Assembly: GCA_963758495.1 (NCBI GenBank)
Contig: CAVWVI010000005.1
Span: forward strand, 29,960-93,959
DNA length: 64,000 bases
From: Oligoflexia bacterium
Lineage (GTDB): Bacteria; Bdellovibrionota; UBA1018
Direction of reading: 5' to 3'
Below the pieces are notes generated by a model, which saw only the letters and a list, made by a program, of their open reading frames with translations, made no database searches and was not told where the DNA came from. A program made the translations under genes and the position numbers. Positions within the stretch are counted from its first letter, which is position 1, and each line of letters starts with the position of its first letter. Positions 1-64,000 of this stretch are shown here, in pieces.

Positions 1-353
1 TGGGTGCCATGGAAGTGGATGAACAAGGAAATATTGCCAATTGGATGATTCCTGGAAAAGTGGTGAAGGGAATGGGAGGCGCCATGGATTTAGTAGCCGG
101 TGCCCGCAATGTGATCGTGGCAATGCAGCATGTTGCCAAAGACGGTACAAGCAAAATCCTTCCTCGATGCACACTTCCATTGACCGGGGTAGGGGTTGTG
201 AAAAAGATTGTCTCAGAATTGGCCGTGATTGATGTCACTCGTGACGGACTGGTTTTGATTGAGCGCGCCCCTGGAGTGAGCGTAGAAGAAATTCGCAAAG
301 CCACCGCTGCGAAACTTCATATTGCCCCGCATGTGCCTGAGATGACGTTTTAA
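1..353 (+). CDS. scoB: 3-oxoacid (succinyl-CoA:3-ketoacid) CoA-transferase subunit B, C-terminal portion truncated by window start
   Basis: ORF 9..353 continues in frame to the window edge. Translation [22 protein letters not shown]...CTLPLTG matches the conserved C-terminus of CoA-transferase B subunits (AtoA/ScoB). Confidence 0.7.
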
Positions 354-364
354 CATAAGGGTGG

Positions 365-1492
365 TTGTACGGCAGGCACTCTATGAAACTCCAAAGATTC
401 ATCTTATGTGTGATCCTATTCACGGGTTCAGTTTTCTCAAGCCAAGAGGCATTTTCTCAGAGTGACTTTGGCCAGTTTTACTTGAAGAACCGGGATCAGA
501 CAATTCAATATAGTCAACGTCAAATCGAGCAAGTGCGGAAGCTCCATTTTATTTTGATTCCAGGCATATTTGGCCACTTCGCAAATCTGAAGCATTCCTT
601 ACCGAAATGGAGCCAGCATAAACAAGTATTAGAATTATTCGATCAGTGGAACCCAACTTATTTCGAGGAGATGGTCAGCGTGATCCGAGATGAGCTGGGA
701 AGCGATGTGACTATCTTGTATAGGGACCCGAAAGAAAATTTTCGAAAAAATTCCGACTCATTTTCAGATCGGTTCCGTCAGATCTACGAGAAGAGATCAC
801 CCAAGAGCGTTGTGAAGAAGCTAGTCGTCATAGGCCACAGCAAGGGTGGGATAGATGCTGTATTGACTGGGCTGTGGCATCCCAAGCTTTTCGAAAATGT
901 CATCGAGTACGTCGTTGCGGTTCAGTCTCCGTTTCAGGGAGGACATGGACGCCCAGAAAATATCGAGGAAGATTTCTTAGCAAGGATTTGTAACAGGTAT
1001 GTTGAACGGGTAGACGAGATGAGCCCTGCTAGAATGATCGCCTTATTCAATGAGGCATTGAGGAGCCTGACCGTTCTTTCGCCAGATCAGCGCAACACGA
1101 TTTCGAGTAGGATTGGGTTTGTAGGGAGTTATATTCGAAGTGAAGAGGACCGATCTTGGCTGACTCGTTTATTATTCCACTCCATAGGAATGAAATTTTC
1201 TGGTGAAAAAAATGATGGGTTAATACGATCTCGGGATCAAGTATTGGCCTTTGGGCAAGAAAATACGTCCGACGCCAACCTCATTCCGGCAATAGGCAAA
1301 TTATGGGGTTTTGTTGAGGCAGATCATTGCGATCCATTTATCGGAAAGGGTCTTTTGCTTTTGAAAAAAAGTTATTTAACCCCGAAAGCCTACTTTCGAG
1401 ATTTGCCTATGGATAAAGAGGCGGCGGTAAAGATGCGCCTGCAATTTGCTAGAGTTTTTATCCTTTATCTATTGGGTGAAATGGTCAAGTAA
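365..1492 (+). CDS. secreted alpha/beta-hydrolase (lipase/esterase-like), uncharacterised
   Basis: 375-aa ORF with an N-terminal signal-like hydrophobic segment (MKLQRFILCVILFTGSVFSSQEAFSQ). Nucleophile-elbow-like motif VVIGHSKGG. Confidence 0.4.
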   Translation: MYGRHSMKLQRFILCVILFTGSVFSSQEAFSQSDFGQFYLKNRDQTIQYSQRQIEQVRKLHFILIPGIFGHFANLKHSLPKWSQHKQVLELFDQWNPTYFEEMVSVIRDELGSDVTILYRDPKENFRKNSDSFSDRFRQIYEKRSPKSVVKKLVVIGHSKGGIDAVLTGLWHPKLFENVIEYVVAVQSPFQGGHGRPENIEEDFLARICNRYVERVDEMSPARMIALFNEALRSLTVLSPDQRNTISSRIGFVGSYIRSEEDRSWLTRLLFHSIGMKFSGEKNDGLIRSRDQVLAFGQENTSDANLIPAIGKLWGFVEADHCDPFIGKGLLLLKKSYLTPKAYFRDLPMDKEAAVKMRLQFARVFILYLLGEMVK

Positions 1493-1629
1493 ACGGCTCC
1501 CTTGTCTATCGGTTGGCAGTTTATACTTAAAGAGCGAACTGATCCAGTAGAAGTCCTGGACTTTAGAGGTTGAACTACTCTGTTTTGGTAGTTCGGTTAA
1601 GTGGGACTTCCCGCAGTATAGGTCGTTTC

Positions 1630-3432
1630 TTATTCAGCAACCGCAGCACCTTCTCCACGAGGGTCGGGCACTCCTAAAGTCCTTCCATTGGGAAGCTTTT
1701 CGATTGCATGGACTTTTCCGAGGCTAGCAACTTCTTCGAGAGTGTATCCTTTTTTCTCGAGGATAGAGCGGGTTTCAAAAGGGAAGCCAAATTTTTCAAT
1801 GGCTACGGATTCCGGCTTCCACTGTTGATGAAAGCGAGGCATTGCAACAGCATCGGTCAGAGACATTCCAAATTCTAAACGATTCAATAACGACAAGAAT
1901 ACTGAGGTGATAATACGGGGTCCTCCTGCTGCACCTATAATTATTTTCGCGTTGCCGTTTATATCTCTCACTACAGTCGGTGACATCGAGCTGAGAGGGC
2001 GCTTTCGGGAGGCAATCGAGTTGGCTTCGCCTCCGACGAGGCCAAATAAATTAGGTACGCCGGGTTGGATGCTAAAATCATCCATTTCATTATTCATGAC
2101 GATACCCGTTCCAGGAGGAACAAAGCCTGAGCCAAAATTATCATTGATCGTAGTGGTGATTGCCACAGCGTTTCCTTCTCGATCGATTACGGAAAAGTGC
2201 GTTGTGTGCTGAGGTTCGGGATTGAAAATTTTCCCAGCAGAAGTGGGGAGATGGGCGTAATCTGCTTGGAAGGTTTTCCATTGCTTATCTAGATACGCTG
2301 GAGAGAGTAATCGATCTAAAGGAACATCTATAAAATCAGGGTCTCCAAAGTATTGAGCCCGATCGGCATAAGAGAGTGACATGGCATGAATGAGTGCGTG
2401 AATCGAGTCAGCAGATCCAAAGCCATTTTTAAATGCACCCTTGGCCTCCGCTCTTTCTGCATAATTGAACAGTTGAAGTACTATAGCGCCACCGGATGAA
2501 GGAGGTGGCATCGAGATGACTTCGAATTCATGGAACGTTCCTTGAAGGGGTATTCTGAGTTTAGGATGATAAGAATTCAGGTCTTCAAGGGTAATAATAC
2601 CTCCCGCATCTTGGATTCCCTTGACGATCTTTTTTGCAACTGGACCTTGGTAAAATCCTTGAGTTCCCATTTGAGAGATCTGCGTTAAGACACGGGCGAG
2701 ATCAGGTTGTCGAATCAGGGTACCTGGGGGGCAAGGTGCTGAAGGTTTTTGATGGGCTTTGGGTTGAGTTACTTTATATTGAGTATTTAGGGAGGTGCAT
2801 CCAAAAATCATTTTTGCGGCATCATTCATTGCGGACCAGCGGTCGAGTTCTGCATCTTCTAAGTGAGTTGAGAAGCGAAATCCTTTTTTCGCAATTTCAA
2901 TGGGACGACTCAGAAGTTTTTGCCGAGAAAGCGTGCCGAATTTTTGAAGGGCGAAGAGGAGTCCTGCTGGAACTCCGGGGATTCCTGAAGCCAAGGCACC
3001 ATTTTTTGAGAGATTCGAATTTGCCTTCCTGTTTTGAACAAAGAGGTCTTTATGAGCAGTTGATGGAGCTTGTTCTCGATAATCGATCGCTTGGCATGGG
3101 GATGGACCTTTTACTCCTGGATGTGGGCAGAAAAGAAGAAAGCCACCCCCACCGATGGAGGCATAATGGGGCCGAGTCACGGCCAATGCAAAAGCGGTTG
3201 CGACAGCGGCATCGATAGCATTTCCGCCTTGTCGTAAAATTTCAGCACCCCATTCAGAGGCCTCACGATCATCTGATACCACCATTCCGCGTGTGCCCGT
3301 AATGAGCTGATCTCGACTGAGTGAAACAGATTCTGGGCCACCGATAGATGAACCCAGGGTGTTTAAAGAAGAGATGAAGCATAAGACGATCGTTAGGATT
3401 CTGAGCGCTTGGATTCTGCGTGAGAGTATCAT
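1630..3432 (-). CDS. ggt: gamma-glutamyltranspeptidase
   Basis: Translation contains the GGT core THFSVIDREGNAVAITTTINDNFGSGFVPPGTGIVMNNEMDDFS. The true start is probably the internal Met that precedes a signal peptide (MILSRRIQALRILTIVLCF), i.e. about 3432 rather than 3543. Confidence 0.85.
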   Translation of the reverse strand: MILSRRIQALRILTIVLCFISSLNTLGSSIGGPESVSLSRDQLITGTRGMVVSDDREASEWGAEILRQGGNAIDAAVATAFALAVTRPHYASIGGGGFLLFCPHPGVKGPSPCQAIDYREQAPSTAHKDLFVQNRKANSNLSKNGALASGIPGVPAGLLFALQKFGTLSRQKLLSRPIEIAKKGFRFSTHLEDAELDRWSAMNDAAKMIFGCTSLNTQYKVTQPKAHQKPSAPCPPGTLIRQPDLARVLTQISQMGTQGFYQGPVAKKIVKGIQDAGGIITLEDLNSYHPKLRIPLQGTFHEFEVISMPPPSSGGAIVLQLFNYAERAEAKGAFKNGFGSADSIHALIHAMSLSYADRAQYFGDPDFIDVPLDRLLSPAYLDKQWKTFQADYAHLPTSAGKIFNPEPQHTTHFSVIDREGNAVAITTTINDNFGSGFVPPGTGIVMNNEMDDFSIQPGVPNLFGLVGGEANSIASRKRPLSSMSPTVVRDINGNAKIIIGAAGGPRIITSVFLSLLNRLEFGMSLTDAVAMPRFHQQWKPESVAIEKFGFPFETRSILEKKGYTLEEVASLGKVHAIEKLPNGRTLGVPDPRGEGAAVAE

Positions 3433-3550
3433 AATAGAAAATATGAAAGGTTTAGGGGGAAACGTCCACAAAAAATCATGATTGGAACAGGCCGGGTCAT
3501 GATATGACAGGTTTGGTGAATTGAGGTCATATTTGAAAGGCACTCAGAAA

Positions 3551-4534
3551 ATGTCAAGCAACCCATTCAGTTCCACGTCTACTCTTTCTCTCGATCGTAG
3601 AGTTTATCAAGGGTCTCTTCAACCCAGAGGTTTTCCATCTCTTCCTCTACATTGGGTATCCGAGTGGGATACTTTTCCTAGTGCAGATGGGAAGTTGCAG
3701 CTTTTTTCAGTGGTCCATCATGCCGAAGAGTGGAAAGGTCATCGAGTATTAGTCGTGTTCCACGGTCTGGGTGAGCATGGTGGAAGATATATTCATTTTC
3801 CCTATTTTATGCAGTCGTCCGTAGATGCGGTCTATTGCCTGGATCATCGAGGGCATGGTCGTTCTGAAGGCTTGCGGGGGCATGTTGAGACTTTTAATGC
3901 GTATTCGGATGATGTGGTGTTGGCAATTTCCAGACTGGATGAGCATTTAAAAAAGCGTTTCGGTGATTCTGAGATTCATGTTTTGGGACATAGTATGGGT
4001 GGACTCATTACACTCAAAACTTTTTTTAATCATCCCAATCTTCCGGTCCGGTCCGTTACTATTTCCGCACCGTTACTCGGCATTCGAGCGCCCGTGCCAC
4101 CCTTTAAAAAGTTTGCCGCAATAGCTCTTTCTAGAATATGGGGCTCCATTCATATGATGACAGAACTCGATGCAACTCAGCTCTCTCATGATAAAGATGT
4201 GGTAGAGGCTTATTTATCAGATCGATTAGTACATAAGAAAGTGACCCCAAGATTTTTTACAGAATTACAATTAGCCATGGCAAATACGGTGAAAAAAGAT
4301 TCTGGGTTTAATTACCCGCTTCAAGTCATCATTCCGCTTCAAGACCAAATCGTGAACCCGGACGTGACCCTTGAGTTTTTCCGAAGTTTAAAACTGAGAG
4401 ATAAACTTTTGAAAGTCTATCCTAGTTTTTTTCATGAACCCTTTAATGAAATAGGCAAAGAACAAGTATTTGAGGACTTAAATTTATGGATCAAAAATCA
4501 CTCAGCGAACTCACGCGTCTTATTCGAAAGTTAA
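3551..4534 (+). CDS. lysophospholipase / monoacylglycerol-lipase-like alpha/beta hydrolase
   Basis: Motifs HGLGEHGGRY ... DHRGHGRSEG ... VLGHSMGG align with the MGL/lysophospholipase family (HGAGEHSGRY ... GHSMGG). Start taken at the second Met; 3521 is also possible. Confidence 0.6.
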   Translation: MSSNPFSSTSTLSLDRRVYQGSLQPRGFPSLPLHWVSEWDTFPSADGKLQLFSVVHHAEEWKGHRVLVVFHGLGEHGGRYIHFPYFMQSSVDAVYCLDHRGHGRSEGLRGHVETFNAYSDDVVLAISRLDEHLKKRFGDSEIHVLGHSMGGLITLKTFFNHPNLPVRSVTISAPLLGIRAPVPPFKKFAAIALSRIWGSIHMMTELDATQLSHDKDVVEAYLSDRLVHKKVTPRFFTELQLAMANTVKKDSGFNYPLQVIIPLQDQIVNPDVTLEFFRSLKLRDKLLKVYPSFFHEPFNEIGKEQVFEDLNLWIKNHSANSRVLFES

Positions 4535-5064
4535 GTTATAGAGAGGGGAGTTTTACTCTCGCTTCAGGAAAGAAAAGTTCTTTTTATATCGACCTTAAAG
4601 CGACCACCCTTCACCCTGATGGGGCATTCTGGATTGGAGAAGCTACGCTCGATTTACTCCAAAGAGAAAACTTAAAAATTGATGGGGTGGGGGGGCTCAC
4701 TCTAGGTGCGGATCCATTAGCCACAGCGATCTCGCTTGCAGCTCGAACACGTGGAATGATCTGGCCCGCTTTTATTGTGAGGAAAGAACCCAAAAGTCAT
4801 GGAACTTCACAGTATATTGAGGGTACCGAGAACCTTCCAGCAGGGGCAAAAGTGGTTGTTTTGGAAGATGTGGTGACTACGGGTGGATCAAGTTTGAAAG
4901 CAGTAGAGCGTCTTCGGGAAGCAGGATTTCATCCTGTGGCTACTCTGACCGTCGTAGACCGAGAAGAAGGGGGCGCCGAAGCCATTAAAAAAGCGGGACT
5001 TCAGTTTATGGCTCTCACGACTTTGAAGAAAATCTGCGACTCGGAGCCGCAGGAACAAAGTTAA
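4486..5064 (+). CDS. pyrE: orotate phosphoribosyltransferase
   Basis: 192 aa. PRPP-binding motif VVVLEDVVTTGGS. N-terminal ...REGSFTLASGKKSSFYIDLK is typical of PyrE. Confidence 0.85.
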   Translation: MDQKSLSELTRLIRKLSYREGSFTLASGKKSSFYIDLKATTLHPDGAFWIGEATLDLLQRENLKIDGVGGLTLGADPLATAISLAARTRGMIWPAFIVRKEPKSHGTSQYIEGTENLPAGAKVVVLEDVVTTGGSSLKAVERLREAGFHPVATLTVVDREEGGAEAIKKAGLQFMALTTLKKICDSEPQEQS

Positions 5065-5070
5065 CGATCT

Positions 5071-6729
5071 CTAGATCACGGTATCAACCGCATAATGCTC
5101 GTCATCCGTATGAGGATAATCGACTGTGTAATGAAGACCCCGACTTTCTTTGCGTAGGAGAGCGCATTTGACAATGAGTTCCGACACAGTCAGAAGATTT
5201 CTCAATTCAATTAAATCTGGGGTGAGTAAAAAATTCCAGTAATAGGCATTGACCTCTTCCTTAAGAAGGTTCAGTCGCCTTTGTGCTCTTTCCAATCTGC
5301 GATTGCTTCTTACAATTCCTACATAATTCCACATGAGATAGCGGATTTCCAGCCAGTTTGCCGCAATATCGATCTTCTCTTCAAGTTCAACTGCATGCCC
5401 ACTATCCCATTTGGGTAAATTCATGGGTGAAATCGAATGTGTCTCCTGAGAATGGAGATAGGCATGAAGATTAGAATTCATTTGAGCGGTTGCGTGTTCT
5501 ACTGCACGATGTGCAAAAACCACAGCTTCTAATAGAGAATTACTCGCTAAGCGATTTGCGCCATGGAGTCCCGTGCAAGCCACTTCTCCTACCGCATAGA
5601 GTCCTGAGATATTCGTCTGAGCATATTCATCGACTAAAACTCCACCACAAGAGTAATGGGCGGCTGGTACAACCGGAATGGGACTTGATGTAATATCAAT
5701 TCCAAAGCTCAAACAAGTTTTATAAATATTTGGAAATTTTTTTCGAAGTTCTTTTTTAGGAATGGGTGAGCAATCCAAGAGAACGTGTTTATCCCCTGTC
5801 CTTTTAATCTCTATATCAATAGCTCGAGCCACCACGTCTCGAGGTGCCAAAGAAGCCATGGGATGGTGACGAGTCATAAATTCATCTCCAGAAAGACTTT
5901 TTAAAATCGCCCCTTCTCCGCGCAAGGCTTCCGAGATCAGAAAGGTTCGGGTACTGGGATGATAAAGGCAAGTAGGATGAAATTGCATAAATTCAAGATT
6001 AGCGACTTGAGCACCTGCTCGAAACGCGATAGCGATGCCATCGCCAGTAGCAATGTCTGGGTTGGATGTATAGAGATAAACTTTTCCTGCACCTCCTGTG
6101 GCAAGCACCGTAATTTTTGCAGCGAGAGTGATGACCTTCTCAGAGCGGATATCCAGAACGTAAGCACCCAAGCATTTTCCTGGTTTTGGGTGGTGTTTAG
6201 CCACTTTTCCTTCGGTAATTAAATCAATCGCAATATGATATTCCAAAACTTGAATACGAGGATGTTGGTTGATTTGATCTAAGAGGGCTTTCTCTATAGC
6301 CCATCCTGTTAAATCATCAGCATGAAGAATTCTACGTCTGCCGTGACCCCCCTCTCGATGAAGGTCAAATGTTTCTGCAGGATCAGTAGGTAAAATTTGC
6401 CCTTCTAGATGACTGGTTTTAGTAAACTCTACTCCCAATTGGATCAATTCTTTGACACGTGTGGGACCTTCGTGAACACAGATGTCTACAATATTGGGAT
6501 GACATAAACCCGCCCCCGCAGTCTGAGTATCTTGTTTATGCTCATTGAAGCTGTCTTGCTTTGACCAGACGGAAGCAATGCCTCCTTGTGCATACCGAGT
6601 GCTGCCTTCCGCCCGATCTGCTTTACAGATTAAAATGACTCTATTGTGGTCAGCAAATTTGAGAGCTGTGCTGAGGCCGGCGATTCCTGTGCCCAAAACT
6701 AATACGTCTGTTTCTACTTGATATGCCAT
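5071..6729 (-). CDS. nadB: L-aspartate oxidase
   Basis: 552 aa. FAD motif VLVLGTGIAGLSTA, RYAQGGIA, and a succinate-dehydrogenase/fumarate-reductase flavoprotein-like core. Convergent with pyrE, 6-bp gap. Confidence 0.85.
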   Translation of the reverse strand: MAYQVETDVLVLGTGIAGLSTALKFADHNRVILICKADRAEGSTRYAQGGIASVWSKQDSFNEHKQDTQTAGAGLCHPNIVDICVHEGPTRVKELIQLGVEFTKTSHLEGQILPTDPAETFDLHREGGHGRRRILHADDLTGWAIEKALLDQINQHPRIQVLEYHIAIDLITEGKVAKHHPKPGKCLGAYVLDIRSEKVITLAAKITVLATGGAGKVYLYTSNPDIATGDGIAIAFRAGAQVANLEFMQFHPTCLYHPSTRTFLISEALRGEGAILKSLSGDEFMTRHHPMASLAPRDVVARAIDIEIKRTGDKHVLLDCSPIPKKELRKKFPNIYKTCLSFGIDITSSPIPVVPAAHYSCGGVLVDEYAQTNISGLYAVGEVACTGLHGANRLASNSLLEAVVFAHRAVEHATAQMNSNLHAYLHSQETHSISPMNLPKWDSGHAVELEEKIDIAANWLEIRYLMWNYVGIVRSNRRLERAQRRLNLLKEEVNAYYWNFLLTPDLIELRNLLTVSELIVKCALLRKESRGLHYTVDYPHTDDEHYAVDTVI

Positions 6730-6942
6730 TTCAAAATTCCTTATCAGGCCTTCGTTCTTATCAATTTTATGTTATTATTATAATAGGAAACAAAAACAAA
6801 CCGTATAGGTTGGAAACTCAATAAATTACCCATGAAGTCGATTAAAACGAAATTAGGAAGCCGACCCGGCTTTGGGCCCGAAGGCTTTTTACACCGCTTA
6901 AAAGAAACTGAAAAAAAAGTACAAGAGCGGGTTGTCGTGGAA

Positions 6943-8043
6943 ATGAGTTCATCGGCAATCATAAATAATTATCGAGCAATTCAAGAGTTAGTGCCGGGTC
7001 AACAAATGCTTCCCATGATTAAGGCTAATGCCTATGGTCATGGGGCCGCTTGGGCTGCTCGTCATTTAAGCTCCATGCCGGGTCTTTATGGTTTTGGTGT
7101 GGCTACGCTGGAAGAGGGGGCTGAGCTCCGAGCTGCTTTGGCTTCAAAACTGAGAAAGATTCCCCTTATTGTATTTTCAGGTACTGTCCCTTGGACTGAA
7201 GAAAAGGGACTGTTTTGCGAGCGATTTGGTTTGACCGTGGTGATCACTTCTGAGGAAGATTGGTATACCTTTACAAAGGGAGGCTGGCCCAAGCGGCTTC
7301 GTTATGAGTTACAATTTAATACAGGGATGAACCGGCTTGGAATTTCTCTTCCTTTTGTGCGATCGATTGCAAAAGCTTGTCAGGCGATGGATCCGAGTGA
7401 GCATCCGCAAGGTGTTTTTAGCCATCTAGCGATGAGCGAAACTCCTGATTCTAAACTTAGCTTAAGCCAATTAGAGAAATTTAAAATTCTCAAACATGAA
7501 CTCTTTTCAATTTTACCGACCACTCAGTTTCATTTGGCAAACAGTGGTGGGATTTGGAATAGTAAAAACTTTGGAATTCTAGGCTTAACGGATGTAGTCA
7601 GACCGGGTTTAGCTCTCTACGGAGTACCTCCTTGGGCGGGTGCTGCTGAAAGGGGACTTCTTCCTGTGATGTGTTTTAAAGTGCGCGTTGTTGCTATTCA
7701 TCGTGTTAAGCCGGGTGAGTCAGTTGGCTATGGTGGAACCTATCGAGTCAATGGGAACGAATCTGTGTATGTCGCTATTTTAGGGGCGGGTTACGCGGAT
7801 GGAATTAAACGAGCTCTCAGTAATCGAGGATTTGCTTGGTTAGAGGGGAGAAGTACTCAGTTTTTAGGAGTGGTCAGTATGGATTTATGTGCAGTGGAGT
7901 GCTTAGAGAATACTCAGATAGGCACTTGGGTAGAACTCATCGGCCCTCAGGTTGATATTTGGGCTCAGGCGAAAGCAGCTGGAACGATCCCATATGAGCT
8001 TTTCACTTCTTTATCAAGTAGGGTAAAAAGGATTTATGATTGA
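6943..8043 (+). CDS. alr: alanine racemase
   Basis: PLP-Lys motif MLPMIKANAYGHG. Racemase C-terminal domain. ORF opens at 6832, but Met at 6943 (MSSSAIINNYRAI) fits Alr N-termini better. Confidence 0.8.
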   Translation: MSSSAIINNYRAIQELVPGQQMLPMIKANAYGHGAAWAARHLSSMPGLYGFGVATLEEGAELRAALASKLRKIPLIVFSGTVPWTEEKGLFCERFGLTVVITSEEDWYTFTKGGWPKRLRYELQFNTGMNRLGISLPFVRSIAKACQAMDPSEHPQGVFSHLAMSETPDSKLSLSQLEKFKILKHELFSILPTTQFHLANSGGIWNSKNFGILGLTDVVRPGLALYGVPPWAGAAERGLLPVMCFKVRVVAIHRVKPGESVGYGGTYRVNGNESVYVAILGAGYADGIKRALSNRGFAWLEGRSTQFLGVVSMDLCAVECLENTQIGTWVELIGPQVDIWAQAKAAGTIPYELFTSLSSRVKRIYD

Positions 8044-8821
8044 ACCTCAAGCCAAGAATCTCAATCCCATTGTTATAGAAAACATTTATAAGAGCTTTAA
8101 AAAAGATAGGGAACCTGTTTTAAAGGGGATTTCACTGAGTTTTGAAAAAGGGAAATTGACCTATATCCTGGGTTCATCGGGCGTTGGAAAATCTGTGCTA
8201 TTGAAGCATATCTTGGGTCTATTGAAACCTGATCAAGGGAAAGTATGGATTGATGGAGAAGATATCAGCTTACTTGGAAATCAAGAATTATCACGAATTC
8301 GGCTCAAGTTTGGTATGCTCTTTCAGAATTCCGCTCTTTTTGATGACATGACTGTTTTTGAAAATATCGCTTTTCCCCTTCGTGAGCACACCTCGCTGAC
8401 TGAGAATGAAATTCTGGAGCGAGTGAATAAGACTCTTTCTATTTTGGGAATGAAATCGGGGTCAGATAAAATGCCTGATGAATTATCAGGTGGCATGAAA
8501 AAGCGAGTAGGACTTGCTCGAGCGATTATTCGCGAGCCCTCAATATTACTATATGATGAACCGACGACGGGTTTGGATCCTGTGACCCGTACTACCGTAG
8601 ATGAACTGATTGAGACCCTGAAGCGAGAGTTGAGATTGACGTCTATTGTGATCAGTCACGATATTGCTTCAGCACTGCTTTTGGCGGATTCAATTGCATT
8701 CATTCATGAAGGGCAAATTGCTTTTTTTGGAGTTCCTGCAGAATTTCGACAATCCAAACATCCTGCGATTCAAGAATTTTTAAATGCAGAGCGTCGTACA
8801 GCGGCCGTCTTTCAAGTTTGA
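8036..8821 (+). CDS. ABC transporter ATP-binding protein, MlaF/Ttg2A-like
   Basis: Walker A GSSGVGKS, signature LSGGMKKRVGLARA, Walker B ILLYDEPTTGLD. Overlaps alr stop by 8 bp. No permease or MCE partner adjacent. Confidence 0.7.
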   Translation: MIEPQAKNLNPIVIENIYKSFKKDREPVLKGISLSFEKGKLTYILGSSGVGKSVLLKHILGLLKPDQGKVWIDGEDISLLGNQELSRIRLKFGMLFQNSALFDDMTVFENIAFPLREHTSLTENEILERVNKTLSILGMKSGSDKMPDELSGGMKKRVGLARAIIREPSILLYDEPTTGLDPVTRTTVDELIETLKRELRLTSIVISHDIASALLLADSIAFIHEGQIAFFGVPAEFRQSKHPAIQEFLNAERRTAAVFQV

Positions 8822-8893
8822 ATTCAAGGTGAATAGGGCTATTCTGAGGAGAATCTTATGGATCAACTTTTAAAACCGAGGATGAATTAATTT

Positions 8894-9361
8894 ATGGACC
8901 AGTGGCTCATTCGCACCGCGCAGAACTGGATTGCAGGACCCTATACTTGTGAACAAATTCGTCAAATGATTTCTGAAAATAAGCTGACGCTACAGGATGA
9001 AGTGTGTGTTGCCAACGGATATTGGTTTTCCATTCATGAAAGAGATGAAGTTTTTAAATATTTAAAAATTGAACCTCCTCGTCAAAACACCGAGGGCATG
9101 GAGGATGAGGTCACTGAGACTCAGACGGATGTTCAAGAGGTTCATTCAGAACTGAAGTCGCAGTCAGCTTCACAAAACGCCATTCTATCCTCTGCAAACA
9201 GAAATTTAAGGATAGAGATTAAAAGCCAGCCCAATCAGCGGAATATAAAGGATTTTATTAAATCAGTATTTAAGTCTCTGGGACTGATGGTGTTACTTAC
9301 CGTGGGGTTAGGTGCAATTGCAGTCATTTTAATGTTGAAACATGCGCGAATGCCAGAATGA
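8894..9361 (+). CDS. DUF4339 (GYF-like) domain protein with C-terminal transmembrane helix
   Basis: N-terminal W..A.NGYWF...IHE pattern typical of DUF4339. Hydrophobic C-terminus LGLMVLLTVGLGAIAVILML. Confidence 0.4.
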   Translation: MDQWLIRTAQNWIAGPYTCEQIRQMISENKLTLQDEVCVANGYWFSIHERDEVFKYLKIEPPRQNTEGMEDEVTETQTDVQEVHSELKSQSASQNAILSSANRNLRIEIKSQPNQRNIKDFIKSVFKSLGLMVLLTVGLGAIAVILMLKHARMPE

Positions 9362-9379
9362 CCCTGAGTCATGACTCAT

Positions 9380-9440
9380 GAGTGATCATGATGAGTGATC
9401 ATGATGAGTGATCATGATGAGTGATTATGATGAGTTGTGA
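9380..9440. repeat. 13-bp tandem repeat (gagtgatcatgat) x4 plus partial, preceded by a 14-bp perfect palindrome tgagtcatgactca
   Basis: Read directly: 9380-9431 holds four consecutive 13-mers, the last with c->t. 9366-9379 is palindromic. Lies between convergent genes. Confidence 0.8.
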
Positions 9441-9442
9441 GA

Positions 9443-9775
9443 TCAGTACCGTGTATTACGGGGATCTACAAAGTGAATATCTTTTAGAATTTCTTTAGGG
9501 GGCGTGAGGCCTTTTTTTGCGCAAGGTGTCTTTCCATTCAGAATATCAAGGATCTGATGTTTGCGATGGAATAATTCAGATCTCCAGATAGGATGTTCCA
9601 CTTCTACCCAAAGCACTGAACTTTGAACGCGCACCGCTCTTGCGTGTTTTGCAATGACTTCACCTACAGCAATGGGCCAACGACCCAATGCTTCCGCTTC
9701 AGAAAGTCTCAAGGAGAAAGCTGGGTGCTTCTTTTGAGCTTTTCTTATAATTTCTAATAAGCTATCCAGCTTCAT
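9443..9775 (-). CDS. DUF721 (DciA-like) protein
   Basis: 110-aa ORF. Pattern ...LG(R)WPIAVGE...A.HARAVRV..S.LWVEV..P.W..EL resembles the DUF721/DciA family. Confidence 0.4.
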   Translation of the reverse strand: MKLDSLLEIIRKAQKKHPAFSLRLSEAEALGRWPIAVGEVIAKHARAVRVQSSVLWVEVEHPIWRSELFHRKHQILDILNGKTPCAKKGLTPPKEILKDIHFVDPRNTRY

Positions 9776-9803
9776 AAAATTACTGTATTACTGATAGGTA
9801 GAG

Positions 9804-10433
9804 ATGATCTACCATTATTTGCGACGATTGAGTTTTGTCCCACTTCTTTTAATTCAAGTCATGGGCTTCGGGGGCTGTGGTTACGGCTTTCAAAACTCTC
9901 GTAACCCATTGTTTTTGAAAGAGGGAATTAGAAAAGTGTATGTTTCCCCTGTTGTGAATAATTCTTATAAAGCGGGTATTGAAAATGTTATCTATAATAG
10001 TTTAATTCGGGCCATGGCAGCCTCTGGGAGGGTTGTACTGGTTCAGAACTCAGAGGATGCGGACGCTGTCCTTCAAGGGACTGTGGTGACCGCAGTCTAT
10101 GGAAGAAGTGCTGCTACTTCTACGGTGGCGGGATTGAACCCCGCGGGTATTGGATTGAATCTCCCTACGAGAGATTATGTGATTTCAACGGAATACACAG
10201 CGACTCTGTCCTGTTCTTTTGTATTGGCGCGAAAACATCCCAGTCCTTCTAAGAAAACACAAATTTGGGCTTCTTCATTTGCCAGGTCTAAACCTTTTCC
10301 TGCTGCGAACCAATTGGATGTTCCTGGAACAACCTCTCCGTTGATTAATGAGAGTGAATTTGATCGCACATTATCGGATATTTCTAAGAGCATGATGGAT
10401 GATGTTCATGAATCTATGTTAGCCATGTTTTAG
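9804..10433 (+). CDS. lptE: LptE-like LPS-assembly lipoprotein
   Basis: Signal peptide plus Cys (LLLIQVMGFGGCGYG). About 200 aa. Sits immediately upstream of holA, the conserved lptE-holA arrangement. Sequence-level similarity not verifiable here. Confidence 0.45.
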   Translation: MIYHYLRRLSFVPLLLIQVMGFGGCGYGFQNSRNPLFLKEGIRKVYVSPVVNNSYKAGIENVIYNSLIRAMAASGRVVLVQNSEDADAVLQGTVVTAVYGRSAATSTVAGLNPAGIGLNLPTRDYVISTEYTATLSCSFVLARKHPSPSKKTQIWASSFARSKPFPAANQLDVPGTTSPLINESEFDRTLSDISKSMMDDVHESMLAMF

Positions 10434-10441
10434 AAAACTTT

Positions 10442-11434
10442 ATGCCAAAATTAGAACTGAAAGCAGTCCAACGGGAATTAGAACAAGGTGTCATCTGGCC
10501 GGTTTACTGGCTTTACGGTCCTGAAAAGTTAAAATCTCGAGAACTCTTAAAAAGAATTCGTTTTGCTGTTTTAGGCCAAGAGGGGTCAACTACTGCGGGA
10601 CAGTGGAATTTTAATGAAGAAGTTTTTGAAGGGAATGAGATCGATGCTACTTCGGTTTTAGATTCTGTTCGAAGCCCATCTTTAATAGGAGGAGTTCGTC
10701 TCATTTTAGTTCGAGAGGCTCATGCAATGAAGAATCCAGAGGTCTTGTCTGAACTCTTCGGGGCACCTACAAAGCTTTCAGAACTCATGAGTGTGTGTGT
10801 TTGTATTTCAAAGGACTTGGATGGAAGGAAGAAGTTTTCTAAGGCCCTCGTGGAGGGGGCTGCAGTGGTCTCTTGTGAGGAAGTCATCGAAGTCCAGCGG
10901 GAGCCTTGGATTCAGTACTTGGCCCAACGAAGAGGGGTGGAGCTGAATTCCACTTTAGTGACTCGGCTTTCAGGTCTTGATCCGTGGTCATTAGATATTA
11001 TTGAGCAAGAACTGGAAAAATTTGTGGTGGCAGGTTCTTCTCCTGATGTGATTTTGGATAGCCTCGGTCTTTCGGGGGTGACAGAGAGATTTATCGAAGA
11101 TTTCTTCTCTCGCGATCTAGAAGCAGCCCTTCCTCTCGTCAGTCGATTTGCAGACTCTCCAGACGAGTCCTTGCCCCTTCTTGGACTGATTGGATGGAAT
11201 GTCAGACAGCTTGCGATTTGGCTTGCGGACCGTGACAATGGCACTCGAAATTCAAAACTGAATCCCTATGCAGTGGAGCGATTTCGAAAATGGAGTCCCT
11301 TCTGGAAGCAACACGAAGTGATTGAGTTACAAGCTAGGCTTTCTGAGTTGGATTTTCAGCTTAAGCAAACTCCTCTTTTACCTCTGGGGTTGTGGAGTAG
11401 TTTGGTGCTTCGGTTTTGTAGTAAGAGTTCTTGA
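10442..11434 (+). CDS. holA: DNA polymerase III delta subunit
   Basis: 330 aa. N-terminal VYWLYGPEKLKSRELLKRIR and overall length/helical C-terminus match HolA. Synteny with lptE. Confidence 0.7.
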   Translation: MPKLELKAVQRELEQGVIWPVYWLYGPEKLKSRELLKRIRFAVLGQEGSTTAGQWNFNEEVFEGNEIDATSVLDSVRSPSLIGGVRLILVREAHAMKNPEVLSELFGAPTKLSELMSVCVCISKDLDGRKKFSKALVEGAAVVSCEEVIEVQREPWIQYLAQRRGVELNSTLVTRLSGLDPWSLDIIEQELEKFVVAGSSPDVILDSLGLSGVTERFIEDFFSRDLEAALPLVSRFADSPDESLPLLGLIGWNVRQLAIWLADRDNGTRNSKLNPYAVERFRKWSPFWKQHEVIELQARLSELDFQLKQTPLLPLGLWSSLVLRFCSKSS

Positions 11435-11486
11435 GAAGATATTCTTTAATAAAATCGAATAATTTATTACAAATTGTAATTTGCAA

Positions 11487-14144
11487 TTACTCACGCGAAT
11501 GGATCGGCAAATAAATACTCAGGTTAGATTCACTCGATGCAATCGACTTTCGTTTTGCTTTGGCAATGCTTGACCTAACAGTAGTTTGTAAGATGCGCTG
11601 AGCCTCTCTCCCGTTAAGAATTTCACCTTTGGATTGAGCAATGAGGTACTTAGAGGTAATGTTGTCCAAGAACTCTTTTTCATTTTCAATCTGGATCGAT
11701 TTCTTACTTTCTAATTCTTGCTCCTGAATGAGTCTTTTCAGGCCCAGCTGAATGATGGCTCTAAATTCAGTTTCGCTTGGAGGAAAGATGGGCACTGCTG
11801 CTTGAAAACGATCCAATACGGGAGCTGGAATGCCTCCTCGGATCAGTTCCTGAGTTAGTTCGTTCTTTGTTACTGGTTTGGTATTCGAATGCAGTAACTG
11901 CTGCGCGGCATTGGTGGTTGCAAAAATGTGTGAATTCTTAAAATTAAGAATGTTACTTGTTTTGCCTCCTGATTGGTTTGAATTGATATTTTCAGAGATG
12001 GTCATTTCGCCACTATCTAACAATGCCAATAGAGCCTGTTGTACAGTGGGAGCTGCTTTTTCTAATTCATCTAAAATAATGACTGAATAAGCATTTTTTC
12101 TGATCACTTCAGCCATTTCTCTTCGAAAGCCTTCAACGTTACCTTCAGCATATTTATTCATTTCAATTCTGACCGACGGCAAATTCATGCCTTTACCCAG
12201 CGTTCGGCCCAGTTCTGTTTTGCCAACTCCTGGAAGGCCAGCTACTAAGACCCTGAGTGCTGGTTTTGTTTTATCATGTGAATGGGTGAATCGTTGTTCA
12301 ACTAGTTCAAATAATATGTCTTTGGCGAATGTTTGCCCAATGAGTGTTTGATTCAAAAAATCAGGAAAGTTTTGAATTTTCTCTTCTACTTTATGAGTGT
12401 CAAAAAAAATGGGATCGATGTTATAGAGTCTACTTGCTGCTTGATTGATATCTTGAATGGTAATGTCGCTGACGTTGTCATCTTTTAATTGTTTAGTGGC
12501 GTATACTTCACTCAGGAGCCCAGTCGCTTTGGAAGGTTGGGAGCCTGAAGCGCTAAATTCGTTCGATAAATGAATGATGTGCTTCAATACATCTGCCTTA
12601 AGGATGGGCTTATTATAGCGCTTCGACCATCCATTTATATAATTGGGTAATTCTTCTTCACTGGGTTCCTCTAAATTAATAATCGAGAATCTTCTGAGTA
12701 ATGCCTGATCACCTCCAAAAGCTTCGTAAAACTCGGAGTGAGTTGATGTACCAATGAGGGTAACATCTCCCTTGGCTAAATAGGACTTCATGTGTTGGAA
12801 TAAGTCATTACTATCGCTCTTGGTGGTTCCAGCTCCTCTGAAGGAGTGAATTTCGTCCATGAAAATAATGGAGTTTTTATGAGAAGACATCATGGATAGG
12901 AATTTATTGAGTTTATCTTGAACTTGCCCCACAAATTGAGATTTACTATCTAAAAAAGTTCCAATATTAACTGATTTCACTAGAGTATTCTTTGGCAGTT
13001 CTGGAAATTTTCCATTTCCAATATCAGCAAGAAATTTCATTACTAACTGAGTTTTTCCTACTCCGGGATTTCCAAGAATCACTACATTTTTGCACTCTGG
13101 TTTTTGCAGTGATATTCTAATTTTATTTATCAAGTCCTGGTATGCTTTGGTAGATTCGAAGTGAAGTGAGTTATCTTTAGATTCTCCTTCATGTTTTTTT
13201 AGATCTGCTTCTTCTTTTTTAAGAATAATATCTACAATCTCACGTACGTCAAGCCTTTCTGCAGTCATGAGAGGGGTTTCTCCCGAAAATCCATGAGTAC
13301 TATTTAGGTTAGCTCCATGATTGATCAGAAGTTTTGCAATTTGAACATGTCCATTTTCGATAGCCAGTTGGAGAGCGGTTTCGTAGTAAGAGTTCTTATG
13401 GTTTACGTTAGCTCCTGATGTAAGTAGAAGTTCAACGATTTCAGTATGCCCCTTTTCGGCTGCCCAGATGAGAGGCGTTGTTCTATATGTACCAAAAGTA
13501 GTATTTAAGTCAGCCTGATGATTGATGAGGAGCTTTGCAATTTGGGCATGCCCATTATTAATTGCCACGATGAGAGCGGATTCGTCATACTCGTTCCTAA
13601 GGTTGACCTTAGCTCCTGATGTAAGTAGAAGTTCAACGATTTCAGTATGCCCGTTTTCGGCAGCTATGATTAAGGGCGTTTTTTTTCCATAATCTATTTT
13701 GTAATTTACATTGGCTCCAGCTTCGAGCAAGAGCTTTACCCTATTTGTGTCACCCTCTGCGGCAGCATTGTACAGAGATTTATCTTGTTGCTCATTTTGA
13801 TCCTTGAGTGATTGTACGGCAGTAGTGGCAGTGACACCCATAATACCACTCATGAAGGCACGTTTTTTAGTATTTCTCTGGTTTCTATATGAATCATTAT
13901 TTTGATTGTATTGATTTTGAGAATAAGTTCTTATTTTATTTATATGTAATGACTTACCTAAAGTTAGTTGTCGGCTGGGGGTGATGCGATTCAGGGTAGA
14001 TGGTAATTTAGACATTCTATTACTGATAGGCTTACTAAATAAGTTTATACCATCCTTGATGATGCCTGCTTTTGCGATATCTGAAAGGAGAAATGCACTT
14101 ACAAGAGTGGCGGTTATCGTCGACTTAGGTAATAATGCTTTCAT
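11487..14144 (-). CDS. ankyrin-repeat / ClpA-like double AAA+ ATPase fusion protein with N-terminal signal-like segment (paralog 1)
   Basis: 885 aa. N-terminal hydrophobic MKALLPKSTITATLVSAFLLSDIAKAG. At least five ankyrin repeats (TPLIIAAENGHTEIVELLLTSGAKVN...). D1: GNPGVGKTQL, IIFMDEIHSFRGAG, LLRRF. D2: LIGQ..A, VAGLPGVGKTEL, ILDELEKA, ATTN. No ClpB M-domain; no IGF/IGL ClpP loop seen. Confidence 0.7.
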   Translation of the reverse strand: MKALLPKSTITATLVSAFLLSDIAKAGIIKDGINLFSKPISNRMSKLPSTLNRITPSRQLTLGKSLHINKIRTYSQNQYNQNNDSYRNQRNTKKRAFMSGIMGVTATTAVQSLKDQNEQQDKSLYNAAAEGDTNRVKLLLEAGANVNYKIDYGKKTPLIIAAENGHTEIVELLLTSGAKVNLRNEYDESALIVAINNGHAQIAKLLINHQADLNTTFGTYRTTPLIWAAEKGHTEIVELLLTSGANVNHKNSYYETALQLAIENGHVQIAKLLINHGANLNSTHGFSGETPLMTAERLDVREIVDIILKKEEADLKKHEGESKDNSLHFESTKAYQDLINKIRISLQKPECKNVVILGNPGVGKTQLVMKFLADIGNGKFPELPKNTLVKSVNIGTFLDSKSQFVGQVQDKLNKFLSMMSSHKNSIIFMDEIHSFRGAGTTKSDSNDLFQHMKSYLAKGDVTLIGTSTHSEFYEAFGGDQALLRRFSIINLEEPSEEELPNYINGWSKRYNKPILKADVLKHIIHLSNEFSASGSQPSKATGLLSEVYATKQLKDDNVSDITIQDINQAASRLYNIDPIFFDTHKVEEKIQNFPDFLNQTLIGQTFAKDILFELVEQRFTHSHDKTKPALRVLVAGLPGVGKTELGRTLGKGMNLPSVRIEMNKYAEGNVEGFRREMAEVIRKNAYSVIILDELEKAAPTVQQALLALLDSGEMTISENINSNQSGGKTSNILNFKNSHIFATTNAAQQLLHSNTKPVTKNELTQELIRGGIPAPVLDRFQAAVPIFPPSETEFRAIIQLGLKRLIQEQELESKKSIQIENEKEFLDNITSKYLIAQSKGEILNGREAQRILQTTVRSSIAKAKRKSIASSESNLSIYLPIHSRE

Positions 14145-14447
14145 TTTAATGACCTTTTTTTACTTATTAATAATAGTGATGGCATTTATAATCTTTATTT
14201 CTTTATTATTCAAGTAAAATATAAGATAATGTGGGTAATAAGCCAAATGTCCGATTTTAGGACACCCACGAATCCAACTCGAACTAAAATATTGCATATT
14301 GAACATCAATAATTAAAATGAAGTGGCTATTTTTATGTGAAAAATTCATAAATCAAATAAGTTAAAGATATTTAGCTTGATGTAGGAGTGAGTTGAGTAA
14401 AATAGGCTAAAAATATACTTATTAAATTTAAGTTATTTTGAGGACTA

Positions 14448-15221
14448 ATGAGGATTGATATGAAAAAAATGGCAGATAGTTTTAAATCGAATCTTTTATT
14501 GGCGTGTGTTTTTTCTTTTGTAGGAGTCACGGTTTTTGCAAATCCAAGTGAATCCGTAGTCATTCGTCGGATCAACCAAGTTTTGAGAAACTGTGACGTT
14601 TTTACTCCAGTCCGATTAGATCCAAAATGGAAAAATCAGTGGAATCACGCAAGAAGTCAGCTAGCTTATTCTAGACTTGCTCAGAATATATTAGTGGCTA
14701 AGGCGACTTGTGGTGCTTATGCTACACCTACTGCTGCTGAACTGACTCAGTACTATAATGAGTTGGAGCCTTTTCGTAGGCTCAGAGAAACTCTCAGAGA
14801 CAGTGCTGAAATTGCTAAAGAAAGACTGATTCAAGATGCTCATTTATCAAAAGAAGAAATTAAGCAACTTGATGATGAGGCCGACATTCAAGAATGTGCG
14901 CTGAATGATAGTTTAGGACAGAGGGACGGCAAAGAGGGACTCTTTGTTGCGCTTGAAACTCAGATCGCAAATGCAAATGATTTTAGTAGTCAATTCGTTT
15001 CAGAAGAGGATAAAAGATTGGAAGACACTCGTAGTATTGCAAGAGAGTCCATTCAAAGTCTTTTACGTACGCCTATTCATGCTTATGAATTAGCCCGAAG
15101 TTGCGGCGACCTATTTCTCAATGCTGTTCGAACTCGAGCTAAAAATAAGGCTAAAGCAGCAAAGAAGGCTAAAGAGTTGGAGATTAGAAGATATCAGCAG
15201 ATCCTGGACGACGATTGCTGA
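14448..15221 (+). CDS. secreted hypothetical protein (signal peptide, coiled-coil, basic C-terminus)
   Basis: 257-aa ORF. Signal-like LLLACVFSFVGVTVFANPSES. Lys/Ala-rich C-terminal tail. No recognisable catalytic motif. Confidence 0.35.
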   Translation: MRIDMKKMADSFKSNLLLACVFSFVGVTVFANPSESVVIRRINQVLRNCDVFTPVRLDPKWKNQWNHARSQLAYSRLAQNILVAKATCGAYATPTAAELTQYYNELEPFRRLRETLRDSAEIAKERLIQDAHLSKEEIKQLDDEADIQECALNDSLGQRDGKEGLFVALETQIANANDFSSQFVSEEDKRLEDTRSIARESIQSLLRTPIHAYELARSCGDLFLNAVRTRAKNKAKAAKKAKELEIRRYQQILDDDC

Positions 15222-15402
15222 TTCTGAAGAAGTATCAGTTCCAAGAATACAAGGGTTTGAGCAGGAGCGCGTTCGAAAAACTGACAGATAATTAATGATC
15301 TATCTGGCGTCGTCCTGTGTGGATGGCGCCAGAAACGAACTCCTCTTGTGCCTCTAGGGTTGTGGAGTAGTTTGGTGCTTGGGTTTTGTAGTAAGAGTTG
15401 AT

Positions 15403-16765
15403 TGTGCGCCGGAAAAAAAGGAAAAGGTGGAGCCCTCCTTAAGGTGGCTGAGTACAGATTTCGATCACTGTGAAAGATATTCGGATCGGTGCTCCTATTG
15501 GGGTAAGGTCGAAGACATTGAATTTAAATACGATTTTGTGACTGCTTAGGATCGAGCAAAGGCTGAAGACCTGCATTCAGAGTCTTCTATGCAAGAAGAT
15601 CCTTTTATTCTGAGACAAAAGTGTTTCCACCCACCCTATTGCCCAAATGAAATGTGCAAGTTTCATCTTCCCTCCAATGAGAAGGATTCCAATTCTTTTT
15701 TTTGGTCAAATGGTTGGGCTAAAACTCGATGCTATCCTTACCGGGTTCGCCAATTTCGATGTCGTTCCTGCAAGAGAAATTTTCGGTATACTTATTTCAA
15801 GCTCGATTTTCGCGAAAAAAAACCTGGCTTAAACTGCAAGATTTTCAGTTATATGACGTGTGGAGTGTCCAATCGAGAAATTGCAAGAAGACTGGAGACT
15901 TCCGAACATCTCATCCGCCTCAGAGTGAGAAAATTGGTTCAGTGGGCGCTGATAAAACAAACAGAGCGCACCCAGGCGTTGAAGATCAGCGAGCCCCTCG
16001 TTTATGATGGCCTCGAAGCGTTTGCTAAAAGTCAGTATGATCCGAATCAAATCCAACAAGCTATCGGCAAGGAGTCTTTGTTTATTTATGACTTTAACTT
16101 CGCGCCACTTAATCGAAAAGGAAGGATGTCTCCAAGGCAAAAGCAAGTCCGACGGTTGACGGAAGAAAAAGAGGGGCGTTACCCGCCAAAAGCCATTCGA
16201 ATTAGCACGGTGGAGATCTTCTCTCGCCTCTATGAAAGAAGAGCGGATCTAGCTCAGCCCTTGGTGATTTATTCGGACGAACATTTTCAATATCGTAGAG
16301 CTGTTGAACGCGATTTGAAGGATCTTAAAATCCATCAAGTCACGGTATCTTCTAAGCAGACGCGGAATTATCAAAACTGTCTATTCAGTGTAAATCACGC
16401 GGATCTCTTAATTCGTCAGCATATGGGAGCGTTCAGTCGGGAAACCATCTGCTTTGCAAAAAACCACGCTCGAATGGTTGGAAAGTACGTCCTCTTCATG
16501 GTTTGGAAAAATTTCTTTCGGCCTCAATTTGTAAAGCCTCATAAGAAAGATCCAAAGTCTAACCAGAACACTCCAGCTATGAGGCTGGGCTTAACCAAGA
16601 GGGCCCTTGAGTTTTATGAATTTTTTGACATCAAAAGGACTTTAGCACAAATCAACCTGAATCGAGAGTGGACCTTGTTTCATGAAGATCAAGTATTTTA
16701 CCCCCGGTCCTTAGCTGGAGCATCGGCGTAATAGGGGGACATCATCCTGTGTGGACGGCGCACAA
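15403..16765 (+). mobile_element. IS1595-family-like insertion sequence (about 1.36 kb) with 10-bp terminal inverted repeats
   Basis: ttgtgcgccg at 15403-15412 and cggcgcacaa at 16756-16765 are perfect inverted repeats. They bracket a single transposase-like ORF. The size is typical of the IS1595 family. Confidence 0.45.
15589..16731 (+). CDS. IS1595-family (ISXO2-like) transposase: N-terminal zinc ribbon, HTH, DDE-like core
   Basis: 380 aa. CPNEMCKF...CRSCKRNF zinc-ribbon. HTH-like SNREIARRLETSEHLIRLRVRKL. VIYSDEHFQYRRAV resembles the IS1595 'IYTDEW..Y' motif. Downstream N..R motifs (NHADLLIRQHMG; NHARMVGKY). Confidence 0.5.
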   Translation: MQEDPFILRQKCFHPPYCPNEMCKFHLPSNEKDSNSFFWSNGWAKTRCYPYRVRQFRCRSCKRNFRYTYFKLDFREKKPGLNCKIFSYMTCGVSNREIARRLETSEHLIRLRVRKLVQWALIKQTERTQALKISEPLVYDGLEAFAKSQYDPNQIQQAIGKESLFIYDFNFAPLNRKGRMSPRQKQVRRLTEEKEGRYPPKAIRISTVEIFSRLYERRADLAQPLVIYSDEHFQYRRAVERDLKDLKIHQVTVSSKQTRNYQNCLFSVNHADLLIRQHMGAFSRETICFAKNHARMVGKYVLFMVWKNFFRPQFVKPHKKDPKSNQNTPAMRLGLTKRALEFYEFFDIKRTLAQINLNREWTLFHEDQVFYPRSLAGASA

Positions 16766-16812
16766 ATAAATTGACAACATGCCCATTTTATCTTACTTCC
16801 CCTGCTTAAGAA

Positions 16813-17409
16813 ATGGGGTGTGTGATGAAATTCAATAAAAGTACCTTAAAAGTGGCTCTAGGGTTATCGGTTTTAGCGTCGCAAACAGGGTGTATCTCTG
16901 CTCTGGTTTTTCCTCCTCTGATCATTCCAGGAGTGATTTTTTATGCTCTCGGAGTAGGAGAGCCTTTTGAAAGAGGTGAAGGCCTGAGATTTACAGGGGT
17001 CTTATTAGGCTCAAAAGATCCTGGTCATGCTGTGGCTTTAAATCAAATTCCTTTGGATGAGAGTATTGCACAAAAAGCTGGGGTGAGTGTTGAGGACATT
17101 GAAGATTACAATAATAACCTCAACCAGATTCGAACTGTTGCGCTCGAGTTGCAACAGGATATTCGTTCGCAACTCGCACGGTCTGAACTCAAGCACTATA
17201 CAAGAATGGATCAGCTCGCTCAGGATGTTCAGGTGGATTCACTTGCAAAGAAATACGGCTTTGGAAGTGGGCAGGAGTTTTTAGAAACGATGACTTCTCA
17301 ACATCTTTCAAATGAAAAGGTGCAGTCTTTTTCTGAAGCAACTCACCTTGAAGCCGCACAGGTCAAAATTCTGCTTCATTACGGATTTGGCGTTAAGATG
17401 ACTCGTTAG
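16813..17409 (+). CDS. hypothetical lipoprotein
   Basis: 198 aa. Lipobox-like LASQTGC within the signal peptide. No known motif. Confidence 0.35.
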   Translation: MGCVMKFNKSTLKVALGLSVLASQTGCISALVFPPLIIPGVIFYALGVGEPFERGEGLRFTGVLLGSKDPGHAVALNQIPLDESIAQKAGVSVEDIEDYNNNLNQIRTVALELQQDIRSQLARSELKHYTRMDQLAQDVQVDSLAKKYGFGSGQEFLETMTSQHLSNEKVQSFSEATHLEAAQVKILLHYGFGVKMTR

Positions 17410-17432
17410 TAGTGGTTAATTAGGAAATTGTT

Positions 17433-18638
17433 ATGCAAATAAAAACACTGGGTTCTTTAAGACGACACTTGGGTGCTGCAAGAAGGACGGTGTTTTTATT
17501 TGCATTTCTATTGAGTTCCGTTGCCTTTGGAATGGGCGGAAAGCTTCAAAAGTATGAATCTCAGCATCACTCTTCTAATTGGCAAGTAAAAACTCCCAAA
17601 GTAGTGATTGCCTTTGGAATGTTGGATAGCGGTTTGATCCAACGATATAAACGCTTTTCAAAAGATACTCTGGAAAAATATCTCAAAAGAGTCAATCCTC
17701 TGCTCCGTCTTGAAGTCATCGAGAAAGCTCAAAGTCAGGATGTAGTCCAAGTCTTAGCCGATAAAAGTACGGTGGGGTTCATCTTTATCAGTCATACTTA
17801 TAAGGCTAAAAACATCGATGCAGCCATCTCTATTGCTGCGGATGGACACCCACTTCCTCCAGATATCTTGTCGGCAGCGACTCCGTCTTTAAGATTTAGT
17901 AGCTTCTTGGGCTGTCATGGTCCTGAAATCATGAAAGAGTACGGTGTTGCTTATGAATATAAGCGTCTTTCTGGGAGTCATATTTTTTATTACAATAGAG
18001 ATGAGTTGCTTTCCGCTAATTTCATGTTTATTGATAATTTAAAAAAGTTATTGAAAAAGGAAATAAAAGATTTGGCGAGATTTGATCCTCGTTATTTTAT
18101 GAGCGGTCAAATACCTCATGAAGATGAGAACGGAAAACTGACAATCCGAGTGAAAGATGTTTATCCGGGTATCGAACCTCGATTTGTTTATCTGAATGGC
18201 CGAATTGTGGGGATGTTGGGTACAGAAAAAGGAAATTCCAATCAAAGCTTAAATTATGAGGAATTTACTTTTGAGGTGCCAGCCTATGCCTTGGAAACAA
18301 AGAAGGAGGGTCAACATCATGTTAAAATTCTTTCGAGTGAGATTTCTCCCGGTGCTTTAGCTGATAACTATTTGATCGAATCTGTCACTCTTGAAGCTCC
18401 CTTTGGAAAGCTAGAAAAGCATTATTCCCCGTCATGGCATATTGGAGATGCAGATGCTCCTCCTTCTATTGCTGACTTTAAAGTGGAGCTTCATGGATCA
18501 AAAAAGGAGCAAAAAAAACAACTTCTGGATCATATTCGAAAGTATATGGTCCAGCTTGAGTGGATGGATCGAAACCCCGAAGTCTGGGCAGCTTCACCTC
18601 TCAATGGACGTCGTATTTTTTCAGACGTGTTACAATAG
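17433..18638 (+). CDS. secreted hypothetical protein
   Basis: 401-aa ORF. N-terminal hydrophobic RTVFLFAFLLSSVAFGMGG. No recognisable domain. Confidence 0.35.
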   Translation: MQIKTLGSLRRHLGAARRTVFLFAFLLSSVAFGMGGKLQKYESQHHSSNWQVKTPKVVIAFGMLDSGLIQRYKRFSKDTLEKYLKRVNPLLRLEVIEKAQSQDVVQVLADKSTVGFIFISHTYKAKNIDAAISIAADGHPLPPDILSAATPSLRFSSFLGCHGPEIMKEYGVAYEYKRLSGSHIFYYNRDELLSANFMFIDNLKKLLKKEIKDLARFDPRYFMSGQIPHEDENGKLTIRVKDVYPGIEPRFVYLNGRIVGMLGTEKGNSNQSLNYEEFTFEVPAYALETKKEGQHHVKILSSEISPGALADNYLIESVTLEAPFGKLEKHYSPSWHIGDADAPPSIADFKVELHGSKKEQKKQLLDHIRKYMVQLEWMDRNPEVWAASPLNGRRIFSDVLQ

Positions 18639-18642
18639 GCTG

Positions 18643-21309
18643 TCATTCCCGCGCTTGGATCGGCAAATAAATACTCAGGTTAGACTCCTTCGATGCAATC
18701 GCCTTTCGTTTTGCTTTAGCAATGCTTGACCTAACGGTATGTTGTAAGATTCGCTGAGCTTCTCTCCCGTTAAGGATTTCACCTTTGGATTGAGCAATGA
18801 GGTACTCAGAGGTAATATTGTCTAAGAATTCTTTTTCATTTTCAATCTGGATCGATTTCTTACTTTCTAATTCTTGCTCCTGAATGAGTCTTCTCAGGCC
18901 CAGCTGAACGATGTCTCTAAATTCAGTTTCGCTTGGAGGAAAGATGGGCACTGCTGCTTGAAAACGATCCAATACGGGAGCTGGAATGCCTCCTCGGATC
19001 AGTTCCTGAGTCAGTTCGTTCTTTGTTACTGGTTTGGTATTCGAATGCAGTAACTGCTGTGCGGCATTGGTGGTCGCGAAAATATGTGAATTCTTAAAAT
19101 TAAGAGTGTTACTGGTTTTTCCGCCTGTTTGGGTTGAGTTGATATTTTCGGAGATGGTCATTTCGCCACTATCTAACAACGCCAATAGCGCCTGCTGTAC
19201 AATAGAATCAGCTTTTTCTAATTCGTCTAAAATAAGGACTGAATAGGCATTTTTTCTGATAGCTTCAGCCATTTCTCGTCGAAATCCTTCAACGTTACCT
19301 TCAGCATATTTATTCATTTCAATTCTGACAAACGGCAAATTCATGCCTTTCGCCAGCGCTCGACCCAGTTCCGTTTTACCAACTCCTGGAAGGCCAGCCA
19401 CCAAAATCCTCAGTGCTGGTTTTGTTTTGTCGTGTGATTGTGTGAAGCGTTGTTCAACGAGTTCAAATAAAGTATCTTGAGCAAGTTTTTGCCCGATGAG
19501 AGTTTGATTCAGAAAATCAGGAAATCTCTGGAGTTTTTCTTCTATTTTATGGGTGTCAAAAAAAGTGGGATCGATGTTGTAGAGTCTGCTTGCTGCTTGA
19601 TTGATATCTTGAATGGTAATGTCACCGATGGTGTCGCCTTCTAACTGTTTGGTAGCGTATACTTCACTCAGGAGCCCAGTCGCTTTGGAAGGCTGTGAAC
19701 CTGAAGCGCTAAATTCGTTCGATAAATGAATGATGTGCTTCAATACATCTTCCTTAAGGATGGGTTTGTTATAACGCTTCGACCATGCGTTCATATAACT
19801 GGGTAATTCTTCTTCATCAGGTTCCTCTAAGTTAATGATCGAGAATCTTCTGAGTAATGCTTGATCACCTCCAAAAGCTTCGTAAAACTCGGAGTGAGTT
19901 GATGTACCAATGAGGGTAACATCTCCCTTGGCTAAATAGGACTTCATGTGTTGGAATAAGTCATTACTATCGCTCTTGGTGGTTCCAGCTCCTCTGAAGG
20001 AGTGAATTTCATCCATGAAAATAATGGAGTTTTTACGTGAAGACATCATGGATAGGAATTTATTGAGTTTATCTTGAACTTGCCCCACAAATTGAGATTT
20101 ACTATCTAAAAAAGTTCCAATATTAACTGATTTTACTAGAGTATTCTTTGGCAGTTCTGGAAATTTTCCATTTCCAATATCAGCAAGAAATTTCATTACT
20201 AACTGAGTTTTTCCTACGCCAGCATTTCCAAGAATAACTACATTTTTGCACTCTGGTTTTTGCAGTGATTTTCTAATTTTATCTACCACTTGCTGGTACG
20301 CCTTTGTGGATTCGAATTGATCTGAGTCTTTTTGAAGATTTTGCTTAGATTCCAAGGATTCAGAGAGTGATTCATCTTGAGCTTCTCTTAGAGATTGATT
20401 CGAATCGTCAGCCTCGTCTTCTTCATGGGTGCGTGATGGAGAGTTTTCAATAGGTGAAAGTTCTTGAGGATCTGCTCCTTTTTCAAGAAGTGCATCTACG
20501 ATCTCACGTTGGTCATATCTATGTGCGGACAGGAGAGGGGTCTCTCTAAAGATTCCTCCTTTAAAATTTAAGTCAGCCCCATGATTGATGAGGAGCTTTG
20601 CAATTTGAACATGGCCGCGTTCGATTGCTTCTAGGAGAGCGGTCATTTTGAACATGCCCTGGTGATTTACATGAGCTCCTGCTGCGAGTAGAAGTTTTAC
20701 GATTTCGATATGACCGTTTTCGGCTGCCCAGATGAGAGGGGTCATTTTGAGCTTGCCCTGGAGATTTACATGAGCTCCTGCTGCGAGTAGAAGTTTTACG
20801 ATTTCTGTATGATCGTTTTCGGCTGCCTCCATGAGAGGCGTGGTATTTGTAATGTCTGACTGACGATTTACGTCGGCTCCCGCTTCGAGCAGGAGTGTTA
20901 CCTTTTTGGTATCACCCTTTGTGGCTGCCAATCGAAGAGATCTATCTTTTTGATCTTGATCAGTGTTTTTAAAAGAGATGTCGTTGCTTGGACTGTTTTT
21001 GACTTTTGAGTAGAGAGGTTGAGGTTGAAGATACCCAAATAAGTTAAATTTATAAGTTGAATTTTCAGGTTTTTCTGAAGTGGGGTGATCGGTAGAGAAA
21101 TTTCTGAATGAAGGGAAGAAGGGGTGTTGAAACTTATAATTAAAATGAGGTTTTTTAGATGGGAATTTGAATGTGCTCTTGTTTACTTTGTTTTTAAATA
21201 ATTTTAAGCCGTTATTAAAGGGATTTGCATTTGCCACGTTCGATAACAGAAGGGTGCTGACGAGAGTAGTGATTGTTATGGATTTAGACAACGGCTCTTT
21301 CATATTCAT
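18643..21309 (-). CDS. ankyrin-repeat / ClpA-like double AAA+ ATPase fusion protein with N-terminal signal-like segment (paralog 2)
   Basis: 888 aa. C-terminal about 560 aa nearly identical to the 11487..14144 product (same Walker/sensor motifs). N-terminal signal-like ITITTLVSTLLLSNVANA. Ankyrin repeats diverged. Extra acidic Ser/Glu/Asp-rich linker. Confidence 0.7.
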   Translation of the reverse strand: MNMKEPLSKSITITTLVSTLLLSNVANANPFNNGLKLFKNKVNKSTFKFPSKKPHFNYKFQHPFFPSFRNFSTDHPTSEKPENSTYKFNLFGYLQPQPLYSKVKNSPSNDISFKNTDQDQKDRSLRLAATKGDTKKVTLLLEAGADVNRQSDITNTTPLMEAAENDHTEIVKLLLAAGAHVNLQGKLKMTPLIWAAENGHIEIVKLLLAAGAHVNHQGMFKMTALLEAIERGHVQIAKLLINHGADLNFKGGIFRETPLLSAHRYDQREIVDALLEKGADPQELSPIENSPSRTHEEDEADDSNQSLREAQDESLSESLESKQNLQKDSDQFESTKAYQQVVDKIRKSLQKPECKNVVILGNAGVGKTQLVMKFLADIGNGKFPELPKNTLVKSVNIGTFLDSKSQFVGQVQDKLNKFLSMMSSRKNSIIFMDEIHSFRGAGTTKSDSNDLFQHMKSYLAKGDVTLIGTSTHSEFYEAFGGDQALLRRFSIINLEEPDEEELPSYMNAWSKRYNKPILKEDVLKHIIHLSNEFSASGSQPSKATGLLSEVYATKQLEGDTIGDITIQDINQAASRLYNIDPTFFDTHKIEEKLQRFPDFLNQTLIGQKLAQDTLFELVEQRFTQSHDKTKPALRILVAGLPGVGKTELGRALAKGMNLPFVRIEMNKYAEGNVEGFRREMAEAIRKNAYSVLILDELEKADSIVQQALLALLDSGEMTISENINSTQTGGKTSNTLNFKNSHIFATTNAAQQLLHSNTKPVTKNELTQELIRGGIPAPVLDRFQAAVPIFPPSETEFRDIVQLGLRRLIQEQELESKKSIQIENEKEFLDNITSEYLIAQSKGEILNGREAQRILQHTVRSSIAKAKRKAIASKESNLSIYLPIQARE

Positions 21310-21523
21310 TTATCCTCAGCAATTAAAAACATACAGAAACTATAAAAATAGATGTCGCATAGTTATCATGTATTAATGTATAAAGTCAAGTAGGTTATTG
21401 CTTTAGTCAGGATTTGTTTCTTCGTTCTTCTGAAAGTAGGAGGGTAAAAAGGCACACAACTGAAATAGTTGTCGAAGAATGGCGCCCTTTGATTGAGAGG
21501 GCATTGCAAAATTTTTTGCTATA

Positions 21524-21655
21524 GACTTCAAGAAAATGTTTTTGGGCCGGGGAATGCGGAGCAGGAACGGAGCATCCGTCAGCCCAGTGGGCTGTCTCGG
21601 CATGGATGCCGAGAAGGCCAATTATAAACGGCCCAAAAGACATTTTCTTGAAGTC
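21524..21655. repeat. 132-bp palindromic element: 26-bp near-perfect terminal inverted repeats enclosing three short hairpins (MITE/Correia-like element or structured RNA)
   Basis: 21524-21549 gacttcaagaaaatgttttgggccg pairs with 21629-21655 cggcccaaaagacattttcttgaagtc (one bulged base). Internal hairpins: acgga-gca-tccgt, cagccc-agt-gggctg, ctcggca-tgga-tgccgag. Confidence 0.45.
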
Positions 21656-21749
21656 TTGTCACGAAATGATTCTCCGAATCTCTATAGAACTTCCGGTTCA
21701 TGCCCCAGAGTTCGGCAGTCTAAAACAAATTCTGGAGCACACGCTATCT

Positions 21750-22166
21750 TTACGGAGAAGTAGGTGGAGTTCTATACCTAAAGGCAACGCGCGCATCAGG
21801 TAAACTCAGTGCAAACAGGGGGAAGCTATTTATACAGGAAGCATCGTGAAACTTCATGAACTCCACTACTATTCCCTCAAAACCTGGAGTCTCCTCGAGT
21901 TTATCCCATCTTCTTACATCCCTGTTTTTTTCGTAACTGGCTATTAATATCTGATAAAGGGCGGTTGGATTGCAATTTGTCTCTACATTAACCTGAGCGG
22001 CTATTGCCCCCGTGCATCGCTCGGTTTGAAATGCACTGAACGCAGAGGAAAAAATTTCCCGAAAGATTTCTGTTTCCAAGTATTCATCGAATGCAAAACT
22101 TGGTACAGAACCGAAAATAATAAAAGCGCATATTGCTAATTTTTTCAAATAATTTGTAAAAAACAT
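21750..22166 (-). CDS. small secreted hypothetical protein
   Basis: 138 aa with an N-terminal signal-like segment (LAICAFIIFGSVPSFAFDEY). No motif recognised. Confidence 0.3.
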   Translation of the reverse strand: MFFTNYLKKLAICAFIIFGSVPSFAFDEYLETEIFREIFSSAFSAFQTERCTGAIAAQVNVETNCNPTALYQILIASYEKNRDVRRWDKLEETPGFEGIVVEFMKFHDASCINSFPLFALSLPDARVAFRYRTPPTSP

Positions 22167-22462
22167 ATTTCTCCTTGAATAGGCTTGATCTAATAGTACA
22201 AGGCCAACTTTTAATATACTCCTATTTTCCGGTCACTTTCCCGACTTTGACACTCTAAAGTCGAAGGTCCTATGAGCCTCCACGATCGAAGCAAACCCCT
22301 TACATTGCACGTGAGAATGCCTAACCTTCCTCTGCCTGGGTCGTCAGGTCTCCTTAAATTTTATTTACGTTTCAAAAACCAAGGCATCTCAATTTTTGAC
22401 GAACTATACACTTTAATGAGATCTGCTCCTGTAGCGTCATAATCTATTTTCTTGAACGCTAT

Positions 22463-22497
22463 AGTTAAAATCCTGTGGGAATCACAGGATTTTAACT
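22463..22497. terminator. 15-bp perfect inverted repeat (agttaaaatcctgtg / cacaggattttaact, 5-nt loop) just downstream of the HiPIP gene
   Basis: Read directly. It lies 18 bp past the HiPIP stop on the minus strand. No clean U-tract, so it may be a terminator or a protein-binding palindrome. Confidence 0.35.
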
Positions 22498-22514
22498 AGC
22501 AATCCAAGCCCAGC

Positions 22515-22889
22515 TTAGGATTTCTTGCTCCAAGAACCACACCAGCCTTCGCTGGAAACCAGTCCTGATGTGAGCATCTGGCACTTGCCCCATCCCTCAT
22601 TGACAGAAGTATAGAGAGCGCAATTTTTACAGTGTTGATTTTTCGCTTCGGGTTTTTTGCGCTGAGGATACTTTGCATAATCAATGTCTTTAATGTTTTG
22701 ACGGTAACCAATTGCCGAAGCAACTGGATCTGATTCCAAAACGGCTGTTTGTCCAGCCGGAAGTGCTACAAGCTTTTTGTCTTTTGCAAAGGCATCCAGT
22801 GAACGGAGTAATAGTCCTGTGCAAGGGATCGCTGCAGCAGCAAGGGTGAGTTGTTGTAAAAATTCTCGACGAGAGTTGGATTTTTTCAT
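22515..22889 (-). CDS. high-potential iron-sulfur protein (HiPIP) with twin-arginine signal
   Basis: 124 aa. Tat motif SRREFLQQ. Cys pattern C..C...C....C at the C-terminus (HCKNCALY...GKCQM...EGWCGSWSKK) is typical of HiPIP. Confidence 0.65.
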   Translation of the reverse strand: MKKSNSRREFLQQLTLAAAAIPCTGLLLRSLDAFAKDKKLVALPAGQTAVLESDPVASAIGYRQNIKDIDYAKYPQRKKPEAKNQHCKNCALYTSVNEGWGKCQMLTSGLVSSEGWCGSWSKKS

Positions 22890-22947
22890 AAATAAGGCTG
22901 CACCGTATCACAGTTGGAGAGCACGTGAAAGGGGCTCCTTGCAGTGC

Positions 22948-24048
22948 TTACTCTTCAATGCCAATGAGCGAAGCGGCAAAGGTAATCCCAATTTGAGCAA
23001 TTTTAAAAAAATAATCCTGATGGATCTTGTCGTAAGTATCGCCGCCGTTTTGATCAAAGTGAGGATTATTGAAAGGGTTGTGCTCAGAGAATACGACCGC
23101 AGGAACTCCAATTTCCCACATTGCGTAGTGATCACTGTTTTCCGCCATGCAGCCTCGTTGTACTTTCATTTGTGAGTACGTGAGTGCGATTTTTTCAAGT
23201 GCATCTCCTAAGGGTCGAAAGTCAAAATCTTCATATTCACCTGCACAGCTGAAAACATCAAAAGTATCGGCTGGCTGGCCTGACTTGCCCTCGCTACATC
23301 GATTGTCTGCGGCACAACTCCATCCGCTTTGTTCGTTATCGATCGCTGCAATGATTTTAAAATTTTCCTTTTGTGAGATATTTTTAAGATAAGATGCATA
23401 ACTGCGGGCGCCTTCAAGGCCAGGATTCGCATGTTCTTCGTAATCTGCAGCGACGAAACGAACCGTTTTTTGCAAATGGCCCTTGTACTGGACTAAGATC
23501 TTTGCCGTTTCGAGCATGATTGCCATTCCAGTCATGTCGTCATCAACCCCTGGATTTTCTGATTCATGTCCTTCTGGGCCGATACTGTCGTAATGAACAA
23601 TAATGACAATGGAGTCTTTTGACTGACCCGGAAGTACCGCTTCAAGGTTATGTCCTTGCGGTTCTCCTATCGAGTGCTGGGTTGGATAGCTGAGTTCTTG
23701 AGCTGGAATTCCGAGGGATTCAAAATACTGAAGCCAGTAGGCGCGAAAGTTTTTCTTAGAAAGGGGAGAGTAACGATCTGTAATCAAATAAGTAGATCCA
23801 TGGATCGTGACGGGTAGAGTCCCTGTCATCTCTTTGAGTGCGATCTGAAGTCGAGTTTGATCCACCGTTTGAAAGATCTTTTGATAAAGAGGGCGTGGTG
23901 AGTCCGCAGGAGTCATTTTCAACTGTGATCGTGGAAGGTAATGAACTTTAGACCAATCTGAAGCGAAAGCAGAGGAATCAGCAGAGAGAGTTTCCAGGAT
24001 TCCTAGAATCAGTGCTAAAAATATGAAGTTCCAATGAGTTGTTTTCAT
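22948..24048 (-). CDS. secreted M28-family zinc aminopeptidase
   Basis: 366 aa. Signal peptide MKTTHWNFIFLALILGILETLSA. HYDSIGPEG...DDDMTGMA...EHNPFNNPHFD match the M28 metal-ligand pattern (H.D...D...E...H). Confidence 0.55.
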   Translation of the reverse strand: MKTTHWNFIFLALILGILETLSADSSAFASDWSKVHYLPRSQLKMTPADSPRPLYQKIFQTVDQTRLQIALKEMTGTLPVTIHGSTYLITDRYSPLSKKNFRAYWLQYFESLGIPAQELSYPTQHSIGEPQGHNLEAVLPGQSKDSIVIIVHYDSIGPEGHESENPGVDDDMTGMAIMLETAKILVQYKGHLQKTVRFVAADYEEHANPGLEGARSYASYLKNISQKENFKIIAAIDNEQSGWSCAADNRCSEGKSGQPADTFDVFSCAGEYEDFDFRPLGDALEKIALTYSQMKVQRGCMAENSDHYAMWEIGVPAVVFSEHNPFNNPHFDQNGGDTYDKIHQDYFFKIAQIGITFAASLIGIEE

Positions 24049-24187
24049 TTTTTACCCTTCCATAGGTTCCCAAACAGTTTAAGCCGTTTGGTATGAAAAT
24101 ACTAACTCAAATTGTGCTTCGGAGAGCGTCACGTCATTCTTTTATATGCTTCAATAACGCAACACTCTCCGAGGCAGAGAATGTGAT

Positions 24188-24463
24188 TTAAATGACGGTT
24201 GGCAAAGCCTTCTTGGTCAATCTTGTCAATCGGCTAATTTTGCGAGAGGCTCTAGATTTAGGAATAGATCCTTTGCTAGCAGCCTTGCTGATTGCTTTCA
24301 CAGCGTGGTGATAAGCTTCTTTGACTTTGGCTAGATCTTTAGTCTTGATTGCATCTAAAGCGGTGCGGAGAGCAGTCCGGGTTGCGCTTTTAATGGTTTG
24401 GTTTCGTTCTTGGCGCTTAATCGATTGGCGCGCACGTTTTGTCGCAGTTCTTGTATTAGCCAT
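24188..24463 (-). CDS. rpsT: 30S ribosomal protein S20
   Basis: 91 aa. MANTRTATKRARQSIKRQERNQTIKSATRTALRTA... is a canonical S20 N-terminus. Confidence 0.85.
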   Translation of the reverse strand: MANTRTATKRARQSIKRQERNQTIKSATRTALRTALDAIKTKDLAKVKEAYHHAVKAISKAASKGSIPKSRASRKISRLTRLTKKALPTVI

Positions 24464-24658
24464 TTTGGCTCCTTTATCACTGAGTCGTCACTTTCTTAAA
24501 AACCAAGAAATATGGATCAGTTCGCCGAGTACCATACAAAAAAAGGCTGAATTATACAAGCGGTTTTAAAAGTAAGGCTCCATAAATTAATGCAGCGCAA
24601 TAGGCCAAGGTTTTGCATTAACTGCTGACAGCTTTAATTAACTCAAAGAAGGACTATT

Positions 24659-25432
24659 ATGGAAATAATCTCCAAAAATTCATTAGATCCACGTAATCCC
24701 TTGCGGTTGAATGTGGGGAGGGCCGAACGTCTTTTTTCGTCCATTTTGGGAATTTCCCTTTTGACGCTTGGGCTTAAAAAGAATCGAATCAAACGGGTAG
24801 GGATCTCCATTGCAGGTCTTGAACTCCTGAGGCGTGGGTTAACGGGTCGCTCGTATCTTTATAGAGCATTGGACGTAACGACTCGAAATCTTCGTTCATT
24901 GAGTCACGGAGAACTCAAAAAGGGAGGTAATTCATTTTTTGGATCGCGCCAATTATTTACTGAAAGAGTGGTCACGGTAAACAAACCTCGCGAAGAGCTT
25001 TTTCAATTCTGGTCAGATTTCAGAAATATGCCTTTATTTATGGAAAACGTCGAAGAAGTGAGGGTGATCGGAGATCAGCGTACCCATTGGATTGCCTATG
25101 GGCCGGCGGAGTCAACTTTAGAATGGGACGCTCAAATAACAGATATACAACAGGGTGAGAGCATCAGTTGGGAAACAGTGCGATCGTCGTCAGGAGTGCG
25201 AGTCAAGGGGCGAGCGCAGTTTGCTGATGCTCCTGGTGGCCGAGGTACTGAAATTCGTGTTCGAATAGAATATGCGTTTGAGATGAGTAAGGTTGGCCAC
25301 CTTTTCTTTCAGATCTTCGGTAGGGATCCCGATCAACAGCTTAGGAAAAATCTCCGGCTTTTCAAAAAGCTAATGGAAACGGGCGAAATTATCCAGGTGG
25401 CAGGTCAAACTTCAGGTCGTTTAGCAGCGTAA
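24659..25432 (+). CDS. membrane-anchored SRPBCC (cyclase/dehydrase-like) domain protein
   Basis: 257 aa. N-terminal YgaP-like hydrophobic segment, then a polyketide-cyclase/dehydrase-like region. Assigned from general pattern only. Confidence 0.4.
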   Translation: MEIISKNSLDPRNPLRLNVGRAERLFSSILGISLLTLGLKKNRIKRVGISIAGLELLRRGLTGRSYLYRALDVTTRNLRSLSHGELKKGGNSFFGSRQLFTERVVTVNKPREELFQFWSDFRNMPLFMENVEEVRVIGDQRTHWIAYGPAESTLEWDAQITDIQQGESISWETVRSSSGVRVKGRAQFADAPGGRGTEIRVRIEYAFEMSKVGHLFFQIFGRDPDQQLRKNLRLFKKLMETGEIIQVAGQTSGRLAA

Positions 25433-25442
25433 AGGTGAGTGT

Positions 25443-26633
25443 ATGAAAGCATTATGTTGGAATGGCGTAAATGAGTTAAGTGTAGAATATGTTCCAGATC
25501 CAAAGATTCTTAACCCGAAGGATGCGATTGTGAGGGTTAAAATGTCTTCGGTGTGTGGGTCAGATCTCCATCTCTTGGATGGTTATGTTCCGACTATGAG
25601 AAGGGGGGACATCATTGGCCATGAGTTTATGGGAGAGATTGTAGAAGTAGGCTCAGAAGTCAAAAAGTTTAAGCACGGTGATCGTGTGGTGGTGGTTTCC
25701 GTGATTGGATGTGGTGCCTGTTCTTTTTGCAAAAAACAAGAGTGGTCGCTTTGTGATAATACGAATCCGAATGATGCGATTCTCATTAAAGCTTTCGGAG
25801 ATACCACCAGCGGGATTTTTGGGTATTCTCACGCATTTGGAGGATTCTCAGGAAGTCATGCAGAATATGTACGGGTCCCTTTTGTGGAAAATGGAGCTTT
25901 CAAAATTCCAGAAGAGGTGAGTGATGAGCAGGCTGTGTTTGTGTCTGATTCAGTTCCGACCGGTTTTATGGGCGCTGACTTTTGTGATATTCAGCCTGGG
26001 GATATCGTTGCAGTTTGGGGCTGCGGTGGAGTAGGGCAAATGGCCATTCAAAGTGCACGATTGCTCGGCGCAGAGAGGGTGATCGCTATTGATCGTTATC
26101 CAGAGCGATTGCAATTCGCAAAAGATAAGGGTGGGGCTGAAATTCTTAATTACGAAGAGGTGCATATTTTAGATGCTCTCAAGGAATTAACAGGGGGGCG
26201 CGGACCTGATGCATGTATTGATGCAGTGGGAATGGAGGCTCACGGGGTCGGGCTTTCTTACGCCTATGATCGAGTCAAACAAGCCATCATGTTAGAAACG
26301 GATAGGCCAGAAGTTCTGCGGGAAGCGATTTTAGCTTGTCGCAAAGGTGGTACGATTTCAATAGTCGGAGTTTATGGTGCTGTTTTAGATAAATTTCCCA
26401 TGGGAGCGGCTATGAATAAAGCGCTCAAGTTTCGTATGGGTCAACAGCATGGACAGAAGTATGTTCCAAGATTGCTCGATTATATTCAAAAAGGTAAGCT
26501 GGATCCTTCATTCTTAATGACGCATTCTATGAGTCTTGAGGAGGGTGTTCGCGGATACGAAATATTTAAGAAAAAGCAAAATCAGTGTATGCGTGTCGTG
26601 TTTACACCTGGGAGCTCTAAAGAAGTCGCGTAG
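25443..26633 (+). CDS. zinc-dependent alcohol/formaldehyde dehydrogenase family oxidoreductase
   Basis: 396 aa. Catalytic Zn motif CGSDLH...GHEFMGEIVEVG. Structural Zn CGACSFC. Rossmann GCGGVGQMA. Confidence 0.75.
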   Translation: MKALCWNGVNELSVEYVPDPKILNPKDAIVRVKMSSVCGSDLHLLDGYVPTMRRGDIIGHEFMGEIVEVGSEVKKFKHGDRVVVVSVIGCGACSFCKKQEWSLCDNTNPNDAILIKAFGDTTSGIFGYSHAFGGFSGSHAEYVRVPFVENGAFKIPEEVSDEQAVFVSDSVPTGFMGADFCDIQPGDIVAVWGCGGVGQMAIQSARLLGAERVIAIDRYPERLQFAKDKGGAEILNYEEVHILDALKELTGGRGPDACIDAVGMEAHGVGLSYAYDRVKQAIMLETDRPEVLREAILACRKGGTISIVGVYGAVLDKFPMGAAMNKALKFRMGQQHGQKYVPRLLDYIQKGKLDPSFLMTHSMSLEEGVRGYEIFKKKQNQCMRVVFTPGSSKEVA

Positions 26634-26681
26634 GTAGTGGTCTATTCATTGCATGCGGTCACCTCTTGAAATGAGGGAGCT

Positions 26682-28619
26682 ATGGGAGCTTTTAATCAAG
26701 AGTGGCTAGTCACAGATCAGAGGGGCGCTTATGCAATGGGCACCTCTGATGGAATTCGCACTCGTAAGTATCATGGATTTTTCATGGGTGACGCAGGTCG
26801 ATCCCAAAAAGCTTTCCTGGTTGACCTTGATTTTGTATGTGATGGCATTTCACTTTGGCCGCATTGTTACTCGGGTCCGGAAGGGCTCGTGTTTTTTCCT
26901 GACTTGGAGAAATTAGGAATCTCCGTTCATTTTGAGCTCTGTGAGGAAGGTCCTCAGTGGCATTGGATTCTTCCTCACGGAAAACTCAAATTTAGTGTGA
27001 GACCTTCTTATCCGGGTGGCATCCAGTTAAGTTGGTCATGGTCTTCTAAAGAGCATAAAAAAGCACACCTTTGTGTACGTGGTTTTTGGGGAATGCGAGA
27101 TCTGCATTCGCTAGGGGGAGCTTCTTGGAGTTGGAAGCCTCAGGAGACTTCTGTAACTGAGTCTCGAGCCAGAGTTGAGGGAGCGCAAGGTAAGGGCGTA
27201 TACTGTTTGTTGAAGGGTGCTTGGAAGTGGACTGACAGTCCTCAGTGGAATCAAAACTTTCACTATTCGGAAGAACTCCAGCGAGGCTATGCAGCTGATG
27301 AAAATCTTTTCTCTGCGGGTACATTAGAATCAGATCTTAATTCAGATGAAAATGTCGATTGGCTTATTGCAGAAGATGAAAATGATCTGAGTGAAAAAAA
27401 TTTTACTATTAACGGTCCTCGTCCTAAAATTTGCGATTTTGTCGTCACAAGACCTGCAGGAATTATAGCAGGATTTCCTTGGTTTGGAGAATGGGGTAGG
27501 GACACTTTTATTTCCTTACCTGGGATTATAAGTGCCTTTTTAAAGATAAGAAAAGATCCAAAAGAAATCTGGCCATGGGCCCGAGAGCTTTTACATCGAT
27601 GGGGAACCTGGATTGATCGAAATGGAATGTTACCTAACGTCATTGAAAAGGAAGGAGTACTTCAGTGGGAGTCTGCGGATGCAACTCTATGGTGGTGTCA
27701 TTCTTTGGCTGAATTATGGATGTTTTCGCTTTGTGTTCCTTTTCCGGTTGCCGAAATTTCACTTGAATTTAATGGGTTATTGGGGCGAGCCATTGAGTCT
27801 ATTCGAAGTGGACATCATCGGTTTTTAAAAGAATCAGTATCGGGTACTTTAGAAGTGACCGAGCCCCATGTGACTTGGATGGATGCAAAAGTGGATGGAA
27901 TGATCATTTCACCTCGAATAGGCGCGCTGCCGGAAATTAACGCGCTTTGGTTTGAGGCGCGGTGCTTGCAATGGTTATGGTCGGAGGAGGAGGATTTTTC
28001 TGAAATTGAGGAATTAGGAAAAAAGGTTCTTCAGTGTCAGGAAGCAGATCGTCCTAACACTATCTTTTTACATAGTTTACCTTTAGCGCCTTCTTTTGTT
28101 TTGAAGGATTGGGAAAAATTAGAACGAGATTTGATAGATATTGCTGAAAAATTTTGGACTCCTGTAGGTTTAATGACGTTGAGTCGATTCAATCCTCATT
28201 TTCGACCTCGTTGTGTAGGTACTCAAGAACAACGGGATCGATCTTATCATCAAGGACCGGCGTGGGCATGGTTGGGAGGAAATTTTGAAATTGCTCGACA
28301 TCGATTAGTTACGTGTGTTCCAGATTCTACCTGCTTTAATCATTCTCAATTTGATAAAATGTTCACTCTTCAAACACTTGAGGAAATGCCCGTGAAAGAT
28401 CACATTCCAGAACTCTTTGATTCAGAGCCCCCATTTACTCCACGAGGAGCTCCCGCCCAGGCGTGGAGTCTCGCCTGTTTAGAAGAGGCGAAGGCAAGGC
28501 GGCGGATGAGAGTGGATTCAAAAATAAGTAAAATATTAGCGCAGCGCTGGTTAGGTCGGAGTGAGCGAAAACTAAAAGGAAGACGGACTAAATCCATGAT
28601 TGAGACCCTAGACAAATGA
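26682..28619 (+). CDS. glycogen debranching enzyme family protein (GDE_N + amylo-alpha-1,6-glucosidase GDE_C)
   Basis: 645 aa. FPWFGEWGRDTFISLPGI and HQGPAWAWLGG are characteristic of archaeal/bacterial GDE_C-family enzymes. Confidence 0.6.
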   Translation: MGAFNQEWLVTDQRGAYAMGTSDGIRTRKYHGFFMGDAGRSQKAFLVDLDFVCDGISLWPHCYSGPEGLVFFPDLEKLGISVHFELCEEGPQWHWILPHGKLKFSVRPSYPGGIQLSWSWSSKEHKKAHLCVRGFWGMRDLHSLGGASWSWKPQETSVTESRARVEGAQGKGVYCLLKGAWKWTDSPQWNQNFHYSEELQRGYAADENLFSAGTLESDLNSDENVDWLIAEDENDLSEKNFTINGPRPKICDFVVTRPAGIIAGFPWFGEWGRDTFISLPGIISAFLKIRKDPKEIWPWARELLHRWGTWIDRNGMLPNVIEKEGVLQWESADATLWWCHSLAELWMFSLCVPFPVAEISLEFNGLLGRAIESIRSGHHRFLKESVSGTLEVTEPHVTWMDAKVDGMIISPRIGALPEINALWFEARCLQWLWSEEEDFSEIEELGKKVLQCQEADRPNTIFLHSLPLAPSFVLKDWEKLERDLIDIAEKFWTPVGLMTLSRFNPHFRPRCVGTQEQRDRSYHQGPAWAWLGGNFEIARHRLVTCVPDSTCFNHSQFDKMFTLQTLEEMPVKDHIPELFDSEPPFTPRGAPAQAWSLACLEEAKARRRMRVDSKISKILAQRWLGRSERKLKGRRTKSMIETLDK

Positions 28620-30073
28620 GGTCAGTACGTCAGGTTCGTGTTTTAATGTTAGGTTGGGAGTATCCACCCAGATTTGTTGGCGGTATGGGGAAAGCTTGTC
28701 AGGGGTTATCTCAAGCCATGGCGAAGCTCGGAGCTCACTTATTTTTTGTTTTACCTACTTTTCCAGAGAGAGTTTCAGAACAGCACTTAGAAGTCATTGG
28801 AGCTGAGGAGTGCTTAGAGGAAGCAGGCTGGATCCCTGAGGTGGGCTTTGCTTCTCAAGTTACGAATGCAGCTCCTCAATTAAAAAAAACATCGGGTATC
28901 ACTCTTAAATCGGTTGATGCACAAATTTATCCTTATGGTGCTCACCCCCAGGATCCCCTTTCAGAAAATTTAAGACAAGTGATTGAGAGGATGTCTACCT
29001 CTGATTTTTTTAAAAAACCAGATAGAAAAAATAGAGTTACTTCTAAAATAATTCCAAAAGTTCAGAGAACGATAAAAAATATAATGGAAGAGTGCCCTTC
29101 TCGTTCTTCATCCGAGATTTATGGAAAAAATCTCTGGTCAGAGATTGAGCGGTATTGTTTTGCCGTGCGACATTTGGCGGATGCTCATGAAGTTGACTTA
29201 GTTCATGCGCATGACTGGATGACTTTTCCTGCTGCATTCGAATTTCAACGGGTGACTGGAGTTCCTGTTTATCTGCATGTCCATGCCACGGAATATGATC
29301 GAAGTGGGGATAATCTCAATCACGAAGTTTTTAGAATAGAAAGAGAAGGATTTCGAAGAGCAAATCATATTTTTGCAGTCAGTCGATATACTGCAGGGAT
29401 CATTGAGCGACTTTATGGCGTGCATCGAAAAAAAATAAGTGTGGTCTACAATGCACCCGAAGAAGGAATTAAATCTTTATTATCCATCGCCGAATCTGAT
29501 CGTCGATTCGATGTGGTGTTTTTAGGAAGATTAACTTTCCAAAAGGGACCCGATCATTTTTTGAAGGCAGCAGCCTTAGTGAGTCAGGCGAATTCAACTG
29601 CTCGATTTGTCCTCTGTGGAACTGGGGATATGCTTGATAAATTAAGAGCTCAAGCCTTCAAATTGGGTATTGAAGATCGGGTTCATTTTGCAGGTTTTGT
29701 TGAACCTGCTGGTGTTGATGAAATATTACAACATTCAAAAGTTCTAGTGATGCCTAGTGTTTCTGAACCTTTCGGTTTAGTTGCGTTAGAAGCGATTCAT
29801 TGTGGAATACCCGTAATCCTTTCGAAACAATCAGGAGTGAGGGAGGTCCTTCAACGTGCGTTACAAGTAGACTTTTGGGATCATGAGAGATTAGCTGATC
29901 AAATTCTGGCAGCCCTTCGGTTGGAAGGTCTTTCTAAACAACTTGTTTCCGAGGGGATGGATCAATTGAGATTGCTCAGTTGGGAAAAGTCTGCTGGAAA
30001 GGTGATGGAAGTCTATCGAAAACATCTAGGAAGTATTTATGCACAGGCGATAGGAGGAATACATGGCCATTGA
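28616..30073 (+). CDS. glycosyltransferase family 4/5-like alpha-glucan (glycogen) synthase
   Basis: 485 aa. N-terminal GWEYPPRFVGGMGKA. C-terminal retaining-GT motif EPFGLVALEAIHCGIPVI. Overlaps the upstream gene by 4 bp. Confidence 0.6.
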   Translation: MRSVRQVRVLMLGWEYPPRFVGGMGKACQGLSQAMAKLGAHLFFVLPTFPERVSEQHLEVIGAEECLEEAGWIPEVGFASQVTNAAPQLKKTSGITLKSVDAQIYPYGAHPQDPLSENLRQVIERMSTSDFFKKPDRKNRVTSKIIPKVQRTIKNIMEECPSRSSSEIYGKNLWSEIERYCFAVRHLADAHEVDLVHAHDWMTFPAAFEFQRVTGVPVYLHVHATEYDRSGDNLNHEVFRIEREGFRRANHIFAVSRYTAGIIERLYGVHRKKISVVYNAPEEGIKSLLSIAESDRRFDVVFLGRLTFQKGPDHFLKAAALVSQANSTARFVLCGTGDMLDKLRAQAFKLGIEDRVHFAGFVEPAGVDEILQHSKVLVMPSVSEPFGLVALEAIHCGIPVILSKQSGVREVLQRALQVDFWDHERLADQILAALRLEGLSKQLVSEGMDQLRLLSWEKSAGKVMEVYRKHLGSIYAQAIGGIHGH

Positions 30074-31325
30074 TATTTGTATGTATTTTCAAGTTCACCA
30101 GCCTTGGCGATTGAGACCTTATCGATACTTGGAGGTTGGAAAAAATCATCAATATTTTGATGAAGAGAAAAATTCTGCAATATTAAGGAAAGTAGCGGAT
30201 AAATGCTACCTTCCCATGAATAATCTCCTTTTCGAATTAATTACAGAATATAAAGGTGACTTTAAGGTTTCATTTTCAATTACAGGTACTGCCATTGAAC
30301 AAATGGAAGCTTACGCACCGGACGTCATCGCTTCATTTAAGAGACTTTTTAATACGGGCTGTGCTGAGTTATTATCTGAAACTTCTCATCATTCCTTAGC
30401 GGCCTTGTATAGCCCTGAGGAATTCAAACAGCAAGTGGAACGTCATCGAGAGATCATGAGTCGACACCTCATCCACCCTGTTTCAGTATTTAGAAATACG
30501 GAGCTTATTACAAGCAATGGAATTGCGAAGTTAGTTTCTGATATGGGATATAAATCAATTCTTATGGAAGGTGCTGATCATATTTTAAGATGGAGAAGTC
30601 CGTTATTTAAATATCATATGGCTGAAGCGCCTCATCTCGTTGCGCTTATGAAAAATTATCGACTGAGTGATGATATTGCTTTTCGTTTTTCAGATCGGGG
30701 TTGGGCACAATGGCCTTTAACTTCCGAGAAATTCACGGAATGGGTAAAGTTAATTGAACTTGAAAATCCAGTCTCCTCTCGAGGGGGGGTTCCATTTTTA
30801 GGGTTATTTATGGATTATGAAACCTTTGGAGAACATCAATGGGAAAATACAGGGATTTTTGATTTTATGCGTGCAATGCCTGGAAAACTACTCCAATCGG
30901 AAGGAGTTCGTTTTATTATGCCATCCGAGGCTACTGCTTTGGCAAGGAATGATGAAGCGATCCATTCTTTTTTGATTGATGCTCCGGATCCTTTTTCGTG
31001 GGCTGATGTGGAGAGAGATCTTTCTGCATGGCAAGGAAATTCAATTCAAGACTCAGCATTTAGAATGGTTTACGCACTTGAAGATGCAGTTCGCCGAAAG
31101 GCAGCGCAAGAGGATGGCGAAGCAGCTGAAGAGCTTCTGGAGACTTGGCGTCGTCTTCAAACGAGCGACCATTTCTACTATATGTGTACAAAATATTTTG
31201 CAGATGGAGATGTGCATAAGTATTTTAATCCCTATGAATCTCCTTACGATGCGCATATCATTTATATGAATGTGATTGCAGATCTAGCATTGAGATGTGG
31301 AGTTGAAGAACAAAGTATTGCCTAA
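30063..31325 (+). CDS. glycoside hydrolase family 57 protein
   Basis: 420 aa. N-terminal ICMYFQVHQPWRL is the GH57 hallmark (HQP motif). Overlaps the GT gene by 11 bp. Confidence 0.6.
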   Translation: MAIDICMYFQVHQPWRLRPYRYLEVGKNHQYFDEEKNSAILRKVADKCYLPMNNLLFELITEYKGDFKVSFSITGTAIEQMEAYAPDVIASFKRLFNTGCAELLSETSHHSLAALYSPEEFKQQVERHREIMSRHLIHPVSVFRNTELITSNGIAKLVSDMGYKSILMEGADHILRWRSPLFKYHMAEAPHLVALMKNYRLSDDIAFRFSDRGWAQWPLTSEKFTEWVKLIELENPVSSRGGVPFLGLFMDYETFGEHQWENTGIFDFMRAMPGKLLQSEGVRFIMPSEATALARNDEAIHSFLIDAPDPFSWADVERDLSAWQGNSIQDSAFRMVYALEDAVRRKAAQEDGEAAEELLETWRRLQTSDHFYYMCTKYFADGDVHKYFNPYESPYDAHIIYMNVIADLALRCGVEEQSIA

Positions 31326-31347
31326 CTATATGAAGGGGTAAAAATAA

Positions 31348-33291
31348 ATGGGATGGGAACAAAGACCCTCTTCTGAAGTTCAGATGGGGAATGGAACCCT
31401 TCTTGCGACTTTTGATTCTGCAGGTGAAATCGAACAGCTTTTCGCACCCCATATTGATGCGCTTCAATCTCGTGTTGGAGCGTTTCACACTTCAGTAGTG
31501 ATTCCTGGTAATCTAGACTCATCTCCTACAAATCCAACAATTATACCCGTCAATGCTGAAATTTTTGATATTCGGATGAGCCTTCGAACAGGTTCTCAGA
31601 TACTTCAAGTGGAATATCAACATAAGTCCAGGCCTCTTCGGATGGTACGAAAAATTGGATTGCATCCATTGGAACCATTGCTTTTGGATCAATGGAAAAT
31701 AGAAGAAGAAAAGGGTGGGCTTCTTCATCAGTCCATTCCTTGGATGGGAAACAGTACTTCAGCTCATTGTTCAATGTATCATCCCACTTTTAATGGAATC
31801 GTCCATCATCGAGGTAGGCGATGGTTAGGGATTGTTGCACGAGGCCAAACTCAATGGGAGAGAGTGGGGCATTTATCTGATTCAGATCGCTATCGCCTTT
31901 GGGCAGGAGAGCGAATTTCAGTTCCATTGGGGGAGCATGATCTTGCAGGGTTTCCAGCGGGCCCTGTACTTCGAGGTTGGAATCAGATCGTGCAAGGCTG
32001 TGCTACCTGGGGGGCTCTTGCGGTTGGTCCTGCGGTTGAAATTGAGTTTATAGTCATCTGTGCAGAGAGTGAAGTGCATTTAGGCCGCTTGATTACTCAA
32101 GTCGAACATCTTCCAACGCGGCGATATTTTCAAATCATTGATGGAGCGGTGGAGCGACGTTATACACCGGCAATAGATCTACTCAATAAAATACAAAACC
32201 CTCAGGTCAGACACCTCTGTGAAAGATCAATTGATGTTTTGCATGCTCTTCAAGATAGCACGAGCGGTGCCCTGATGGCTGCGGCTGAAGTGGATCCTCA
32301 TTCCCGAATGTCCGGCGGTTATGGTTATAGTTGGCCAAGAGACGGTGCCTATCTCGCTGCAGCTCTTGAGGCGTTTGGATATCGAGAAAGGGTAGAACAT
32401 TATTTTCGATTTTTAGCAGACACTCAAGATCGCTCAGGGACTTGGTGGCAACGGTATCTTTCGACTGGGCATGCCGGTCCGAGCTGGGGAAGAATTCAAA
32501 TTGATGAACCCGCTACAGTTTTGGCGACAGCCTATTTGCATTTTCGTCGGACAAAGGATCATCTTTGGTTAGAGAATTTCTGGCCCACTTTGCAAAACGG
32601 TCTCTCATTTTTAGAGAGTTTTCATTCAAATGAAAACTCCATGGGGCATCCTTCTCATGATCTTTGGGAAGAGCGAATGGGTATTCATGCTTATTCTTTA
32701 GCGGCGGTGTCAGCTGCATTTTTGACAGGGGCGTCTTTGGCAGGAGAGCTGATGGAATTTAAGGCTCAGGAGAAATACCGTGAGCTAGGTGAGCGGGTTC
32801 GAGGAATTATTATGGATCGATTTGTATCTCCTGAAGGCCCCATCTATCGATCTTTTATTTCAAACTATTGGGATCAAGCCGTTGATGTTTCTATGTTGGG
32901 TTTAATTCGACCTTTCGGAATTTTAAAAAAAGGGAGCCCTGCTGCCCGAAGAATTTTAGAGTCAGTTCGGTCAAAGCTTTGGTGTCACCCTACAGGTGGC
33001 ATATTCAGATATGAGGGAGATTGTTATCGAGGAGGAAACCCTTGGTTGTTGACTACGCTCTGGCTTGCAGGTGTTGAACTGACTTTAGGGAATATTGATG
33101 AAGCTCGAGAAGGATTTCGCTGGGCGGTTTCAAAAGCAACTCCTTTAGGGATGTTTCCCGAACAAGTTCACCGAGAAAGTGGAAAGCCCTTTTGGGTAAT
33201 ACCCTTAGGCTGGTCTCATGCCATGTTTCTTTTGTTTGTAAGAGATGTCATTGAGCTTAAGTTGGAAAATCAGATTTGGGATGTACTCTAA
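31348..33291 (+). CDS. glycoside hydrolase family 15 (glucoamylase/glucodextranase-like)
   Basis: 647 aa. GYSWPRDGAY is a GH15 catalytic-region signature. (alpha/alpha)6-barrel-type sequence follows. Confidence 0.6.
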   Translation: MGWEQRPSSEVQMGNGTLLATFDSAGEIEQLFAPHIDALQSRVGAFHTSVVIPGNLDSSPTNPTIIPVNAEIFDIRMSLRTGSQILQVEYQHKSRPLRMVRKIGLHPLEPLLLDQWKIEEEKGGLLHQSIPWMGNSTSAHCSMYHPTFNGIVHHRGRRWLGIVARGQTQWERVGHLSDSDRYRLWAGERISVPLGEHDLAGFPAGPVLRGWNQIVQGCATWGALAVGPAVEIEFIVICAESEVHLGRLITQVEHLPTRRYFQIIDGAVERRYTPAIDLLNKIQNPQVRHLCERSIDVLHALQDSTSGALMAAAEVDPHSRMSGGYGYSWPRDGAYLAAALEAFGYRERVEHYFRFLADTQDRSGTWWQRYLSTGHAGPSWGRIQIDEPATVLATAYLHFRRTKDHLWLENFWPTLQNGLSFLESFHSNENSMGHPSHDLWEERMGIHAYSLAAVSAAFLTGASLAGELMEFKAQEKYRELGERVRGIIMDRFVSPEGPIYRSFISNYWDQAVDVSMLGLIRPFGILKKGSPAARRILESVRSKLWCHPTGGIFRYEGDCYRGGNPWLLTTLWLAGVELTLGNIDEAREGFRWAVSKATPLGMFPEQVHRESGKPFWVIPLGWSHAMFLLFVRDVIELKLENQIWDVL

Positions 33292-33331
33292 CAAGCTGGT
33301 ATTATGATAAAAGGTGCAGTATGCATAGCCT

Positions 33332-34342
33332 ATGAATCCCCAATCACTCCGACGTATTCAAGAAGAATGCCTTCCTTTAATTGAATTAAAATTAATGGAA
33401 TTTTTTGACCAAAAGGTGACTCAAAAAATTTCTTGGAATGCAGAGATGAGTCGTTATCATTTTTTAACAGGAGGAAAGCGACTCAGAGCTCTCATTCCTT
33501 GTTGGGTGTACGCAGCTTACGGAAAAGATCCATTGGATGCCATCCCTTTGGGATGTGCTCTTGAATTGATTCATAATGCTACTTTGGTCCATGACGACCT
33601 TCAAGATCGAGATTCTGTTCGACGTGGAAAACCTACTGTATGGATGAAATACTCTGAACCACAAGCAATTAACTGTGGAGACGCTCTTTTTCAATTTGCC
33701 TTTCAATTGCTTTTTGAACTGAAGGTAAATCCAGAAAATTTTCGTCGTATCATTCAGAGAATGGTTCATGGGACTTTACATGTAATTGAAGGTCAGGCTC
33801 AAGAGTTTCTCATGAAAGATGAAGCTTATCCTGATCTAGATCGTTATTTTGGAGTGGTGCGTGGGAAGACGGCATGGTTGATTTCGACTGCGGTGGTGGC
33901 CTCATTAGAAGCATTAGGGCTGAATTCGAATTTGTGTAACACAATCGAAAAAGCTGCATTAAAATCCGGTATTTTATTTCAAATTCAAGATGATCTTCTT
34001 GATGTGTATGGAGATAAACAAAGGGAAAGTAAAGCAACTGATATTGCTGAGGGAAAAATCAGTGCATTAGTGGCCTACTTCAATCAAGTGGCTTCTTCCT
34101 CAGAAAAAAGTCAGGTTGCCCAAATTCTGAGTGCTCCACGAAAAGCCACTACTCAAGCGCAGATAGCGGATGTATTGACGATGTTTAATAAATATCAAAT
34201 TTTAGATCATCTTTTAGAGAAAATAAGAGAATTTCAAAGTTCAGTAGAAAATGACCCAACGATTGCTCAATATCAAGAAAGTCATCAACTCTTAATTCAA
34301 CTGAATCGTTTATTTTTGGAGCCTATTGAGCATCTTCTCTAA
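33332..34342 (+). CDS. polyprenyl diphosphate synthase (trans-isoprenyl diphosphate synthase)
   Basis: 336 aa. First Asp-rich motif LVHDDLQDRD, second IQDDLLDVYGD. Confidence 0.75.
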   Translation: MNPQSLRRIQEECLPLIELKLMEFFDQKVTQKISWNAEMSRYHFLTGGKRLRALIPCWVYAAYGKDPLDAIPLGCALELIHNATLVHDDLQDRDSVRRGKPTVWMKYSEPQAINCGDALFQFAFQLLFELKVNPENFRRIIQRMVHGTLHVIEGQAQEFLMKDEAYPDLDRYFGVVRGKTAWLISTAVVASLEALGLNSNLCNTIEKAALKSGILFQIQDDLLDVYGDKQRESKATDIAEGKISALVAYFNQVASSSEKSQVAQILSAPRKATTQAQIADVLTMFNKYQILDHLLEKIREFQSSVENDPTIAQYQESHQLLIQLNRLFLEPIEHLL

Positions 34343-34448
34343 CGCCTGAAAGCGGAGTCATTATTTTGACATTTTGCTTTGGCTTTTTCAGTAATGCAGA
34401 AATTTTTGATTCATTTACAATGCAGAGAGTGGGTATAAAGGGGGGGAT

Positions 34449-44046: not shown

Positions 44047-44397
44047 AATTATGATCCCTAATTAAATACAAATCTGTATTTGGACATATGTCAGATATTT
44101 CCATATTTTATACGATGTGCATCACCATTACCATGGTTTGAGTGGCTATTAAATAAGTATTCATTGAGAGGAATGGTGGGAGCGGAATCATTTAAATTTT
44201 ATGGGTCAATGGGTTTGATTGCTGAGTGGTTTCTCAAGCGCTTCCTTACTTTTCCTTTATTTTTCTTGTTGATCAATAGAGGGCTTTTCGGAAGCTTTAT
44301 AGATTTGAACAGTCCCACGAATCAGTTTTTTAAACTCTGAATCATTTTTGCTCAGAAAGTCCTTCAATAGTAATTTAATTGAGAAACCCCTATTGAG

Positions 44398-44811
44398 CTA
44401 TGTACCTAACGCTAGCAAAATTCTTCGGAGTGAACGAATCAAGCTCACAAAACTACGGGAACGAGTGTTTGCAAGATCTAAATGGGGCGCTATGAGTCGG
44501 GAACCTGAAATCTTTTGATATCGGCCCATAGTTAGTTTATTTAGTTCAATCGATGGACTATGGAGAATGTCAGGGTCAGTACTGCCCCGGCTGCGAACCT
44601 CCTGAAAGCCGCGACTGCTCCCTAATTTTGTGAGCGCCACATGTACATTGTCAGCAAGTGCGTCTTTCAAAAATCCGAAAACATTAAAAAGCGTTGATTT
44701 CCCTGTCCCCTTTGCGCCGACCAAGACACAAACGGATGGGATTTCACTTAGCTCAACATCCCGGAAGGCTTTAAAGTTCTTAAGTCGAATTGTCTCGATC
44801 TTCATACTCAT
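44398..44811 (-). pseudogene. N-terminal fragment of an AAA/ABC-type ATPase (RecF/SMC-like, abortive-infection-type family), probable gene remnant
   Basis: 137-aa ORF. ...LKNFKAFRDVELSEIPSVCVLVGAKGTGKSTLFNVFGFL... is the N-terminal P-loop region of AAA_15/AAA_21/OLD-like ATPases. The ORF stops after about 137 aa with no Walker B or signature, which suggests truncation. Confidence 0.35.
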
Positions 44812-44977
44812 AGTACGAGCGATAATGCCTAATATCTTTGTTTACAAACAGCCTTTATTGTTGGCAATTTTAGAAAGCGTGCTCCAATCTACACCTTCAT
44901 TGTGAATTTCTAGATCTGACGCTTGACGATACCCGTTTAAATTGTTAGGAGAGTGTTTTGAAAGGAATATATTAAAA

Positions 44978-45223
44978 ATGGCTGTAACCATCCGTCTGTC
45001 TCGTCAGGGTGCTAAGAAAAACCCTCAATATCTTATCGTAGCGGTGGATTCCGCAAAAAAACGTGATGGAGCTTACCTTGAGAGCCTCGGTCGCTACTAT
45101 CCAAAAGCTAAGGATGCGAAAGATAAAGTAAAATTGAATCTTGACGCTGTTAAAGTTTGGCAAGCAAAAGGTGCTCAGGTTTCACAAACTGTTGGACAAT
45201 TGATCAAAGCACTTGCAAAATAA
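44978..45223 (+). CDS. rpsP: 30S ribosomal protein S16
   Basis: MAVTIRLSRQGAKKNPQYLIVAVDSAKKRDG is canonical S16. Start taken at the internal Met of ORF 44942..45223. Confidence 0.85.
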   Translation: MAVTIRLSRQGAKKNPQYLIVAVDSAKKRDGAYLESLGRYYPKAKDAKDKVKLNLDAVKVWQAKGAQVSQTVGQLIKALAK

Positions 45224-45345
45224 ACATTAAACGATTCAGTGAGTGGGTCGTGCTCGTTGTAGTGAACAGCTCAAAATCGTAGTTTTTTTTCAGATATTTT
45301 GAATAGTTATGAAGAAAAATCGCTTTTTTTGAAGGAGAGCGCGCG

Positions 45346-45624
45346 ATGTCGGACTCTGTGCACGTGGCTAATTCAGATAGAAAGCTGAGTGAACTTTCTA
45401 AGTTGATTTTGTATGTCTCGCGAATGTTAGTTGATCTCCCAGATCAAGTCCAAGTCAATGAAATTGAAGGGGAGAATACGACTGTAATCAAGCTTACGGT
45501 AGCCAGAGAAGACATAGGAAAAGTCATTGGCAAACAGGGTAAGACCGCTCATGCAATTCGTACGATTTTAAATGGCGCATCTACCAAACTCAGAAAACGA
45601 ACCGTCCTCGAAATTATTGAATGA
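45346..45624 (+). CDS. KH-domain RNA-binding protein (YlqC-like)
   Basis: 92 aa. VIGKQGKTAHAIRTIL is the KH GXXG loop. Conserved position between rpsP and trmD. Confidence 0.6.
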   Translation: MSDSVHVANSDRKLSELSKLILYVSRMLVDLPDQVQVNEIEGENTTVIKLTVAREDIGKVIGKQGKTAHAIRTILNGASTKLRKRTVLEIIE

Positions 45625-46384
45625 GAAGGAAGAGAACCCTTCTCTTCAAGATGGGATTGAGTTTGTTTTTTTAACTCTTTTTCCAGAAGTATTTCCAGGA
45701 GTATTTAAGTCCAGTTTACTTGGAAAAGCTCAAGAAAAAGGCTTAATTTCCATTCATCTTAAAAATATAAGAGACTTTGCACAAGATAAGCATCACAAAG
45801 TAGATGACACCCCTTATGGAGGGGGTGAAGGAATGCTTTTGAAGGCTGATGTGCTTTGTGCAGCGTGGGATTCAGTCGTCTCTGCGAAATCTACTTCAAG
45901 CTTTCAAAAAAAAACAATGACACTCCTCCTGTCGCCTCAGGGAGAGGTTTTTACTCAAGAGATAGCTAAAGAGTTGGCTTCTTATTCTCAACTCGTCTTT
46001 GTTTGTGGTCATTACGAGGGGGTAGATGAGCGATTTATTGATCTTTGTGTCGATCGTGAAATTTCCATAGGGGACTATGTTCTGACAGGGGGAGAGCTTC
46101 CTGCCTTAGTGGTTGCAGATACGGTTGCTCGTCTGGTCCCTGGAGTGATAGGAAATCAGCGTTCGGTGACCCAAGATAGCTTTGAGAATGGATTGTTAAA
46201 ATACCCTCAATATACCCGACCTAGGGAATTGAGAGGACTTAAGGTTCCTGAGGTGCTGTTAACCGGAGATCATGGTGCTATTCGGCAATGGCGTGAAGAT
46301 CAAATGTGCATACGAACTCAGAAAAAGAGACCCGATCTTTGGGAAAAATATAGAACTCGGCTCAAGCTTCGCTCAAGCTCGTAA
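45617..46384 (+). CDS. trmD: tRNA (guanine37-N1)-methyltransferase
   Basis: ...FVFLTLFPEVFPG..., YVLTGGELPALVVADTVARLVPGV and ...GDHGAIRQWR are TrmD hallmarks. The ATG at 45572 would overlap the KH gene, so a TTG at about 45617 is more likely. Start uncertain. Confidence 0.75.
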   Translation: MNEKEENPSLQDGIEFVFLTLFPEVFPGVFKSSLLGKAQEKGLISIHLKNIRDFAQDKHHKVDDTPYGGGEGMLLKADVLCAAWDSVVSAKSTSSFQKKTMTLLLSPQGEVFTQEIAKELASYSQLVFVCGHYEGVDERFIDLCVDREISIGDYVLTGGELPALVVADTVARLVPGVIGNQRSVTQDSFENGLLKYPQYTRPRELRGLKVPEVLLTGDHGAIRQWREDQMCIRTQKKRPDLWEKYRTRLKLRSSS

Positions 46385-46403
46385 TTAAGCAGTTCCTTGA
46401 GGC

Positions 46404-47039
46404 GTGGGCCGTATAATTTATTTGAAGAAATCCCTCAAGAATGTTAACGATCAAGACCTTGTGTCTATACCTGTTTACATTGCATTACTTCATTTCCCGA
46501 TTGTGAATAGAAAAGGGGCAATTGTAACCACCGCCGTGACTAACATGGATATCCATGATATTTCACGATCGGCTCGAACTTTTGGAATGAAAGGGTATTT
46601 CCTTGTCACTCCGATCGAGGATCAGCACGAGCTGGTTGGGAGAATTCTAAGCCATTGGCGCTCAGATGCCTCTCAAGCCTACCATCCGGATCGAGTGGAA
46701 GCGGTTTCCTTGATTCGAATGGCAAAGTCTTTTGAAGAAGTAAAAGCCGCAATTCGAGCTGAGCATGGGGTTGATCCTGAAGTGGTATTAACAGATGCTC
46801 GGCCACTTCCGAACTCCGTCACTTACGCTGACTATAGGCGTGAGCTTTCGGATCCAGGTCGCCCTCAAAAACCCGTTGTATTGGTTTTTGGGACGGGCTG
46901 GGGCGTTTCGGACGTCTTCTATCCCGAGGTACATCGGATCCTAGCTCCAGTGTACGGGCCAGAAGGTGCAGGAGGGTATAATCACCTTTCCGTTCGGGCA
47001 GCTGTCGCGATTATTCTCGATCGGCTGTTCGGGCAATAA
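46404..47039 (+). CDS. uncharacterised SPOUT-like protein in the trmD-rplS operon
   Basis: 211 aa. VTNMDIHDISRSARTFGMKG resembles the SpoU/TrmH AdoMet-binding motif (N.G.I.R.A..FG). It occupies the slot where rimM usually sits. Confidence 0.35.
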   Translation: MGRIIYLKKSLKNVNDQDLVSIPVYIALLHFPIVNRKGAIVTTAVTNMDIHDISRSARTFGMKGYFLVTPIEDQHELVGRILSHWRSDASQAYHPDRVEAVSLIRMAKSFEEVKAAIRAEHGVDPEVVLTDARPLPNSVTYADYRRELSDPGRPQKPVVLVFGTGWGVSDVFYPEVHRILAPVYGPEGAGGYNHLSVRAAVAIILDRLFGQ

Positions 47040-47140
47040 CCGGCCTTTGTATTTCTACAAGGGTGGCAATTTGCTGGGCTTATTAAATAAGATTGAAATC
47101 GATTCATCTCAATATGTGATGGAGCGATCAGGAGTAAAAA

Positions 47141-47629
47141 ATGGCAACGACTAAAACAAAGTATCGAAGAACGACTAAAAGCATTCAAGTCAGTCAAAAG
47201 GGATTACAGGATCGCGTAGCGCTCATTGAAAAGCCGATGCTGCGGTCTGATTTTCCTGACTATAGCGCAGGTGATACAGTGAAAGTTCACGTTCGAATTA
47301 AAGAAGGTGAAAAAGAGCGTGTTCAGATTTATGAAGGAATTATCATCGCACGTTCGAATCGAGGTGCAAGTCGTTCCTTTACCGTTCGCAAGATTTCCCA
47401 TGGAGTGGGCGTAGAAAGAATTTTTCTAGAATCTTCTCCAAAAATTGCAAAATTAGAAATAGCTCAAGTGGGTAAAGTTCGTCGCGCTAAGCTTTATTAC
47501 TTGCGAGGCCTTGAAGGAAAAGCTGCTCGAGTTGAGCGTCAAGTGGAGACACTTCAATCTGTTGCTGCAAAAGCTGCTGCAAAAGCTGCTGCAAAAGCTG
47601 CTGCAAAAGGCACCAAGAGCGAAAGCTAA
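47141..47629 (+). CDS. rplS: 50S ribosomal protein L19 with N- and C-terminal extensions (C-terminal AAKA repeats)
   Basis: Core ...[52 protein letters not shown]...KLYYLR... is canonical L19. C-terminus [16 protein letters not shown] is encoded by a 4x 12-bp tandem repeat. Confidence 0.8.
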
Positions 47630-47650
47630 GAGCTTAGAGCCTAGAGGGTT

Positions 47651-48292
47651 TTGATGCCCAAGAGCGTAAGAGTAAAAAACCTGCCCGGCCTCGAGTATGA
47701 AAAAAAGGCTGGATTTCCCCGTGTTTATGTCGCGGGAGCCGATGAGGTCGGGCGAGGTTGTCTTGCGGGTCCTGTAGTAGCGGGTGCTGTGATATTGCCC
47801 ACTCAGGTGAATTATGAAGATCATCCCTGGTTGGAAGAAGTTAATGACAGTAAAAAAGTAACCCCCCTCGTGCGGGAGCGCTTAGCTCCTTTGATTACAA
47901 AGTGGGCCCTGGCAACAGGAATTGGCATAGCTACTGTTGAAGAAATTGATGAAATTAATATTTTTCATGCGTCTCATTTAGCCATTATGAGGGCCGTGAA
48001 TGCCCTTCGGGTTAAGCCCAATCATGTTCTGATTGACGGGAAGTTTCTTCCTAAGCAGGGAATCTCTATTGCGGCTTCTGCTGTCGTGAAGGGCGATCAG
48101 AAATGTTTAAGTATTGCAGCGGCATCCATCATTGCTAAAGTCTGGCGAGATCAGCATATGATGGAGTTAGATCAGAAATTTCCGGATTATGGATTTGCTC
48201 AGCATAAAGGATATCCGACGGTGGCTCATTCTCAGGCATTGAAAAAACAAGGGGTCACTGAAGTTCATCGACGTTCTTTTAAATTGCTTTGA
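47651..48292 (+). CDS. rnhB: ribonuclease HII
   Basis: 213 aa. VAGADEVGRGCLAGPVVAGAVIL catalytic DEVGRG motif. Confidence 0.85.
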   Translation: MMPKSVRVKNLPGLEYEKKAGFPRVYVAGADEVGRGCLAGPVVAGAVILPTQVNYEDHPWLEEVNDSKKVTPLVRERLAPLITKWALATGIGIATVEEIDEINIFHASHLAIMRAVNALRVKPNHVLIDGKFLPKQGISIAASAVVKGDQKCLSIAAASIIAKVWRDQHMMELDQKFPDYGFAQHKGYPTVAHSQALKKQGVTEVHRRSFKLL

Positions 48293-48324
48293 GTTTGGTT
48301 TGAGACCTGCATGAGTCTCCTCTC

Positions 48325-48690
48325 ATGTATAAAAGACATCAATTCGGTAAAGAAACTGAAGAAAGAGCCTTGGAATGGTTTCTAAATCAGAAAGCGGCAA
48401 AACTCTTACTTCGAAATTTTTACTGTAAATTTGGGGAAATTGATTTAATTTTTGAAGAAACTTTGCCTCAAAATCAAGGAATCGAACTTGTTTTTGTGGA
48501 GGTTCGAGCGCGTTCTTCTCAGGGGTGGGTGACTGGTCCTGAAAGTGTTCATTTAAGCAAACAGCAGAGATTAAAAAGAACTGGGAATTATTTTTTATCT
48601 AGATATCAGGGACGAGCCCAGAGTATTCGCTTTGATCTTTTATTTTGGAATGGGACTACCTGGGGATATATACAAAATCTTTGGATTTAA
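48325..48690 (+). CDS. yraN: YraN-family (UPF0102) endonuclease
   Basis: 121 aa. ...GEIDLIFEE... with a preceding GKETEERALEWF pattern is typical of UPF0102. Conserved position after rnhB. Confidence 0.65.
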   Translation: MYKRHQFGKETEERALEWFLNQKAAKLLLRNFYCKFGEIDLIFEETLPQNQGIELVFVEVRARSSQGWVTGPESVHLSKQQRLKRTGNYFLSRYQGRAQSIRFDLLFWNGTTWGYIQNLWI

Positions 48691-48723
48691 ACGTCGTTTA
48701 ATCCTCTCGCCCTCATTGAACTC

Positions 48724-49080
48724 TCATTGATCAAAGCTTTTACGAGCTCGATCTTCATTTTCGTAAAACTCGAAGAGTTCAGCTTCATCAAAAGCCTTGA
48801 TGATTTTTTTAAATTCGCTTCTGACGTTGCAGTAGCGTGGTTTCATAGGTGAATTGGCATTAAAATCTTTAAGAATTTGAATAAAAGAAGAGATTCCACT
48901 TGATCCAACGAACTCTAGGTTTTCCAGATCAAATATAATTTTCTTTGGGGTACTATCTGTGCGGTTTTCTTGAATCATGTTAAAAAGGTGTTCCCGCAAG
49001 GGTACATAAGTCTCGAAATCAAGCCGACCATCCATGGAGACGACAATCGTGTCGCCTTTCTTTTTAATTAGAGTTTTCAT
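48724..49080 (-). CDS. STAS-domain anti-sigma-factor antagonist
   Basis: 118 aa. ...IVVSMDGRLDFETYVPLREHL...LENLEFVGSSGISSF... is a SpoIIAA/RsbV-like STAS pattern with the conserved Ser in GSSGIS. Confidence 0.6.
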   Translation of the reverse strand: MKTLIKKKGDTIVVSMDGRLDFETYVPLREHLFNMIQENRTDSTPKKIIFDLENLEFVGSSGISSFIQILKDFNANSPMKPRYCNVRSEFKKIIKAFDEAELFEFYENEDRARKSFDQ

Positions 49081-49118
49081 TGTAATATCTCCTGTGGACT
49101 TCTATTATCAGCCCGAAA

Positions 49119-50042
49119 ATGAAGGAAACCAATAGGCAAATTTTACCGTGCGGTTTGTGGGTTGTAGCAACTCCCATAGGCAATTTAGCAGATATTTCAT
49201 CGAGAGCGATTTCGGCTTTAAAAGAAGCAGATCTGATTTTGTGTGAAGACACCCGAAGGACAGGAGCCCTCTTATCTGCTTTGGGTATCGCAGAGTTTAA
49301 AGGGCGACTGGAAAGAGTGGATTCTTATGCGGAGTCTCAAAAGCTACAGTTTTTTATCGAAAAAATGAAAGCCGGAAAGAATCTTGCGCTCGTCACTGAT
49401 GCAGGTACACCTGCGATCAGTGATCCAGGATCCGCGTTGGTGGCTTGTGCTCACGAAGCGGGGATCTGTGTTACACCGCTTCCCGGTGCTTCAGCTGTGG
49501 TGACGCTTTTGTCAGTTTCCGGATTTCAAGGTACTGCTTTTACTTTTCGAGGGTTCTTTCCCCGAAAGCTTGCTGATCAAAAGGAGGAACTTCAATGGGC
49601 GTCGATTTCTCCGCTCTCGTCTATTTACGTTTGGTTTGAGAGCCCGCAGCGAATTGAGGAAACTTTGACGATGCTGAGTGAAACTTTTCCACAAGTCCCG
49701 GTGGTGATTGGGAAAGAGCTGACCAAGTTGCATGAACGGATATTTTTTGATCAGGCTGACCCAGTTGCAAAATGGGTCCAGAACGAGATTGCAACAGAAG
49801 GGAAAGTAGGAGAGTGGTGTTTTGCTATTCAATTTCCAAAACAAAATCGACCTGATTATTCAATGCCCATAGGAGCACTGGAGAGTGCGGGCTGGGATAA
49901 AGCACTGCAATGTCTGCTCGATGCTCATATTACAGTTTCTGAAGCGGCTAAGCGAGTAAGTCAATCCTTTGGCATTCCTAAGAAGGTCTCGTATGAGATG
50001 GCACTCAAGGTTTCTGGCAAAAAAGTGAAGGGGGGGGATTGA
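49119..50042 (+). CDS. rsmI: 16S rRNA (cytidine1402-2'-O)-methyltransferase
   Basis: 307 aa. LWVVATPIGNLADISSRAISALKEADLILCEDTRRTG is the RsmI N-terminal hallmark. Confidence 0.8.
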   Translation: MKETNRQILPCGLWVVATPIGNLADISSRAISALKEADLILCEDTRRTGALLSALGIAEFKGRLERVDSYAESQKLQFFIEKMKAGKNLALVTDAGTPAISDPGSALVACAHEAGICVTPLPGASAVVTLLSVSGFQGTAFTFRGFFPRKLADQKEELQWASISPLSSIYVWFESPQRIEETLTMLSETFPQVPVVIGKELTKLHERIFFDQADPVAKWVQNEIATEGKVGEWCFAIQFPKQNRPDYSMPIGALESAGWDKALQCLLDAHITVSEAAKRVSQSFGIPKKVSYEMALKVSGKKVKGGD

Positions 50043-50132
50043 CCCTGGACAGAACCCCCGTAGACTTAAAGATGTGGTTGTGAAAAGAATCCATGGAAGG
50101 ATTCGGCGGAGACAGATCTTTGTTCTCGTGGG

Positions 50133-50175
50133 CCTCAGTGACGTTAGGATGACTGTACACTGAGGCAGTTTTTTT
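50133..50175 (+). terminator. rho-independent terminator after rsmI
   Basis: cctcagtg (50133-50140), 17-nt loop, cactgagg (50158-50165), then cagttttttt. Confidence 0.5.
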
Positions 50176-50255
50176 CTCCTATTCTAACATTTAAAATCAC
50201 TTTAATTTGACGAATTCTTGCCTCAAGAGAAATACCCTGTTAAGTTTTGGCTTAA

Positions 50256-51134
50256 ATGGCATGGTTTGATGACTTAAAGACACCCCGAATTAAGACACAG
50301 GTTTCTCAGCGCACATCTAAAGTGCCTGAAGGGCTATGGGTTAAGTGTGTGAAATGTGGGGAAATCCTTCAAACGAAAGTATTGAAGGATCATTTCCAGG
50401 TTTGTCCAGAATGTTCCCATCATTTTCGAATGTCTGCTGCAGAGCGAATTGCATTTTTTAGTGATGAGGGAAGTTTTGATGAATATGCCGAGGATCTCGT
50501 TTCCACTGATCCGTTAGAATTTGATGATCTTAAACCCTATAAAAATCGATTGCGTTCCGCCGCAAGTAATACCGGCTTGCGCGATGCATTTGTTGCTGGG
50601 CGGGCAAAATTGGGTGGGTTGCCTTATCATTTAGGTGTTTTTGAATTTAAATTTATGGGTGGGAGCATGGGTGTTGTTGTTGGCGAAAAGGTCACCCGGC
50701 TTTTTGAATCGGCTTTAGAAGAACGGCTTCCAGCTGTTGTGGTCTCTGCTTCTGGCGGAGCGAGAATGCAAGAAGGCATTTTATCCTTAATGCAAATGGC
50801 TAAAACCACGGCGCTCATTAGCCAGTTGCGAAAAGAAGGCATTCCCTATATTTCAATTTTAACAGATCCAACGACAGGTGGTGTGGCAGCTTCGTTTGCA
50901 ATGTTAGGTGATATTATTTTAGCAGAACCGGGTGCATTGATTGGTTTTGCAGGACCAAGGGTCATTGAACAAACCATGAGACAGTCACTTCCTGAAGGAT
51001 TTCAGAGAAGTGAGTTTTTATTAAAACATGGTTTTTTAGATCGAATTGTACCACGTCGAGAATTGGCGCAAGAGCTTCGCTTGTGGATGTGGCGTTTGGG
51101 GCGACAAACGTGTCGGTTTCCAGAAAGTTTATAA
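50256..51134 (+). CDS. accD: acetyl-CoA carboxylase carboxyltransferase subunit beta
   Basis: 292 aa. Zinc ribbon CVKCGEILQTKVL...CPECSHHFR. Carboxyltransferase motif FMGGSMGVVVGEK. Confidence 0.85.
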   Translation: MAWFDDLKTPRIKTQVSQRTSKVPEGLWVKCVKCGEILQTKVLKDHFQVCPECSHHFRMSAAERIAFFSDEGSFDEYAEDLVSTDPLEFDDLKPYKNRLRSAASNTGLRDAFVAGRAKLGGLPYHLGVFEFKFMGGSMGVVVGEKVTRLFESALEERLPAVVVSASGGARMQEGILSLMQMAKTTALISQLRKEGIPYISILTDPTTGGVAASFAMLGDIILAEPGALIGFAGPRVIEQTMRQSLPEGFQRSEFLLKHGFLDRIVPRRELAQELRLWMWRLGRQTCRFPESL

Positions 51135-53467
51135 GTAAGCTTTCTCAGTGGTTTTTAGGATTTTTTTTATTTTTACTGACGCAAGCTTCCTTTGTGTTTT
51201 CTTTAACTGAAAATCAACCGATTCATTTTTCTGGCGATAAACAAATCTGGGATCGTAAAGCCAATCGGGTGGAACTCATCGGACATGGTGCAGTCAATCA
51301 AGCTAATGAAACTCTTACGGGCGATTATATTCTTTTAGATCTCAAATCTCGAATTTTGGATGCGCGTGGAAATTGTGTCTATATCGCTTCAGATTCTGTG
51401 ATTTGGGGAGATGAAATGCATTTTAATCTCGATACCCGCACAGGTACAGTGGTGGGTGGGAGAGTTTCTAATGAATTTTTTACACTGCGTGGAGAGAGAA
51501 TTAATAAATTAGGTCCAGGACGCTTTCAGACGCATTGGGGTGATTACAGTACCTGTCGTGATTGTGCCGCAAGTTGGACTATTGAAGCAGAAGATGTGGA
51601 CATGCAACTGGATGGTTACGGCTATCTTTCTAATGTCACTACACTCGTGAAAGATGTTCCAGCTTTTTGGTTACCCTACTTAGTCATACCGGTAAAGAGT
51701 CGTCGACAGACAGGGTTTATTTTCCCCCCATTTCGATTTTCAGGAAATAATGGTGCGCAGTTCGTTTTGCCATTTTTTTGGGCGATCAATCGAAGTGCCG
51801 ATATCACTTTGGGTGCTGGAGTTTATACTCAAAGAGGGAAGCGTATAGAAGGTGAGGGGCGGTATGCTCTGTCTCCCCGAAGTAATGGAATCGCCAAGCT
51901 CTATTATGTTTCAGATAGAAATTTTGCCGTTCCTAATCGTTGGGCATTGAATGCGTCGCAGACTCAAGAACTTCCTTTTCATATTGAAGAAAAGCTCAGG
52001 CTCAATGAGTTGAGTGATAATATCTATCCGCTTGATTTTCCTGACGACATTCCGAGTATCTATGGAGAGGCTTTCGCGCCTTCGAGTTTAACTTTTTCTC
52101 GGAGCGCTTCTGATGTGAGTGCTTTTATTGCTTTGCAGAGATATCGAAACATTGTTAATTCTACGCCAGACAATACGCTCGCTCAACAAACTCAATTTGA
52201 TAATCGAACGGTACAAGCTTTTCCAAATGCTTTGCTAACTGTGAATGATCGATTTCTAGGCGGCACCCCTTTTTTAGGGGGCTTAACTTTGGGTTTTACA
52301 AACTTTACCCGAGGCGCTGGGGCATTTGACTACGATAATTCGTCAGTGCCGTTTGGTACACCGATTCCCATTCCTGCTCCGCCTTTTCGCCCAGGGATTG
52401 ACCCCATTCGAGAGGCGACTCGATTATCGATTACACCCACGGTTTATACGACTTTTAGACCCTTTGATGTTTTTTCGGTAGTGCCTTCTTTGCAATATCA
52501 TCAATTTGTTTATAATTTTGGCAATCAGGTTCCTGGTCTATATCGGGGATATTTACTTTTTCAGACTGATTTGAGTACTCAGATTGAAAGAATTTATGAA
52601 TTTCCAGATGATCCAGGAATGCCTCGTGCCAAGCATTTGATTCGACCTACCTTAACTTATTCTTATATTCCTTATATTCGAGAACCTGATCATCCATTTA
52701 TAAATCAAATTAACAATTCTCAAATGAATAATATTTCTGGGTATAATTTTGATGATAATGACATTGTGCCTTATACTTATACTCAAAGTAGTGCCAATTA
52801 CTTTGTCCCGCTAGGTAACTCACTCGCTTATGGTTTTACGACCCAGTGGATTAGAAGAAAGGGGGCAGAGGGAGTTGAGGCGCCGAGCTACCAAAATACT
52901 GTAGAGTTCAGTGCAGGTCAGGCGTTGAACTTTCGTGAAATAACTAATCCTGTGGACCCATCCGATCCTCATATTTTTACGCGACTTTATTCGATTCTTA
53001 ATCTCAATTTGGATCGGCTCATCTCTTCAACGAACTATTACTATTACCCAGATGTTTTTCCATCGACTTCTAGGCATACCCTATCTACCAATGCCACTTA
53101 CATCATTGAGAGAGGTGCTCGTCAAAGAATTTTGACTTACGATCGAAGTATTACGCTGGGCTATGCTTATAATAAAATCAACGGAATTACTTCCAGCATG
53201 AATGGATTACTTAATTTTTCGATTTCAGACTATCTGATGCCATTTGGAACCATTAGCTATGCATTTGAACCTATAGGTCAGCTTTTGGGGGCAGGATTTG
53301 GCGCGGTATTGCAAAGTCCCTCGCAATGCTGGAAGTTGACTGCCGGCGTGAATTATAGTGTAACAACGGGAACTAGTTATACTTTTGATTTATCCTTAAA
53401 TTTGACTGGAGCAGGTTTTGGCGGCGTAACAGAGATCGCTAATAAAGCTCAAGCTCAAACCCTGTAA
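51083..53467 (+). CDS. lptD: LPS-assembly outer-membrane protein LptD (OstA) family
   Basis: 794 aa. Signal-like LSQWFLGFFLFLLTQASFVFS. OstA-N-like region (DYILLDLKSRILDARGNCVYI) then a large beta-barrel region. Overlaps accD by about 50 bp, so the true start may be the GTG at 51110. Confidence 0.55.
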   Translation: MDVAFGATNVSVSRKFISKLSQWFLGFFLFLLTQASFVFSLTENQPIHFSGDKQIWDRKANRVELIGHGAVNQANETLTGDYILLDLKSRILDARGNCVYIASDSVIWGDEMHFNLDTRTGTVVGGRVSNEFFTLRGERINKLGPGRFQTHWGDYSTCRDCAASWTIEAEDVDMQLDGYGYLSNVTTLVKDVPAFWLPYLVIPVKSRRQTGFIFPPFRFSGNNGAQFVLPFFWAINRSADITLGAGVYTQRGKRIEGEGRYALSPRSNGIAKLYYVSDRNFAVPNRWALNASQTQELPFHIEEKLRLNELSDNIYPLDFPDDIPSIYGEAFAPSSLTFSRSASDVSAFIALQRYRNIVNSTPDNTLAQQTQFDNRTVQAFPNALLTVNDRFLGGTPFLGGLTLGFTNFTRGAGAFDYDNSSVPFGTPIPIPAPPFRPGIDPIREATRLSITPTVYTTFRPFDVFSVVPSLQYHQFVYNFGNQVPGLYRGYLLFQTDLSTQIERIYEFPDDPGMPRAKHLIRPTLTYSYIPYIREPDHPFINQINNSQMNNISGYNFDDNDIVPYTYTQSSANYFVPLGNSLAYGFTTQWIRRKGAEGVEAPSYQNTVEFSAGQALNFREITNPVDPSDPHIFTRLYSILNLNLDRLISSTNYYYYPDVFPSTSRHTLSTNATYIIERGARQRILTYDRSITLGYAYNKINGITSSMNGLLNFSISDYLMPFGTISYAFEPIGQLLGAGFGAVLQSPSQCWKLTAGVNYSVTTGTSYTFDLSLNLTGAGFGGVTEIANKAQAQTL

Positions 53468-53594
53468 GAAATTTTATAGAGGGATTTCGCGACAAACTTT
53501 CACGGAAGACTTTTTTAAGTTTGAATGTATAATCATATTGCGCTCATAATTTTTGGAGCCTAATTTTTTGGTCTAATTTGGGGGAAGGATTCCT

Positions 53595-54347
53595 ATGACT
53601 GATTTGCGACCTGGTATAGATGTATTTGCTTATTCTAATGTTGCTTTGCCTCATTTGACTCATGTTTTAAATTATAATTTAAAAATAATTGAACAATTAG
53701 TAGAGCAATTGGTGCGCGATATCCAGTCTGGTCGATCCTTATTTGTATTTGGAAGTGGGCATTCTGCGTTGTTGCCTTTAGAGCTTTATCATCGTGCGGG
53801 GGGGCCTTCATTTTTGATCCCCATTGTCGCAGATCATCTCTTGCCTTCCGCGGGGCCGTCACTTGTGCGGTTAATGGAACGTATCGAAGGGAGTGCTATT
53901 CCACTCTTAAACCGAGTGCAACCACAAAAAGGTGAAATGATCTGGATTGTGTCACAGTCAGGAATTAATGCTGCTGGTATTGAGCTTGCGATAGAAGCCA
54001 AGGCGCGTCATCTTCATACCGTGGCGTTTACAAGTTTAGCTCACAGCAATACAGTCGCATCCAGGCATAAGTCTAAAAAGAAACTCTATGAGGTTTGTGA
54101 TCTGACGGTAGATTTAGGTGGGGTTGTCGGTGATGCAGCGATAAAAGTTTCGCCACTGGTTTCCGCAGGACCGCTTTCTACGTTGGGTGGTATTTTTTTG
54201 GCGCACTCAATTTTATCTGCTGCCATCATTGAACTTGAGAGAAAAGGGGTGCGCTGTGCCTACACGAGTGTCAATACGCCTGAAGGTGAGCTGCGAAACG
54301 AGGAATTAGAAGAGCTTGCCAAGGTTCGAGATCCTTTACTCCGGTAA
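53595..54347 (+). CDS. SIS-domain protein (UPF0309-like putative phosphosugar isomerase)
   Basis: 250 aa. FVFGSGHSALLPLELYHRAGGP...IVSQSGINAAG resembles a SIS_2 fold. Low certainty. Confidence 0.4.
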   Translation: MTDLRPGIDVFAYSNVALPHLTHVLNYNLKIIEQLVEQLVRDIQSGRSLFVFGSGHSALLPLELYHRAGGPSFLIPIVADHLLPSAGPSLVRLMERIEGSAIPLLNRVQPQKGEMIWIVSQSGINAAGIELAIEAKARHLHTVAFTSLAHSNTVASRHKSKKKLYEVCDLTVDLGGVVGDAAIKVSPLVSAGPLSTLGGIFLAHSILSAAIIELERKGVRCAYTSVNTPEGELRNEELEELAKVRDPLLR

Positions 54348-54472
54348 GAAGCGATGCAGTACTTGTCGCAGCTCTAAAGGAACTGATTAAAATTGGGATC
54401 ACTTTTGCATAAATACAAAAGATCTCAGAAGGGAATTTGCCTTTGGCTGCCAATAAGGCTTAAAATTGGATC

Positions 54473-55264
54473 ATGCGTATCTTACTCTCAAATGATGATG
54501 GGGTTCATTCAATTGGTTTGAGTATTTTATATAAGGAATTGAAAAAGCTCGGTGAAGTATGGGTCGTAGCTCCTTTGGAAGAGAAGAGTACCACGGGGCA
54601 TTCATTAACGATTCATAAGCCATTACGAATGATTCCACTACGAGATCGATTTTTTGGCGTAAGTGGAAGTCCCGCTGATTGTGTTTATCTGGGGATTCGA
54701 GAAGTCATTCGAAAAATGCCTGATTTAGTGGTTTCCGGTATTAATCGGGGGGCGAATCTAGGACAGGATGTGTATTATTCTGGAACAGTATCAGCCGCTC
54801 GTGAGGCTTGTATCCTAGGTATTCCCTCAATGGCGGTGAGTCTTTCTGTAGATTTTAAGCAAACGAAGTCTGACTCCGATTTTCATTATGAAACTGCCGC
54901 GAAAATGGCGGTTAAAATTCTTAAGTCAATTCATAAAACTGATTTAATTCCTAAATATACGTTACTTAATTTAAACGTACCTGATGTGCCGCTTAAGAAA
55001 GTAAAAGGTATAAAAATAGCTAGACAAGGCTTTAGATATTATAGTGGGAATATACTTAGGCGCAAGGATCATCGTGGCAAAGACTATTATTGGGTGGGCG
55101 GACAGTATAAAGGCTTTCACAAGGATGATGCTACGGATTGTTCAGCCGTTGAAAAAGGATACGCGTCGTTGACTCCTCTGAAGCTTGATTCAACGGATCT
55201 TCAGTGTTTAACGTCTCTAGTAAAAAATGGAGTTTGTGAACCAAGTCGGAAGGGTGCTGGATGA
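54473..55264 (+). CDS. surE: 5'/3'-nucleotidase SurE
   Basis: 263 aa. MRILLSNDDGVHSIGL is the canonical SurE N-terminus. Confidence 0.8.
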   Translation: MRILLSNDDGVHSIGLSILYKELKKLGEVWVVAPLEEKSTTGHSLTIHKPLRMIPLRDRFFGVSGSPADCVYLGIREVIRKMPDLVVSGINRGANLGQDVYYSGTVSAAREACILGIPSMAVSLSVDFKQTKSDSDFHYETAAKMAVKILKSIHKTDLIPKYTLLNLNVPDVPLKKVKGIKIARQGFRYYSGNILRRKDHRGKDYYWVGGQYKGFHKDDATDCSAVEKGYASLTPLKLDSTDLQCLTSLVKNGVCEPSRKGAG

Positions 55265-55878
55265 AGTGGGTCGGTAGACCAACGGCTTTATTCATATATA
55301 GTATGCTTTTATGGGGGAGTGGCTGTGCCACGAGCCCTAGAGTGATTTTACCTAAGCCTGTTCAGAGTCCTCATCGTGGTTTTTTGGATCGAATAGGACT
55401 TCGAGAGTCTTCTTCACTTGTGAGTTTGAATAGAAAATTTAAGCTTTTATGGCCTCTTCATTCTACTCAGGTCACTTCTCCTTTTGGAATGAGGGGCGGA
55501 GAGTTTCATGAAGGAGTTGATTTAAGAGCCCATATAGGAACCCCGGTGTATGCAGCACAAAAAGGGATTGTGCTCTATGCAGACCAGAAAATTCGAGGCT
55601 ATGGAAAAATGGTGGTGATCCGTCACGATAATGAAATTGCGACCATTTATGCCCATAACTCCAAGATCTTAGTTCGACGAGGGCAGAGGGTAAGGCAAGG
55701 TCAGCAGATCTCTATCAGTGGAAATACGGGACACTCTCATGGACCCCATCTTCATTTTGAAATCCGAAGGGGATTAGCGGCTTTAAATCCCATTCAATTT
55801 CTACCTGCGGTTTTAGCAAAGACCCCGGTCAGAAGAACAAGTCGACGGCCCAAGAATCACGCGATTGCATCACGATGA
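55261..55878 (+). CDS. M23-family metallopeptidase (NlpD/LytM-like lipoprotein)
   Basis: 205 aa. Lipobox-like LLWGSGCA. HEGVDLRAHIGTPVYA...HNS...GHSHGPHLHFEI are M23 zinc motifs (HxxxD, HxH). Overlaps surE by 4 bp. Confidence 0.7.
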   Translation: MKWVGRPTALFIYSMLLWGSGCATSPRVILPKPVQSPHRGFLDRIGLRESSSLVSLNRKFKLLWPLHSTQVTSPFGMRGGEFHEGVDLRAHIGTPVYAAQKGIVLYADQKIRGYGKMVVIRHDNEIATIYAHNSKILVRRGQRVRQGQQISISGNTGHSHGPHLHFEIRRGLAALNPIQFLPAVLAKTPVRRTSRRPKNHAIASR

Positions 55879-55982
55879 GGGGGTTTCGAAAGATATCGAA
55901 GAATCATTTTGGGAATCATTTTCTGGGATTCATCTCCTGGCTAGAATTTTCTAAAAATCTGATGTAATAGAAAGTGATGTTC

Positions 55983-56057
55983 GGTCCCATAGTTAAATGG
56001 ATATAACAGCCCTTTCCTAAAGGGCCGTTCCAAGTTCGATTCTTGGTGGGACCACCA
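55983..56057 (+). tRNA. tRNA-Arg (anticodon CCT)
   Basis: 75 nt including CCA. Acceptor GGTCCCA/TGGGACC with discriminator A+CCA. D-arm GTTA-AATGGATA-TAAC. Anticodon stem GCCCT/AGGGC, loop TTCCTAA (T33, CCT, A37). T-arm CCAAG-TTCGATT-CTTGG. Confidence 0.8.
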
Positions 56058-56105
56058 TAATAGATTTGGATTCTTCTCCCTTTTCGATGGTATTCTTCTA
56101 TATTC

Positions 56106-56657
56106 ATGCTGAGTAAGAGAGTAGAAAAAATAATGGTCCCTTATCCCGTGCCAGGTTTAAGTGGCGATTTGGGTTTGATGGCTTTGATTGATCGCAGGGG
56201 CTCAATTCTTACGGTGGAATCTATTCTTACTGGAAATCTGAATCAGGTGATTTTTCCCATTCCGAGCAAATTCCCGCAGAGACGAGATCACCTTTGGGAA
56301 CAGACTTGTTTTGAGGTGTTTTTCACATGGAGTGAGCAGGGGAGTTATTTTGAGCTCAACTCATCTCCTTCGGGGGATTGGAATCTTTTTAGCTTTGAGA
56401 ATTATCGATCAGGGAAGAGTCAAGAGTTCAAAGTGAAAGAGTTCATTCATCAAAGGGGTGAGACGAGTTCGGAGGAGTGGAGAAATAAGATTTCAATTGA
56501 TCTAGAGCCGATTCTTCCACTGCAAAATATTCCTCTCTTTGTGAGCGTTACGGCTGTCATTGAGTATCAAGATCGAAGGAAATCTTATTGGGCAGTGGAG
56601 CATTTGGGTTCGGAGCCGGACTTTCATCTTAGAAAGAGCTTTTCCATTCAAGTCTAA
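56106..56657 (+). CDS. hypothetical protein
   Basis: 183-aa ORF immediately after the tRNA. No motif recognised. Confidence 0.25.
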   Translation: MLSKRVEKIMVPYPVPGLSGDLGLMALIDRRGSILTVESILTGNLNQVIFPIPSKFPQRRDHLWEQTCFEVFFTWSEQGSYFELNSSPSGDWNLFSFENYRSGKSQEFKVKEFIHQRGETSSEEWRNKISIDLEPILPLQNIPLFVSVTAVIEYQDRRKSYWAVEHLGSEPDFHLRKSFSIQV

Positions 56658-56717
56658 AGCTGGTAAAATCTAAACAGGTTGGTTTGAGGAATTTAAAGCA
56701 GTGGGCAGGTTTGCTGC

Positions 56718-57446
56718 TTGCCACACTTCAAAAGTCCGCCTTACAATAAAAAGATGATGAGTTATTCGTCCGGATGGACATTTTGGCAGCTGCTTCATTT
56801 TTTCGGGCCGCGTATTTTTTTTGCTATTTTATGTGGTGGAGTCATTGGCTTAGAGCGAGAGCTCAAAAACAAAGCGGCAGGCCTTAAGACCAATATGCTC
56901 ATTTGTCTGGGTGCATCCATTTATACTTCAATCTCAGTCTTGATGTCTGCCAGCTTTGCAGAGAGTGGGCACTATGGTGATCCTTCTCGCATTGCAGCGC
57001 AGATCGTATCTGGAATTGGTTTTCTCGGGGGAGGGGCCATTATTCAATCCCGTGGGACTGTGCAGGGGCTTACCACCGCTGCAATGATTTGGGTCGTAGC
57101 TGCAATTGGTACATGTGTCGGTATCGGTCATGCAGACGTTGCTGTATTTACTTCTTTCGTTGTGATTTTGGTTTTAGTTGCTATCACATCATTTGAAGGA
57201 AGAATCTTAGGGCGTTCAATGCTCTATACTTGTGAATTGGTTGCTAATGACTCGGAAGGTGAAGTTCGATTGGCAATTAATCAATCATTAGTGGAAAATC
57301 GGTTAAATTTAGATAATTTTAATATTAGTTCTCGCGCTAAACACAGTGTGTTGAGTATTCATTATCGAGGTCATCGAAATGATCACAAGAATTTTATTTT
57401 AAGTTTATGGAATATTCCGGGTATTTTAGAGGTGAAACAACATTAG
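56718..57446 (+). CDS. MgtC/SapB-family membrane protein
   Basis: 242 aa. ...GGVIGLERELKNKAAGLKTNMLICLGAS... matches the MgtC N-terminal membrane domain. Confidence 0.65.
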   Translation: MPHFKSPPYNKKMMSYSSGWTFWQLLHFFGPRIFFAILCGGVIGLERELKNKAAGLKTNMLICLGASIYTSISVLMSASFAESGHYGDPSRIAAQIVSGIGFLGGGAIIQSRGTVQGLTTAAMIWVVAAIGTCVGIGHADVAVFTSFVVILVLVAITSFEGRILGRSMLYTCELVANDSEGEVRLAINQSLVENRLNLDNFNISSRAKHSVLSIHYRGHRNDHKNFILSLWNIPGILEVKQH

Positions 57447-57482
57447 CGGATATTTTCTTAGATTTATGAGAAACTAAAGGCT

Positions 57483-58316
57483 ATGACCTCAACGACTTTA
57501 ACTACCCAGCCTTATCGAATTAAGGCAATTCATGTCGCAGAAAGACTAAAACTAAAAGAGTTAAGGGAAAAATTTACCTATCCCCCCGTAGAATTTTCGA
57601 ATTATGAGATGGTGATTCGATATTCTCCTGATTCCTATTTGTTCGTTTATAATTATGGTTCAGTTGTTTTTTTTAATGTTTCTGACGAACTTCAAGAAAA
57701 AGAGCTGAGTTCAATTCAAGAGTATAGGATGCCTCTGGAGCAGGTTCGAGCGACAGATGTGTTTTTGCTCGAAGTTCAAGAATTACCTCCTGCTTTGCAA
57801 GGGCAAGCGCAAGGAGCTGGGAGTAAAGTTTATTTTGATCGAGTCGTTGTCAATACATTTTCATACGCGATTGTCAAAATTGTCTGTATGCTGGTCGCTG
57901 AAAGTACCGCGTTAGAGTATTATGAAGTGTTAATTGAGAATTTACTGGTTAAGACTAATGCCTTTTCAAAAACCTTGCGTCGTCAGGGACGAATGCTTGA
58001 GAGTACCAAGGATTTGATCAAATTTATTGGTCTTTGTCTGGATACCAAGCAGGAAATTATTTCAAATCTCTATATAGTGGATTCTCCAGATGAAACTTGG
58101 GAAAGCGTTGAACTCGATAAAATGCATCAAGAATTAAAATTAATGATGGAAATTGATACTCGCTATAGAGGGCTTGAATACAAAATTAAAATTATTCAAG
58201 AGAGCGTAGATGTCATTGTTGATCTTTCAAAGTCAAAACGTGAGACTTTGCTTGAAATAATTATTATCCTTTTAATTACCTTTGAGATCATTATTTCTAT
58301 TATCAAATGGCATTAA
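57483..58316 (+). CDS. DUF155 (RMD1/YagE-like) family protein with C-terminal transmembrane helix
   Basis: 277 aa. C-terminal hydrophobic LLEIIIILLITFEIIISIIKW. General similarity to DUF155 architecture. Low certainty. Confidence 0.35.
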   Translation: MTSTTLTTQPYRIKAIHVAERLKLKELREKFTYPPVEFSNYEMVIRYSPDSYLFVYNYGSVVFFNVSDELQEKELSSIQEYRMPLEQVRATDVFLLEVQELPPALQGQAQGAGSKVYFDRVVVNTFSYAIVKIVCMLVAESTALEYYEVLIENLLVKTNAFSKTLRRQGRMLESTKDLIKFIGLCLDTKQEIISNLYIVDSPDETWESVELDKMHQELKLMMEIDTRYRGLEYKIKIIQESVDVIVDLSKSKRETLLEIIIILLITFEIIISIIKWH

Positions 58317-58437
58317 GCATTGTAACTACTTAAGATTTTAGCAATATTTTCGGTTTTCTAAAAATTCCTTGCAAAAGCCGTTACTTGTCTTTAGCGTAAG
58401 AGTATACACAGTACGATTTAAAGGAGCTCTATTTCCT

Positions 58438-58728
58438 ATGACAAAAGCAGATCTGATTAATGTGATTGCGGAGAAAGCCCACCTTCAGCATAAACAATCT
58501 GAAATCATAGTGAATATGATTTTTGATATGATGTCAGACGCATTAAAAAAAGATGATCGAATCGAAATTCGAGGATTCGGATCTTTTGTAAATCGTAATT
58601 ATGGAAGTTATCAGGGTAGAAACCCTAAAACTGGCCAGGTCGTTCAAGTTGCGCCAAAGCGTGTCCCATTTTTTAAAGTGGGCAAAGAGCTAAAAGAGAT
58701 GGTGGATTATAGTCAGAAGAATTCTTAG
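58438..58728 (+). CDS. HU/IHF-family DNA-binding protein
   Basis: MTKADLINVIAEKAHL...RIEIRGFGSF...GRNPKTGQVVQVAPKRVPFFKVGKELKE is a canonical HU/IHF fold. Start at the internal Met of ORF 58369..58728. Confidence 0.75.
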   Translation: MTKADLINVIAEKAHLQHKQSEIIVNMIFDMMSDALKKDDRIEIRGFGSFVNRNYGSYQGRNPKTGQVVQVAPKRVPFFKVGKELKEMVDYSQKNS

Positions 58729-59555
58729 CTTTTGCTTCTGAACCAATATACGACAAAGACCCCAGCTCCGAGAATCAAGCGATAGAAGACATACTGGGTG
58801 AGTCCTTTGTGTTGGACGTGCTTGATAAATCCTCCGATCGCCAATAGGCCAACAAAGAAGGCCACAAGGATGGCTACTCCAAAAGAAAGCCAACTTAGAT
58901 CAGTGATGGGGTAAGCATTATGAAAGCCGATATCTTTTAGGCTCGATACACCCCGGATCAAGAGGAGTGGAGTGATAGCAAAGTAAGCATATTTTACGGC
59001 GGGTTCTCGTTTATAATTGAGAAAGAGTGCTCCAAACAGAGTTCCACTGATAGGGTCACATCCAGGAATCACTGCGGAAGCTTGAGTGACTCCAACGATG
59101 GCAGCATTCAGCCAATTCCAATCATAAGTTCCCTTTGATTTTCGCCCCATGGAATCCACGAACCAGAGAGGAAAACCTAAGAGGGCAAAGATCCCGGCTG
59201 TAAAAAGGGGAGAGGTTGAAGGATCAGTCTTGAAGTCGTTAAAATAATAAAAAGCAATAGCTGTGGGGATGGTGCTTACAGCTACGAATAAGGGTATTCT
59301 TTCATCGATAGTCATGGGGCGCTTCCGGAAGATGATCACTTGTAATACAGATGAAATCATACTGGCCCAATCGTGCCTGAAGTAGACTAAAACAGATAAA
59401 AGGGTACCCAGAGTAAGAGCACCGATAAAAGCACTCGTCGGAGGTTGCCATCCCGTGAGGTAGGGGATGAGAACATGATGGGTTTTTGAGCTGATGGGTA
59501 GAAATTTGCTCATTCCTTCGATCACTGCATAAACGATTGCCTGAAAAGTAGTCAT
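58725..59555 (-). CDS. uppP: undecaprenyl-diphosphatase
   Basis: 276 aa. MTTFQAIVYAVIEGMSKFLPISSKTHHVL is the BacA/UppP N-terminus. Multiple transmembrane helices. Confidence 0.8.
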   Translation of the reverse strand: MTTFQAIVYAVIEGMSKFLPISSKTHHVLIPYLTGWQPPTSAFIGALTLGTLLSVLVYFRHDWASMISSVLQVIIFRKRPMTIDERIPLFVAVSTIPTAIAFYYFNDFKTDPSTSPLFTAGIFALLGFPLWFVDSMGRKSKGTYDWNWLNAAIVGVTQASAVIPGCDPISGTLFGALFLNYKREPAVKYAYFAITPLLLIRGVSSLKDIGFHNAYPITDLSWLSFGVAILVAFFVGLLAIGGFIKHVQHKGLTQYVFYRLILGAGVFVVYWFRSKS

Positions 59556-59606
59556 GGATGTGATTTTAAATCAATCTGTGCTGAGTTGATGCAGAAAAAT
59601 TCTAAA

Positions 59607-60221
59607 TTATTTCACTTCAAACGTAATTCTGAGACGCACCTTTGCATCAATGGGTTTATGGTCTTTTTCGGCGGGTCTAAATTGCCATTTTTTTATGGTT
59701 TCAAGGGCAATTGCATCCAGCTCCTCTTCACCGCTGCTTCCTACGAGTCGGGGGGTCGCTGTGCCTTGGCTGTTGACATAAAAATCAATGACAACGTTTG
59801 TATTCAATTCTCTATTTTGTAAGTAGGAAGGAATGATAGGGGAAGGTGCAAAAATGGCCACTGGGCCGTGGTTAGGGACTAATTTTGGTCCTGATTCAGT
59901 TCTATTCTCTTCTTCAATCGGAGATGAGGTTTTTTCAGCGGGTTTTCCCTTTCCAGGGACTTTGCTGAGGGCTTTCTCCATCCGTTGGGGGGGAGGTGTT
60001 TCCTTTTTTTCCTCAACAAGGTGAGATTTTGCAGGAACTTCAAATACCTGGGCTTCAATGTATCGGCTCTCATCGTCCTTTTGAGTTTTTTGGGGATGAG
60101 AGAGCCAGTGGTTATGCCATCCGACAGCCGTGAGAAGCCCCATTTCTAGGGTAAAAGCTACGATTGCGCTCCAGACCAGAGTTTTAGAGTGAGATTGATG
60201 ATCACTCACCCAGTCTATCAT
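59607..60221 (-). CDS. tonB: energy transducer TonB
   Basis: 204 aa. N-terminal anchor, Pro/Glu/Lys-rich spacer, C-terminal TonB domain (...VIDFYVNSQGTATPRLVGSSG...). Confidence 0.6.
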   Translation of the reverse strand: MIDWVSDHQSHSKTLVWSAIVAFTLEMGLLTAVGWHNHWLSHPQKTQKDDESRYIEAQVFEVPAKSHLVEEKKETPPPQRMEKALSKVPGKGKPAEKTSSPIEEENRTESGPKLVPNHGPVAIFAPSPIIPSYLQNRELNTNVVIDFYVNSQGTATPRLVGSSGEEELDAIALETIKKWQFRPAEKDHKPIDAKVRLRITFEVK

Positions 60222-60643
60222 TTTACTTTTTTTCCTTTTGTTCCATTCGCTTCAGTCGCTAAGGCGAACTTTCTGACCCCGATTTCTCGAGCCCGATCCA
60301 TAACTTGTACCACTAGGCCATAATTTGTTGCTTCATCTGCATTGACGATGACCACATCTTGAGGTCGATCGTGCATCTCATAAGCGAGTTGAGCCTCGAG
60401 GTTTGTGAGCGTAACAGGGGCTTTATTAATGAAAAGACCCCCATCTTTTTTTATGGTGAGAATCACATTTTGTTTGAGTGCCTCTGGAGAAGTAGATGTT
60501 TTAGGTAAAGCCACGGGAAGACTATTAATTTTTGTCATCGCCAAGGAAGAAACCATAAAGAAAACCAAAAGAAAGAAAATGACATCAATCATGGGAATGA
60601 TCTCAATACGAGCCCGTTTTGAAGGTCGTTGTCGGATCTTCAT
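60218..60643 (-). CDS. exbD: biopolymer transport protein ExbD/TolR
   Basis: 141 aa. N-terminal ...IEIIPMIDVIFFLLVFFMV... is the ExbD signature. 4-bp overlap with the tonB and exbB genes. Confidence 0.75.
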   Translation of the reverse strand: MKIRQRPSKRARIEIIPMIDVIFFLLVFFMVSSLAMTKINSLPVALPKTSTSPEALKQNVILTIKKDGGLFINKAPVTLTNLEAQLAYEMHDRPQDVVIVNADEATNYGLVVQVMDRAREIGVRKFALATEANGTKGKKVK

Positions 60644-61239
60644 GATGGATTCATTTCCTTTTTTCTCTGAATTGCGAGTCGTACTTCAACAAGCCTGGAG
60701 GCCACAGATTCGACCTCATAGATATAAACTTTTACCTTTGCTGTCAGGTAGTTATAAGCAACTAAGCAAAAGAGAGCAATGACCAAACCAGTGGCGGTTG
60801 CAATCAGGGCTTCTGCCACTCCGCCTGTAATTGCATTGGGTTCATTCACTCCTTTTTCAGAAAGAACCTGAAAAGAGGCCATCATGCCGGTAATGGTTCC
60901 TAAAAGACCCATAAGAGGTGCGGCAGTAATCACAGTGTCGATTACTTCTATTCTTTTCTCTAATAAGGGTATCCACGCTTCTGCTTGATTCTTCATGGAA
61001 AGTTCCATTTCCTCAAGAGGGTTTTCAAAGTGTTCGATTCCTGCCATTAAAACGGAGGTAATAGGGGTTTCCGCTCCTTGGCAAATCTGCTTGGCTTGGT
61101 CGAAACGTTGGGCTCTAAGCTGACTGAACGTCTGAGAGATGAGTTCGGGTGAGGTTGTGTAAGTTCTTTGAAATACAAAGATTCTTTCAATAATTACGGT
61201 CAGAGCTATGAGCGCAGAAATGAGAAGCGGATACATCAT
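60640..61239 (-). CDS. exbB: MotA/TolQ/ExbB proton-channel protein
   Basis: ...ISALIALTVIIERIFVF..., ...GLLGTITGMM..., ...GVAEALIATATGLVIA... are ExbB/TolQ motifs. Start probably at the MMYPLL Met (61239) rather than 61287. Confidence 0.75.
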   Translation of the reverse strand: MMYPLLISALIALTVIIERIFVFQRTYTTSPELISQTFSQLRAQRFDQAKQICQGAETPITSVLMAGIEHFENPLEEMELSMKNQAEAWIPLLEKRIEVIDTVITAAPLMGLLGTITGMMASFQVLSEKGVNEPNAITGGVAEALIATATGLVIALFCLVAYNYLTAKVKVYIYEVESVASRLVEVRLAIQRKKEMNPS

Positions 61240-61393
61240 GAAACCGCCCCTAAATATAAATTCAACACCTGAAACAATACTATGCATAACACTCCTTATA
61301 TCAGTGTTTAGTATCTAATCGGCACACAAAATTATTGCAATTACCTTCTATTTGTTAGACATCATTTGCAGTTAATAAAGGAATTAGATTTTC

Positions 61394-63811
61394 ATGGTTA
61401 AGAGACTAGTTGTACAGGGTCTTCTATCGTTTGCTTTTCTCATAGTAGGATTCAATGTGCATGCGAGTACCGAAGGTTCTATATCGGGTAAGGTAGTCGA
61501 TCTGCAAGGAATAGCTGTTGGGTCTATTCAAGTGGATCTTCAGACACCTCAGGGCACAACTCTTAAAACCACACACACAGCCATTACAGGCGAATATGAG
61601 TTTTTTCCAGTAACTTTAGGTGATTATCAAATTGTTCTTCATCCTTCTGGTTTTTTACCTTCACGTTCTTGGGTGCAAGTAGTCTCAGGGAGTGATTCGT
61701 ATGTCGAAGTGAATTTGAATCCATTGCCGTCCTCTCCAGAAATGGTGCTGCAAGTGAAGGCTAAAAGACGTCTGGTTCAAAACAGTCTTGCTGCCAGTAT
61801 CACAGACGTCAGCCGTGAGCAGATCGCTCAACTTCCTCAGGGTGTTGAGATCAGTTTGCCTAAATTGATAGCAACGACTACTCCAGGCGTGGTTCAAGGG
61901 TCATTCGGGCAGACCTTTATTCGTGGAAATCATGCAAATATACAGTATCAGATTGATGGGGTTCAATTGCCCGACTCTGCTTCAAACACTTTTGGTCAAG
62001 CTGTGAGTCCACGTAATATTGACCATATGGAAGTGATTACAGGAGGTATTCCCGCTGAGTATGGACAAAGACTATCGGCTGTAGTGAATATTGTGACCAA
62101 AGGGGGAGCAGAAACTCCAGAGGGTGAAATTGAATTGAATTATGGATCTTATAATACATTCACTCCCCATCTTCTCTACGGAGGATCTAACGAGTCCGGC
62201 AGCCTTCATTATTTCTTTTCTGCTAATTATAATCAGACGGATCGAGGCTTAGATACGCCACAGCCGGAGTCCTTTGAGAATCAAATGCAGGGTGGAACGG
62301 ATTCAGTGCATAACTTCGCAAGTGGAAATAGTGAATTTGCGAAAATAGATTGGTTAGCGGATAATCAAAATAAACTCACGTTTATCGTTTTTAATTCTCA
62401 AAGCAACTATGAAATTCCCAACTTTCCTGCTTCTTTTGGGCCAAGTTTCCGTTTATTCCAACCCGGTATTGCTGACCAGTTCGGCAATAGTAAAGGTCCG
62501 ACCACTCCACTCTTGAATTATGTTCCGTCTGATACGGACGATAGGCAGTTAGAGATTAATACTTATGCTCAAGTAGTATGGAAACATACCTTTTCAGATC
62601 GGGCATTTTTACAGTTAGCACCGTATTATAAATATTCTTTAATCAAAAATTCAAATGACCTCTTGAACGACCTGGCTTCCAGTCCTCTTGGAGCGACACC
62701 TATCTCAGGTGCAGAACCTTCTTCATTTTTTCAGAATCGTCATGTGAATAATTTAGGGTTAAAGGGTGACTACACATTGAGGGCAAATTCTGATCATTTA
62801 ATTAAAACAGGATTTCAACTTCAAACTTCGCGATCAGATGGAACCATCTCTATCCAAACCGATTTAGCCGCACCTCCACTCGTTGATAGCTCCCCGAACT
62901 CAGGTAATTTAGAGAGTGTTTATGTTCAGGATGATTTTACTTTAGTGAAATCTCTGACTTTTAATGCTGGAGTACGATTTGATGCAACTCAATTTACGCT
63001 GGGTGGGCTGAATTCATCGGATTATCTTTTCCAGCCGAGAATCGGTTTGAGCTATATGATCACAGATCAGACTCAGTTCCATATTTTCTATGGAAAACTT
63101 TTCCAACCTGCACCGATTGAAAATCTTCGTTACCTGCCAGATCCTAGTAACGGCACTTTTACGTCTCTAGATTCATACGATATCAAGGCGGAGAAAGATG
63201 ATTTCTATGAGGCCGGCATTGCGCAACAGCTCTTTGATAAGCAGGTAGCTCACATGAATGTCTATTATAAAACCGGAGTGAATATTTTAGATGATTTTCA
63301 AATTTTGAATACTCCGATTGCTCAGCCTTATAATTTTGCGACTGGCTATGCTTTTGGAGCTGAGTTTTCCATTAAGGGACAAATCAGTGAAGAGTGGTCA
63401 GAATATATGAATTATTCTTATGGCGTTGCGAAGGGTCAAGGTATCACAGCCGGAGTAGTGGGGGAGCCTGCCAATAATGATTACCAAACCTTAGATCACG
63501 TACAGCTTCATACGGCAAATGCAGGGCTTACCTACACGAAAAACCATTTTTGGTGGACTACACAAGGATTTTTTGGAAGTGGATTGAGAACGGGTCCTCA
63601 AAATAGTCTCAACTTACCCTCTCATTTCACGATGGATACAACTATAGGATACCAATTTGTCGGGAAAAGTTGGTTATCTCAATTCAAGCTCTCCGGCGAT
63701 ATTTTGAATTTATTTGATAATCGTTATCCTATTACGATTGCGAATGGCTTTAACGGTTCTCATTACGCAGCGGGTCGTCAGTTCTTTATTCGATTAACCA
63801 AAGCTTTCTAA
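61394..63811 (+). CDS. TonB-dependent outer-membrane receptor with N-terminal carboxypeptidase-regulatory-like domain
   Basis: 805 aa. Signal peptide. CarbopepD_reg-like GKVVDLQGIAVGSIQVDL. Plug region. C-terminal beta-barrel ending in an aromatic (...FIRLTKAF). Confidence 0.7.
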   Translation: MVKRLVVQGLLSFAFLIVGFNVHASTEGSISGKVVDLQGIAVGSIQVDLQTPQGTTLKTTHTAITGEYEFFPVTLGDYQIVLHPSGFLPSRSWVQVVSGSDSYVEVNLNPLPSSPEMVLQVKAKRRLVQNSLAASITDVSREQIAQLPQGVEISLPKLIATTTPGVVQGSFGQTFIRGNHANIQYQIDGVQLPDSASNTFGQAVSPRNIDHMEVITGGIPAEYGQRLSAVVNIVTKGGAETPEGEIELNYGSYNTFTPHLLYGGSNESGSLHYFFSANYNQTDRGLDTPQPESFENQMQGGTDSVHNFASGNSEFAKIDWLADNQNKLTFIVFNSQSNYEIPNFPASFGPSFRLFQPGIADQFGNSKGPTTPLLNYVPSDTDDRQLEINTYAQVVWKHTFSDRAFLQLAPYYKYSLIKNSNDLLNDLASSPLGATPISGAEPSSFFQNRHVNNLGLKGDYTLRANSDHLIKTGFQLQTSRSDGTISIQTDLAAPPLVDSSPNSGNLESVYVQDDFTLVKSLTFNAGVRFDATQFTLGGLNSSDYLFQPRIGLSYMITDQTQFHIFYGKLFQPAPIENLRYLPDPSNGTFTSLDSYDIKAEKDDFYEAGIAQQLFDKQVAHMNVYYKTGVNILDDFQILNTPIAQPYNFATGYAFGAEFSIKGQISEEWSEYMNYSYGVAKGQGITAGVVGEPANNDYQTLDHVQLHTANAGLTYTKNHFWWTTQGFFGSGLRTGPQNSLNLPSHFTMDTTIGYQFVGKSWLSQFKLSGDILNLFDNRYPITIANGFNGSHYAAGRQFFIRLTKAF

Positions 63812-63905
63812 TATCCATTTCACCATTTCAGTTAGTAATATCGGTTATTGATGTGTTGTGATTCTGGAATGCAGTTCCTTAAATTATAATTGGGGATGAA
63901 AATAC

Positions 63906-64000: not shown

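Follow-up and report, generated by a model that had tools for sequence, protein, structure and literature searches.

The window (the whole 64-kb stretch of DNA analyzed) carries an intact holA gene on its forward strand (10442–11434) that encodes the 330-residue delta subunit of DNA polymerase III. holA is an essential gene. Its product scores 105.7 bits against the TIGR01128 equivalog model (cut-off 80), with residues 21–312 lying on model positions 1–303 of 316, matches Pfam DNA_pol3_delta, and aligns over its full length with 14 relatives. A repeat search revealed that the 3′ end of the gene is present a second time in direct orientation, positions 11363–11429 recurring at 15333–15399 as a 67-nt repeat with 61 of 67 positions identical (91%) and a spacing of 3,970 nt, where an earlier, sequence-only reading of this DNA had given about 3.9 kb. 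That reading had described a 62-bp repeat with four mismatches, and this count stands (58 of 62 identical to 15338–15399), although the exact 62-mer, at 11368–11429, is one base shorter than the interval 11368–11430 assigned to it. Further copies of the 62-mer, for which the same reading had proposed a search, were not found in the 64-kb window with up to 3 mismatches allowed, nor did any arise in 100 shuffles. No third copy of the holA tail was found, and no other pair of this kind exists within the 64 kb. The first copy (11363–11434, forward strand), delimited by the repeat search and by alignment to relatives, comprises the functional last 23 codons of holA and the stop codon, and alignment of 14 relatives shows its encoded tail, KQTPLLPLGLWSSLV.RFC, to be conserved across the lineage. 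Judged by these alignments, the repeat is a genuine part of holA and spans its conserved C-terminal tail.

Convergent with holA, and separated from it by a 52-nt AT-rich spacer (11435–11486) that contains the palindrome TTACAAATTGTAA at 11467–11479, lies a reverse-strand gene (11487–14144) for an 885-residue protein with ankyrin repeats and two AAA+ domains of the Clp/Hsp100-like type (Pfam Ank_2, AAA, and AAA_2), here called ClpA1, whose N terminus as translated is predicted to be signal peptide-like. The remainder of the bracketed segment holds a forward-strand open reading frame of 257 codons (14448–15221), or 253 from the ATG at 14460, the shorter form being the gene called in public data; family searches assigned it to no known family, and its N terminus, read from the sequence only, also resembles a signal peptide. 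The segment does carry an Ank-ClpA gene, as had been proposed and as the Pfam matches confirm, together with a gene for a putatively secreted protein. Beyond the second repeat copy and the insertion sequence (IS) next to it, two forward-strand open reading frames of 198 and 401 residues (16813–18638), with hydrophobic N termini and no known family by the same searches, stand between the IS and a second reverse-strand gene for an ankyrin and double-AAA+ protein (ClpA2, 888 residues, 18643–21309), recognized by Pfam and by comparison with its paralog. Scans for tRNA genes and Rfam families returned nothing close to the site. The duplication appears to have taken place inside a lineage-specific variable stretch (11.4–26.6 kb) that separates holA from the glycogen genes. 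In relatives P0003, P0004, and P0007 synteny is kept on both sides and the variable middle differs; relatives more distant than the bearer of the closest holA have a different variable stretch, of 5.7 kb, in this interval.

The DNA comes from a metagenome-assembled genome, in which repeats such as the ClpA paralogs and a multi-copy IS break short-read contigs, and a mis-join might have created the second copy or misplaced segments, an artefact that the earlier reading had entertained. Against this, an independent (Logan) assembly of the same reads, run ERR11523676, agrees with the window at 13623–15614 and at 9396–11649 with 100% identity; it spans both joints of the second copy as well as the end of holA, which rules out an artefact at these joints. 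Nor are they a collapsed repeat, since 6 positions distinguish one copy of the tail from the other. We give a mis-join next to no credence.

The IS that abuts the second copy is intact and 1,364 bp long (15402–16765, forward strand), as delimited by its inverted repeats and by an end-to-end alignment with a 1,366-bp contig of the same run (L041). Its left end (IRL) occupies 15402–15422 (TTGTGCGCCG...) and its right end (IRR) 16745–16765 (...CGGCGCACAA), forming a terminal inverted repeat of 21 nt of which the first 10 nt are perfect, and the termini (A)TTGTGCG are common to this element and about 20 metagenome relatives. One open reading frame (15589–16731, forward strand) encodes the transposase of 380 residues. 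The element had been correctly placed beside the second copy, but it had been labeled IS1595-like, and neither NCBIfam nor Pfam yields a match to that family; no Pfam transposase domain was detected in the 380-residue protein, and the NCBIfam model for IS1 (NF033558) matches its N-terminal part only, at 22.4 bits with a cut-off of 100. Similarly weak IS1-family matches, over the zinc-finger/helix-turn-helix part, were obtained for 17 of the 18 members of the element's family (best E value 2.4e-7). In common with the IS1 family, characterized by an N-terminal zinc finger and helix-turn-helix and a DDE-type C-terminal part, the element (about 1.36 kb, one open reading frame) has terminal inverted repeats and several copies, with duplications of about 8 bp in some of its relatives. 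All scores in the family nevertheless fall well short of the curated cut-off (22 bits versus 100), and the element departs from IS1 in having a transposase of 380 residues in one frame and a different terminal repeat, (A)TTGTGCG. Three transposase copies at least 98% identical belong to one 90%-identity cluster and lie on contigs of 164,808 and 1,683,874 bp, two of them on the latter (1.68 Mb), and these contigs appear to belong to one genome. A further copy of the IS (82%) occurs in the same run, many homologs sit on contigs of 1.2–2 kb, and the transposase has no match among plasmids; the IS is active or multi-copy. Compared at every offset, its flanks (...AAGAGTTGA and ATAAATTGAC) have no repeat in common that could represent a target-site duplication. 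Such duplications, of about 8 bp, are seen in relatives L070, L064, and L057, but with clear examples at just 3 of about 20 loci, little weight attaches to the lack of one here.

Alignment to holA defines the second copy (holA′, 15333–15401, forward strand) as a pseudogene fragment made up of the last 22 holA codons, which stay in reading frame (KRTPLVPLGLWSSLVLGFCSKS), and an in-frame TGA at 15399–15401. It has 6 substitutions over 67 nt and 3 codon changes at conserved residues; those at invariant residues are Q309R and L312V, as expected of a decaying fragment. At its right edge, the TGA ends at 15401 and the IRL of the IS begins at 15402. At its left edge, a relic of an IRR extends to about 15332, and codon 308 of holA begins at 15333. 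This relic is a near-perfect 31-nt palindrome (15303–15333, forward strand), hereafter the stub, recognized by folding and by its match to the IRR of the neighboring element, which extends over 27 nt (15306–15332) with a core identical at 18 of 20 positions. The 17-mer TCCTGTGTGGAYGGCGC has just two exact occurrences, one at 15313 and the other in the IRR at 16745, against 0 expected by chance. The outer end of the relic faces holA′, so that a right IS end, the holA tail, and a left IS end follow one another as they would between two IS copies in direct repeat; the novel joints of holA′ fall to the base on IS termini, with the copied host sequence directly oriented. Comparison revealed no origin for the stub in the holA sequence, and no transposase remnants were found to its left. 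Its 13-bp stem has a predicted folding energy of −24.9 kcal/mol, a structure that the right end of the intact IS does not form, and such a suspiciously good palindrome may exceed what simple decay would leave.

The right-hand joint is of a kind that recurs among relatives of the IS. At 11 metagenome loci, 15 IS ends lie 0–12 nt past the stop codon of the flanking open reading frame, 14 of the 15 within 7 nt, and the flanking genes (polA, CheB, endonuclease I, Oxidored_molyb, and AMP-binding_C) keep complete C-terminal domains. With relatives found 0–7 nt past the points where intact genes stop, the joint between the holA′ stop codon and the IRL is a typical insertion for the family. A literature search on IS elements that target stop codons returned nothing specific.

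The sequence-only reading had interpreted the repeat pair as an attL/attR footprint at the holA terminus and had listed an IS-linked duplicative rearrangement as an alternative; the headline finds no support, and it is the alternative that the IS termini at the edges of holA′ favor. As a decayed or trans-mobilized island, a 3.9-kb element with ClpA1 and the secreted-protein gene would have integrated site-specifically at the 3′ end of holA, copy 1 being the replacement tail that it brought in and copy 2 the displaced original (attR), with the integrase lost or supplied in trans. The locus does resemble islands and prophages found in the 3′ ends of tRNA, tmRNA, and protein genes, in that direct copies of a 3′ end enclose an insert that carries genes and the target itself is still intact. 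The stretch downstream of holA also varies between relatives, the insert genes have no homologs at related holA loci, and the in-frame stop codon of holA′ is what an original gene end would have, although the habit of the IS family of inserting at stop codons accounts for it as well. Integrative elements encode a site-specific recombinase, usually beside one att site. No tyrosine or serine recombinase was detected with Pfam and NCBIfam in the 3.9-kb insert, in the 15-kb variable stretch (open reading frames of at least 120 residues in 11.4–26.6 kb, minus one of 132 residues that overlaps an M28 gene), or in the rest of the window as far as scanned (open reading frames at 38–64 kb; 24 further open reading frames in all).

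Repeated use of the site is not seen either. The closest holA in a collection of 5.8 billion proteins is 72% identical and lies on a 1.2-kb contig. A tblastn search with the 45-residue holA tail against 40 related holA loci gave only chance hits, none of the 40 carrying a further C-terminal piece of holA within 10 kb, which indicates that holA does not serve repeatedly as an attachment site, and a literature search on holA in this role returned nothing relevant. The repeats, unlike those of islands in gene 3′ ends, have no identical core (6 of 67 positions differ, and no identical run exceeds 27 nt), neither plasmids nor phages show similarity to the insert, and a resident paralog of ClpA1 lies 3 kb from it. 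Finally, the limits of the distal repeat are IS ends on both sides rather than those of a recombination core; with an IS terminal repeat as the right end of the supposed island, this joint was probably made by a transposase. Taken together, these data make an island at holA quite improbable, and they offer a caution: a 3′-end repeat around an insert that looks like attL/attR is here bounded by transposon ends, with no integrase.

Both ClpA paralogs have the same orientation and each lies downstream of a copy of the holA tail, and one ordinary segmental (tandem) duplication of the tail and an adjoining ClpA gene could have yielded ClpA1 and ClpA2, with IS copies inserting later on both sides of the tail by chance or target preference. 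The identity of the tails (91–93.5%) resembles that of the 3′ tract of the ClpA genes (91.8%; dS of 0.23 versus 0.28), and gene-end targeting by the IS family could explain the right joint without giving the IS a causal role. However, the 92% nucleotide identity between the paralogs extends over the 3′ 1,681 bp only in patches of 83–99%, as in gene conversion between old paralogs, and their N-terminal thirds are saturated (dS about 1.0, dN 0.50). The ClpA homology ends at the stop codon, and the 52-nt spacer between holA and ClpA1 has no counterpart at either flank of holA′ or at the 3′ flank of ClpA2. There are 3.2 kb of unrelated genes between holA′ and ClpA2, and the left edge of holA′, at codon 308, is no stop-codon site, yet it too falls on an IS end. 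Comparison of 14145–15332 with the region beyond ClpA2, and of the sequence past the IS (16766 onward) with that past holA (11435 onward), detected no similarity. A search for orthologs of the Ank-AAA+ genes that might polarize the ancestral context recovered only the two paralogs. Their divergence indicates that ClpA1 and ClpA2 are old paralogs with patchy gene conversion and were not made by the event that copied the holA tail, and we consider a shared tandem duplication unlikely.

Caught between two IS ends, holA′ is a dead fragment and most likely the scar of an ordinary transposon rearrangement, not the footprint of an island. We regard copy 2 (15333–15401) as probably a relic, 69 nt long and without function, of a holA 3′ end that was duplicated and shaped by an IS1-like element, and not as an attachment site. 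IS1 and other replicative DDE elements cause tandem duplications and adjacent deletions, and cointegrate-type transposition can take place between sister chromosomes. By such a route, an IS right end would have become joined to holA codon 308 through replicative transposition into the sister chromosome, which would duplicate all that lies between the target and the IS; deletions starting at IS ends may later have trimmed the redundant copy, and one IS copy may have shrunk to the palindromic stub. The locus agrees with IS1-type duplication and deletion in having a novel joint exactly at an IS terminus, duplicated host sequence in direct orientation, the remains of a second IS copy of the same orientation on the opposite side, and a surviving IS with no target-site duplication, the last of which fits a later rearrangement. 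It differs in that the duplicated unit has been almost wholly deleted, leaving 69 nt, and in that the left IS copy survives merely as a stub of 27–31 nt. Counting further against a simple scar, no matching 8-bp duplication joins the left flank of the stub to the right flank of the intact IS (4 of 8 positions match by inspection), and a simple tandem duplication should have left the spacer and a copy of ClpA1 past holA′; because these are absent, extra deletions must be assumed. Our best reading remains an ordinary scar of IS-mediated duplication and deletion in a hypervariable part of this Bdellovibrionota genome, and the relic, found in the variable stretch of an uncultured member of this group, illustrates how the terminus of an essential gene can be duplicated and then left as a short pseudogene fragment.

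The stub admits one further explanation, in which no local duplication ever occurred and the stub, holA′, and the IS (15303–16765) travel together as a mobile unit. An IS inserted at the true holA stop codon would have taken the upstream 69 nt with it, using the left arm of the stub as a surrogate left end, and then transposed to its present position. The left arm does resemble an inverted IS end (9 of 13 positions to the terminus), which gives a 1,463-bp unit with inverted termini, and the joint between holA′ and the IRL is typical of insertions by the family. Conversely, no target-site duplication was found around the stub, and the 1,463-bp unit lacks a flanking 8-bp duplication; the stub is not derived from holA, and the surrogate end is mismatched at 4 of the most conserved terminal bases. 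No comparable extra end was seen upstream of the IS in 20 relatives. A solo IS end upstream of the IS in L046 was rejected as a chance match, since it coincides with a conserved polA coding motif. We find transposition of such a unit highly doubtful. The fuller proposition, that the IS1-like family specifically targets stop codons and here took the final 22 codons of holA along as a passenger, the stub serving as surrogate end, is a distinctly remote prospect; if true, a transposon that targets stop codons would duplicate and move gene tails and so provide a route to exon-like shuffling of C termini in bacteria. The proximity of this family to stop codons may be of more interest than the holA repeat itself. 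As a separate observation, members of this uncharacterized IS1-like family often lie in the tiny gap between convergent genes.

The ORF at 10442-11434 is holA (TIGR01128 at 105.7 bits, above its cut-off of 80; Pfam DNA_pol3_delta match), and its homologs assign the window, which lies on a 164,808-bp contig, to an uncultured Bdellovibrionota/Oligoflexia genome, the closest holA elsewhere being 72% identical. The 62-bp duplication of the holA 3' end described in the sequence-only reading is real, with a partner at 15338-15399 carrying four mismatches, but its first copy spans 11368-11429 and not 11368-11430. A check for further copies found none in the window at up to three mismatches, where the sole match was 11368-11429 itself, and none in 100 shuffles. 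A repeat search extended the pair to 67 nt (11363-11429 and 15333-15399) with 91% identity and a spacing of 3,970 nt. Because the repeated part encodes the conserved C-terminal tail of the holA product, KQTPLLPLGLWSxLVxRFC in an alignment with 14 relatives, it is a true gene fragment rather than a generic repeat. The second copy (copy 2, or holA') is in frame (KRTPLVPLGLWSSLVLGFCSKS) up to a TGA at 15399-15401, and its six substitutions, some at invariant residues (Q309R and L312V), are as would be expected of a fragment free of selection.

Both edges of copy 2 coincide with the termini of an insertion sequence (IS). At the right edge, the TGA adjoins TTGTGCGCCG at 15402, the left terminal repeat (IRL) of the IS at 15402-16765. 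At the left edge, the 17-mer TCCTGTGTGGAYGGCGC, for which the chance expectation is none, lies directly before copy 2 at 15313 and recurs at the right end of the IS (IRR) at 16745 and nowhere else in the window; the match lengthens to 18 of 20 and then to ~27 nt (15306-15332). Copy 2 is thus a holA-derived pseudogene fragment with termini of one IS type on both sides, an IRR and an IRL facing each other across 69 nt, which is the geometry seen between two directly repeated IS copies. No transposase remnant was found further left of the IRR stub. We consider it very unlikely that stub, holA' and IS together form a mobile unit. The stub sits in a 31-nt near-perfect palindrome (15303-15333; 13-bp stem, predicted -24.9 kcal/mol), and the intact right end of the IS forms no such structure. 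The left arm of the palindrome differs from the IS at three positions, all A in the IS and G in the palindrome, each improving pairing; the palindrome might derive from the two ends of an IS that collapsed, from one end that became palindromic, or from selection for a hairpin. An assembly artefact has a practically negligible probability, because an independent assembly of run ERR11523676 yielded two contigs 100% identical to 9396-11649 and 13623-15614, the latter running across both joints through ClpA1, an ORF, the stub and copy 2 into 213 nt of the IS.

The IS is 1,364 bp long with a 21-nt inverted repeat, and its limits were confirmed by an end-to-end alignment at 77% nucleotide identity to a 1,366-bp contig of the same sequencing run, whose transposase is 82% identical. 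It shares (A)TTGTGCG termini with ~20 metagenomic relatives; two more copies of its 380-aa transposase, ~98% identical, lie on a 1.68-Mb contig, and hundreds of homologs occur on contigs of 1.2-2 kb. The earlier label "IS1595-like" did not hold: in NCBIfam, none of 18 family members matched IS1595 and 17 gave a weak IS1-family match. As Pfam detected no transposase domain either, we call the element IS1-like and leave it unclassified. Duplications of ~8 bp flank relatives at L070, L064 and L057, and none was found at the window IS at any offset. Their absence there fits a later rearrangement to the right of the inserted element, but weakly, because clear duplications were seen in few relatives.

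The IS is a multi-copy element with a habit of inserting close to stop codons. Fifteen IS ends at 11 metagenome loci (L042, L046, L047, L056, L057, L059, L064, L067, L070, L085 and L106) lie 0-12 nt past the stop of a flanking ORF reading towards the element, 14 of them within 7 nt, and several elements occupy the minimal gap of convergent genes. Where Pfam can judge, the C-terminal domains of the flanking genes are complete, as in polA (model positions 3-380 of 381), CheB methylesterase (1-174 of 174), endonuclease I (5-235 of 235), Oxidored_molyb (7-169 of 169) and AMP-binding_C_3 (2-121 of 124). These positions suggest that the family prefers gene 3' ends or stop codons as target. The joint between the holA' stop and the IRL is therefore a typical family insertion at the end of holA, and so the in-frame stop of copy 2 is explained without an att core. 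Two metagenome contigs, L064 and L065, share the same IS and right flank and have different left flanks, which could be due to chimerism in the assembly or to a genuine rearrangement mediated by the IS in that population.

The sequence-only reading had interpreted the repeats as attL/attR of an integration into the holA terminus, while remarking that no integrase was visible. That remark was borne out: Pfam and NCBIfam scans revealed no recombinase domain in any ORF scanned in the variable stretch downstream of holA or in 24 further window ORFs. The att interpretation was not. Across 40 related holA loci, no additional holA tail occurred within 10 kb, so the gene does not serve as a recurrent site of integration in the lineage, and an att-site model gives no reason for either edge of copy 2 to match an IS terminus. 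The 3.9-kb insert between the copies resembles no plasmid or phage record, and tRNA and Rfam scans placed the sole tRNA of the window at 55983. The lack of a recombinase, the lack of recurrence and the fact that a different element fixes the edges distinguish the locus from a genomic island at a gene 3' end and count against an integrative island; a decayed or trans-mobilised island, against which the same points weigh, is rather improbable.

An IS-linked duplicative rearrangement, previously listed as an alternative, is on balance the probable explanation, given that both edges of copy 2 are termini of one IS type, and we lean towards copy 2 being an IS-driven scar of the duplication/deletion kind in general. 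Replicative DDE elements such as IS1 that transpose into the sister chromosome duplicate the interval between target and IS. On this established knowledge, the right end of the IS would have been joined to holA codon 308 by such a transposition, duplicating the target-to-IS interval and leaving holA intact; redundant material would have been lost by deletions starting from the IS ends, and one IS copy would have been reduced to the palindromic stub, perhaps in that order. In how it works, the locus resembles the duplication/deletion joints known to be made by IS elements, of which it would be a new instance.

The insert carries ClpA1 (11487-14144, minus strand; 885 aa), which aligns over its full length with ClpA2 (18643-21309, minus strand; 888 aa) at 68-70% amino-acid identity. 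The N-terminal third is saturated (dS ~1.0, dN 0.50), whereas the C-terminal 561 codons have a dS of 0.28 and a dN of 0.044, in blocks 83% to 99% identical, a pattern typical of old paralogs that gene conversion has homogenised. Between 11491-13171 and 18647-20327 the conversion is mosaic: blocks of 97-99% nucleotide identity (ClpA1 residues 363-482) alternate with blocks of 83-92%. Homology stops at the stop codons, and the 52-nt holA-ClpA1 spacer is absent after copy 2 and after ClpA2. Because of the age and conversion of the paralogs, the ends of homology and the missing spacer, it is unlikely that one tandem duplication gave rise to copy 2 and to the additional ClpA gene together. A segmental duplication independent of the IS, with IS insertions later, is likewise unlikely in view of the paralogs and the spacer. 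Both proteins have a signal-peptide-like N terminus, ankyrin repeats and two AAA+ (Clp/Hsp100-like) modules. A 5.8-billion-protein collection held no other full-length homolog, the next matches being ankyrin-only proteins or AAA+ proteins at ~31-33% identity; the two may act as effectors in a bacterium that is predatory or host-associated.

Relatives share the gene order FAD-oxidase, alanine racemase, ABC ATPase, x, DciA, LptE and holA, followed by a variable stretch and then glycogen debranching enzyme, glycosyltransferase and GH57. This stretch measures ~5.7 kb in relatives versus 15 kb in the window (11.4-26.6 kb; debranching enzyme at 26682), where it holds ClpA1, a 253/257-aa ORF, copy 2, the transposon, two more ORFs with hydrophobic N termini, ClpA2, a HiPIP gene, an M28 peptidase, an SRPBCC protein and an alcohol dehydrogenase. 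No homologs of the insert genes occur in the 40 related holA loci. The interval is a lineage hot spot for variable gene content, containing toxin-antitoxin pairs and a TMEM260-like gene in L002 (10985-16727), a two-component system in L004 (10976-16663) and 15 kb of unrelated genes in the window. The 401-aa ORF and ClpA2 converge with 4 nt between their stops (stop-codon ends 18638 and 18643), a gap of the type occupied elsewhere by the IS family and empty here. The spacer of the convergent holA and ClpA1 contains a perfect 13-nt palindrome, TTACAAATTGTAA (11467-11479), which loosely resembles abutted IS termini (CACAA/TTGTG) but could be no more than a terminator-like, AT-rich palindrome.

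Follow-up and report, generated by a model that had tools for sequence, protein, structure and literature searches.

Paralogous ankyrin-repeat Hsp100-type ATPases with predicted Sec signals in an Oligoflexia bacterium

Two paralogous genes of an Oligoflexia bacterium encode proteins in which a predicted Sec signal peptide and an array of ankyrin repeats precede a double-ring Hsp100-type ATPase. They lie in the window, the whole stretch of 64,000 nucleotides that was analyzed, and are termed A and B. Their ATPases apparently belong to an undescribed branch of the class-I Hsp100/Clp double-ring AAA+ ATPases, of which ClpA is the closest canonical relative by sequence. We judge the chances to be about even that A and B are Sec-exported, stand-alone Hsp100-type remodellers with targets defined by the ankyrin repeats; in this proposal we infer the export, the source of ATP and the targets.

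The original prediction placed two open reading frames on the minus strand, of 885 aa at 11487–14144 and 888 aa at 18643–21309, and the ORF list agrees. The architecture claimed for them is also borne out, with signal, linker, ankyrin repeats in the position of Clp_N, and ClpA-like D1 and D2 modules. In both proteins Ank, Ank_2 and related Pfam models score far above cutoff (138 and 115 bits for Ank_2), and AAA (PF00004) and AAA_2 (PF07724) are found. The 25 top-ranked Pfam families listed for each protein do not include Clp_N (PF02861), AAA_lid_9 or ClpB_D2-small. A repeat HMM shows that the predicted 'at least five' ankyrin repeats holds for A, with five strong and one degenerate, and is generous for B, with four and one. 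The features are as follows.

11487..14144, minus strand: gene A, 885 aa; signal peptide, basic linker, six ankyrin repeats, D1 AAA+, D2 AAA+ (ORF; Pfam Ank/AAA/AAA_2; NCBIfam)
14067..14144, minus strand: gene A, predicted Sec signal peptide, aa 1–26 (MKALLPKSTITATLVSAFLLSDIAKA↓G; n/h/c layout by eye, family-wide heuristic with controls)
13800..14066, minus strand: gene A, basic low-complexity linker, aa 27–115 (15 K+R against 3 D+E; pLDDT <40)
13245..13799, minus strand: gene A, ankyrin array, aa ~116–300, five strong repeats and one degenerate cap (Pfam, repeat HMM)
13267–13668, minus strand: gene A, 201-nt tandem duplication corresponding to two ankyrin repeats
12465..13142, minus strand: gene A, D1 AAA+ module, aa ~335–560 (motifs over 117 family members; ClpA alignment; AF2 pLDDT 80–90)
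11490..12464, minus strand: gene A, D2 AAA+ module and small domain, aa ~561–885 (motifs, ClpA alignment, AF2 model)
18643..21309, minus strand: gene B, 888 aa; signal peptide, basic linker, five ankyrin repeats, acidic linker, D1, D2
21226..21309, minus strand: gene B, predicted signal peptide, aa 1–28 (…ITITTLVSTLLLSNVANA↓N; n/h/c layout, heuristic)
20470..20961, minus strand: gene B, ankyrin array, aa ~117–280, four strong repeats and one degenerate (Pfam, repeat HMM)
20299..20469, minus strand: gene B, acidic linker not in A, aa ~281–337 (pairwise alignment; 19 D+E in aa 270–340)
11455..13138, minus strand: copy A high-identity block, ATPase half plus 32 nt of 3′ flank, a gene-conversion mosaic
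18611..20294, minus strand: copy B high-identity block, ~92% nucleotide identity to 11455–13138
14448..18638, plus strand: four ORFs between the copies, no Pfam family (ORF list, Pfam)

Gene B has a second ATG at 21303, with better spacing from a GAGG sequence than the first; the 886-aa form that begins there matches the database protein P0002. The acidic linker of B, with its 19 acidic residues between positions 270 and 340, had been anticipated as an addition to this copy.

Both proteins begin with a hydrophobic Sec-like segment, as the original prediction had it. Each N-terminus has an n/h/c layout with an AxA end, SDIAKA↓G in A and SNVANA↓N in B. For cleavage by signal peptidase I we looked for a positive n-region, a hydrophobic core of 7–15 residues, and small residues at –3 and –1. 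Protein A has K2 and K7, the core TITATLVSAFLL and AKA↓G, while B has K4 and K9, the core ITITTLVSTLLL and ANA↓N, both consistent with these criteria. The following residues 27–115 are basic in both copies (14–15 K+R against 3–4 D+E) and are modelled as disordered, with pLDDT <40. By a strict in-house heuristic applied to sequence, rather than a trained predictor, a signal-peptide-like N-terminus is present in 96 of 143 family members (at least 67%), compared with 2 of 115 ClpA/B/C controls (1.7%). Hydrophobic cores in the family have a median of 11 residues, and just 3% of members reach 19 or more, so that the core is too short to act as an anchor in the membrane. A net positive charge marks the n-region of 98 of 136 members, and in 100 of 136 the stretch downstream of the core is neutral or acidic. 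Cysteine is depleted in the ATPase part to one third of the level in the controls (0.18 compared with 0.53 per 100 aa). The predicted signal peptide characterizes the family at large, and is not peculiar to A and B.

The ATPase halves carry a full complement of catalytic motifs. In A, the D1 module has Walker A GNPGVGKT, pore loop SQFVG, Walker B IIFMDEIH, sensor-1 T468 and arginine finger R485, and the D2 module has Walker A GLPGVGKT, Walker B ILDELEKA, sensor-1 N745 and arginine finger R779. Across the family the Walker A lysine is preserved in 114–117 of 117 sequences, the Walker B D/E in 108–115, and the two arginine fingers in 110 and 116. The D1 pore loop of the family is Y, F or W followed by x-G, the glycine being present in 116 of 117. 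Read from these motifs, both rings retain the catalytic residues, and D1 retains the aromatic pore loop (QFVG). Alignment of D2 with ClpA opens an 11+2-residue gap over the region of the GYVG pore loop, and this region is short throughout the family. The description of both modules as ClpA-type is thus apt for D1 and for the catalytic motifs, but D2 has its GYVG pore loop deleted. This loss could mean that substrates are perhaps not threaded at all. The fold modelled by AF2 is that of a canonical Clp protomer, and the best Foldseek match is ClpA, with a TM score of about 0.7.

Two absences noted in the original prediction were upheld. The spacing from Walker A to Walker A is ~275–280 aa in 85 of 108 family members, A and B among them, which leaves no room for an M-domain. 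Neither A nor B has a ClpP-docking tripeptide; the loop between sensor-1 and the arginine finger of D2 is short (28 aa) and lacks IGF/IGL. About a quarter of the relatives (25–29 of 99) do have an IGF-type tripeptide at the docking loop, and in others the C-terminus is IGF- or HbYX-like. Such motifs hint at docking onto a ring partner in these relatives, and the known partners of this kind are cytoplasmic. The C-terminal tail motif of the family (a lone cysteine in the last 16 aa, a terminal IGF, or an HbYX-like end) is missing from A and B, which end in …SIYLPIHSRE and …SIYLPIQARE respectively; the cysteine tail occurs in 69–75% of the family.

How widely is this ATPase distributed? The whole-protein homology search was filled with eukaryotic and bacterial ankyrin proteins, and the family searches used the ATPase half alone. 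In an exhaustive HMMER search ~140 representatives of the same layout rank ahead of the first true ClpA. Against a family profile the members score 680–860 bits (679–693 for A and B), compared with at most 431 for canonical Clp proteins. A word-index search with the 117-sequence family alignment returned mostly the abundant ClpA/B/C, and served for the score gap. In a neighbor-joining tree A and B fall within the family, which is monophyletic in 100 of 100 replicates and apart from ClpA/B/C, and are sister to P0121. Of the possibilities that had been raised, a new Hsp100 subclass is upheld by this, since the family is monophyletic with full support, is distinct from ClpA/B/C, and comprises at least 140 clusters of sequences.

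Most of the family has another N-terminal domain. This is β-rich, of a fold not known, with the motifs 'FxF.NG … GETF..R.DG … DGIL…R.IDL'. An AF2 model of this domain in P0121, made from a four-sequence alignment, is β-rich with pLDDT mostly 25–75, a confidence too low for searching by fold. The motifs are missing from A and B, where ankyrin repeats stand in their place, and among 151 proteins compared the ankyrin repeats are confined to A and B. A locus scan with a single protein found one true relative, in a metagenome-assembled genome of the predatory Bacteriovoracaceae, and this is the sole relative with a taxonomic label. Two other relatives have DUF4423 neighbors. No conserved neighborhood emerged from the contexts of four relatives (L001/L002, L003, L006 and L007), which have nothing in common among themselves or with the surroundings of A and B in the window. 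A predatory context for A and B is extrapolated from relatives that are at most 40% identical.

The ATPase part of A and B is not itself ClpA, judged by its sequence. ClpA (TIGR02639, PDB 1R6B/6UQE/6W1Z) is the best match, with NCBIfam scores of 209–212 bits and a PDB E value of 4e-40, and shares the two AAA+ modules at similar spacing, the aromatic pore loop of D1 and the lack of an M-domain. Yet the scores are far below the ClpA cutoffs (209 and 212 against 993 bits for TIGR02639; 137–140 against 1350 for PRK11034). Moreover, ClpA has Clp_N, the D2 GYVG and an IGL loop, all of which A and B lack, whereas they have a signal peptide and lie in a separate clade with 100/100 support. ClpB and Hsp104 differ further in having an M-domain, and here A and B reach 152–157 bits against a cutoff of 1232.

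In overall plan A and B resemble Skd3, the human CLPB, a disaggregase of the mitochondrial intermembrane space that requires its ankyrin domain for activity and has a single NBD, homologous to NBD2, in which the GYVG loop is essential (PMC7343390). In each a targeting signal and a linker or hydrophobic stretch are followed by ankyrin repeats replacing the N-domain and then by an Hsp100-type ATPase, and Skd3 is likewise a stand-alone machine outside the main cytosol. In contrast, A and B have both D1 and D2, and no GYVG. No Skd3 structure is found among the PDB sequence matches at E ≤ 1e-10, which indicates that the ankyrin fusion is convergent. Plasmodium HSP101 enters the secretory pathway by means of an N-terminal signal. 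Within PTEX (PDB 6E10/6E11) it is positioned over the translocon pore, at the membrane of the parasitophorous vacuole, and threads cargo at the expense of ATP (PMC6550532). It is a class-I Hsp100 acting outside the parasite and is homologous to A and B (E = 8e-27), but is eukaryotic, has the canonical N-domain and an M-domain, and docks on the PTEX150/EXP2 pore; the window proteins have no M-domain and no known partner.

Comparison of the two copies reveals a conserved engine attached to a variable targeting module, as had been proposed. The C-terminal 551–556 aa are 92% identical in protein and about 92% identical in nucleotide sequence. The halves had been called almost identical; the identity is high, but this is a slight overstatement, as it ranges from 80% to 100% per 60 nt. 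Pairwise alignment places a sharp breakpoint near codon 335, at gene nucleotide ~1007 (window ~13138 in A and ~20294 in B), and the similarity stops 32 nt beyond the stop codon. The ATPase half has a dN/dS of 0.16 and an overall dS of 0.26, which is patchy, from 0.03 to 1.18. The ankyrin region has a dN of 0.31 and a dS of 0.74, with a dS of 1.2 in the linker, and each copy has its own duplications of ankyrin repeats. The patchy dS points to an old duplication partly homogenized by gene conversion, so that of the two origins suggested originally, recent duplication or gene conversion, the second stands. We rejected the idea that the pair arose by a recent tandem duplication, since outside the ATPase block dS is either saturated or no lower than 0.74, and within the block it is patchy. 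The duplication is old; gene conversion later homogenized the ATPase halves while the ankyrin arrays diverged.

The four ORFs that separate the copies include three with signal- or lipoprotein-like N-termini, and the one at 15589–16731 has an N-terminus faintly like an IS1 transposase. PADLOC returned no match for the neighboring ORFs. A defense-system reading of the locus was rejected, PADLOC having given just generic domain-level matches to ankyrin and AAA. A search of the window for secretion-system genes found none, and a scan for promoters and terminators gave counts at or below those expected from shuffled sequence. Rfam identified a single tRNA in the window and nothing else. The gene content includes glycogen metabolism, a TonB receptor and the Lpt system, and resembles the chromosome of a free-living Gram-negative bacterium. 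A nearby ORF of 866 aa gives faint signals of phosphatase and kinase domains of eukaryote-like type.

ATP is absent from the periplasm of Gram-negative bacteria, which leaves the ATP supply of an exported ATPase to be accounted for. The ATP requirement and the intact catalytic motifs would sit more comfortably with a Clp-like unfoldase that remains in the cytoplasm or tethered to the inner membrane. Its hydrophobic segment would be an uncleaved anchor or unused, its rings would lie beside ATP and ClpP, and its ankyrin repeats would recruit membrane-proximal substrates. We hold this to be rather unlikely. While the canonical Clp protomer fold and the docking motifs of the relatives (the IGF-type tripeptide in 25–29 of 99, and the C-terminal IGF/HbYX-like ends) agree with it, A and B have none of these motifs; the short core, positive n-region, acidic or neutral flank and AxA end predict an N-in/C-out orientation with cleavage, and the depletion of cysteine suits an oxidizing compartment. 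Very improbable, to our mind, is a mis-assembled metagenome as the source of the two copies or of their mosaic identity, for example through stitched strain variants or a collapsed repeat. The contig does come from a metagenome-type assembly, and identical stretches of up to ~240 nt could mislead short-read assemblers; moreover an independent Logan assembly of run ERR11523676 stops near window position 9,400, and Logan contains the neighbors of A and B but not the genes themselves. Yet the copies differ in their N-terminal halves, linkers, numbers of ankyrin repeats and flanks, with divergence spanning the entire ATPase half rather than a single junction, and both ORFs are intact and under purifying selection. 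Differences throughout, and unrelated flanks, argue against a simple duplicated-contig artefact.

A and B had also been put forward as host-directed effectors. They would be secreted into a eukaryotic cell, where the ankyrin repeats would bind host proteins and the Hsp100 engine would unfold or disaggregate them with the ATP available in the cytosol. Ankyrin repeats are frequent in host-interacting bacteria, and those of A and B have weak repeat-level NCBIfam similarity to Legionella Dot/Icm ankyrin effectors, but the matches are generic and well under every effector cutoff. The phosphatase- and kinase-like signals of the 866-aa ORF would fit such a lifestyle, against which stand the free-living character of the window and its lack of secretion-system genes. 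This reading would be based on the ankyrin repeats only, and these occur in Sec-exported periplasmic proteins with envelope functions, namely Bd3460 of Bdellovibrio, which acts within the bacterial envelope (PMC4686830), and RARP-1 of Rickettsia (bioRxiv 10.1101/2022.02.23.481736). Bd3460 and RARP-1 share with A and B the ankyrin repeats and, if the prediction for A and B is right, the export; they function in the bacterial envelope rather than as host effectors, and are small binding proteins without an ATPase. The family overall lacks ankyrin repeats, and since its sole labelled member is from the predatory Bacteriovoracaceae, the targets would be bacteria and not eukaryotic hosts. We regard the host-effector reading as distinctly unlikely.

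In the exported-remodeller mechanism that we favor, Sec would export both proteins, signal peptidase I would cleave them, and hexamers would then form. The ankyrin array would select a protein partner or substrate, and D1 would grip it and pull with ATP, while D2, although it would hydrolyze ATP, would contribute to assembly or power and not to gripping. The lack of a ClpP loop and of an M-domain suggests that A and B would work as stand-alone remodellers or unfoldases and not as partners of a protease or DnaK. Given the requirement for ATP, they would probably act in an ATP-containing compartment outside the cytoplasm of the producer, for example inside prey or a host cell that has been invaded. 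Each paralog would bring the shared engine to a different target.

The prevailing view limits energy-dependent unfolding of proteins to compartments that contain ATP, and to our knowledge all known envelope chaperones of Gram-negative bacteria are ATP-independent. A large conserved family of Hsp100-type motors with predicted Sec signals and intact catalytic residues would either break this rule or point to action in prey or host cells, and the use of ATP outside the cytoplasm thereby becomes a directly testable question. The layout of the motor is itself unusual, with the gripping loop kept in D1 and lost in D2. The pair in the window would be the third independent case in which ankyrin repeats replace the N-domain of an Hsp100, after Skd3 and P0264, and provides a natural example of one engine with two recognition modules, the engines being kept alike by gene conversion. 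It is possible, although we put it forward as a doubtful extension, that the family comprises the first bacterial ATP-driven Hsp100 unfoldases to act outside the producer cytoplasm, Sec-exported by predatory or host-invading bacteria to dismantle prey or host protein assemblies within the invaded cell, where there is ATP. In some members the IGF or HbYX tails may allow docking onto a ring partner that is itself exported, while in this bacterium the ankyrin repeats would have been swapped in, the two paralogs serving two targets.

Genes A and B join a predicted signal peptide, a basic linker and an ankyrin array to two AAA+ modules (D1 and D2). The original prediction had placed both reading frames correctly, and the domain content that it described is found in both proteins by Pfam ankyrin models (115–138 bits), AAA (PF00004) and AAA_2 (PF07724). 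Translation of B more likely begins at its second ATG (886 aa), since this has the better GAGG spacing and agrees with the database entry.

11487-14144, minus strand: gene A, ORF of 885 aa
18643-21309, minus strand: gene B, ORF of 888 aa
~14020-14066 (A) and ~21180-21225 (B), minus strand: shared short motif; the basic linkers around it are not alignable

The N-termini are MKALLPKSTITATLVSAFLLSDIAKA in A, with predicted cleavage before G, and MNMKEPLSKSITITTLVSTLLLSNVANA in B, with predicted cleavage before N. Each combines a basic n-region with a hydrophobic core of ~12 residues and finishes in AxA. Residues 27-115 form a basic segment that is disordered in the structure model. The shared motif lies just after the predicted cleavage site (aa ~27-40) as DGINLFSKP in A and NGLKLFKNK in B, and might serve as a secondary sorting signal or a pro-peptide signal. 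A repeat HMM trained on the window's own ankyrin repeats finds five strong repeats and one degenerate repeat in A, and four plus one in B, which has an extra acidic linker.

The ATPase is most like ClpA, which is the best match in both NCBIfam (209-212 bits) and the PDB (E = 4e-40); the fold resembles the protomers of ClpC, ClpA and ClpB (TM ~0.7 over ~565 columns). Yet the NCBIfam score compares with a cutoff of 993, Clp_N does not appear in the top 25 Pfam families listed for either protein, the ClpP-docking tripeptide is missing, and the GYVG pore loop of D2 is gone, leaving a gap of 11+2 residues relative to ClpA. Nor is there room for the M-domain of ClpB, because the two Walker A motifs are only ~275 aa apart.

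A and B are members of a distinct family that no Pfam or NCBIfam model captures. When 1.84 billion representatives were scanned exhaustively with HMMER, ~140 clusters of the same layout outranked the first genuine ClpA, each with an N-region of ~240-480 aa (up to 800) before D1 and D2. Against a profile of the family, members reach 680-860 bits and canonical Clp proteins no more than 431 bits. An NJ tree separates the family, including A and B, from ClpA, ClpB and ClpC as monophyletic in 100/100 bootstraps, with P0121 as sister to the pair (43-45% identity). An alignment of 117 members shows that the Walker A Lys, Walker B DE, sensor-1 and Arg fingers are retained in both rings. The pore loop of D1 is still aromatic-x-Gly (in the window, QFVG), whereas the corresponding region of D2 is short in every member.

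The usual N-domain of the family has no Pfam match; it carries the motifs FxF.NG, GETF..R.DG and DGIL…R.IDL, and is β-rich in a low-confidence structure model. The closest genome-assigned relative, P0239 (1135 aa; locus L003, 503-3910; Bacteriovoracaceae MAG), appears by eye to have two such domains in tandem with a Ser/Ala/Lys-rich linker between them. Among 151 proteins, only P0264 carries ankyrin repeats besides A and B. This protein (1335 aa, on a Logan contig of 13.7 kb) has a signal-like N-terminus and three AAA-type modules; its fusion is independent, since it groups with canonical Clp proteins and contains AAA_lid_9 and ClpB_D2-small. The family was not described in any text that full-text searches on secreted or periplasmic AAA+/Clp proteins of predatory bacteria brought up. 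What is new here is a signal-peptide-bearing Hsp100 subclass without the D2 pore loop, of which the window contains a unique pair, fused to ankyrin and gene-converted.

The signal peptide is predicted to be a trait of the whole family. By our own strict heuristic, which is not a trained predictor, 96 of 143 members are signal-peptide-like, compared with 2 of 115 ClpA/B/C controls, and many of the negatives visibly begin with a signal peptide or are truncated at the start. The median length of the hydrophobic core is 11 residues (≥19 in only 3% of members), the n-region is net positive in 98/136, and in 100/136 the ten residues that come after the uncharged stretch are neutral or acidic; this is the pattern expected of a cleaved Sec signal and not of a membrane anchor. 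The ATPase part has one third of the Cys content of the controls, a weak sign of an oxidising location.

In most relatives the final 16 residues include a lone Cys, which sits in a C-x-x-L-[LF] tail (69-75% of members). About a quarter have an IGF-type tripeptide at the ClpP-docking loop (e.g. P0078, P0244 and P0276), and others end in IGF/MGF or are HbYX-like (…SMYN, …GMYQ, …PLYL); P0321, P0371 and P0310 are examples for the C-terminus, and P0292, P0366 and P0326 are further examples. These docking-type motifs sort the relatives into classes, in which a predicted signal peptide and a ring-docking motif can occur together. A and B have no lone-Cys tail, docking-loop IGF, terminal IGF/MGF or HbYX-like end.

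The history of the two copies is composite. Nucleotide identity is at most ~70% until gene position ~1000, and beyond that point, as far as the stop, it lies between 80 and 100% in windows of 60 nt (~92% overall); 32 nt past the stop are alike, and the flanks are otherwise unrelated. By Nei-Gojobori, dN and dS are 0.042 and 0.26 in the ATPase half and 0.31 and 0.74 in the ankyrin region; dS is 1.2 in the short linker and saturated in the signal-plus-linker region. Along the ATPase half, values of dS taken per 50 codons vary between 0.03 and 1.18. This patchiness is explained by an old duplication that gene conversion overwrote in places, and not by a single recent duplication; of the two origins originally proposed, gene conversion holds and recent duplication does not. 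The dN/dS of 0.16 shows that both ATPase engines are under purifying selection. The ankyrin arrays evolved separately; that of A contains a tandem duplication of 201 nt, equal to two repeats. An assembly artefact is unlikely.

By gene content the window is an unremarkable stretch of a Gram-negative chromosome. GGT, NadB, Alr, LptB, LptE and HolA lie on one side of a lower-G+C islet (~11.4-22.2 kb), and HiPIP, an M28 peptidase, glycogen enzymes, GreA, HemH, TrmD, AccD, LptD, BacA and a TonB receptor on the other. The islet runs from A through four family-less ORFs, three with signal-like N-termini and one faintly IS1-like at its N-terminus, to B and a small signal-bearing ORF.

14448-15221, 16813-17409 and 17433-18638, plus strand: ORFs with signal- or lipoprotein-like N-termini
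21750-22166, minus strand: small ORF with a signal- or lipoprotein-like N-terminus
15589-16731, plus strand: 380-aa ORF between the paralogs, Cys-rich N-terminus, faint IS1-family transposase match
34449-37049, plus strand: 866-aa ORF; its only Pfam signals are weak ones, Tyr-phosphatase-like and protein- or PI3/4-kinase-like

For the first four ORFs Pfam, NCBIfam and PADLOC give no match, and none of the loci compared contains a homologue. The 380-aa ORF (22 bits against a transposase cutoff of 100; no match in the Pfam search) may be a degenerate mobile-element gene. The intergenic segment 15333-15399, between the paralogs, is a 67-nt, 91%-identical copy of 11363-11429 at the 3′ end of the holA ORF, and looks like a relic of rearrangement or segmental duplication. 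The product of 34449-37049, with no NCBIfam match, is possibly a signalling or effector protein of eukaryote-like type. An independent Logan assembly of the same organism (L008, ERR11523676) breaks at ~9407, some 2 kb upstream of gene A. The Logan collection contains the neighbours of A and B but neither of the two genes, which shows that these reads are difficult to assemble across the paralog region.

The neighbourhoods of the four relatives compared share no conserved genes. The sole taxonomically labelled relative is from an uncultured Bacteriovoracaceae MAG (40% identity), and two others adjoin genes for DUF4423, a domain family expanded in Bdellovibrionota. P0240 (L007 8001-10565; GCA_900143125.1, FRDC01003219.1) lies between fusA and rpsJ in the str/S10 ribosomal-protein cluster, the usual place of tuf, with ClpX and Lon upstream on the same contig.

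How might such proteins act? We suggest that A and B would be exported by Sec, cleaved and assembled as hexamers. The ankyrin array would choose the target, D1 would pull, and D2 would hydrolyse ATP as an assembly or power ring, giving stand-alone remodelling and not proteolysis or DnaK-coupled disaggregation. The Gram-negative periplasm lacks ATP, so the proteins would most likely act in some compartment that contains ATP but lies beyond the producer's own cytoplasm, for instance inside a prey or host cell that has been invaded. Two analogues are HSP101 of Plasmodium, which works in the parasitophorous vacuole (PMC6550532), and Skd3, a protein of the mitochondrial intermembrane space (PMC7343390).

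The main rival is a cytoplasmic or membrane-tethered enzyme. The need for ATP and the docking motifs of the relatives speak for it, and the anatomy of the signal peptide speaks against it. Ankyrin repeats are the sole basis for regarding A and B as effectors acting on a eukaryotic host, and this is weakened by periplasmic ankyrin proteins already known in bacteria (PMC4686830; bioRxiv 10.1101/2022.02.23.481736). If exported as predicted, a signal-bearing Hsp100 family would run counter to the idea that ATP-driven unfolding takes place in the cytoplasm alone.
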